A stretch of DNA of 62,807 bases, counting the filler, from Sluysia triapertura (Eukaryota): assembly GCA_046118255.1 (NCBI GenBank). It is 5 parts of 5 records of this genome, joined end to end, with 100 filler letters (N's around TTAATTAATTAA, not from the genome) between each part and the next. Parts side by side here need not be neighbours in the genome. Positions count along the whole stretch, not along the records: positions 28,162 to 39,825 come from JBJNIA010182325.1; 4 more parts are not named here. The stretch is one strand, 5' to 3'. A model generated the notes under the pieces. The model saw only the letters and a program-made list of their open reading frames with translations, made no database searches and had not been told where the DNA came from. Position 1 is the first letter of the stretch, and each line of letters starts with the position of its first letter. Below, piece by piece: positions 1-62,807 of this stretch. Position numbers and translations under genes: made by a program.

Positions 1-1301
1 GTGCCACTTTATGAGAATGTTTATTTTACTTTCTTAGACAGTTTTAAATATTATATCCTGGTAGCGAACGAGTTAATTTTATTTAATATAAATTAATAAA
101 TTAATATTAAAGAAATGCAAGTTTATTTTTAATTGTTATTTCATTATTATTATTAATTTTATATATTATTTATAATTTTAGAATGAACACAGGATGCTGT
201 CCTTAAGGATGCATGTCACACTTAGTCAGAAAATAATTATTTTTTAAATCATTTTTTTATAAATCTTCATTAAGTGAAGCCTCTTCATTTATGACAGGAT
301 TGTTCTTTTAAGTAAAAAAATACAAAAGTATCATTAAATTTATTTTATTTATTCACAGTGTGATTAATTTTTTGTAAAATCAGAATTATAATAATAAACA
401 TCACATGATCACATGATCTCATATTTGGTAATGTTACTACATATATGAGTCATTTGCATAAATCAATAAAGCGAAAATAGTATCTCTATGCCACGTTGAG
501 GTAATGAGCCATTCAAACAAGTTATTCATATGTAGCATTAAAATTGAATTATTTTAATTTTATCTTCTCTGTTATTAAAGGCACTTAAAATAAATTCATT
601 GTATGTAGGAAAATTTTACAATACAATTTTGTACTAACTTTAAATGATCAAACATTGAAATTCAAATCCGAAAGTTGGTATGTTCAAACTGAATTTTGCA
701 AATTATTCTACTTTAAATGTAATCTTATTTATTAAAATAGTGTCTTTTGAATATAGTTTAGTAGTACGCACACAAATATTAATTTTTACTGACTATAATG
801 TTCACATCGTTTGCGTTTAATATTTTTTGTTTTATAAAATAAATTAAAATTTATTTATTAACTATTCTTGATTAGAATTACGAACTACTTAAATAGTTCA
901 AACATAATAATTATACAAAATTTACAGGTTTAATGATGTTTTTAATTTTAACGATGTGCATTAAATTTTTTAAATTTAATATATTTTTAAAATAAAATCT
1001 GGAACAAATATAATAGTTATGCATCGACATATTTATATTTATATTACAGCATTGCAAGATGTTAATATTTAATATTTAATATTTTAAAAATTGTAGTATT
1101 TTGTTTTAAATTATTATTATAAGTTTAAATAAATATATATCCTTCAAAATATAATTGCGATTTTTAATTTTAATTTTCAAATTACAAAATTCATCTTGTG
1201 AAAAAATAAAATTTTCTTTCGCCTATCACTTTTATTTCGCGATAATATTGATTTTATATTTTTGTTAGTGCTTTAATTGAACATGGTTATTATCGAATAA
1301 T

Positions 1302-2333
1302 ATGAATTCTAATATTGAAAATAAAAAGAATCATGAATTGCCAAGCATAAAATATAAACTCGAAAGAGTTTCTAAATCATCTAAAAATTCCAAGCTTACA
1401 GTTGATGATTATATTAATAATATTTTAGGTTCTGGATTAGATGTTCCAAAAAAGACTAAATTTAAAGTATCACAAAGTGCTCAAAATGTGCATTATAGTA
1501 AGTGTCTTACAACGTTGAATTTTTTGTTTTAGATACTTACGGTAAAATAAATGGTAATTCTCATTTGAATAATTCGGTCAATAATATAAATAGTGAATCA
1601 GTTTATGTAAATTAATTTAGTTTTTAATGTGATTAAACTAACAGGTAACTGGAGTTCATAAAGATTTCTTTTCAAGTCTTCCTTTAGATTATCAAAGTTT
1701 AATAGAAAAGGTTCAAATGTAAGTATATTTCAATTTTTATGCATTCATATTAACAGATCTCCATATAACTTAAATACCACCAAAGTGTACGAGATATTTA
1801 AATCAAGTGGTCTTAAAAATGAAATTTTAGGACATATTTGGAGTTCCGTTAATCGAACTTATCCAGGTCAATTAACTAGCTTGGAATTTTCAGTTGGTTT
1901 AGCTATGATAGCAATTTATCAAAACAAAGCTTCTGCTTTATATGGGACTTTTAGAGATTCCATAAACGTTGATTTATTACCTAATTGGAATAATATTATG
2001 TCAACTGGTGATTTTAAGGTTCCAATACTCGACAAAACCTTATTTTCCGAACCAGAAGTAAAGCTTACAAACGTTAAAAAGACGTTAGAAGAAATGGCTA
2101 CTGAACAATTTAATGAAGTTTGTTGCAGTCTGGCAAATTCGAAATTAAATGATAAAAATAGTATTTGCGATGAAGATTGGGCCGATTTCTCTTCATTTAC
2201 TAATTTATTTCCAGTTTGTTTTAAATTTATTTTTATTGATTTTATTCAGGAAAACAAAAATGAAAGTTGTCGTAAAGGAGATGATTTACTTTCCAGAAGC
2301 AATGATGCAATACATAAGTTAGTTGTAATACAT

Positions 2334-2339
<6 letters not shown>
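1302..2339 (+). CDS. SYNRG: Synergin gamma-like (AP-1 gamma-adaptin-binding EH-domain protein), probably 3'-incomplete
   Basis: Introns 1498-1532 (35 nt), 1607-1644 (38), 1719-1756 (38) and probably 2214-2249 (36) splice into one frame. The EH-like segment TTKVYEIFKSSGLKNEILGHIWSSVNRTYPGQLTSLEFSVGLAMIAIYQ matches the synergin-gamma EH domain, and DEDWADF is an acidic WxxF gamma-ear-binding motif. The frame ends at the (TAG)n repeat, and no C-terminal domain was found. Confidence 0.8.
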
Positions 2340-2407
<68 letters not shown>

Positions 2408-2455
2408 ATAGTAATAGTAATAGTAATAGTAATAGCAATAGTAATTACGTAATAG
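2337..2455. repeat. (TAG)n microsatellite followed by (TAATAG)n
   Basis: About 23 TAG units at 2337-2405, then TAGTAA units, directly visible. Confidence 0.95.
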
Positions 2456-2486
2456 TAATTTTTATGTAATTAACCGAATTTTCTTA

Positions 2487-3068
2487 TCATAAATAACATT
2501 TACATTCAACAAATTTGGTTGTATTTTTCTTTTTTGAATAATAATGAATTTTGAAATTTGACGGTGTAGCATATTCGTCATAATCCAATCGAAAAAACGG
2601 TACATCAGCATTTGGATATTTCGACAATGCAACCGTATGAACAAAATCAATATTGCGTATAAATTCGTGAAATGAACGTCCTAGTAAACGAATTAATGAA
2701 TAATTACCAGTTGTTTGTAATTTGTCAATATAACTTTCACTTAATAGTGTTAATAACTGTTCATATTTTACACCTAAATAAACTATTAAACTCTGAATCG
2801 ATAAAATTACCGCATGATGTAGCAGAAATTGTTAATATAATTTCAAAATTTACTTCATTATAATTCTCAGTATCATTTATAATATCTTTAATCCCGGCTT
2901 TCATTCTAAATCGAAAAAACATCATCTGCTTATTATATTTTGTTTCTTACTTTATACTTTCCCAAACTTTAGATCCAAATCTTTTAATAATACATTCTTC
3001 AACAATTAATAACAAATAACCATACTAAAACAAGATTGAATTATAAGTTTTTTTACAAATCTAACCAT
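2487..3068 (-). CDS. H-NOX (haem NO/O2-binding) domain protein, soluble guanylate cyclase beta-type N-terminus
   Basis: Exons 3068-3066 (ATG only), 3024-2951, 2905-2811 and 2773-2504 (or to TGA at 2487), with introns of 41, 45 and 37 nt. Translation: MYGYLLLIVEECIIKRFGSKVWESIKMKAG...LLGRSFHEFIRNIDFVHTVALSKYPNADVPFFR...HYYSKKKNTTKFVE. The MYG start, proximal His, PxFR motif and YxSx(R/K) motif are all present. Confidence 0.9.
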
Positions 3069-5130
3069 TTTGAAAAATAATTTTTAAACTAATTAATTCA
3101 ATTGTTTGAATTAGTTAACGTTATGTAGTTAAGTTAAATTATTTCAATAAAAATTTTAGGTTCATAATAATTATAAAACCATTTTGTATGTATGGTCATA
3201 AAATATTCTATGTACAATGTATTACTTTTAAAATTTATCAAAATATACTTTAATAAGAATTACACTATATATACGTTAATTAAACAATTTTATGCTAATT
3301 CATAAAAATGATAAATGTATCTAATCAACTTAACAAATAAAATGTTGTTAAATTGAATTTCCTGGCTACAATACTCAATATTTGTTATGTTTACTTAATT
3401 AATATTGAAAGATTCAGACTTTTGCTTTATAAATCTGTGGCATTTATGGGCGCTTGTTTCTAGTACATATTATAATCGTTTATGCACTTGGGAAAATTTA
3501 CGAATGATGTGATAGTATTTGTGATTTTAGATTAATTTTCAATTATCTTTGGTAAAAAATGCCAAATCATGTATTAATGAGAACCGAAATTAATGGATTT
3601 TTATTACCTGAAATTAATATATTTTTAGTGAAATATGCGAGCTAGTATTATGTTATTTAATGACAAATTATGTACAGTTATAACGAAATTTTAATATTTT
3701 AGAAATTAATTTTAATTCGTAGGTAAAATTAACTTTATAAATAGATAAAATATCTTTTTATAATATCGGAGTTATAAAATAATTTATGTTGATTTTCGTT
3801 TAAAAATACAGAATTTTGTGAATCGGGCAAGGTTTTTATATTAAAGCACTTGATTAGACGATCTTTCGTGGCTAAAAAACTTTCTCAAGAGGCGAAAAAT
3901 TGTTTTATTCTGTGCGTCACTACTTAGGTTTATTTCAGTGACTTTGTCGGTCACTTCATTGAATAAATGATAATAGATATGAAACCTAATGTATAAAATG
4001 TTTGATAAACACCTTTCAGTTCAAGAATGAAATATAATATTTTATTTTTACTTAAATTACGGAATGAAATATTTGGCGATATAAATTCAGAATTTTATCT
4101 ATAATTAAGCTCAAAATGATTTTAAATGAATTATTTTTAAATAAAATAAGTTATGGAAATTTATTGTGTTTTATGTATTAGCTTACATTGATATTATTAA
4201 AGTGATAGTTATTGTCCAGTGTCTAAACAAAACTAAAAATTAAAATAGTGTACGAATTCCTAGAACTCCTTAGCTTATGAAATCACAAAATAATTAAATA
4301 AAAATATTTACGTACTAGCTTACTTTTGCTATTATTCACAAATGATTATGTAAGTGTAATAACTTTAATGTATATTTTAATGTAAAATTCTCTTTGCTTC
4401 TTCTAAGTCTTTAAAGTTTTATTTATTTTGCTTTACTGTATTAAACTTTGGTCAAATTTAAATATGCATGAATACTGTTTAATACTTTGTAAATTTTGTA
4501 CCTACTAAAAAAACTTATTTTTTACTATTAATTTAAATCCCTTTATGAATTTTTATAATGTTCTGAATTTCTCTATCAATGTTATCACTTTATATTAAAC
4601 TTAACTGAATGAGTTAATATATTCGTCCTTGTTGTTCAGGATAGAAGTGATTAATAATTGACTAATCGATAATTATGTGACTACACTTTAATTAAATTTT
4701 ATTCGTAAATGTTTGATTCAAACTTAATGATTATATTATAATTATTGAATCTAAAATTCACTACTGTACCCTACACTTTCAACCATTATTTAGCTTACAA
4801 ATTATAATAAAAAAATTAATTATAACAAATATTTATTAAATAAATTATAGGTAAAACAATTATTATTAGAAAATTTATTCTCTTTATAAATAAAGAAAAT
4901 AATTCTCACTTTGTAACTTAATTATAGAAGTATTCGATAAACGATTTCTGAATCCCGAATTTGATTGTATGAGTTTCTGGATAAATGATTTCTGAATCTC
5001 GGAATTGATTATAAGTTTCTTTCTACGTTTCGATAAATTTCTCTAAATTTATTTTTTAGTGTGGGTTCAGATACGAAGTAATCCCTTTTATAGTATTCTT
5101 TTTAATTATTTCCAATATTAAATAAAATTG

Positions 5131-5315
5131 ACTATTAATTATAGTTGAAATTTCCTAATATTTCCAATAAATATACTATTAATTAGAGTTATTTCTAATA
5201 CCAATATTTCCAATAATGTACTATTAATTAGAATTATTCTAATACCAATATTTCCAATAATGTACTATTAATTAGAATTATTCTAATACAAATATTTCCA
5301 TTAATATGCTATTAG
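5131..5315. repeat. ~44-bp tandem minisatellite, about 4 copies
   Basis: Unit ctattaattagaattattctaataccaatatttccaataatgta recurs, e.g. at 5221 and 5265. A separate two-copy ~44-bp repeat lies at ~4936-5020. Confidence 0.85.
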
Positions 5316-7269
5316 ACATATTATATAATACAAAATTATTAATATAATATATAAGTAATATTTCCAATACAAAAATACTTCAAATAAAATTTCATAATAA
5401 TATTTTCATTAATATAAATATTAATAATTAATTATCCTGTTTAAAATAAAATTATAATGTAAGAATTATTTTCTTTTTAGTCGAAAATTGTTATAAATTT
5501 TTAATTTCATACTGGTTCTGTTTAATTTCAATTTGGTACGATTTTATTCGATTAAAATGCTCTTAAATTTTGATTACATACAATTAATTCAATATATTCT
5601 AAATCATGTTTTTAAAATACTTTTAATCGAATTTTATGTTCTTAAAATTTAATTTCATATCACTATTGTTAATTCTTAATTTAAAATGATTTATTGACTA
5701 TTATAAAAAGGTTTAACGTTTATATATTTTGATTTCATATTATCCTTATAGAATCTCACTTTAAAATAATTACTCCTATATTTTTTCTTTAAATTTAAAT
5801 GTTATCTCTTGTTAAATTTTGAATTTATAATAACTGTATGTAATCTCATTTTAAATTAATGCTAAGCATTATAATCTTAATTATTCCTAAACGATGTTTC
5901 ATTAAAATAAGTTTATTTTATTAAAAATGATAAACTAGATAAATTACTATCAAAATGACTATTATGTTATGTTTTTAAAATAAAAAGTGAATATTATGTT
6001 GCGTTTATTGTTTACATAACTTTAAATATAAATTGTTGCAAAAGCGAGAAATCTCATGGTTTAATTAAAGCCGAGTTCCATCTTCAGAGTTCCATTATTC
6101 TTTCAGAATTAAAATATATTAAGGTCGATTTCTTAGTGCAAATACCTCTAGGAGTGCCTTCCAGTAGGATATAAGGCAAATCCATTATTACATTCAATGT
6201 TACAGAATTATAAGAATGTTTGATAATTTTGGTCTTCAAAAGCTGAAGTTATTTCTAAAACTATGGCTGATTATATATGTTTTCTTTGAAATAGATCTAA
6301 GTTTGATCTTGATTATATGGAAAAGTCAATTCATTAATTGTTTTATTTTCCTTCATAACAGCCAAAATTACCAACATATCATTAATTTAGAAAATGCTAT
6401 TTCAAAGAATTATTCACCACTGTTTTAAACGGTTCAAGTGCCTTTTACAATTAATAAATCGAATTTTTTATAAGAGTAGTAGTAGTATATATCAAAAATT
6501 TGTCCTTGAGTTACCGTTTCTGTTGGACTAAATAAACTAAAGTCTATGGACATCTAAAAATTGAGAGAACTGATCAATAATAATTTTTATTTATCATTAC
6601 GTAAAATAAATTATTTTTTCTTCTTTTGTTGTTACAAACGCATCAAAAAAGATGAACCACGTTGTATAATGAACTAGGGGAGAAATCCTGCCAAGACACT
6701 CAGTACTTGGATTGCATCTTTAAATAAGCCTTTGTCCTCAGCTTGACCAATATGACCAGACTCGAACCAACAAAACTACTTTTCTAACTTTCAAATTGTA
6801 AGTTAACGTAACGAGCGTAAATAGAGTAAACAGAACATGAACTTTTTAAAATTCAGATAGAGTTTGATGAATAATATTAGTAAAACTGATTGAAAATACA
6901 ACTAGTGACTCTATCTGCGGTGTGCATCTGTATTATAAACATTGCTAATTATTACATATGTAATATATAACTATATACTTGAAATATTCAATAATTGCAA
7001 TGTCCTTATTACCATGGAACGGTTGATAACGTACAAATTACACTAAATCATTATAATATTTACTTGAAAACAGAGATTTTGTTTTCGAAATTCTTGGAAA
7101 TTAATTGTTCTATTTGTTTGAAACCTTGTGGAGGGCTTTTCTTCAACATTTCATCTGAACCAACTACAAATTCTTATAATTAATATGATTTACAATAACA
7201 AAGGTACATTTATTAAATAAAATAGACACATTAAATATGTTAAATATAATATGATAATGTTTTGTTTAT

Positions 7270-7270
7270 G

Positions 7271-7326
<56 letters not shown>
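7270..7326. repeat. (TAA)n microsatellite; similar arrays at ~9467-9515, 12673-12743, 15090-15158, 20975-21070, 28195-28246, 37633-37690, 39755-39825
   Basis: Directly visible. These arrays produce the poly-Ile and poly-Tyr ORFs in the track. Confidence 0.95.
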
Positions 7327-7337
7327 TACACTTAAAA

Positions 7338-9460
7338 TCATTGTGTTGGCAACACAATTGGATTTCGCATACAAACAAAATAAGCATTCTTCTTGTTACA
7401 TTTCCTATTTCTCCATCGACCCAAATTTGTTACTAAAACACAATTTCTTTGTTCGTATTGTTCATTTGTTTTAAATCGCTTTTGTTTTATTTTTCTAGAT
7501 TTTCTACCTTTTCGTTGGAATTTGGATTTAGTGATTTGTCGATTTCGATTTTTAGTTTGATTTTCATGTGGAAATCCGTAATCCCAAGCTGAATAAAACA
7601 AGGCTTGATTGTTGACATATTTCCATTGATAGCGATATTGTTCATTATCAGGATCGCGATACAAACCTAGTTTACGAAGAACAAATCAAATCACTACAAT
7701 ACAATTAAATACTATGTTATTTAAAAATTCAGTAAAAGATAGACAGAATTACAATGAACGAAGCACATAATAAAATCGATTTTGAAATAAATTAAAATTT
7801 ACACTCTTATAGAATTTCTAATCGTTTTTCAAATGGTTCATGGCTCTTTTACGTTCTTAAATTATGCCACTAATTTAAAATCGTCATTAAATAATACTCG
7901 GATACAAGAAAAAATATAAACGACAATATAACAATATCGAGATTCATAGAAAAAGTGTACAATTGTATGATAAATAAGTACGATTTAAAATATTGAACGA
8001 TTTTGAAGGTAACTTAATCTAAATGAAAATATGAACTAAACGTTAAGAGGAGTTTATTGTATAAGTAATTACAAAGTGCAACGAATATCACTAAGAGCTA
8101 TAAATAATATTATAGTAATTGAAAATACTAGGAAATTCTTAACCATTTAACTGCAGTTGTTACGAATATCTGATTTCATTTAAACGCGCAGTATATATAA
8201 ACTCATGTAATTTATTACTATTTGGTCTAATTATTAAGGATAAAATTATAATTGTAAAGAATTATTTGGTACCTAAAATAAGTATTGAGAATATTTCAAA
8301 TTTGAAGAAGTTCAACTTATGGAAGAAGGAAGACACTGTGTTTTATTTTAGAGGCAAAAATATGAGTTATAGAAATATACATCTACATAAGTCAAATTTC
8401 TATTCTGTACAAAAAATAATCATGTTAGAGAAAATATTACATTTTAGGAGTAGTACAATTTCTACCAGAAGGTTAAAATGAAACACTTTGCGCAAAACTC
8501 CAATTGAAATTTTCATTTTATACAAAAATAGACATAGAAGACAGCTTCAAATTGCAAGAAGATCAACTTACAGAAGGATAATTAATTTCGTTCTAAATGC
8601 AAGAAGAACGTGTTTTTAAATTTTATTCTTGCTAAAACATTGTTCTAAAACGAAATAAATAATTTTGAGTATGAGCTGCTTACCTGTCAAATATATATCC
8701 GTAGTCAAAGGGTTAATATTATTCATAAGGATATTCTAAGAATGATTTTGAAGGTTGCTTATTCTACCTGTAAAACTTGATTACGATATTGAGTAAAAAT
8801 TTAGATCAAAGCTGACGATAAATTTTCGTGCACAAACTGATCGATAGAACCCACAAAAATGGAATCACGAAATGACGAATATAGATACAATGATGTACAG
8901 TGACTCTAATTGTTTTAACTTCGAGACTATTGGGTTAATATATATTCGAAAAATGTTCTGTAATTGCTAAAAACCCATAATGAAATATCATGTCTCTTTT
9001 ATTTTATTGGTTGTTTGCTGTTGTGACACTTAATTATTTACGATGATTTTATTAGCATATTTCTGGACACAAAGAGCTTTTTACTGCACTTAAAATTGTA
9101 TTGGTATTCCTAAAATATTTTTTTATCACTTACAAATTTTTATTAAGTTTATTAATGATTTATTCTTATTACTTGTTAAATAGAATATATTATTTTAATT
9201 TTATTTCAAGATCAATTTTTAGAAATAGTAGAAGTATTAACCCCGACATTGCAATTTTCACGTTCCGGTTCTCTGTCGAGGCAGCCCCGACGCTAATTTA
9301 ATATAAATATTGAAACGTTTATGTAATCTGTTATATGTCGAAGATGGTCCGTATTTTTATTTTTATTAGGTGTTTAATTGTGAAGATCTTGCGTTTTAGC
9401 TGGAATTAAATAGGGTCTATAAAGGATTCAATGGAAATAAAGTAGGTAAATTTTGACAGA

Positions 9461-9518
<58 letters not shown>

Positions 9519-12357
9519 TATCATTATTAAGCATTTTAATAACTAATTTTGATGTGTTTTTAAAAAACAATTGATAACCAATCCAAAATGGAACTCGTTT
9601 TCTAAATAATCTTTGAAGCCATTTTAAAGTTGTGTAATCTTCCACTACAGTTAAATATGCAGATTTATTGTTACATATTTGTTTGGCGATGGACCACGTT
9701 GTTTTCTGATTATATTCTCGATAACAGCGGTTTTTGTGTAACTTCCAACCTATTTTTAAATATACAATTGATATGTCATTATTTAAAACCTATTATAAAC
9801 GATGATTGTAAAGTTTTAAAATACAAAGATTTTATAAGCACAGTAACCAATCAAATTAAGGTTTCATTAATACCATTACGAATTCATTACATTTGAGAGT
9901 GTATTGATTAATAATGACGATTTAAAGAAAAAAGGAGTTCGGGAAATCTGATAAATTATTCGGAGTAAATTTGAAGTTTTATTTTATGATATAACTTTGT
10001 TATGGCTTGTAACATTTTATCGTTATATTGCATTTGCTTGGATAGTACAATCAAGGAGATTAGTTGTGGACTCGTTTTACGAGAACTATGTGCTTTCCAG
10101 ATAAATTATTAGAAAGCGGCATTATACATTTGACATATTTTGGTTATATATGAATTTGTTTTAGTATTAGTTACGTATATGTTGAAATATCTTTATATCA
10201 CTAAAATAAATCCCCATTTGTATTAAATAGACCAATGTGAGTGTGTTAAAATAATTTAAAATCTCAAATGAATTAAATTCTAAGCACACGAAAGTGTATT
10301 ATATGATAACAGAACAAATATAAACAACACTTATATATTACTGTCGCTAAACAGCCGGTCATGGATTTTTGCACTCTGTAACAGGATACCCTAAATAATT
10401 ACTAAGAGAATAAGTCATAAATTTACACTGATTTTTCTTTAACGAGTAAAATTTTTAAAATTCGTAAAATATTGTTGGATATTTACGTACAGTTGCAAAA
10501 TAAATATTTGCACGTTTAAGTGTTAATAGCCTTAAACGGTTTACAACTAACAAGAGAGATCGTGAACAGATGTTAAAAATGATATAAGTAGCTATTTTCC
10601 AGCGAATAGTCATTTTTTCGTTGTTTGTACCATACAAATAAAATAAAAATAGCATCAGTAGTTAGCTCGTATAATATCAACATAAAGGCCTCGAATAAAA
10701 AATGCATTTATTCTAGAATATCAGTTAACGAAACCATCAGAAGGGCAGAGTCACGAGTATCAGATCATTCAAGCTAACCAACGAACCGAAAACAAAGAAT
10801 GTCAAGGTCAAGTCCAACATAGTTGAGAAGTAAATGAAACTTTTTACCGTACTATCAGTATGCATTTCGTATTTTATGCACCATTTTGTTATAGTTTTCT
10901 CTTGTATTATAATACATCACATTATCCTTTTGTTTTTTAAGGGTTTGGATCATCCTCAATTATTATATAAAATTAAATTATGGTATTCCGAAAAATTTTA
11001 TAACAGAGAATTATTAAAATTTCGCAAATTAATCGAAATTAATACACTATTGGTCATTCATTTTAATTAGCATTGGGATAGTGGTAAATCCTAGCATTGA
11101 AGTTAAATGCTTTATCAATAGTAAAGTTTAAGGTCAGTACTGAGACCTCATAAACATCATGTACTGTATATTAATTGTGTAACACAAAATCTTAAGCTGC
11201 ACTTATTCTAAATTGAATCATTATAGGTACAAAAGAAGTATATCATTGATACTTTTAACAAAGATACAGTATTAACAAGTTCCATTCCAAATATGCATTC
11301 TTCAATTTCATCAACAAAATACAATTACTCCGGTCTGTGGACCCTTTTCTATCATACATAAATTCTCAGAACAATTACGGCGCAGAAAAATCAAATTTCA
11401 TTGGTAGCTTCATGTACAAAATTCATGTTGCAGAATATATGTTATGGAATTAAGTTGTTTAACATAGATTGTATTAGTTTTTATTATTTTTATTCAAATC
11501 CTCCTTTATAGTTCATCATTAAGTAAAATTCAATTTCAAATTTATAATGATATTATTAAAACAAATTTAAATTGATCATGGGAATTGAAATAAATTCGTA
11601 TCAAGTTCGATTAATCGGTATTAAGGTTGTAATAAACCTTGGCCATTCTTACAAATTTCTAAAATAAACTGTAACTGTAAAGACAGAATAAGAACTAACA
11701 AATCTTATCTAGAACATCTTATTAAGACAACTCATAAGCTTTTACCACTGTCAAACAATTTTCGTTCAATCGAAAATAAACTTCACCAGAATGCTATCAA
11801 ATATAAGTTTATGCCATGATTCATAATAATGATATTCTGATTATTAGAATCTCAAATTACATAAAAAAGGCCTTTCGACACTCGATAAAATCCACTCGGA
11901 TCGATTTCAATTCATTCGAAGTAGTAACACCAAATGAATATATAATTACTGTTTCGTGCGGTCCACGGACCCTTTTCTGAATATATTCACACCAATATAA
12001 AATATATTTATAGAAAATTATCACAATAAGTTAACAAAAAACCGGTGCACAGAAAAGAAGTATTTCTTTTCGGATGTTCGAGTATTTGACTTGTTTCTTA
12101 TGAAGATGCTGAGATTACTAGGATATTTTAGTTTATTTTATTTAGATTTATTTTGAATTATAAAATAATTCTTATAATAATAATAATAATAATAATATTA
12201 CTATTATTTAGTGAATAAATAAATAAACCTCGTGGGCATTCATATTGTTGTATTTTCTTTCCATAAATCTGTTTTACATTCAGAAGAGGAAAGTTATAAT
12301 TATTCAAGTAACGAAATGATTTTACTGTATCTTCATCATGAACCATTTCAATATTAN
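7338..12357 (-). CDS. C-type lectin domain protein (5' end runs into the gap)
   Basis: Exons are >=12357-12229 (...QYECPR-G), 9749-9579 (GWKLHKNRCY...TWSIAKQIC...AYLTVVED...FWI-G) and 7666-7338 (GLYR...WKYVN...YSAWDYGFP...CV...GRWRNRKC...YFVC). All junctions are phase 1 with GT-AG, and the CPxGW, WIGL and cysteine pattern of CTLDs is intact. Confidence 0.88.
8139..8716. mobile_element. Non-autonomous piggyBac-like element (MITE)
   Basis: TTAA at both ends, with imperfect TIRs CCATTTAACTGCAG / CCGTAGTCAAAGGG. Confidence 0.6.
9262..9450 (+). mobile_element. Fragment of the piggyBac-like family also present at 41484 and 46130
   Basis: ctgtcgaggcagccccgacgctaattt...gaagatggtccg matches the reverse complement of 46030-46120, and ctggaattaaatagg...ttcaatggaaataaa matches 41628-41670. 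Confidence 0.7.
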
Positions 12358-12572
12358 NNNNNNNNNNNNNNNNNNNNNNNNNNNNNNNNNNNNNNNNNNN
12401 NNNNNNNNNNNNNNNNNNNNNNNNNNNNNNNNNNNNNNNNNNNNNNNNNNNNNNNNNNNNNNNNNNNNNNNNNNNNNNNNNNNNNNNNNNNNNNNNNNNN
12501 NNNNNNNNNNNNNNNNNNNNNNNNNNNNNNNNNNATGATTAAACTAACATCTCTCATAAAACGATTACTTAG

Positions 12573-12672
12573 NNNNNNNNNNNNNNNNNNNNNNNNNNNN
12601 NNNNNNNNNNNNNNNNTTAATTAATTAANNNNNNNNNNNNNNNNNNNNNNNNNNNNNNNNNNNNNNNNNNNN
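12573..12672. other. Artificial contig spacer (N44-TTAATTAATTAA-N44); identical spacers at 28062-28161, 39826-39925, 50724-50823
   Basis: The same 100-nt construct occurs four times and carries stops in all six frames. Confidence 0.97.
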
Positions 12673-12743
<71 letters not shown>

Positions 12744-15089
12744 GAGTATTAGTATTGCATCGTTGTCGGTAAAGGGTGATAAGTCTCTAATTTGAACTCT
12801 TTCTTAACAAAAAATCGATGCATTTTAAAAGCATCCTCTTTAGGATGTAACGAACTACTTAAAAAACGTTTTCTAACTTTGTATTATCAACCTTATCATT
12901 TTGAGTGTTGATTGTCAAAACCATGGAAGGACTATAAGTAAAACCCTTCGATGTCAATGATACATTTTTGTTAAATGGGAGCCAGGAAAAGTATAAAATT
13001 TAAATTCATTATCTTGCAAAAAACAAACATTAAAATTATTGCAAAAAATTGCTTCATAAGGTTGAAATATTTGGTACGCAACTTTCTTCATAGGTAAGTG
13101 TGATGCAGCCATACCATCACACGTAAGACTGAAATCAATTACTTAGCGATCAGCCTATTTCTATCAACAATTATATGATAAAGATTTATACCCCTATCAT
13201 GACAATCACATTTTTTAAATTTAAAAATATTGTCAATTAAACTGCGTTGAACTCTTGAATCATCACAAAGCAATAAAGTAGAATTGACAGAAAGAATAAA
13301 GTAAATTTTTGAGTAGTAACTGTCAGAGTATTCCGCGATCGCCGTCTCAAGGCTTTGTAATTGACATACAGTGTACACTTTTGGAAAGGATTAGCTCCAT
13401 TTTAAAAAACATAAAAATGAGTACTCATCCGAAAAATATGTAGACATATTATACCGGTAATATTCATATATGATACAGTAATATTCATATCATGATAACA
13501 ACTCTTAACTCTAGTTAATGTGGTCGTTCATTCAACTTAACTTCCGCAATATACACACGACTTTGATCGATATGATTATCCACTGATCATCATGACAAAT
13601 TTTAAAATGCAATACAGCGTGGATCATGTGAAAATCAAGCATCAATTTGAAGAACTTGTTTTGAATCATTTTAAATCCAAAGACCATTTGTTTACTAAAA
13701 TAAGGTTTTCATAATCTGATTTATATTGATAAATGATAATTCGAATAATTCTAATATTAATGTAAGTACGTACCTCTTTACAGATTGATAATTGCAAAAT
13801 GATACAAAAAGATTTTTTTCAAAAAGTTGTATTTATTAAATTTTATTTTATTTTATTTATTAAACTGTTTCATTTAAAAATTTCAAAACAATTAAATATT
13901 ATATTTAAATATTAAATTTATGCATTTTTAATTAATAATATTTGTCAGTCACAATTTTTACGAATATAGTTTTCAATATATGCACCTTAAAATCGAATTT
14001 TTATGGATCAAGCTTATTTAAAATTTTTAGAATAAAGTTGTTTTTCGATAAATTTAATTAATTTTAAGAGGTCATGTTGTCACGGATTAGAAAGACGGCA
14101 TCCACGGAAATAATTGTGATATAGATATGCTCGATTGTAGTCGTTTAAATGTTAATGATTTTATTGTGTTTGGTGGTTTGTGTTACATGAGATGGGGTTT
14201 TGAAATATAGAAAATATTGATTCGGATTTTACGTGACAGTATGCAGTAATAAAAGTAAAGCGTATGGCTGGGACACCATAATTTTAAGTAGTAACTTAAT
14301 ATTGCTCAAGTTTTGCTCGTTTAATGGAGCCTAAAATAGACGTAAAATTTATAAATCTAATTTTCTAACGTATTTAATTATACGGTCAACTCTATACTAA
14401 ATTATAATTAAATATAAGTAATTTTGTTTTTAAATAGTTAGTCATTTTGTTTTATCGTTCGTTTTATAAATATTTGTATTCAGTTCTATTTAATTAAAGT
14501 AAAATAAATTTTCTTATATTTAAAACTATCATAAAGTATTAATATTTATAACGTACAGAAAAACCACCACAAGTCTTTTACTTAGGCGTTTATATTAAGT
14601 ATTAATATACATTAAAATAGTGCTGGTTGAATTCACAAAGCATACTTTTATTATATCCGCACCACACAATCATCCTATAATTCACAAAACACATAACAAA
14701 ATCTTTAATTTTAATCAGTTCAAATCACAATTCAATTTGCAATTACACATTCTCAGATCATCGGATATTTCTTTGTACAATTTGTGTTTCAAACATTACA
14801 CAACCAACTATTTAATTAAAATGTTATTCATTAAAGCATTTTGGTTTCATACCATTCAATTATACTATTCGCATTAAACAATAATGTACTAGAGATAACC
14901 TTCAGGCTTAAACATTTCACATTTCATACAGCTTTTTGCTGGAAGCTTTTTAATATCATCCTATACCTTAAGCTATCATAACTTTATAACTTCTAACTTA
15001 GGCAAGTATTCAAAAACACTATATAGAAAATCATTATTAGAAACCTTGCCTTTTTCGTAAGCACAATTATTATAATAATATCAATATCA

Positions 15090-15160
<71 letters not shown>

Positions 15161-16030
15161 TGTCTATTTAAAAACAAATTAAATTTTAGCCCTCATTATC
15201 ATCATTTTATGAATTAATAAATCATTAATTCCACCAATGTGACATTTCATTAAAATCAGTTACAACGTAGTGACTTTAATTATATTGATTGTCCAATGAA
15301 ATGTGAATTGGCTACCGTAGTTGCTAATTCATATTTCATTGGAACAACTTTATTAAAAATTTTTCATGATTATTTTATCAACCTAAAAATGAATATTTTT
15401 GATACTATAAAAATTCATGTTTTTGGACTGATATAATTTTTCAAAATTTCATTTTTCCGGACTACAATACAATTTGATTGCCATTGTTAAATCTCTCCTT
15501 ATCTGTACGAATATTATTAATGTTAAATGTTAAAATGTTAAAACATTCATTTTACAGACGTAGTCATTAAATACACTTTACAAAATTCCAAAAAATTAGA
15601 AGTTAAATTTCATACTGATGTTGAGAACTTAAGCAAGGCATTGTTTAATAGTATAGAGGAAATTAAAAAAGTTTTCAAATGTCTGTAAACAATTCACAAA
15701 AGACATTAAGTACTCTCATTTTCATTAATATTTTAACATATTGTATTCCAGTTTGGTTTTTTCTCCAAATATCGAAAATAGAAGATAATATTTACAACTA
15801 GATCTTTATTATTTCCGCCTAGTTATAATTAGAGAAATTTCAAAGACCAGTGAGAAACCCACATCAGATTTAAAAATATATGTGTACAGTTAAGAAGCAC
15901 AAAACAATTTATTAGTAAAGATTCTTCCAACGAATACACGGCGAATGTTCTCATTAACTCCTAAGTACAGCAAGCTGATAGTTCATTGAATCAAATATTG
16001 TCAAAATATCTCAAAATATCTCAATAGAAG

Positions 16031-16560
16031 TCAAAAGTCAAATATAATTCTCAATCCAAAATCAGAATCAAAATATATAATAAAAGAATGCAAAAAGGAA
16101 TTAAATACTCAATATTAATATTACGTAAAATTATGATGAAAAATAATATTTCCAGGAATCAATGAGAAAAATCAATGCTTCTTTCAAAAGCTCATAAAGT
16201 TTAAATTTTCGACTTTTCAAAAAATAAAATAATTTAAAATTTAAACAGGAAAAGTATCTTTTTTTCCTCTGAAAAACATTTTTTCTTAAATGGATTAGCT
16301 CCAAAACTTGATCAGCAAAGAGCATTACAAAAGATTATCACACGACACTCTAAAAGTACAGAAATAATGGTAGCGGACGCTATGGGTTTTAATAAAAAAT
16401 TAATTTTTTGGTATTTGATATAAATAAAAATTAAATATTTTATTAAATAATAAATATTAAATTAAAATATTTTTGCAAAATAAAAATATCGTAACTTTAT
16501 TGTACCAGCAATTAACCCAAATCTTAATATTATTGAAAATGTTTCAGAAAAGCATTATTT
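16031..16560 (+). mobile_element. Decayed Tc1-like element
   Basis: 16031-16310 is a close copy of 19056-19330. 16504-16545 encodes PAINPNLNIIENV, resembling the Tc1 WPxxSPDLNPIEN motif. Confidence 0.65.
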
Positions 16561-17282
16561 TAACATATTGTGCCGGTTTATTATGGCTGGAGCGAGTAAT
16601 TTATTGAAAAATGTTAGTGAATTTTACTGTTACAAAAATTTTTATAAAGTTAAAAAAATTTGAATGATTTTTATTAAACTTTTATTTTCTTTTATTAAAC
16701 TTTTATTTATGAAGAATGCATTCTTTATTGTTATAAAAAATAAAGGCACTTTCTGTATAACTGACTATAGAATATACGATTGTCAACCCGAAAAAAGAAT
16801 GGAAAATAAATGAAGTAAATAATGAAGACTAAAACAGTTGCCTCTGTGTGGAGAATACTGTACTATACCGTTGTCTAAGCATCAATTACGTCACTTAAGT
16901 AAAACTAAAATAAGGCTTATATTTTGTAAATTTGACGGTTTAATATTTATTGATAAACCCAACTTATTGTTATTATTTCGATTTGTGTATGGTTTTACTT
17001 CGTAATACTATGTATGAGAAAGGCCAACATTAGTAACCTGACAGCTTTATTTCCCTCATTCTACCACTATAAAAACGTATAATTACGTGACCAGTGCCCT
17101 AGTCATAATTTGTGTGCCCCGATCAAAATATGTTTCATTTTGGATTCATGGAAAATATTGGACAAAGATTCATAATATTATTATGAAATAAATATTAAAA
17201 AATAAACATTTCTTAACAACTATGTAAATAATTTATCATCTATAAAATTTTTATTGTTTAAAATCTTATTTTAAAAAGTCAC

Positions 17283-20200
17283 GAAACTAACTGTGCCAAA
17301 TCTTCATCATATAACTTTCCTTCATTTTCATTCATATTTTTTAATAAACGTTCTTTAGTTTCTAATGCCGTAGCAGCTTCAGTTTGTGCTACTTCTATTT
17401 CTTCACCACGATCAATTTCAGCATCTGCTTCTTCACCAGTTGCCATTAATTTTGCTTTTTCTTGTTCAATTTCATCTGCCAATAATTGTGGATAATTAAT
17501 TTTTTTATCCAAATTTTCCATATATTTTGGCACAACTTCTTCAATTTTTAAATGTTTCAAGTGATAATCAGTGGATATTTTCTCAGCAAAAAATGTTTTA
17601 CCACTACCAGGAGGACCCAAAATACAAACTTTGATTGGCTAAATTAGAGCATAGGTTTAAAAAATAAATGCTGTAAAGAATAAATATTTAATTAAATTAT
17701 TCGTAAATTTAAATTTAATTTTATTATTCAGATTAACATCAATAATATCTATCTACGATTATTTCAATTAGGTTAAGAATTAAATTGTAACTTACATTAA
17801 TTTTAATAAGTATTTATTTCAAAATATATTTGTAAAATAGAATTGGTTTGAATTGATTAAAATGTTTGAAAATGATCAGTTGAATGTTGTTAAATCATGA
17901 AAATGCTATGAACATTTAAAGGGAAATGATTTTAACTGTCAATCAAATAAAATTTCATCATAATAGACTTACCACGTTTCATGATTAGTTTCAGATGCTC
18001 TTTAATATATAGTTTTAATAATATATATTAAATAAATTATATATAAATAAATTGTCCCATAAATAAATGATCATTTTGCAATATAATTTTTAAAATGATG
18101 TAACATGTTATATATTCAATTTTATCAAAAATAGCAAATTATTTTAAGATGGTGTTATATATTTTTGTTTTATTGCTTTTTTAAATTTAATTTAATTGAA
18201 TTTTTTGTTACGCATGGTTTATTCCGGCATTATTGAATAAAATAAGTCAATGTAGCAGACGCATGTGGAATGTTACAACGATGATATAGAAAGTTTAATG
18301 ACGAATGCTTAAACCTTGTAGACGAACATAAATCTGGTTGTCCAAGTGTCACATATTTACATATTACAAAAGCTGCCATTTAAATCAATCCAGTCCAAAG
18401 TATTCGAGCGAGCTTCAAATTTATCTATCAAGTGCATTTCGGAGTTTAAAATTACTATATAAAACTAATAAACGTCGCACAAAATACCATTTCATGTAGA
18501 TGAAAATATAAAAAGATTACACATGAAAAATATTTGAAGAAATAATCCGATCTAAGATTACTACTAGTGACGAATATATTATCACAACTAAGAAACTGAA
18601 AAATAATGGTTAGGTAAAGGTGAAATTGGTAGTTACAAAGGTATATATCAAAGTGATAATGTGTTTGGAGAAATTTTTACTCAGAATTGATTCATGATGA
18701 ACTCTGACTGCAGTTGTAATAAGATGTATAGAGTTGCGGCTATTATGATTGATCGTTATTCAGAATTAGTAAACATAAATAAATTTTTAATTCATATAGA
18801 AATCTAAACCTCGTATGACAAAAAAAGAAATTACTATATGATCTTAGTGGATTTGAATTAATTTCCACCAATGCATAGCCCAGATTTTCTTCAAACTAAT
18901 ACTATAACTCATTTTTTTAAAGAACCCTTTAGTAGCCGCAATGACATAGAAAATAACTGTGAAAAGTCACGTAATGGTATTTAAGTAGTTACACCGTCGA
19001 TGGCAAGACTGTTTAGAACACGATGGATTACCTATACACTCGTTTACCTATACACTCAAAAGTCAAACATAATTCTGAATTGAAAATCAGAATGCAAAAT
19101 ATATAATAAACGATTGCAAAAAGGAATTAAATACTCAATATTAATATTACGTCAAATTACAATAAAAAATAATATTTCCAGGAATCAATGAGAAAAATAA
19201 CTGTCTCTTGCAAAAGCTCATAAAGTTTAAATGGTCGACTTTTCAAAAAATAAAATAATTTAAAATCTAAACATGAAAAGTACCATGTGTTCCTCCGAAA
19301 ACATTTTTTCTTAAATGGATTAGTTCGAAAACAGGTTTGAGTGTAATTTGCTAAAATTAAAACTGTGCCTTCGACTTTAACAATCGAACCAATATTTTTT
19401 GAGACTCTTTATGATTAGTCTTTAGAGTTTAGTAGTAAAATAAATATTTTGTAATTAAAATGAATTCCTAATTAAAGTTAAGGTAATATTAACTTTTTAA
19501 GATAATAAAAGTCCACGTAACGTAAAAATTTTTTTATAACATTTAAGTGATTGCATTGTCTATTATAAATGCATAGTTTAGAATACTCGAACTTTTACTA
19601 AATTCGTTATCTAAAAGGTAACCAAATCAATTCAAATGTGATGAAAATATTGCTTAATATTCGAAATTTCATTTAAATTATAAACATAATACCATTTTCA
19701 GGATCCGCATCATCAATATCATTAACAAATTAAATTTTATGGTTATACGAAAATCATTAGTGAAAATAATTATGTAAATGTAATTTAAAATAAAATTAGT
19801 ATAAATATTAATATAAATAATAATTTTAAAATGTGAAATTAAAATATATAAAAAATTGCATGAAAACAAAATAGAAAGTAAGAAACACGGATTAGATTTT
19901 GTGCCATTATTTAACTAGCAGGTAGATAAGGCTTTGAATTAAACGTAAGAATCATAATGGAAAATGGAAATGAAAACCTGAATACTATCAAGCATAAACA
20001 AATGCAAACCAACATAATCGTACATAACTGTTAAATGAATGAAAAATAAAATTGCTAGTCAATACTGTAGGATAAAATGGTCATGTAACAATGAAAAAAA
20101 TTAGTAGTAGGGCCGGAAATCTAGGGTTTTGAGCGCTCCGGATAAAACAAAATTTGACGTCCTTTCATACAAGAATATACAAATTTATTGCGAATTAAAA

Positions 20201-20969
20201 AAATAGTAAAAAAGACAAAAAATCAAAATTACACAATAAAGAACTGTGTAAAAAATTTATTTAAATAATACAATAATTATATACTTACAAGCGACTCAGC
20301 ATATGGAATAACATAACGAGCGTGTTTAAAGTTTGAGCGACGAAGAAGAGAGAACGTTGAAAAGTAAGTTATGCTATTCCTGTTACATACAAGATTTTTG
20401 GTAAATTTATTTGTCAAAAATTCAATAACATAGTTAAATTAATTTTTTTTGAAAATCAGTTTGTAAACAGTTTAGTATATTAAAATAATTAGCGTTGTCA
20501 CCTTTATTATTAAAGAACAAAATTTATTGCTTGCCAAAAAAATCGATGTTTCATGAAAAATGATCGATTTTAATTTATAAAATCTAAAAAATAATGAATG
20601 TGAAAAAATATTTTATTTTTATACCGGAGCCCCGGGGAAGCCGCCGGCTTGCCTGCCATTTATCCGGTGTTGATTAGTAGACAATAGAAGTTAAAAATTA
20701 TTGGCGATAGATTAGTGCTATAGAAAGCGTTGTTTTCACTGATAAAGTTTTGCGCTATATGTCAACTATTTGTAAGTGCAATAATTAAATTAAGTAAAAT
20801 AAAAGATTGTATTCGAATGTTTAATTAATTTCGAATATAGAGATTTGAAACTTTAATTTGATTTAAAACTTGCATTTCCATCTCTATCATCAGAGACGGG
20901 TTTAGAATTTACCTTTATGATATAGACAATTAGAATTTCTATATAGTATATGCTACTATTGCGTTAAGC

Positions 20970-21029
<60 letters not shown>

Positions 21030-23263
21030 TTAATGATAATAATAATAATGGTAATAATAATAATTATTATTATACTAATCCTAACTGACAAATTACGATT
21101 GTCAATATACTGTTTAGTAATCAGAGCAATATTATCAACGAAACCAGTTTCAGAAACCCATTTAATTTTCATTTCCATTTTAATACTCGTTCCGTCTAAT
21201 CTAAGATCTACTAACATCAATTCTAAGTCATGGTGCTGAAAATGAAAACAATTATATTAAATATGTAATTAAATGTAAATAAAATAAATTATGAATAAAA
21301 TACCTGCACTAATTCATCAACTAATGCTTGTTCCTTGGAAATTAATTTTATGCTTCCATTACATAAACTAACAGATATAGCCTATAATATAATAAAACAA
21401 AAAGCATTTAATAACTCTAATAATTTCTGTAAATGAAAGTTTAGAATCATCAATTCCCAAAATATATTTAGACTCCGCTTTCCCATCAGCAATATTTTGA
21501 ATAACACTAAAAACAAAATTATTATAATTAAAATTGTATAAATATAAAAAATATTTACATATTATATTGGATATTGTTAGTTCCTATTGAAAATAGTAAC
21601 TTATCTATTGTGCACTTTATAAATACTTTAAAATATTTCCTTCCCAATTTTTTAAAAAAGTAAACATTCAAAGAAAGAAGCAAGCTCTTCAACCTATCAA
21701 ATCTCAACTGGAGATTGAACACCGCATGATTTCCGCAAATAACACTAAAAATTATTTTCAAGATTGAATCCACCAATGAGGATATGAATCTTAAATTAAG
21801 ATCATATATGTAACACTGTGTCACTGAAAAGATTTAATAAAATTATTATGTAAAATCAGTATTTATAATAATTATTGATATTATTTAAAATATTTTAATC
21901 TAAATAATTTATGTAAAAAAATCGATTACACTTAACAATCCCAATTAAAATTTCTTAAAAAAGTAAATAAATAATAAATTCGTCAGCATTTAACTTGAAA
22001 AAGCGCTCACGAAACGAAACATAAAAACCTGCACATGTAGTCAAGTTACAAAACTAAATGATATATCATGTAATATCAAATTTACAATATATCAAAAAAT
22101 TTTTCTTAGGAACATTTAATATTAACTAACATATTAATTTTTTCAACATCTTTTTCCGTCGCAAATCTACAAATTAATATTCAACCTTGTCTCTGCTTAA
22201 TTATCTTCAATCTTATATGTTAAATAAATATTTATTTAAAAAGTGTATATGTTATAATAATTGTAATAATTATTATTATTGCTATTATTAAAACTTATAA
22301 TTATATTTTAAAATTCCAAATATAATAAATAAACCCCGCCAAATCAGTTACGTGAATAGTTGGAATAATGTTACTTCCTGTTCCATAATAATGTAATACT
22401 TCACTATTATTCCAAGCTTTCTAAACAAATTACTTAAATTATAAGTAATAACTACTTTAAAAAACTCATGAAATAAACTTTCTCCATTTCCATATAAAAT
22501 ACCAGATGCAACAGTATGCATTTTAATTTTCGACTTCGACTATATATAAACTTTATATCACTAAGTATACATTTAAACAACCTTTTTCGATAGCTTCATT
22601 ATTTCCTTTTCTGCCATGAAATGATCTTTAAAATTTGGATGTGGCTTTCTCCTTTTGATGTCTTCTTCTGTAAATACAGCTTCTGTATCATCCTATGATT
22701 AATTAATAAATAACGAAATTTTTACTGGATCGATAGGTTTTGTTTTTGCCCAAGTCATTACGCTGCTTAACAAAACAAAAGTAACTTTCTTACTTAAGAA
22801 TTGGACATTTTCGTGCAATTTATTAGCAACCCATAGAGCTTCTTCTATTTGATTAATATCATCACAAATATTATAAACTATAACATCAAATTCCATAATA
22901 TGTTCAAAAAATTCTTCTCTAGTATCATACTTATTAAAACGTAACTTAATATAACTATTTTAACATACTCTTAAAATAGATTGTGCAAAATTTGGTTTTT
23001 TTGAAGCTTTATTTTTTAACGTACCATGTATTTCATAGCACTTATCATAATCTTTTTTGGGAAAATAACCTTCGATTTCACCAGCTTCTCCTTCTTCTTC
23101 TGCTTCTTCATCTTCATCAAAAGTAGCACCAATTTCGCAGTTACGTAAATACTAAAATTTAAATCATTCTATAAAAATTTTTACAAACTTGACCTAAGTT
23201 AAATCCTACAAAAGAATCTAGATGATTTAAAAAAATTCTTTTATTTTCAGTGTCTTCACCCAT
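17283..23263 (-). CDS. AK7: Adenylate kinase 7 (ciliary), 3' part outside the contig or not found
   Basis: Exons 23263-23189, 23151-22969, 22929-22726, 22692-22582, 22539-22456, 22420-22335, 21506-21416, 21381-21304, 21235-21086 and 17638-~17290 splice in frame. Motifs RIFLNHLDS, LLSSVMTWAKTKP, RRKPHPNF, GILYGNGE, IPTIHVTDLA and the P-loop PIKVCILGPPGSGKT are typical of AK7. Confidence 0.93.
18240..19035 (+). mobile_element. Highly degenerate mariner (DD34D-type) transposase remnant in the AK7 intron
   Basis: Relics of LxDExRSGRP (~18315), ITxDE (~18558), PPxSPD (~18865) and RWQxCxxxxG (~18995), with many stops and frameshifts. Confidence 0.65.
19051..19345. mobile_element. Tc1/mariner-type MITE
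   Basis: TA-flanked TIRs TACACTCAAA ... TTTGAGTGTA. The body is shared with 16031-16310. Confidence 0.75.
20108..20672. mobile_element. hAT-type MITE with 8-bp target-site duplication
   Basis: ATTAGTAG at 20100-20107 and 20673-20680. Ends are TAGGGCCGGA / TCCGGTGTTG, with a subterminal inverted repeat gctccggataaaa / tataccggagc. Confidence 0.8.
21640..21790 (+). mobile_element. Possible CR1-like LINE ORF2 C-terminal relic
   Basis: TFKERSKLFNLSNLNWRL resembles the YxERLxxLxLxSLxxRR motif and is interrupted by stops. Confidence 0.35.
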
Positions 23264-23337
23264 TATTTGATTTATTATTTATAAAATGTATCTCATAAAT
23301 TTTTTAATTAAAAATGTTTTTAATAAATTTTTTTATA

Positions 23338-23351
23338 ATTATCATGACAAT
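23338..23351. promoter_or_regulatory. Candidate RFX X-box upstream of AK7
   Basis: Near-palindrome ATTATCATGACAAT 75-88 nt upstream of the AK7 ATG. It deviates from GTT...AAC at both terminal bases. Confidence 0.3.
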
Positions 23352-23824
23352 AAGCAATAAAACAAATTTTATTTAATATTTAAAAATTTTATTACCGGTA
23401 CTTTATTCGAAACCTTTTTGTTGGTATTTCAATATTTCTTGAATATTTTACTTGTTTATTAGATCATTATATAAACTATATGAAACATCTAAATTTCTTA
23501 AAATATTTTCCCAATTTTGGTGTTGGTAATAGGCTATTACTAAAAATGAGCAGTCATTCAGACATGAGTATTGCGCAGAAAACGTCTTAATAAAACTGTT
23601 TTATTATCAGTTTTTACGATTACAAAAAATGTAATTAAATAATTTAATCCTTTAATTTTCAAAATCAAATTAAATTGGTCAAAATTTTAATAATGACATT
23701 TTCATAAGAATTAAATAAAAAATTAAGTAAATATGATTTTTAATTAATTTTTTAATTAAATCTATATACATATATATTTTAAATTACAGTTGTACTTTTA
23801 ATTTTAATAGTATCAATTAAATAA

Positions 23825-25726
23825 ATGTATCCAAATCCAAATAACCAAAGTTATTCAGGTATTGTAACATTTTTGCTTATAATTTTATTAGGTTATGCTG
23901 GTCAAATTGGATTTAATATTAATGCAGGTAATTTAATTCTTATACATTTTAGTAAGATAGGTGCAGGAAATTCTTATCCTCAAGGTCAGTTCGGTTATGC
24001 TCAAGGTCAACCTGGTTTTCCTCAAGGTGGCTTTTCTGTGCCACCATACGGTACCCAGGCTCCTAATTACGATCAATACCAAAGTAATGTTTCAATGCCT
24101 AATTATAGCATAAATTCATCGCAAGGCTATAACCAAAATCCACAACAAAGTTATAACCTAAACCTATCACAAGGTTATGACCCAAACTTACCACAAGGTT
24201 ATAATCCAAATCCTGCGCAATGTTATAATCAGCCTTATGGATCAAATTTTAATCAAATTTCATCTAGTTATGTTACTGATTTTAATCAACCGCAAACTCA
24301 AATAGGCTATCAATCAGGACAACAAGTGAACTATCAACCGTGTGGATACAGTGGATATCCGACACAAGCTGGAGCAGTTGGCAGTCAGGTACCTCCTAGC
24401 ATGCCAGCCGCAGTACCCCAGATGAGTTATCCTGGCTCTGTTGGTGCTATTCAGTCTAAAGTGGTTAATTTTTGAATTTATGTGTTACTATGTGCAATAT
24501 TATTTAAAACATATATTACATAATTCAAATGCCTGATTATCTTTATGGAATTAAGTTTAGTAACCCATGGTTGATTATACTTCATATTTTATTTATATTA
24601 GCAACATTTTTTTTGTTTTATGTAAGTTGAAAGTTATAGCAAGATAAAAAAAATTAATTAATTGCACATTTTAGTTCAATTTGATTTTGTTGAATTAATA
24701 CTAACATATTATATGTTTAATTATTTGAGCATAATAATTCAAATTTTATTTTAAACTACAATGTTTAAAAAACTCGTTACATAAATAATTTGGAAATTAT
24801 TCAAATTGTAATGAACTTTATGCTTTACGAAATTTATTTAAATACAAATGTTGTACACGATAGATTTTCTTGCCTCAAAACTATTTTGCATTATATATTT
24901 AGGTCTACTTATGAATGTGAAAAAATTCACATTAATAATTGCTAAATAAAATTGTTCAGAGCTAATTTAAGTAAAAGAAAACTTATTTTATAAATTATTT
25001 TTGTATCATATTTCCTATTGCTTAAGTTTTTAAATAAACAATTATTAAAACAAAGATTTCAAATCTTGAAATTATAATTACTTCCTTGTTTTACTAAAAG
25101 CATTAAATCTATAAAATATATTTGTAAACATCAATTTTATTTTTAAATAAGTTTAATTTACTGTCTTTAGTATCTTATGAAGCTAATTTTAAAATATTAC
25201 TCATAAAATTATAATCAATAATATTATAAGACTACACGCATTTCACAACTTTATTTTATCTCTAGCTTACAAGTTAAAAATGCTTTAACTTTATACTACA
25301 TAAGTATACATTAAGAATTTTAAAAGTACTTCTTTAGTTAAATGAAATGCAGTTGTAAGTAATGAAAATTATTTTGTAAATAAAATTAGCACAGTGATAA
25401 TACAACCTTAAATTTTATTGGCTATTTTTATATCAAGTAATAATTAGAGATAAATTTTTGCATGTATTTAATAAAATTTGTTTATCAAATTAATAATTCT
25501 ATAATTATTATAGATGATACTTGAATCAGTAGGATCGTCTGGTGAACGTTATACAGGTACTATTAAACCGGCTCCGAATTTTAATGCCGAACAGGATTCT
25601 AATGTCTTAAGAAAAGCAATGAAAGGTCTAGGTACAGATGAAAATTCTATAATAGAATGCTTGAGTCGTCGAAATTATGCACAGAGACTTCAAATTAAAA
25701 AGACATTTAAGACAATGTTTGGTAAA
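23825..25726 (+). CDS. Annexin A7/A11-like, 5' part only
   Basis: Long Gly/Tyr/Pro/Gln-rich N-terminus (introns 23859-23891, 23928-23960, ~24464-25513). Annexin repeat 1 follows: GTIKPAPNFNAEQDSNVLRKAMKGLGTDENSIIECLSRRNYAQRLQIKKTFKTMFGK, ending at a GTAAGT donor at 25727. Confidence 0.9.
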
Positions 25727-26539
25727 GTAAGTATGAATTATATTTTCAATATTAAGAAATTATTAAAATATTCCAAATATAAAAAGAGGTAAATTTGTTA
25801 AAACCATTGCATAATCTAAGACATAAGGCGTACATTAACTTTAAATTTTTTGTTTAAATGATAACATATGCATTTAAAATATTTAAAAAGTATTAATTCA
25901 CATGTAGAGTCAGTATTTGATGTATACATAAAGTAATTGTAAATACTTCATTTGTGTAAAATGAATAATGCTCAAAATTACAATTATATTACGTTTAAAT
26001 AGCTTAGTTCAAATTTTTTATTTAATTTAGATAATGTATACATATTATCCCTTCTGCATGATCTTGCATATCAATATTGTTAGCCAATGGTTGAAATTCG
26101 ATGAGGTTATAGCATTAAAATAGCACTTCGAAAAATTGTAAGTGAACAAGGATTAAAATTTCATTTTAAATACTTATTGGGATTAAACTTTATTAATTTT
26201 GAAATCATATGTAATATTAGTAATATAGTAATATTAGTAACGAATTTTATGTGAAATGATTATGTTATGTTAACTTGTTACAATATATATATCTATTCCC
26301 GAAAAAGTGATTTGAATAAATTATAACTAAAATAACTTTATTTGAAATAATATAAAACCAAATGAATTTTTTGAAATGAAATAAAAATAAAACTATTGTA
26401 TAAAACTATTGCTAAAATAATTTTTATTTTCGTGTTCCTAGTCAATTTGTATTTGTATTTATATTATTGGTCTATTCAATATACAATATAATATTATCGA
26501 CAATTTGTAATTATTATCAAAATAATATTTCGTTTGTCT

Positions 26540-26820
26540 TTAACTCTTTGAAGCACGGAATTTTAGAAAATAAAAAGACTCATGTTGTACAAGAATATTT
26601 TTTTTATATTTTTTTACAAAAATGGGTTATTTAAATAAATACAAATATAAAACTATGAAAAATAAAAATTGAAAAATTAATTGTAGGCATCTGTTTGTAA
26701 ACATATTATCTTATGTTCACGGTAGGTGCAATATAGTTGGTATAGAAAATATTCCAGCGTGCATTATTTGTAACTAAAAAAGTGTGACACTTTTAATCCC
26801 ACCATGCCTCAAAGAGTTAA
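26540..26820. mobile_element. piggyBac-like MITE
   Basis: TTAA-CTCTTTGAAGCACGG ... CCATGCCTCAAAGAG-TTAA, a 15-bp TIR with 2 mismatches. Confidence 0.75.
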
Positions 26821-28192
26821 TAATTCATTTATATCTTATCTCATTTATTTTTACATAGAAAAACTACTAAATAAAATTTTATTAAAAGTCATTATCTTTT
26901 TAACTCATTAATATTGGTTTAAATTCTGCTTCCATTTCTTTCATTTGCTTGATTTGTTTTTTATCCTTCAACAACCAATGATTAATGATTGATGCATTAG
27001 GCATAAATAATATTCTACGGTAACTATAATTGAAGTCATATTAACATTCACTATCGAAATGTTCTGCATAGAAATTAATTTTGGCTGAACATTAGCTATT
27101 GTAACTAAATACGAATTCACAATAATTTTTACACAATTCGTAACAGCAAAAGATTCAAAAAATTTAAATGCTGATTATTATACTAATTTAGTCGAATGTG
27201 TAATAAAAAGGAGTAAGTTTTTATAAGATTCTGGAGTGATTATTTTATAATTTGTCTACTTAACCTAATATTCAAATAAAATTTGTTGCGGGTTCACATA
27301 CAATGTACATTTAATGCGCAACTTTGTACAAGGCTACGTAATCGCAGGATTTGTATCTGCTAACCAAGATTCTTCGACAATATCATTAAAGAAAATATCT
27401 CTTTCGATCTACAGATTCAATAACCTACTTTAACAATTCAAAATTAACTAAATAACAACAATAAAAATATATTAATTATAATTATTGATATAAAAACTTC
27501 TAGATATTTATATAAATAAATGCGAAAGACGATAGTTATCTTAATAAATATCTTAATAATTTGAATGTGATTTTATATCTAGACTTCAACTAGATTTCAA
27601 AAATTGATTTTGAGTAAAGTTTGTATCTTCACTTGAGGAAGACAAAATCCTACTATAAATAAAATTAGAAAACCTAATATCAAGCGTTACTTTAGATTCC
27701 AGCCAAGAATTTATTATTCAACGAAAATAAAATTGTTTTCGTTAGATAATCTATTCATTAGATAATCTTTGAAAATCTTCAATTACAACTGTTCTTCTTA
27801 TCACACTATTAAAAAAACTTTTCAAAATGTTTTTTGTATTTATTAAGACATCTTTATTTAAAATATTATTGTGTTGGAGTTCACTCAATCTTTAATTTAA
27901 ATAGTTTTCTACTTTCGTTAATAACGTACATTAACATTATTTATATTAAATCTAGAAAAATAATTTTTTATTATTCCGTTATTTGGACAGATTCAACATA
28001 TTATTTGCATTAAATCTTGAATTACATTACCATTATTTACTTAGTCAAACTTGGTCAATTANNNNNNNNNNNNNNNNNNNNNNNNNNNNNNNNNNNNNNN
28101 NNNNNTTAATTAATTAANNNNNNNNNNNNNNNNNNNNNNNNNNNNNNNNNNNNNNNNNNNNTCGTGGTGTTGTTGTAATATGGTTTTGTATT

Positions 28193-28249
<57 letters not shown>

Positions 28250-28465
28250 ACGTAAAATTTAAAAATGTATTGGCTTTTTCTAAACTGAACTTCGTTTATA
28301 TATTATAATTTTATTTATTCACTCCAATATTGGCTTTTTATTTTCGCATAATTTTATTGATTTTATTAAATATATCATTATTAATTTGATTTATATATCG
28401 ATTATACATAATTAAGTTATATTTTGTTTACAGTTTTTAATTATTTAGTTACAAATTATTTAACA

Positions 28466-29064
28466 CAGTCTTCAATGCTTTTAATTCTTACATATTAACT
28501 TAAAAAGCAATGTGCAAGAAATTAAATTATTAAGAAATGAAAAATCTAAATAAAAAGTTATTAAACAAAATTTTCGAGGCATGCAGAAAATTTATTTAAT
28601 AGTTTTTTCTTTCCTTTCTAAGTAAATAATAAATTAAATATAGTTTCTTAGCAGAGATTAATTTTCTGATAATTACAGTCTTTAAAAATAAAACAATGAA
28701 TCTTTTGAATGTTGTAATGTTGAAGCATTTATATGTGCACATTTTTGGCTTTGTTAATAAATATTATGTTAAGTTGCATAGATTTTAAAATGTGTTAAAA
28801 AAATCTAACTACAAAAGCAAAATAACAAGTTTTCGCATAAAACTAAATTTTGACATTGAGTTAAAATGGGTAAATTTTTTATTTTTAAAGATTTTAAATT
28901 AACAAAAAATGTATCTCTATTAAGCAAATACATTTAATTTATTATTTACATAGAAATGAAAAGCAAATAAAAAATAAATTTTCTCCCTGCCTCGAAAGTT
29001 ATGTTATTTAGATTTTTCACTGTTTTAAAGTTAATATATACAAATTAAAAAGCATAGAATACTG
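28466..29064. mobile_element. Foldback/MITE with long (~130-bp) imperfect inverted arms
   Basis: Three inverted matches: cagtcttcaatgctttttaatt vs aattaaaaagcatagaatactg; gaaaaatctaaataa vs ttatttagatttttc; ttttcgaggcatgcagaaaatttattt vs aaataaattttctccctgcctcgaaag. Confidence 0.75.
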
Positions 29065-29419
29065 CGATAATTAATATTCACTTTTTCGAAATTTAAAAGT
29101 GATCTTTAAAAAATAAGTTAAGTTATAAGCTTATTTGAATTAAATTTTTAATATTTAAGCGTTTCTAATATGTCGTATTGACTATTTTGCATAATAAATC
29201 TAATTATGTGTAATCACCATAAATAAGCATTTTATATGCATTTAGATTCATTTCAATTTTGATAAAAACCAATGCTATTGTCTGTAGATAAAAGTAATTT
29301 TGATAATTAACTTATATTAGTAAAGAATTTATTAATTATGCAAACAGTACTGAAGTATTATATATTATGATTACATTATGTTATTTATGCAATTTTGATT
29401 AAAAAATTATTATTGATAG

Positions 29420-30382
29420 AATCAATACTACTTAATGATCATTGTTATGGAAGTAGAAGATGCTTTTAATATCAAATCTTATAAATTCAACGATATAAAA
29501 CTCAATTTTAATCTAAATAATACAGAAATTATTAATAATAAAGTGGCAAGAAGGTTTTCTGTACATGAAGATATTGAATTTAGAGATCTGGATATATTTA
29601 TTACAGCGAAGTGCAATATAAATTATTATCCCGAGTATCAGTGTACGAAACAATGTATTGAAGAAAATACTTTTAAGTGTGATAAAAATGTCAACAAAAT
29701 TTGTTCAAAAGATTACATATATGAATCTATAACTAAAGAATGTAATTACGATTTCTGTACCAAGACAACTGAAAAGTGCCAAAATTTTGCTCCCTGTAAA
29801 AATACTGAAACTGGTATTCGATGTATTTGTCCGAATCATTATAGAGAGAAACTTTGTGAAATATTCAATGATCCATGTTTACAATATAAATGTAACAATG
29901 GTACAACGTGTCTATTCAAAAATAACAGAATAATTTGCCAGCCAAACCATAATATTAGAAAGTCTGAATTGAATTTTAACGACAATTTGTACTTTCTTAT
30001 AGTAATAATTGGACTAATTGGATTTTTATTCATTTTCATCATTATTTTCTTTGTGCTTTATTCAAAAATTCTTTTACAAAAAAGTAACTCGGATGATATT
30101 TGGAATGATTTTCCTGAAGTTCAACAAATGAATCCAATTTTACCTAACAAATTATTACATTGTTCGTTTATTAATTTGATATTCTTATTATATTTGTTTT
30201 TTTGTAAATTAATACATGTTGCATTTTATTGTGCGTTCAAAATGTTTTATTTGTTAGTTAATTCGGGCCTTAAGCCCTTTTTGATGAATTTTAAAGTTGA
30301 ATTAATTAGCAGTTATAGTTTAATAATTTTTAAAGTTTTAAAACAAAAAAATATAATGTTAAGAATAAGATTAAATCATTAA
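29420..30382 (+). CDS. Delta-like DSL + EGF + transmembrane protein (divergent; upstream exons unresolved)
   Basis: Acceptor AG at 29418-29419. A 6-Cys DSL-like unit CNINYYPEYQCTKQC...FKCDKNVNKIC...C is followed by one full EGF, one partial EGF and the hydrophobic segment LYFLIVIIGLIGFLFIFIIIFFVLY. Confidence 0.7.
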   Translation, partial: NQYYLMIIVMEVEDAFNIKSYKFNDIKLNFNLNNTEIINNKVARRFSVHEDIEFRDLDIFITAKCNINYYPEYQCTKQCIEENTFKCDKNVNKICSKDYIYESITKECNYDFCTKTTEKCQNFAPCKNTETGIRCICPNHYREKLCEIFNDPCLQYKCNNGTTCLFKNNRIICQPNHNIRKSELNFNDNLYFLIVIIGLIGFLFIFIIIFFVLYSKILLQKSNSDDIWNDFPEVQQMNPILPNKLLHCSFINLIFLLYLFFCKLIHVAFYCAFKMFYLLVNSGLKPFLMNFKVELISSYSLIIFKVLKQKNIMLRIRLNH

Positions 30383-33348
30383 GAAGGATCAAATGGTCCA
30401 TGACGCTCTCAACACTTTATACTCATTTTTGTTTTTTGTGTTTTTATGTGAAAATACTCGTCTTTTTACACAAATTTACTTTAAAAGTTTCAATTATGCT
30501 TTAAATAGATAATAATTACTTGTGAACTATATTAATTTATTAAATTGGTCCCATGATTGTTTAACAATTGCAAGAATTGAAATTTATAACTTGACTCATA
30601 ATATACAAAGTAAGTAAATACAGATGTTTGGATTTATATTCATTTTCCTTTATGTTACGGCATTATATTGTATTATATTACGAAATTTTAACAAACTCAA
30701 GGTTTATTTACAATATGTACGAAGTCGTTAAGAAAAATAAAAACATGTTTAGACATATTCAAATTTTTTTTCTTTAATATTATCGTCAAATTACAAATTA
30801 TTTTAATATTTCAATAATTTTATTTTACATTAATTTTAAATATTTTGCAATCAGACGCACAAGTGTGCCGAAAATGTTTTAATCTATTAAATGATAAAGA
30901 ATGAACATAAGTATGTTTAAAATGTGTATTAGTAAATTTATTTTTTTTGGCACACAAATTTTAAACTCTATGTACAGAGTCTAATATCGAAAAAAATTTA
31001 TTTTATTTTGTTTTTAATTTATTTTTCAAAAAGATTGATGCCAATAAATAAAAATGCCATGAACAATATTAAGTCAATTTGATGAAGAAATATATAAACA
31101 TGTTTGTCGACGAATTGAAATTCAAAATAGTAAAAGTGAAGAAATGAATTATTGAAATACTACATCAGATAAATACTTAGCAGCTTTTCCCGAGATGAAT
31201 GGATACATTATACAGATTCACCGATGTGTGATTCGTTACTTTAAACAAAAATTTGGTTATCGCGGTCTTAAAGCTCATAATTCGTGTTTATCAGTGTCAA
31301 AAAGTAGAACGGTTTTGTATAACATCAACGTATGATAATGAATTCATGAAATGATTGGCAGTGCTGAAAACATCTGTCATTACTGAAAATACCTTACATA
31401 ATTGTTGGTACAATGTTTGGTGATGAATTATGTTCTGATTTCGATCCTATGAAATTAGTAGATGATTTAAAATGTAAAAAATTATTTAAGCCAAACCCAG
31501 TTCGGGTTATATTAATTGAACAGTCGAACAACGAGTTAAAAGGTCATGAAGATAAATTTCATGAATTTAATTGTACTCCGATTTCATCGAAAAGTCCTTA
31601 ATTTCATCTTGCCGAAGTTCGTCGGTTTAAATGTGGATGTATCTTTAATGTATAGTCTAATATTGATAAACAGTTCAAAACTATGTTAAATAAATCATTA
31701 TTTTCTCTAGAGCTAAATTTAGGTGAGAAAATTGATCATCTCACCACCAAAAGCAACGAATTAAAATTAAATTACGAATTTCTAGAATTGAATTGATCAC
31801 TCGACTATTATTAGAGTGAAACTTTAAAATCCTATTCCAATGAATTAGTAACTGATACTGAAATATATTATGATAATCAACGGAATTATTGTGAGAATTA
31901 ATTTTATAATAAATTATGAAATATAATTTCAAAATATATCTAAATTATCTAAAAAATATAAAAGAATATCTTCAGTAATTTGGAGATAAAAATGCTCTGA
32001 AATCAATACGTGAGCGAAAGAAAATAAACCTTTCTAAAGAAAGAATTCAAACTTTCTGGAACATTTCACACTTAATTGGTATGTCGATAACCTTACGAAT
32101 AAGGTAATAGAATCGAAGAACGCAAAGATAAATAATTTTGTTAAATACTAATGAAATAAAAACAAATGGGCACAAACTAATACAAACCAATACATAACTA
32201 GAAAGTACAGATCATATGAATACGTTATATTGTTATATTATATATATTGTAATATATTGTTTCATTGTAATTTAATTTATTAATATTTTAAATATTCTAA
32301 TATTAATTTTATATAATTTAGTATTGTAATATTAATTTAATTGAAAAATAACAACTATTGAAATTATTAGTAAATTAGAAAAATTGAAATTATTAATGTT
32401 AAATTTTATTATCAAATGCATATGTAAAGTATTATGTAAGTAATTTTATGTAAGTGTTTGAAATATATTTATTGTCGTAAAGTTAGAATGCGAAATATAT
32501 TGTCATAAAGTTAGAAATTAATTGAAATTGTCATAAATTAATTGTCATTAATTATTGTTTTTATTGAAATTATTGTTATTATTACTTAATAATATTACTA
32601 AATAAAACGACATTATTAAAAACATTATTGTTTTTATGGTAATCAGATAACCAAGATAACCGATATCATTTGTTTATTTAGAAACAGACATCTAGTATAA
32701 ATACTTAATACAAATTCAAGAATTCGCACTGCAATTTTTATAAATTTAATTTTTACCGGCGAGATATTGTTTACATACTATACTTCAAAAAATTATTATT
32801 TAAATTGATTTGGATCAAGCGAGATATACTTTGTCACATTACTTAAATCAATTTGATTGCTATTCTTTTTCTGAATCGTTAGTTTTTACATATTAAGATG
32901 ACAATTTTATATAAAAATAAATTGAGCTTAAAATTTAACCAAATTTCTTGTAAAGTTTAATTGCTAAATAAAATCAGTTTTGTACTAAATTTCGGAATAT
33001 AATATTAATTAGAAATTAATATTAATAATATTATATTAGAATTATACTGTTTTTTTTGGAAATAACGATTAATTTTTAAGAACACTTTGTGTAATCATAT
33101 TTTGTAGTCACGAATAATTTTTAAGAACAATTTGTATAACTATATTTTGTAACCACAATAATTTTTGGAAATAGTGACATTTTGATAATTGTATACTGTC
33201 TAATCGTGTTTTTATTGTTGATTAATAAGTAATTGTATTTTAGTGTTACTTTTTAACTATATAATTATAAGTGTACTTTACGGTAACAAGAAAAATCTAA
33301 TATCTATGAATAATAAATAAAATCAAAATACTACTAAAGCAACAATAC

Positions 33349-33434
33349 CTCAAATTTTTCCATATTACTCTTTCGATGCTGACATCTATGTGCTGGCCTT
33401 TAAGTGCGTAAGTCCAGTGGCATAGAGGACTCAC
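33349..33434 (-). repeat. Structured dispersed motif, copy A
   Basis: Reverse complement reads GTGAGTCC-TCTATGCCACT-GGACTTAC...CATAGATGTCAGC, homologous to 36167 and 33855. Confidence 0.8.
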
Positions 33435-33854
33435 AGAAGAGATATTAACAATTATAGGAGCAAAAACAAAGTAGCAAATTTTCACATAATGTTATCAAAC
33501 GATAGTGATGTTTTTTACAATTATACAATTGTGAGAGCGTTAAATGATAATATAGTTATAGAATGATAAATTTTGATAGTCGATGATATATCCTATAAAA
33601 TTATACAAAATTAATTAACAATTAATTAAGTTACTAATTAGGTTAATTAAATATAAACGAAAACTTAAAAATAAATAAAGAACAATTAACAAATTATTAG
33701 ATAAATAAAGAACATTTTAAAGATTAGTGTAAGCTAGTCTTAAACTCATTTCAAAATTATAATCAAGTCATTTTATTGTCATAATTTATTTATTATTGTT
33801 GTATTTATATTGTGAGAAAGTTAAAGTGGAATAGAATAAAAAGCCTAGCTTAAA

Positions 33855-33905
33855 GTGAGTCCACTAAGGTAGTGGGCTTACCTGTTAGGGCCAGCCGTTG
33901 GATTT
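33855..33905 (+). repeat. Structured dispersed motif, copy B (diverged)
   Basis: GTGAGTCC-ACTAAGGTAGT-GGGCTTAC followed by ctgttagggccagc. Confidence 0.7.
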
Positions 33906-34004
33906 TCTATTAAAAGTTTTTTTTACAAAGTATGTGGAGGTTCTAATAGCTGTTATGCTGTAAAACTCTTGATATCTTATTAATACTGAAAATTTAATTT
34001 AATA

Positions 34005-34180
34005 GATTTTAATAAGGTTCTTACTTCGAACCTGGAGTATTAATATTTTAATAAAGTTCCTAAATAGAACCTTTATCAATTACAAAAATGATTTTAATTA
34101 GATTCTAAATAGAATCTTTAACAAATTTTTTGAAAATATTTTAATAATTGATTTTAATAAGGTTCGTACTAGAACCTATA
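34005..34180. repeat. Array of four short hairpin repeats
   Basis: ATTTTAAT(A/T)A then AGGTTC..GAACCT-type palindromes at 34015, 34054, 34100 and 34160. Confidence 0.75.
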
Positions 34181-36166
34181 ATGTTAATAATAAGCAATTC
34201 AAATTATAATAAATTTATTACAAAAAAGAATTCTATACAATTCCATATACTATGATAATACCAATATACTTTAAGTAGATTATGCAATAAATAATCTTCA
34301 CTCAAAAATATTAAATAATAAAGTTTAATGTGCTACCTTGAAATATTAGCAAAAGTTGAATTAAATGTTTAGTTGATTTTAGACAGGCAATTTTAAAAAT
34401 TGCAAAGTACTTATTAATAAAAAACTAACGACAATCGTAGTGATAGCAGGTCTAATTCTTCGACAAGGAGTTGTTAAATATCTCGACGTGGATGAAATTC
34501 AACGTGGATCAAACTTTTTAAAGACTTGAAAAACTTTTGTGTACAATTTTTTGTGTGTATTTGTGAAATTTCTTATTGTTTGTTTTTTCAGATGACCTTG
34601 TGGCCGTTTAAAACAATAGTTTAATTATATTTTAATACTTTTTAAATAAATGCTTAATAATTTTTTGTAAAATAAATGCTTAGTTTATCATATTTTAAAT
34701 AAAAAATTAATGCTTTATCATATAATACATTATTTTATTTAATAAATTATAAATTCTTACTTTAAAGGATTAGACTCCAAAACAAGAGATATAAATAATC
34801 AGTAAATAAATGTGCAAAACAATAAATTTCAATAATTAAATAATCAATAAATGAATATAATTAGTTTATAACAAATAATCAATGATTTAGAATTAGTAAA
34901 TGTGTTTATAGTTACAAAATTTACACAAAATGGACATTAGTCATAAGATTTGCAGCACAAAATTTATCGTCATTAGTCATAAATAATACACAAAATTTAA
35001 TCATCATCACAATATATTTTAATCGTGTCTTAATAATAAATTGTTAGAATTTCATTGATTTTTATTATTCATTTTTAGTTAACATAGTGGTTTGTCTTAA
35101 AAAGTGACCTTCATTTAGTTCGATTATACTTTTTTCATTTTATAAATACGTCTTCTAGTAGTACAGTATGAACGAACCTAACTAAGTTATATCATTTTGT
35201 TTAAAAGTTAAAATGAAGAAAATTACTTTACTAATAAGTTGAACTTATTCAGCATGCGATTGTTTACCAAATTATTATAAATTTAAATTTTGTTTTTATT
35301 ATTAATGATTGTTTATTAAATTAAATTCAAAGTTATTTAAAATAAATCTAAATCAAGTCAGCAACCCATAATTCCTTTTCAAATTTTAGAAATAAGTAAC
35401 AACTAAGATTTATTAAGAAATATATTTTTAATAATATTTATCAACTAATATTTTTACAAATACGATTCTGCAAATAAACATACAATAAAGATTTTACCAA
35501 ATTTAAGAAGTGATACTTAGTTTCAGTTGGGCTTATTTAAAACAGCCTTTAAAAATAATATAAAATTTTTCTTGTATTTTATTTACTTTTTAAACTTTGT
35601 AAAACCCTTATAGGTTAAAACTAATGTGTAATATAATTTTTATTGAATAAATGGATCTGAATTTGAATTTGAAATTACTATTGCTTGATGAAGTGAAATT
35701 AGTAGTCGAATATAATTATTGATTGCGAGAATATGACAGTGTTTGTTTAGAATATCTATTCTATAAATTTGAAAATTCGAAGTTTATGAAATCTAGGCCT
35801 TTATTAACTCTTGTATTTCCATAGGGGTTTTATTATATAAAATTCGTTTACCGGTTTTATGTACTTTTATATCCAAATTAAAGCTAGGCAGATTAAAATA
35901 TTATAACTAAATAACTTTTAAATCATTAAAATATATTTAATAATTTCTTCTTTTTAAAATCAATTTAAATTAATTTTTTTTTAAAATCTATTTAAATTAT
36001 AGTTCTAAATTATTTGTAAATTTAAAGTCACAGTTTAACTGAAGCGTACTAATACCTTTTCTCAACATTTTACTTTTAAGTCTCTAGGCCTTTTGTTCTT
36101 AAAAGTATTTTATTGTGAGAATTTGTGGAAAATAATATAAGATTTTAATTTTATGCGTTTATATAC

Positions 36167-36243
36167 GTGAGTCCTCTATGGCACCGGACTTACTTAGGGG
36201 TCGATGCATAGATGTCAGCGAAAAGTTAATGGGAAAAATGGAG
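36167..36243 (+). repeat. Structured dispersed motif, copy C
   Basis: GTGAGTCC-TCTATGGCACC-GGACTTAC-TTAGGGGTCGATG-CATAGATGTCAGC. Confidence 0.8.
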
Positions 36244-37631
36244 GTTAAAGAAAATGTTCGCAATTGTAGTTCTGCTAGCATTAGCAAGATTATGTTTTTC
36301 AAGTAATTTAAGTGCGATCTAAAAAGATCTTTTAAATCAATTTTGAGTTAATTATTACGACAAATTATCTTTTATTATGCTCTTGATTATTTTATTAAAT
36401 ATAATAATTATTTGGTTGATTGTGTATCAGAAAGAAATACTCTTAGATTCTTAAATATAATGGAACATAATATGGATTTATGTTCAATTACTTTACCTTA
36501 ATTAGTTATTCTAAATGTAATGGTGATAGAAAAATCCTTAGATTGTATCCTTAATTTTTAAGTACTTTATTATCTTCAATTTATAATAAGTTTTTTTTTA
36601 ATTAATCCACTTTATTTAATAAAACACAATGCTCGGAATTACAATAATAAACTATCAAATTTTATTATTCAATTACTATAGAGATGATACAGAAATTAAC
36701 TCAGTTTATAAAACATTTTTATACACACGAATTTAAACACTATTTTTTCAATAAAATAATATATGTAATTAAATAAGTATTTTCCTTTTGTAAAAAAAGG
36801 TTACCAAAAATTAAAAAATTTTACGTATACCTTGTAATATTTTATTATATTATCAAACTTAAAGAAAAATTTATATAAATTATACACATTTATTCTTCTT
36901 AAGGGAATAAATATAAATTAGTAAGCTGATCTTAAATTCCAATTAGTTTTTCAAAATTATGTTGTTCAATTAATTTTTTAACGTGTGATATTATCGCAAT
37001 TGCATGATATTTTTTGAATAACCTTTTTCAATTAATGATACTTATAACGCAGTTGTAATGATTATTTTCTTGTAAATATATGAATTTATTGCAAATAGAA
37101 TTTGTTCAACACTTTTTTAAACCACTTTAAAATAACTTCAAATGAAATGATATAAATTTAAAACAACTTCAAAATAACTTTAAAATAAGTATGATTTATC
37201 ACTTATGACTAAGATTTATTTTGTGAGCGTTATTTATGCTACACACTATGTCAAATGATTAAAGTGTCAAGTGATTAAAGTATAAATATAACTCGATTAC
37301 TAAATGATTAATATGTACTAATATTAACTATTCTAGATATTAATGATTTAATATACTTTTAATAAATAATAATGTTTTGATTTTGTGATAATAATAATTT
37401 ATTTAATGATTTAGTAACAACTAATATAATAATAATATACATAATAAATAATAAATTAATATTAATAATAATATTAAGAGTTAATTATGTATTATAAAAA
37501 TAATAGAAATAACGACTATTTTTTTCTTTATTTAATTAAATTTACATTATTATTTCATTAATATTAATTTAATTTACATTATTTACATATACATTATTAA
37601 TACATTTACATTACATTACATAATACATTTA

Positions 37632-37694
<63 letters not shown>

Positions 37695-37759
37695 TGTTGT
37701 TGTTGTTGTAATTATTGTAATTATTGTAATTATTGTGATTATTGTGATTATAATTATCA

Positions 37760-38520
37760 GAGAAGAGTTTTCGGCATTATCTTGCGGTACGTAAAATGTT
37801 TTTTATAGGTTTTCAGAAATTTTGATTTAATTGCTGGAATAACATTTTCTGTAATCATTTTTTATAATACACAGATGTAATAGATTCCACATTTTTCGTT
37901 ATTTTGTTCCTTTAGATATGTTCTTAGAATTTCTTTGAGCAGGTTCCTGACATACGAAAGGCCATATTCCAATTTTACTGTCAAAATAATACTTTCGATG
38001 TGTATTATAGTATGATCGACCCACTGCAGCCGTGAAAATCACTTTAATTATAAATCTTTTGCCTTTTCACTTTCTCTCAGGTTTTTCATGTAACATTAGT
38101 TAATAAGAGGGTTTAATTTTAATAAGATAAAATCATTTTTCGTCCAAATGAACATAATCATATAAGTTATCAAAAAGAAAATCTCTGTTACTGGTAAGCA
38201 AAACTGTAATCTTTCCAATTTAATTTTTTTATCCGTTAAAGTAGGTTTAACTATAGAAGATATTCGCTTAAAACAGTTTTGCTGTTTTAATATATCAAAC
38301 AAAGTTAATTTTGGAATATTAATAGCGATAGACTGTGAATCGTTCCTCGACGAACTAAATTGTCAGAATAATCTTTTCGTTTTCCGCATTTATTTTTCTT
38401 TTTTGAAGAAACATCGACAGATGTTTTACCTTTTATATATTGAGCTTGTGCTGTACGGTCAATTTTTTATATTTAGCATCTCTTTAAGTTTATCCATTTT
38501 TCTTCGGCATTTTCCATTTT
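37760..38520 (-). mobile_element. DD39D (plant-mariner-type) transposase pseudogene
   Basis: Motifs VDVSSKKKNKCGKRK, VKPTLT, YDYVHLDEK*FY, KSKRFIIKVIFTAAVGR, FDSKIGIWPFV, PAQRNSKN, VIPAIKSKF and QDNA, with frameshifts and stops. Confidence 0.85.
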
Positions 38521-39751
38521 CAAATCACAGCGGTGTCTATTTTATTTATCTTTGTCAAGTTCTTATTTTACACGAACACAATACCTGTCAATTAGGTTAT
38601 GTGACATTTAATTTTTACAATGGTAATATAATGAATATTGCCACACGTTTCGATAGTCTTCATAATCTACAATTTTTTTTGAAATGCATACTATATTTCC
38701 AGACAAAGGGAGTATCTTTTATTGACCAAGTAATAAAAGTTAATATAAAAGTAATTGAAGAAAAACAGTATAAGTAACCAAGTTAATTTATTTATATTTA
38801 AAGCAAAAATTACTAATGGCCAATTCTGCGTTTAAGGTTATGTTTCATTTATCTTATCAACATTTAAATCATGTATGTTAATAAATCTTAGTTAAGTAAT
38901 AGTTTTTGTTTGAGTGTCAGACTGACGCACTTCCATCTCTTACATCAGAGGCGAATTCCAACTTCAAGTCGAAATAAAATTAATTAAAAAAACTTTCAAA
39001 ATAACATTATTATTATTAATTATTATTATTATTATCATTATTGTTGTTGTAGTAAAATACTTTATGTAAATTTATTATCAAGTCTTAACTCTTCTCAAAA
39101 TTTATTCTTTATAGTCCTTTTGCTTAATAAAATACAGCAAAACTTTACACAGTAGAATTTATAATGTGTATTAGTATATTATGACACTCTGATTATTTAC
39201 GACTTTTAGTGTATCTTGATTTTTGATTTTGTATGTTCGCTAACTTTCTTTTATTTCTTACACTGATGTCACTCTACAATCATATTATAATTTGAATATG
39301 GCTTTATAAATTTATTACCGAACTCGTTTGATGATTTTAAACTTCCTTACTTACAACTTACTACTGTGTCGATTATAATGCTAAATTCTATTTTTTCAAA
39401 CTTTATTAGATGTAATTAATTACTTAATAACTATTTCATATTACTTATAAAAAATTTTATATTAATATTTTGTATAGTATTTTATATTACTTATAATTTG
39501 TTGTATATCATACATTTCATTAGTTCAAAAATATGACTATATTCATCATTTTCTTAATATTCATATAATCATTGGTACATTCATTCAACGATTGCAACGT
39601 TTTCATTTATTAATATTTATTAAAATGTTTATATTGGCTCATCAGGATTTAGATTTGTGCTAGCTCATCATTAAAATATTCAAACATTATAATTATAAAT
39701 ATTCATTCATATTATAACAATTCAAATATTATTTTTAAGCGATCAAATCAC

Positions 39752-39825
<74 letters not shown>

Positions 39826-39929
39826 NNNNNNNNNNNNNNNNNNNNNNNNNNNNNNNNNNNNNNNNNNNNTTAATTAATTAANNNNNNNNNNNNNNNNNNN
39901 NNNNNNNNNNNNNNNNNNNNNNNNNGTAA

Positions 39930-39979
39930 AGGCATTTGTTCAATAAATTATAGTTTTCAGTTTGAGTCGTATACGACTC
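39930..39979 (-). mobile_element. piggyBac-like terminus truncated by the contig edge
   Basis: Ends in gacaagagg-TTAA and carries the perfect subterminal palindrome TGAGTCGTATACGACTCA. Confidence 0.5.
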
Positions 39980-40268
39980 ACCGGGCGACAAGAGGTTAAA
40001 ATGATTTAAAAATTGCACAACTTATTGAATGATTTATTATAATTTACATATATCTTCACTTTCTAGTTATTTGATGGTTTGTGTTCGCTATTATTATTAT
40101 TCTTTTCATCACTTCTATTTTTTCGTTATTTCGGCGCTACTGTTAGATTTGTAGTGTGATTTGTTTAGATTTATCTTTCTGGGGTCCAGTTTTATTTTGG
40201 ATTTTAGGATAGTTTTAGTTATACAATTTCAAAGTATGATATTTTTCAAATCTCGAAATTCTTTTTAG

Positions 40269-48847
<8,579 letters not shown>

Positions 48848-49689
48848 GTTAGCTACGATGTTTGATTATAATCCAAATTTACATTGTTTCACTACATCTT
48901 CAAACACTCTAATACTATTTCGAAGAAAATGATATGAAATAGAGAAATAAAACTTAGAATTTTCAATAATAAGTACATAATTTAAAATTTGAAAAATTAA
49001 ATGAGCACTTAGTCTTTACTCAATACTCTTATAGGTCTAGAAAATAAACTACAACAAACTACTTTATAAATAGTTTGAGAAAGTACTCAGCTATTTAACA
49101 CGTGCACATCTTATCTATAATAACTAATTCTGAAACATTCAGTGTTATACAATTATTGAATTTATCACGAATAATTACCGAAAGAAGTTTAATCTAATTG
49201 GTGCTGACACATTATAATAGCAACCTTTTCTTCGCGGATGTTAGGGCAGAAACAAATATATTAATTTTTTTAAACTCGCGATTGTTTGATTTCGAAATGA
49301 ATCTAATTCAAAACGCCATAGTGTGACTAGAGTGATAATCAAATTTTGAAGCCACTAACCACGTTACTACTTACCACTGAAGATTTGGTATCCGGCTTAT
49401 CTTAACCAACTCACAATTTAGGCCAGATGGAATTTCATAATTATATATATTTCACACAACATTATCATCGTTACAGTTTGGAAATTGGATATCAAAGTCT
49501 TGTTATATACTATATAATTTAGTATATAACCTTAGTTCCAGATAAAAAACAAACAAAATTTCAACATGTGATGATTACCTAAAAGTCATTCTTTCCCGAG
49601 ACGAGTAACTAATCAGAAAGGTACCTGATGTGCCGTGTTGTCTTGAGTTATGCTTATATGTAATATATCTCTGGAATGATAGATCAATG

Positions 49690-49920
49690 TTTCATCCGTG
49701 TTCCTAGTATTGGTTATTCCACTGCAGTTGTAGGGAAGTTCCATTCGAAGTGTCTGTTGAACTGAAGCAATTGGAATTTCAAGGGTCTATTGTTCCATCT
49801 AAGATGACAGAATGGTAATCTTTTGACAGTTGTAAATTTAACGCAACCGTCCATGTACCATTTGGCCATTTTCTTGGATTGTGCATGGTTTAGATTGATA
49901 GGATTTGTTGGATAATCGGC
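49690..49920 (-). mobile_element. Possible gypsy LTR-retrotransposon protease relic
   Basis: RHFEWNFPTTAVE*PILG resembles the RxFxWxFxxAxVxxPILG motif of gypsy retropepsins. Confidence 0.4.
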
Positions 49921-50964
49921 ATCACATGATAAGGACAGATTTCGTTAAATGATTTAATAATTAATAACTCTTCTTGGTACAGAGTTAATTCAGTTGCATA
50001 TTTTTTCTTGTATCTATTCTGAACTTTTCAAATATAGATTTTTCTGAATTTCCCTACTTAATCTACTTCGGATATTTTCTAATGAATGATTTGTATTTTA
50101 TCGATTCACAATCATATTTTAGTGACGTTAACTCTTTCGCTACCATGGACGGTCCGATTTTCTTGCCTGAGTCCCTGCGTCACGAATATGTGACGAGTGT
50201 TAAATATTTGTCTGGTAATATTTGCTGTTTCTAAATACCAAGATGAAAGAAAATATTCACATATTCACTATTATCACACTTAAGGTAATTTGTTAATTTA
50301 CAAATTTACCAATTTTGTTGTAGAGGTCTGTGGTGTCCCAGTCATTCATAAATTTACATCAAATTGACCTACAAATATTCCATACTTATTATAACCTCAC
50401 TGCATTTTTATACAGACGATAAGATCTAAAACAGAATTAATACATACAAACTATAACAATTGACCACGATTAGTTCGCCGATATCACCTCTCATTCGCAT
50501 TGACCTCGTTCTGAAGAACATTTTCAAACTCTGTTATATTTTCTTTTTTGTTACAAAAGATGTACACCCGATAGTACCTCATCGAAATATACTGGAAAAG
50601 AATCGGAAATTATCGTGATTTCAAATGCTGATAATATAAACCAGGGCTTAAACTTTTTTATATAGCGACCCCCTTCAAGCTTAGGAAATTTTAAACGACC
50701 CCCTCCTACATATAATGAAATATNNNNNNNNNNNNNNNNNNNNNNNNNNNNNNNNNNNNNNNNNNNNTTAATTAATTAANNNNNNNNNNNNNNNNNNNNN
50801 NNNNNNNNNNNNNNNNNNNNNNNTATTGAATATTAAAAACTATGTAGAGAGTTCGGATTTTCGCATCCCTGAGATAATGTATGCTTTTGTTCAAAATACT
50901 AAATTAAATTCTATTGAATGTTTAAGACAGAATAAAACAATACTATTTATAAATTGTGTTTCTT

Positions 50965-51200
50965 TATGAATCCATTAGATTCACATTCATTGGTATTATG
51001 TGTATAACATGTAATTTCGGCCAACTATCCTAGTCATTCATTAAATCATAATGTGGCAGCTTGCATTATCTAGCAATGATAAATTTCTGGATCATTGGTT
51101 CTTTTTTATCTTCTGATAAATGCCAATCAACTCCGTTTAAAACTTTTTTCCTAAAGCTGCTAAAATGCAAAATGTAACTTGTTTGGATATAATTAAAATA
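50965..51200 (-). mobile_element. Possible pogo/Tigger DDE relic
   Basis: LLDNASCH is followed in another frame by HVIHIIPMNVNLMD, resembling LLxDNAxxH...FLPPNxT..QPMD. Confidence 0.4.
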
Positions 51201-53388
51201 CAAATCCATTGATTTAATAAGTGAGTGAAAGTCATCTATCATCAAATGAAGTATTGGAAAAAATAACCGAGAGCAAATTTAGGTGGTGTAAATAAGCAAC
51301 ATTTCCACAGTTATTTTAACTACGATTAAGTTTAGTTCAAATCAAATTTGAAAATCTAGAAATTTAGAGACTAAATGACTGGATTTACCAAATTAATATA
51401 ATTGTAGATTTCCTTGTTTTGGATTTACAATTGTTTTGTAACTTTAGTCCAACATACTATTAACTTGAGACATAAGTATTTGTTTAAACCTTATAATCGT
51501 ACTATACACTTTAAAATAATTGTAAATTTTGATACTAAAACAAAACAGAATTGTTTAAATATTGATATTTTTACGTTGTAAAATTAAAATCTTGTAATAA
51601 ATTTTAACACAGAATATCGAAATTTTAGTTACGTTGTGACTTTATTGAGAAATAAGCCATCGAAGCTACAAAAGAAATATATCACATTGAAAGTAATGAT
51701 GTCACTGTAAAAGTACTGCTTAGAATTTGATTCAAACGTTGGCAATGAAAAACCAAAGTCATTCAATGCAACGCCTTTATGAACTTTCATAGATATAAAT
51801 TCTCAGCGCAGAACTTTATCATTAGATACTTGTCTTATTTACAGTCCTTAGCGAGTAAATAAGCTTAAAGAAATATCCTATTATTTAACTTATTGAAATT
51901 TATTAAAATATATTAAAAAATCATCTAGAAATTAGTGAAACGTTTGACTCATCAATTATTTTAGTTCTAGCTTATTCGTGTGCTTCATTTTTTAAAACTT
52001 TAGTTCACAAATGCAGGTGCTTCCAAAATGACAAAATAGACATGATTGTGAAGCGAGGAAAATTTTTACCTGGGAAGTCTTTTCTTAGAGGACCAGTAAA
52101 GAAACTTGATTAAGTTTCTCTTTAAGTTGAATGTCATTACAGCTCTGTATATCGCATTTGATGATGTTCACATTCTTGAAATTGCGGGTCTTTTACTGTG
52201 TTTTACTGGACAAATCTGTACACTAGGTGTCAATTCGTATTTTAACAATTGTACATAAGAGACTTAGGAAGCAGTGTTAACACATTTGTTATATCGAGAA
52301 TTAATAACTCAAATAGGCAACAAATTTGAATCAAATACAATTATATGTTTACTAAAGAACGTAATAAATACAAAAATGTATCGCTTATACATTAATAGCA
52401 TGGTAAAATTTATTTGTATTTCGTAAGTTTGTAAGTTTACCATTTTCTATAAACATGAATGAAATTCCATGAATTATTAGATAATTTTTGTACCAGTTTA
52501 ATAAAAATAATACTAATTTCATAATAATCGTATTTCCAAAAAATTAATATTTAACTTTTTAAAGTCTCCTTGACTAGAAATAATAATTAACTGTACAAAT
52601 TTTGTACATATTTAGAAATAATATATACTTAGAATTTGTCTATTTATTGGGCTTTTATAGCCATTATCCATATTTATTTGATTCTAGTATGTTTTTCATA
52701 ATATTTAGAATAGATGAATATGGTAGCCAACCTAAATTAATATTATAAGATAAAAAATTAATAATAGTTATAATCAAACTGAAAAGCTTTAGCCCAAGCG
52801 TCTTTGTAGAGTTTTCCTTTGTGCTACTTGTTCCATCTAAGCATAATGAAATGAAACTGCTTCATTTCGCAATGTTTATCCTGTCTTTATTTCTTATAAA
52901 TAAATATAGCGCTTATTCAGATATATGTGCAGAACTTAATTTTTTAATTAAACATATAAATCTTCTTTGTTCACTAAACATAACATCTTTCCAAGGAAAG
53001 CGTATCAAGATCTTTCCAATATTGTTAATTGTATTACTAATCGCGTTCTATATTTATTTCGTCTCCACTCACCTTTATGAGTAATATTATAACTTAATAT
53101 ACTCAAGAACATTTTTGTTATAGCTGCCTATTAATCGGGTAATTTTTCGAATCAAATAAGCTTTTATGATGTAACTATTGATCATTATTATTTCATTAAT
53201 TTTGATTCCATTAATTTTACTTTTGTTTTAAGAGCAGTTTTGAGATAAATTATTTTGTAAATAATTATTAATATTAAATTTAACTTTTTACGTTATCTTT
53301 TATAATTAAAATGCTTTAATTATAAATATTATTAATTTAAATATTTTGTAAAATTTATCTACTTGTTTATACAATTTCACATTGTTAG

Positions 53389-54155
53389 GTGGCCAAGTAA
53401 GTAGTCGTCAAGGTAGTGGAAATTATCATTATAGTAAAATGGTAGGAGGACAACATCCTTCACCACCACCACCACCAGGTACTTCGTTAATGCCGGGAAC
53501 AGCACCAAGCCATGGTGGTTCAATGATATCTCCTGTATCAACAGTGGGATCTGCAAAACCTCACATGATACACCCCGGCGGACATCATTACGCGACACAA
53601 ACATCGCCATCCAACACAAACACTGGTGTATCACAATCATTTCATCAGATGGATTACATTGCTACAAATTCTGTTAATGGTATTCTTAGAACTTTGGATG
53701 TTCGTAATTGGTTTTTATGCTTAATTATTTTGTCCTAAAAAATTTAAACTGCTTTTAAATACTTGATTATTCTCTAATTTTAGGTTGATGCAGATTATGC
53801 AGGTGCTATTATAGGTCCAAAAGGAGCTTCAATCGTTGAACTGCAAGAGATAACAAACACAACTATTAAAATCTCAAAAAAAACTGATCAATCCCAGCGT
53901 CAGAAGTCAGATGGATCTAGCTCTCCACTTGATAACAACAGTCAAAATCAATCAGGTACGAAAAGAACCGTCAGTATCTATGGTCTTTATTCGGATGTAT
54001 CTCGAGCTTATCTTTTAATATCGGATAAAATTAAAAATGAACAAATTCGACGACAAAGAATGGCTGGAATTGAGCCTAACAACGGTTCTGCTAATACTGT
54101 TGTGATAAATGAATCTGGAGGTAGTGGTACTGTTCAAACTGGTAGTCACTATTGA
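53389..54155 (+). CDS. NOVA: Nova/Pasilla-like KH-domain RNA-binding protein, last two exons
   Basis: Exons 53389-53699 (low-complexity linker) and 53784-54155. The latter encodes VDADYAGAIIGPKGASIVELQEITNTTIKISKK...GTKRTVSIYG...AYLLISDKIKNEQIRR, aligning with Nova KH3 ([27 protein letters not shown]...R.VTITG...AQYLI...I..EQ). The KH exon is absent from the ORF track. Confidence 0.8.
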
Positions 54156-54425
54156 ATTGATTAATCTACCTTTGCTGACAAATTCGGTGTGCTTAGCTAG
54201 ATCTAAAAATACTTTTTCAACGTTTAAATTTTGCTGTTTGGATTTTAATGCATGGTTGTTGGTGTGGTGTGTTTCTTGAGTTTCTTGGTTATTGTTGATT
54301 GTTTTCCCAGTGTTTGGAATTTTGATGTATAATATTGCATATTATAGTAGTTTATTGTTATTATATTAATTTTATTATTATTACTTAATTACAGTTCATT
54401 ATTTTACACGTTCTACATTAGCATT

Positions 54426-54472
54426 TCACATCATAGTTCACACATTCACATCTATCGTTCATCATTGTTCAT
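54426..54472 (+). promoter_or_regulatory. YCAY cluster (candidate Nova-binding site) in the putative 3' UTR
   Basis: Seven TCAY tetramers in 47 nt, at 54426, 54431, 54438, 54446, 54459, 54462 and 54469. Confidence 0.55.
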
Positions 54473-55669
54473 TGAAAATATGTTTTATTTTTATGTTTGA
54501 TTACAATATTTATGGGAAATTAGTGTTTCTTATTGTAGTGTAATGAGAGCAATACCTATTAGTATTTGTGACATGTTAATTGAAAATAAGTTAGTATGAC
54601 GATGACTTTGATTATGGAGCGGAAACTTTTTCTATGATCTGAGTATTTATAAAAAGTGAGAGAATAAATATTGTATCTTTTACATTTTGTGATTCTAATT
54701 TTTTGAAATAATAGAATATTTTAGTGGTTATAATTGTGAAATTATGATGACATTATTATATATTTTGAATTTAATTTTTTTATTATTATTTTTTAAAATA
54801 AATTATAATTATAAATGAATATAATTAAAATAACTAAATTTCGGAGTATTTATTTTTAGAATCTTAGTTGCTTGTAATAATAAGTACTGTATATACTCAA
54901 TTAATTGTCGAATTCATTTTTTGACCAAAATGTCTGGCATTTTGTATGTGATTCATTAAATGCTAGCGAATGATTTGGCGTTTCTGTATTGTAACAGGGC
55001 TTTCTATGCAAGACAGCGATTTATGTAGTATTTAAACGTAATTTTGTAATGTCTAAATATATAACAGGAATCATAATTATTTTGAACAGAATTCTTTACT
55101 CGATGTATTTTTAGCTACGTTCACATCAGTTTTGTTTTCGATTCACGTTTCTGCATTTATATGGTGCTCTTGTTTAGTTTGTAGTTCCTTTATTTATCTT
55201 TCATATTGTATTTTTGAATTACTTTTCTTTCAAAATATACTGTTGAATTAATTTTTTGACAATGTACGTGATCAGATGATGATTCAAGAAACCTAATTTT
55301 ATGTTATAAGGTTTTTTTAAAAATTGTAAAAACAAATGAAATTGTCAGTTTATACCAGGATTTCTGGTTCAGCTGTGATTTATATTTTTTATCAGTAAAA
55401 GAAACGTTACAGTCAAACTTATCTAATCACATAGGTCGAATAATTATAAAGTTGTATGTGGATACTTAAAATATTTTATAATCTAAATTTTTCAAGAAAA
55501 ACTAATCAAATGCGAAGTTTTAAGAGATATCTCTATCAAAACAATAAGCCCCGAAGAGATGTGTTTAACGTGCGTTTCGCGTAAATTGCGCCAGGAATTA
55601 AGCTACTCCAGAATACTTATTTTTAAGTACAAAAGAGAAATTTTCAAGAAATATTGTCTAAGTGAATGA

Positions 55670-55825
55670 ATGGGCTTACCGGAATTCGAACTTGGACTGT
55701 TTTACCTCATAGTCGTGCAGTTCGATGCTCTGATCACTGAGTTATTAGTCATGTCCAACAAATTTATTTTATTATAGTCAATAATAATATTATAGTCATT
55801 ACTCTAAATGGCACTTTTGGCCTGT
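55670..55825 (-). repeat. Decayed second copy of the tRNA-like element
   Basis: gcagttcgatgctctgatcactgagttattagtc...gtccaacaa and ggcacttttggcct match 57477-57570. Confidence 0.7.
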
Positions 55826-57439
55826 AACTAAACAGCGGGATGGACACTGATATGTTGCATGCATGGATTATAATACCACGTAATAAAAGTAAGACTGCTC
55901 ATATTAGCGTCAAATTTATTGTGAAAAAATGTAAATCCTATAATATTAGAAAGGAACAACTGATTATAATGTCAACTGGCCATTCACTATTGACAATGAT
56001 GGGATTGTCCAACTGTGTATCAGGAGATGAGTAAGAAATGAAATACGTACAACTAAAAAATGAAGGAAGAACTTATACAAAGTGATGGATTGAATATTAT
56101 AAACATTGTTTGAAAAAGAATCATGAAAGTGAAAACAAATATACTAATGGTAACAACTAAAGAATACCTTGGAGTTCCAATGACCTATATAAAGTTTGAA
56201 ACCTTATGAAAGTTTGAGTTTGACTGGTGAACTTTGAGATCATCTGAGACTTCATTAACCTTTAAGCATTCTTGAAACATCTATAAGCATTTAAAACCTT
56301 TGAGTAATCTTATAAAGTATCTAAAATCTTTAAAATATTTGAGAAATAAAGTCATTGTTACTGGTATTAAGAATAAATCTAGTATGGTAATATTAACATG
56401 AAGAAGTAGAAAAAGAAATCAGAGAAAATAAAAGAAATCAAAAGAAAACATCTAGAGGCTTCGAATGCCTTATAAACTCCTAATTAACTTTAGAACCTTA
56501 ATAAAATGAGATAAAGTCTAAAAAAGATTAATTAATTAAAATCGTAATTAACCTAATTAAAAGAAAGTGAAATTACGTTTTTGTGAATAACTTTTGAATG
56601 AGCAATGATATGTTAAATTTGAAACTGTGTTTGTATTTGTTTTAAAAAGACCTTTTGATGAAGGTATGGTTGAAACAAGTTCATGCTGAATTTTTAATCT
56701 TAGAATGATGCACATCTAATGAATTGAATATGAGGTTATTTCCATGAGAGAGAAGAATCAGGAAGTGAGTTTGAGATATTTGTAAAGTGGCTTATTTGAG
56801 AATAAGAATCTTAAAATATTAGAAAATTGGGTGTGAAAATTGAAAATCAATTAAATTCTAAAAAATGAAATTAAATTGAAATGAAATTGTTGGTTGTTAT
56901 TTAATTTAAGTAAAAATAGATTGAGTAGAGTAAAAGAAAATGATGGTTGAAAATACATCATATTTTTGTGTTTTGTACGTTATGAAGTTTGACAGACCGT
57001 ACCATGTAATTGTCAAAGTTGTTATTTTCGGTCTAATTCTCAAATACATTTTGACGATTTGTGTGAGATAGTGTTTGATTGGATTGAGAAAGTATAAAAT
57101 AAAAAACTTAAAAATTTTATAATACAATAACACAATCAGCTAACAATCAATTATTACGAAAATATGTTATTTTATTATTTTAATTATTATTAAAAATAAT
57201 TTTTTTTGGGGAATCTTTAGTTAATTTTTGCTACTATTTGTATAATTTTTCAAGCTATTGATAAATTGTGAGGCTTTCTATCCGAATTATTTTATAAATT
57301 TTCTGTTGTTAAGTTAGAATAAAATTATTCCAAAATATATAAGTATTACTATTATTTTCAACTTTTTATATATTGGTATTTAGATTTTTGTTGGAAAGAT
57401 TATTGTATGCTTAATATTGTTCTGTTAGACTTCGTAAAA

Positions 57440-57511
57440 TGGACTGGCCGGGGATCGAACCCGGGACCATCGCTGCGCAGTTCGAATGCTCTACCACTGA
57501 GCTATCAGCCC
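57440..57511 (-). ncRNA. tRNA-like Pol III unit or pseudo-tRNA (72 nt)
   Basis: GGGCTGA TA GCTC AGTGGTA GAGC A TTCGA ACTGCGC AGCGA TGGTC CCGGG TTCGATC CCCGG CCAGTCC A TTTT. The acceptor, D and T arms pair, and the A box, B box and T4 terminator are intact. The anticodon stem does not pair. Confidence 0.7.
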
Positions 57512-58804
57512 CGTCTAACAATTTCATTTTTAATATATTCAATTACACCACTTGGCACTTTTCAGGCCTTTTACCCCAACAACCCCAACAATTAGGTACG
57601 TATGAAATAATTAAAAACTAACTATCAAATTGTACTGGACATCGAGTTCATGTTGAACAAATTTCATCGACATCTTCATATTGGAGTTATCCGTAAATAA
57701 AGTGATTGTAAGGATATTTCAGCTTGAAGGTAAAGGGATCAGTATTTTACAAGGTTTTTACAAAAAGACGTTATAAGTATATTAATTAATTAATTTATGA
57801 ATACAAAGACAGTGTGAAACATGTCTACGTAAATAACATAAAATCATCAGTTTTACTTAATTTTCTTTATTATAAAGTTAAATTTCTATGTATTATAATG
57901 AGCATACATAATAAAAGTATATATCAAATAAATGCTCATTAAGGAATCATTCCAAATATGTTATTGATATTGATGTGTGACGTACCGTTATGTGTTGTGC
58001 ATTGTATCAAAAGTTTTTATTGAAAACAAGTTAATGTATATTGCATTAATAAGTATTATAACTATGAGTTTGTTTGCCACAAAATTCATTATCTTTGATT
58101 CCCGACTCCATAGCAATTATCTATAAAGAAAACCACATTTTGCTACCATTTCATAAAAAATGAAATCATTATAATAGTTAATACAGTAGTGGCAAACACT
58201 GATTGAATGTTACAAATCTTTAGAAATCGGACTAAATTTTATCTTTGGGTCAACTTTATTATTTATTTATTGTACTTTGGGTACTAACATTTCGGTGTTG
58301 TGTAATCCCTGAGATTGAGTATTATAATTGAATTTTATTTTATTGAATAATTAATTATATTGACTTAATTATTATTTGATATTTTTTGTGATGTAGTTAT
58401 AATATATTGAGATTTAGACTGATTCAATTAATTTATTAAATAGTCAAATAAAAATTTAAATTTACACATTCAATTTTATTTTTAAAATGAAAAAAATGTT
58501 TAATTTTGCTTTATTTATATATTTTAGATCGCTTAACTTTGTTTTAATTAACAATTACGTCACCAATTCAAATATTAGATTGATTATTTGTTAATAAAAG
58601 TATGTAGGATGTTCCGCAAAAAGGCCTGTTTTCAAAACATGCCTTTCTTCACAATAAAGAAGTAATATCTACGAAGAAGCAAATTATGACTACAAATGAA
58701 AATAATGAAGAAAAGATGAGAATAACAGGTAAATAATAGAACAAGAAGGACTAGTTGATGTGAATCAACAATCATCTAGCTAACAGATCCATGGCGTTGA
58801 AATC

Positions 58805-59210
58805 GCTTTTTACAATAACAATAATGATAATAGTAATATTAATTTATATTGCGCTCATATCTACTGCAAAGTAAGTACTCAAAAGAGCTTAAAATAAATC
58901 ATTCACTATAATATTTCTGAAAGAGAAAGAACTTTGTCTTTTTCAATATCTTCCAGTAACTGGTTGTATGTTGTTTAAACATAAATGGTATATAACTTAT
59001 CATCTAGCTTATTATTACTATCTGTGTAGATATTTCATTATGGTTTCAAATTTTTTATTATTTTCTGAGATATTCACGACTTCCTAATGCAGGCATCTGT
59101 AAATTATTGTCATGATTTTGAATGTTACTCTTGCTTCTATTGGCAACCAATGTAATGTATTATATGAGATCTTCTTCACACTTGGAAAATTAGTCTCGCT
59201 GCTTGATTAA
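58805..59210 (-). mobile_element. L2/CR1-group LINE 3' end
   Basis: Reverse complement of 42040-42372. Encodes QAARLIF...LHWLPIEARVTFKIMTIIY. Confidence 0.75.
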
Positions 59211-59474
59211 ATACGTAAACAGAAAAACGCATAGGAACTAAATGAATGTCTCTGAATGAATGAATGAATTATATAATATAGTAGAAGAAATGTAGAAAAT
59301 TAATTAATATATAAATGAAATTGGCCATATATGAAGAAATGATATTTTGAATCAATAATTTATAATTGGAGAATGAATTTGGAATTAGTTGAGCACTAGT
59401 AGCAGTGGTAGTGGTGGTAGTAATAGTCGTAGTAGAAATTTATTTATATATTTTATGAAATAAACTATTTTTAG

Positions 59475-61364
59475 ATAAAGAACGAAACTCGGAAAATAAA
59501 TCACATCCAGATGCACACGGGGCTTGATTATTCAGCACCAAATTTGAATTATTTTGATAAATTATTATTCCGATTTCAAGAAGGTACAAATTCCAAATTT
59601 AATCCGCCATATTTGATACATTGCAGGTTGAACAACATTTTATAGTAATAATAATTATAATAAATAAATTTGATATTTAATAATTTGTGAATTGTCTTTA
59701 TTTAGTCATTGATAATTCTATGATTATTAAAATCGAATAATTTTTAAATTTCAAATCAATAACTTGAGTTTTAACACAAATATTACACTTAAATCTTTTA
59801 TTTTATATAAATTTTCATTTTATTTAACATTAATACGACAGAAATGACTAATATTATGTATCAGTGTTTTGTTACTGTTTTATCTCAGTATTTTGTCAAT
59901 GTTAATCCAATATTGATCACTGAGAGAGGAGTAACGATGTCTCAGTCAAATATTCAGATCCTTATTTAACTGTTTCTCAAACAATGTATTGTCAGATTTT
60001 CTTATTAGAAGAATGTTGCTCAAGACGGAAATCTTTTATATTAATGCAGACAAACAATAAGTCCAAAATAACCAACATGAAAATAAACATATTTATAACA
60101 ATAACAATAAATAAATATAAATAGATATTGATAAACTGAGGAAATATAATCAAATTTTAAAATAATATTTGAACACGATTTTGGCGGTATCTTTAAAATA
60201 CCGTATGAAAGAATTAATTTTCTAAATAAAGTTTAAAAATTGATAATAATAATAATAATGTTTCTTATGATATATCGGTGATGGTACGATCAGCATTAAT
60301 ATTTAATTTTAAAATAAATTTCAATAAATAATTAAATTTCACTCAAGAAAAATCTTAGAAATTTGAAAATTTAAAAGAAAAATAAGACGGAAGAATGGAG
60401 CTTATCAAACTTAATTATCTAAGAAAGGAGCTGCATAGAATAAGCAAGAATACCATAGAATTGGAAAACAAATATGAATTATTACTAATAGTGATATAAA
60501 TATAGATATATTGTAGAATAAAATTAAGGAAGATGTGTTTGTCCTATAGAATATATAATTATAATATAGATAATATCAAATAAAACAAGGGGATGAAATA
60601 AAATAAAAATATATGGAATAAGATTGAAATGATTATTTTATTATAAAATAAAATTATTTGTAGAGAATAATTGATTATAATATAATATAATTATAATCAG
60701 ATATATAAGAAGGTTTTCTTCCATGCAATGACACAAGAGAAAACAAAGGATTTTGAAATTTTATTACATCAAAGACAAGTTAATATCACAACTTTTTAGA
60801 TAGAGGCTGTTTATATCAAGGTTTTAAAATCATTTAATATTAATCAAAGTATTGTGACAGTTATTGATAATAGAGTTACAACAGAATAATTTTAAGATAA
60901 TTACAGTTTTAAATTTTCGAATAATGATTAATGACCCTCGATCATTATTAATCACTTTTATTACATAATTTAGAAGTGCTTTGTTTTATAAGTTTCTGAA
61001 ACAATTTAAATGCATTTCTTTTGTTAGAAACATCTTTATTAGATCTGATTCTTGGACCTGTTCAAAATATTTAAATATTTTATTATGAAATTCATTTATT
61101 ATATGAAAAACTGAAAAATATTAATGGAATATATATTAAATAAATTATTGTCTATTTATTTTATTATAATTAATAATAATAATATTAGAAAATTAAATAA
61201 AATGAATTTTTATTCTTTATTTCAGTTCTGGAGTTGGTCGTACTGGAACTTTTATTACAATAGACCGTTTAGTTGAACAACTAAGAAATGGAGATCAACA
61301 AATCAGCATATACGATACTGTGTTGAATTTGAGAAAATACAGAACTAGGATGGTACCAAGAAAA
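59475..61364 (+). pseudogene. Classical protein tyrosine phosphatase domain exons, divergent (pseudogene or pseudophosphatase)
   Basis: Exons 59475-59626 and 61226-61364 join in phase 2 to give ETRKINHIQMHTGLDYSAP...PYLIHCS-SGVGRTGTFITID...IYDTVLNLRKYRTRMVPRK. No intact KNRY or YIATQGP exons were found upstream. Confidence 0.75.
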
Positions 61365-62344
61365 GTTTGTCGATAATTTGACTCTTCGTAAATTATACTT
61401 TCTATATTGAGTAATAAAATAAAACTATGAAAAATATAATCTGATTACAATAAAAATAAGATTTTGAAAAGATCTACATTATAAATGTTAAATTATTTAT
61501 CATAATAATGTAAGTTATTACATGCAGAAAATTTGACTGGATAATAATGATTGTTCAATAAGTATAAGACGAATCATCGATTGTTTTTCATTACAACCGC
61601 AGCCTCTCTCAGAATCAATTAAGAAAATCATAGATTAATCTACATTACTCGCTTAACTTAAAGTAGTATTACTTCTTTTCTCTTTAAACATATTTTCTAT
61701 CAGTAAATGAGCATCGAAAAACATAATATATCTTGTTAAAACTTGTTCTCTGAAAAATAATAAATAATTACTAAATGTATACATTGGATCCAATGATTGA
61801 AAACTATAAATTTGAAACAATTTCTTTATCCATTCTAAAACTGGGACTATGTTTCCTGAATTGCGTACGCGAATTGAATAAAATCGTTATATGACATATT
61901 TGAATTTTTCATATAAATTACTAATTATTAAACTAAATAATTTGCTGGTGTTCTCAGTTGATACTAGAGAAAACTCCATTAGGATCTCAGATATTTGGCA
62001 ATTAGAATCATATTGTGCTCCAAATAGCTTTTTAGTTTCATTCATCTGTGAATTTTTATCCATTCGGTTAGACGTTTATTTACTTGTTTCTCACTATTAT
62101 TGACGTTTTGAAAAATTTTTCAATTTTTATAATTGTGATTTTTCATGTGAAAATTGTTATGAAACTATTAATCTGATTAGTTGTTAATGTGCACTTTTAA
62201 CAAACGAATAAAATGTTTTGATGCTAACTTTTTAGTTATTAAGTCCTGATTGATTGTCTAACCAGGGATACGAAAAAGTAAAGAGGAAATGATTCTGGTT
62301 GGACAACCAGTAATAAGGTATATAACCAAATAAATGACAAATGA

Positions 62345-62407
62345 ACCACCATCAATGTTGATGTGAATTTATACATAGTGATCAGTATTGTCAACATTGA
62401 TGGTGGT
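62345..62407. other. Perfect 17-bp inverted repeat with a 29-nt spacer
   Basis: ACCACCATCAATGTTGA (62345-62361) / TCAACATTGATGGTGGT (62391-62407). Confidence 0.9.
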
Positions 62408-62807
62408 AGTTACTGATTTGAGTAAAAATTAATAATTTTTGCAAATTAAAAATGATGAAAATAAATTAGAATTAATAAAATTAAAACGGTGATAATAATA
62501 ATAATAACAAAGTATTATTATTATTAATCGAAAAATACATGAATTTTTCTTCTTATGTTTTGCAGGATCTTTCTATCTTTTTCTTTAATACTTCTTGACA
62601 TATTTTAAATTTAGAATTAAAAATTATTGAATTGAGTGCAATAACAATAATAATTAGAGGAACAATGTTATAGTTATTATTGTTATTAAACTGCATAAAC
62701 TCTGAAATTCTTTAAAAACTGAACACAATCTTGCCTTTAAATTTCTAAACATATTTGAACTAAAAATCTTTAAGTAAGGATTAGCTTAAGTGAATGTGAA
62801 AAAGATA

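What the first reader, a model, noticed from the sequence alone, without database searches (positions are those of the whole stretch)
33349..36243. Three-copy GC-rich hairpin/pseudoknot motif that starts exactly at a 5' splice-site consensus
Seen: in an otherwise gene-free AT-rich tract, three copies (33434-33408 minus, 33855-33881 plus, 36167-36193 plus) share a 27-nt hairpin GTGAGTCC-N11-GG(A/G)CTTAC. The stem is kept, its mismatches are G-U on one strand only (implying an RNA orientation), and the loop varies. In copies A and C the loop TCTATG is complementary to a CATAGA 13-17 nt downstream; in B, CTAAGG can pair with CC(G)TTGG. Similarity begins abruptly at GTGAGT and, in A and C, ends at AG|GT after 86 and 77 nt. 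Known: GTRAGT is the donor consensus and ACUUAC is the U1 5' end that reads it. Inference: a self-masking splice donor, an introner-like GT-AG mobile unit, or an unclassified structured ncRNA. It does not fit the hammerhead, HDV, twister or pistol cores as I recall them, and the zero-length loop 1 makes the pseudoknot geometry doubtful.
Basis: partly seen in the sequence, partly recalled or inferred. Interest (0 to 1): 0.7.

Follow-up and report, generated by a model that had tools for sequence, protein, structure and literature searches.

The report
Three-copy GC-rich hairpin unit, function unproven
Three related, non-coding, GC-rich stretches of about 80 bases, each opening with the same short hairpin, sit within 3 kb of a very AT-rich animal-like genome; they look more like small RNA or leader-exon units than introns, but no expression or genome-wide copy data could be obtained.

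Summary
GTGAGTCC-N11-GGRCTTAC occurs three times, at 33434-33408 (minus), 33855-33881 and 36167-36193 (plus), against 0 expected by chance. All three copies, B included, run 77-86 nt to GAG|GT. They are the three highest GC peaks of the piece.

New points:
- Similarity beyond GAGGT is not significant.
- B and C, and probably A, carry an upstream box (ATTGTGAGAA) 46-56 nt before the hairpin, across an unconserved spacer.
- The stem arms are far more conserved than the loop or the rest of the unit.
- The unit is non-coding.

The GT-AG intron or introner reading is poorly supported. All three "acceptors" are GAG behind a purine-rich tract, and there are no target-site duplications or terminal inverted repeats. 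The pseudoknot rests on one 6-bp match that A and C share by descent (chance 3-6%) and is absent in B. No Rfam family matches. The units do not fit a spliced-leader (SL) RNA, a Helitron end or a MITE.

Best reading (about 0.35): a locally triplicated small non-coding transcription unit with a 5'-terminal stem-loop. Rivals are a leader exon of mRNAs, or a DNA palindrome or transposon relic.

The parts
33349..33434 (-). Copy A: 86-nt unit from GTGAGT to GAG, followed by GT
   Evidence: Local alignment A-C scores 87 against a shuffle mean of 31 (sd 4.9, maximum 47). GC is 0.43 against 0.22 for the piece.
33408..33434 (-). Copy A hairpin: 8-bp stem, 11-nt loop
   Evidence: The RNA fold is -10.0 kcal/mol on this strand and -5.2 on the other.
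33475..33490 (-). Copy A upstream box-like motif (ATTATGTGAAAATTTG), 56 nt before the hairpin
   Evidence: It aligns with the box of C at the same distance in the full A-C alignment. It is not significant when the upstream regions are tested alone.
33801..33831 (+). Copy B upstream box: GTATTTATATTGTGAGAA ... GTGGAA. ATTGTGAGAA lies 46 nt before the hairpin.
   Evidence: The B-C upstream alignment has p of about 0.04 by shuffles.
33855..33939 (+). Copy B: 85-nt unit from GTGAGT to GGAG, followed by GT. It is the most diverged copy.
   Evidence: GC is 0.41.
33855..33881 (+). Copy B hairpin: 12-bp stem, 3-nt loop
   Evidence: The RNA fold is -15.7 kcal/mol on this strand and -7.0 on the other.
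36105..36130 (+). Copy C upstream box: GTATTTTATTGTGAGAA TTT GTGGAA. ATTGTGAGAA lies 55 nt before the hairpin.
36136..36141 (+). TATAAG, whose first T lies 31 nt before the G of GTGAGT in copy C
   Evidence: Read from the sequence. A and B have only loosely placed AT-rich strings here, so this is weak evidence.
36167..36243 (+). Copy C: 77-nt unit from GTGAGT to GGAG, followed by GT
   Evidence: GC is 0.47.
36167..36193 (+). Copy C hairpin: 8-bp stem, 11-nt loop
   Evidence: In the fold of the whole unit this hairpin competes with a 5'-3' pairing, CCUCUAU with AUGGAGG.
36254..36322 (+). 22-codon ORF (MFAIVVLLALARLCFSSNLSAI) starting 10 nt after copy C. It is hydrophobic and resembles a signal peptide, and a possible donor CAA|GTAATT lies at 36303. 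It may or may not belong to the unit.
   Evidence: Read from the sequence. Pfam is silent. It is not kept after A or B.

Best explanation
The three copies are paralogues of a small, non-coding, GC-rich transcription unit that was duplicated locally. Each copy has its own upstream promoter-type box (ATTGTGAGAA, with GTGGAA in B and C), then an unconserved AT-rich spacer of about 35-45 nt. The conserved body follows. It opens with the hairpin GUGAGUCC...GGACUUAC and closes at GGAGGU.

On this reading transcription starts at or a few bases before GTGAGT. The hairpin is then a 5'-terminal stem-loop of a lineage-specific RNA of roughly 80 nt, and the resemblance of its arms to a splice donor and to the U1 5' end belongs to the stem sequence rather than marking a used splice site.

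Shown here: three homologous copies; sharp boundaries on both sides; stem arms conserved far above the loop and body; more stable folding on one strand; non-coding character; no match to any curated RNA family.

Inferred, not shown: that the box is a promoter, that the units are transcribed, where the RNA starts and ends, and what the RNA does. Stabilising or capping the 5' end, or binding a protein, are the ordinary roles of such a stem-loop.
For: - Three copies against 0 expected.
- Homology A-C scores 87 against 31 +/- 5, and B-C scores 64 against 32 +/- 5.
- Similarity is not significant beyond GAGGT (A-C p = 0.70). Upstream, the B-C box gives p = 0.04, and A aligns to it at the same distance. 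Box, variable spacer and conserved body is the layout of a gene with an external promoter, not of a uniformly decaying repeat.
- The units are the three highest GC peaks of the 11.7-kb piece, 0.50-0.53 against a mean of 0.22 (sd 0.076). The spacers are 0.18-0.28.
- Variable columns: 1 of 16 in the stem arms, 6 of 11 in the loop (p = 0.009) and 43 of 64 in the rest (p = 1e-5).
- The RNA hairpin is 3-9 kcal/mol more stable on the strand that puts it at the 5' end. As DNA it is only -2.6 to -5.7 kcal/mol.
- B has turned four loop positions into extra base pairs, giving a 12-bp stem.
- A and C differ by several short indels, most of them not multiples of three (alignments). The ORF that starts in the loop of C (36178-36306) stops after 7 codons in A.
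Against: - There is no evidence of transcription.
- Only three copies are known, all within 3 kb. There is no compensatory change in the 8 conserved pairs, so the stem could equally be a sequence-specific DNA palindrome.
- The stem-versus-rest contrast is partly an ascertainment effect, because the copies were found through the stem.
- Whole-unit fold z-scores are modest, -0.4 to -2.0, and no shared structure beyond the hairpin is predicted.
- There is no Sm site and no consistent terminator or 3' box. B has a T8 run inside the unit, which argues against Pol III.
- The box in A is degenerate. The box also fits a published transcription-factor consensus (Su(H), YGTGRGAA). That would suit an ordinary mRNA promoter or enhancer as well.
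Confidence: 0.35

Rival explanations
1. The unit is a leader exon or 5' UTR of protein-coding or long non-coding transcripts. It runs from a transcription start near GTGAGT to a splice donor at GAG|GT, or, in copy C, continues into the ATG at 36254. A cap-proximal hairpin would then act as a translational or stability control element.
For: Conservation runs from a putative start to GAG|GT in all three copies. TGGAGGTT is identical in B and C. Copy C is followed after 10 nt by a hydrophobic 22-codon ORF that resembles a signal peptide and has a plausible donor at 36303. TATAAG sits 31 nt before the G of GTGAGT in C. The box matches a Pol II transcription-factor consensus.
Against: No paralogous coding sequence follows the three copies (blastn and tblastx; downstream alignments at chance). 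A and B have no comparable ORF. The donors GTT (B, C) lack the usual purine at +3. B would have to splice across or terminate before C, and A points the other way.
Confidence: 0.22
2. The feature works at DNA level or is a relic. The copies are remains of a mobile element or of a local inverted and direct segmental duplication. The conserved arms GTRAGTCC / GGACTYAC would be an inverted pair of protein-binding half-sites, for a transposase or a transcription factor, rather than an RNA stem.
For: The arms are invariant rather than covarying, as expected for sequence-specific protein binding. A and C are inverted relative to each other, as are A and B, like long terminal inverted repeats. The same piece holds another long foldback or MITE-like inverted repeat at 28552-29017 and broken ORFs that look like transposase debris. 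Palindrome-bearing short repeats follow B at 34000-34180. The GC of the copies (0.41-0.47) is compatible with neutral decay from an ancestor of about 50% GC at this divergence.
Against: A single unit has no terminal inverted repeats, and no candidate boundary has a target-site duplication (sequence). No CTRR follows the hairpin on either strand, so it is not a Helitron end. The spacer between box and hairpin is unalignable while the flanking blocks are kept. Both imperfections in the palindrome fall as G-U on one strand. B extended the palindrome through its spacer. There is no fourth copy in 11.7 kb.
Confidence: 0.25
3. One reading: the unit is a short GT-AG intron or introner-like element, or the conserved 5' end of an intron whose donor is masked by pairing with a U1-like strand.
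For: GTGAGT is a perfect donor consensus at the exact start of local similarity in all three copies. All three end at AG|GT. A chance hairpin arm would rarely spell GTRAGT.
Against: All three acceptors are GAG, and G at -3 is the least used base at 3' splice sites (established consensus YAG). The 25 nt before them are purine-rich with no pyrimidine tract. The bases before the donor are TCT, AAA and TAC, not AG. The flanks have no ORF or exon-like conservation. There is no target-site duplication. The conserved box 46-56 nt upstream is hard to fit to an intron.
Confidence: 0.08

Closest known systems
snRNA-type small RNA genes (external proximal element about 45-65 nt upstream, short structured GC-rich transcript)
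   Same: A conserved box lies 46-56 nt before a sharply bounded, GC-rich, non-coding body of about 80 nt. The genes are clustered in both orientations. The body begins with a stem-loop, as U6 and 7SK do. Insect PSEA elements sit at a similar distance (PMC1761439).
   Different: No Rfam snRNA, SL RNA, Y, vault or snoRNA model matches, even at E <= 10. There is no Sm site and no consistent T-run or 3' box. The box does not resemble the Drosophila PSEA core ATTC-CAA quoted in PMC1761439. No bona fide snRNA gene of this genome was available for comparison.
Spliced-leader RNA genes
   Same: Both are small genes with an upstream promoter element, a consensus donor GT inside a stem, and a length of about 80-110 nt.
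   Different: The sequence upstream of GTGAGT, which would be the leader, is not conserved and does not end in AG. No AT{4,6}G Sm motif lies 20-60 nt after the donor, which is the operational definition in PMC7986045. Only B has GATTTTC, without the required purine.
Introner-like elements and short spliceosomal introns
   Same: The unit starts with GTRAGT and ends with AG, has extra predicted structure, and occurs in several similar copies.
   Different: The acceptors are GAG behind purine-rich tracts. There are no coding flanks and no target-site duplications. Only three diverged copies are known (60-78% identity), not a near-identical family.
Pistol-type and HDV-type self-cleaving ribozymes (5' hairpin whose loop pairs downstream; unit begins abruptly at the first base)
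   Same: The topology in A and C is a 5' hairpin plus 6 bp between its loop and a segment 13-17 nt downstream. The 5' boundary is abrupt.
   Different: No Rfam ribozyme model matches. B lacks the second helix. The 11 nt inside the hairpin is too short to hold the P2 and P3 strands of an HDV-like fold. The conserved cores are absent.
Subterminal palindromes of DNA transposons and Helitron 3' hairpins
   Same: A short GC-rich palindrome lies at the edge of a conserved block in AT-rich DNA, and the copies occur in inverted orientation.
   Different: No CTRR lies 6-12 nt after the hairpin. There are no terminal inverted repeats on the unit and no target-site duplications. No repeat library was available for a direct test.

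Membership tests
Spliceosomal GT-AG intron / introner | 5' splice site GTRAGT | tested here: met
   GTGAGT is present in all three copies. The preceding exon bases are TCT, AAA and TAC, not AG.
Spliceosomal GT-AG intron / introner | 3' splice site YAG preceded by a pyrimidine-rich tract | tested here: not met
   All three copies have GAG, preceded by purine-rich sequence such as GGGAAAAATGGAG in C.
Spliceosomal GT-AG intron / introner | Spliced junction seen in RNA | not testable with these tools
Spliceosomal GT-AG intron / introner | Introner: many dispersed near-identical copies, often with target-site duplications | tested here: inconclusive
   Only 3 copies occur in 11.7 kb, at 60-78% identity and with no target-site duplication. 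A genome-wide census was not possible. Strict patterns found 0 matches in the metagenome and prokaryote genome collections.
Spliced-leader RNA gene | Conserved leader exon immediately upstream of the donor | tested here: not met
   The 35-45 nt before GTGAGT are unalignable among the copies.
Spliced-leader RNA gene | Sm-binding motif AT{4,6}G 20-60 nt after the donor, flanked by stem-loops (PMC7986045) | tested here: not met
   A, B and C have no such motif in that range (sequences). A has only AAATTTG at +70, and B has GATTTTC.
Helitron 3' end | GC-rich hairpin about 6-12 nt upstream of a CTRR terminus | tested here: not met
   No CTRR common to the copies follows the hairpin on either strand. 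Only B's reverse strand has CTAG.
MITE / TIR DNA transposon | Terminal inverted repeats and target-site duplication | tested here: not met
   The unit's ends (GTGAGTCC... and ...GGAGGT) are not inverted copies of each other. No duplication flanks a single unit, the A-B pair or the A-C pair. Comparison with Dfam or Repbase was not possible.
Curated RNA families (Rfam 15: snRNAs, snoRNAs, ribozymes, riboswitches, miRNAs) | Covariance-model match | tested here: not met
   There were 0 matches at E <= 1 over the piece. At E <= 10 on short stretches no family is shared by the copies. The best match is an H/ACA model on B only, 24.5 bits against a gathering score of 50.
H-type pseudoknot | Second helix between the hairpin loop and a downstream strand, kept across copies | tested here: inconclusive
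   A and C have 6 bp, TCTATG with CATAGA, with a chance of 3-6% per copy and inherited jointly. B is at chance level, and its loop bases are used in the 12-bp stem. A hand alignment gives one two-sided change (U-A to A-U), but that depends on the alignment. Loop 1 has zero length.
snRNA-type gene | Proximal sequence element about 45-65 nt upstream of the start | tested here: inconclusive
   A conserved box lies at -46 (B), -55 (C) and -56 (A, degenerate). Whether it is a PSE cannot be tested without known snRNA genes of this genome.
Mirtron | Hairpin of about 22 bp beginning at the 5' splice site | tested here: not met
   The stem is only 8-12 bp.

The most novel reading that the evidence does not exclude
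The units encode a lineage-specific small RNA or leader whose 5' end is a consensus splice donor held in a hairpin by a strand that mimics the 5' end of U1. The donor would be self-masked, or the hairpin would act as a U1 decoy, and opening of the hairpin would control whether the donor is used. The competing pairings of the CCUCUAUG segment with CAUAGA and with AUGGAGG could drive that opening.
Probability: 0.06. Interest if true: 0.7.

Novelty: new member of a known kind. Interest (0 to 1): 0.3.

Why it matters
If the units are transcribed, they would add an unclassified small structured RNA or leader family to a very AT-rich animal-like genome, where GC spikes are a practical way to find such genes. 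If the donor-like arm is functional, it would be a natural example of a splice donor regulated by an intramolecular U1 mimic. As it stands the finding is a well-defined but small and unexplained repeat family. Its value is as a seed for a genome-wide covariance search.

Tried and rejected
- Rfam at E <= 1 on the piece and E <= 10 on each copy gave nothing consistent.
- The tRNA scan found none.
- A 3-copy nhmmer profile found no fourth copy in the piece.
- blastn and tblastx of the regions downstream of A, B and C found no shared coding sequence.
- The loose hairpin pattern in viral contigs gave 34 single matches in viral contigs, taken as chance and not examined further.
- Two stricter patterns gave 0 matches in metagenome contigs and genome contigs. 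Neither collection is expected to hold this eukaryote.
- A word search with the ORF lying over copy A, meant to fish for translated copies, returned no candidates, not even the ORF itself.
- The EGF-like ORF, searched to place the organism, gave no hit.
- A literature search for the exact motifs returned only primers.
- Pfam on the broken ORFs at 37750-38700 and on the short ORF after C was silent.
- Considered and rejected by inspection: hammerhead, pistol and HDV cores; box C/D and H/ACA snoRNA boxes; a telomerase template (TTAGGG is in the sense strand and absent in A); a primer-binding site or polypurine tract of an LTR element; a bacterial promoter, Shine-Dalgarno and small-toxin reading (the piece has long ATT microsatellites and an EGF-plus-membrane-span ORF, so it is eukaryotic); and a U1 gene (CUUACCUG..AGGG occurs in B only, with no further U1 features).
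Full report
**Context.** The usable piece (28162-39825) is 22% GC. It carries long ATT microsatellites and one long ORF with an EGF-like module and a membrane span (29435-30382). It also has broken ORFs that look like transposon debris, and a long foldback repeat at 28552-29017. It therefore reads as gene-poor nuclear DNA of an AT-rich eukaryote, probably an animal. The organism could not be identified: the EGF-like ORF has no relatives in the word search.

**The observation.** GTGAGTCC-N11-GGRCTTAC matches exactly three times: A at 33434-33408 on the minus strand, B at 33855-33881 and C at 36167-36193 on the plus strand. Shuffles give 0.00 matches expected. The same pattern gives only scattered single matches, taken as chance and not examined further, in a very large viral collection, so the signal lies in three copies falling within 3 kb. 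Alignments show that homology continues beyond the hairpin. A-C scores 87 against a shuffle mean of 31 (sd 4.9). B-C scores 64 against 32 (sd 5.0). A-B is not significant on its own, at 45 against 34 (sd 5.5). A profile of the three finds no further copy in the piece.

**Boundaries and the upstream box.** Downstream of GAGGT the copies are no more alike than shuffled sequence (A-C p = 0.70). Upstream, the 35-45 nt next to GTGAGT are unalignable. Beyond them B and C share GTATTT(A/T)TATTGTGAGAA followed by GTGGAA (p = 0.04 for the upstream regions alone). ATTGTGAGAA lies 46 nt (B, 33809) and 55 nt (C, 36112) before the hairpin. In the full A-C alignment A shows ATTATGTGAAAATTTG at 56 nt. This is suggestive because the distance agrees, but it is not significant alone. 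The anatomy is therefore box, variable AT-rich spacer (GC 0.18-0.28), then a conserved GC-rich body (GC 0.41-0.47). The three bodies are the three highest 60-nt GC peaks of the piece, 0.50-0.53 against 0.22 +/- 0.076.

**The hairpin.** The eight pairs are present in all copies. There is no two-sided change; the only variation is U-A to U-G in B. Both imperfections are G-U when A is read on the minus strand and B and C on the plus strand. Accordingly the RNA hairpins are 3-9 kcal/mol more stable on that strand (-10.0, -15.7, -9.3 against -5.2, -7.0, -6.0). As DNA they are weak, at -2.6 to -5.7. Variable alignment columns number 1 of 16 in the arms, 6 of 11 in the loop (p = 0.009) and 43 of 64 in the rest of the unit (p = 1e-5). 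Because the copies were found through the arms, part of this contrast is ascertainment. In B, four former loop positions pair, giving a 12-bp stem with a 3-nt loop. These data show constraint on the palindrome and lean towards an RNA, or a single-stranded form, read on one strand. They do not prove it, because invariant arms are also what a sequence-specific DNA-binding dimer would leave.

**The pseudoknot.** In A and C, TCTATG at the start of the loop can pair with CATAGA 17 or 13 nt after the hairpin. By shuffling, a 6-bp Watson-Crick match of this kind arises in 3-6% of cases per copy, and in 22-40% if G-U is allowed. A and C inherited it together, so it counts once. The two blocks involved, GTGAGTCCTCTATG and CATAGATGTCAGC, are the longest stretches identical between A and C, which is mildly supportive. 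In B the loop bases sit in the extended stem and the best loop-downstream match is at chance level. A hand alignment gives one two-sided change, but that depends on where a gap is placed. In C the minimum-energy fold of the whole unit instead pairs CCUCUAU with AUGGAGG at the 3' end. So the same 5' segment has three possible partners, and no shared structure beyond the hairpin is predicted. Whole-unit z-scores are -1.2, -2.0 and -0.4. I regard the pseudoknot as unproven.

**Splice-site reading.** GTGAGT is a perfect donor, but the bases before it (TCT, AAA, TAC) are not exon-like. The proposed acceptors are GAG in all three copies. G at -3 is the least used base at 3' splice sites (established consensus YAG), and the preceding 25 nt are purine-rich rather than pyrimidine-rich. 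The flanks have no ORFs or exon-like conservation, and there are no target-site duplications. Read the other way, GAG|GT could be a donor ending a leader exon. GTA in A is acceptable, while GTT in B and C lacks the usual purine at +3.

**Coding potential.** A and C differ by several short indels, most of them not multiples of three (alignments). The 42-codon ORF that starts in the loop of C (36178-36306) stops after 7 codons in A and has no start in B. The unit is therefore non-coding. Ten nucleotides after C a 22-codon hydrophobic ORF begins (36254-36322). It looks like a signal peptide and has a possible donor at 36303, but nothing comparable follows A or B, and the three downstream regions share no coding similarity.

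**Known families.** Rfam 15 gives nothing at E <= 1 on the piece. At E <= 10 on each copy it gives no family common to them. There are no tRNAs.
- Spliced-leader RNA: measured against the operational definition in PMC7986045, the leader position is unconserved and no AT{4,6}G Sm motif lies 20-60 nt after the donor.
- Helitron end: no common CTRR follows the hairpin.
- MITE: no terminal inverted repeats and no target-site duplication.
- Mirtron: the stem is too short.
- snRNA promoter: insect PSEA elements sit at a similar distance from the start (PMC1761439), but the quoted Drosophila core does not resemble this box.
- The box TGTGAGAA does fit the published Su(H) consensus YGTGRGAA. This is a lead only, since about 0.5 such sites are expected by chance in the piece.

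**Search for more copies.** Two specific patterns found nothing in the metagenome and prokaryotic genome collections, which are not expected to contain this organism. A word search with the ORF overlying copy A found nothing. No repeat library is available here.

**Verdict.** The feature is real and under some constraint. The most economical explanation of its anatomy is a locally triplicated small non-coding transcription unit whose RNA begins with the hairpin (confidence about 0.35). The anatomy in question is an upstream box, an unconserved spacer, a sharply bounded GC-rich non-coding body, and a strand-asymmetric conserved stem at its start.

Interest is modest. The family is small, it is known from a single locus, and there is no evidence of expression. 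The donor/U1-mimic hairpin would be noteworthy only if RNA data showed that it is used.

Noticed in passing
window 28552-29017: A long foldback or MITE-like inverted repeat. The arms are about 28552-28697 and 28874-29017 (88 nt at 76% and 53 nt at 77% complementary), with about 176 nt between them.
   Followed up: no
window 34000-34180: Four copies, spaced 45-60 nt apart, of TTTTAATAAGGTTC...GAACCT. Each contains a short palindrome (AGGTTC N6-8 GAACCT). They begin about 60 nt downstream of copy B (repeat families D13, D15, D20).
   Followed up: partly
window 33065-33166: A 45-nt tandem repeat, 2.3 copies at 86% identity, lying about 180-280 nt downstream of copy A in A's orientation.
   Followed up: no
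window 29420-30382 (+): A long open frame with a weak EGF-like match (Pfam E = 0.002, below the cut-off), a membrane span and a short tail. The frame opens right after a TAG that could be an acceptor. The word search found no relatives.
   Followed up: partly
window 37750-38710 (-) and 31160-31600 (+): GC-richer stretches with broken ORFs. From memory they resemble mariner/pogo-type transposase remnants (for example FDSKIGIWPFV ... AQRNSKN). Pfam gave no hit, so this is only a lead.
   Followed up: partly
window 38893-38981: A fourth GC island (peak 0.48) containing the palindrome GTCAGACTGAC. It is not related to the three units by nhmmer, and no Rfam or tRNA match was found.
   Followed up: no
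window 34428-34535 (+): A GC-richer stretch (0.42) with an open frame of about 36 codons, hydrophobic then charged, ending in TGA. An ACTAAC...TAG that looks like a branch point and acceptor precedes it. It may be a small terminal exon.
   Followed up: no
window 31888-31897, 33809-33818, 36112-36121 (+): ATTGTGAGAA occurs exactly three times, always on the plus strand (8 matches at <=1 mismatch against 1.5 expected). Its core TGTGAGAA fits the published Su(H)/CSL consensus YGTGRGAA. The site at 31888 is not followed by a hairpin unit.
   Followed up: partly
window 36254-36322 (+): A 22-codon hydrophobic ORF (MFAIVVLLALARLCFSSNLSAI) lies 10 nt after copy C, preceded by GGAGGT and AAAATG. It could be a signal-peptide exon or a micropeptide.
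   Followed up: partly
window 28190-28246, 37635-37690, 39770-39825: Long (ATT)n / (TTA)n microsatellites. One runs to the right edge of the piece and one lies a few tens of bases inside the left edge. This may explain why the assembly is broken here.
   Followed up: no
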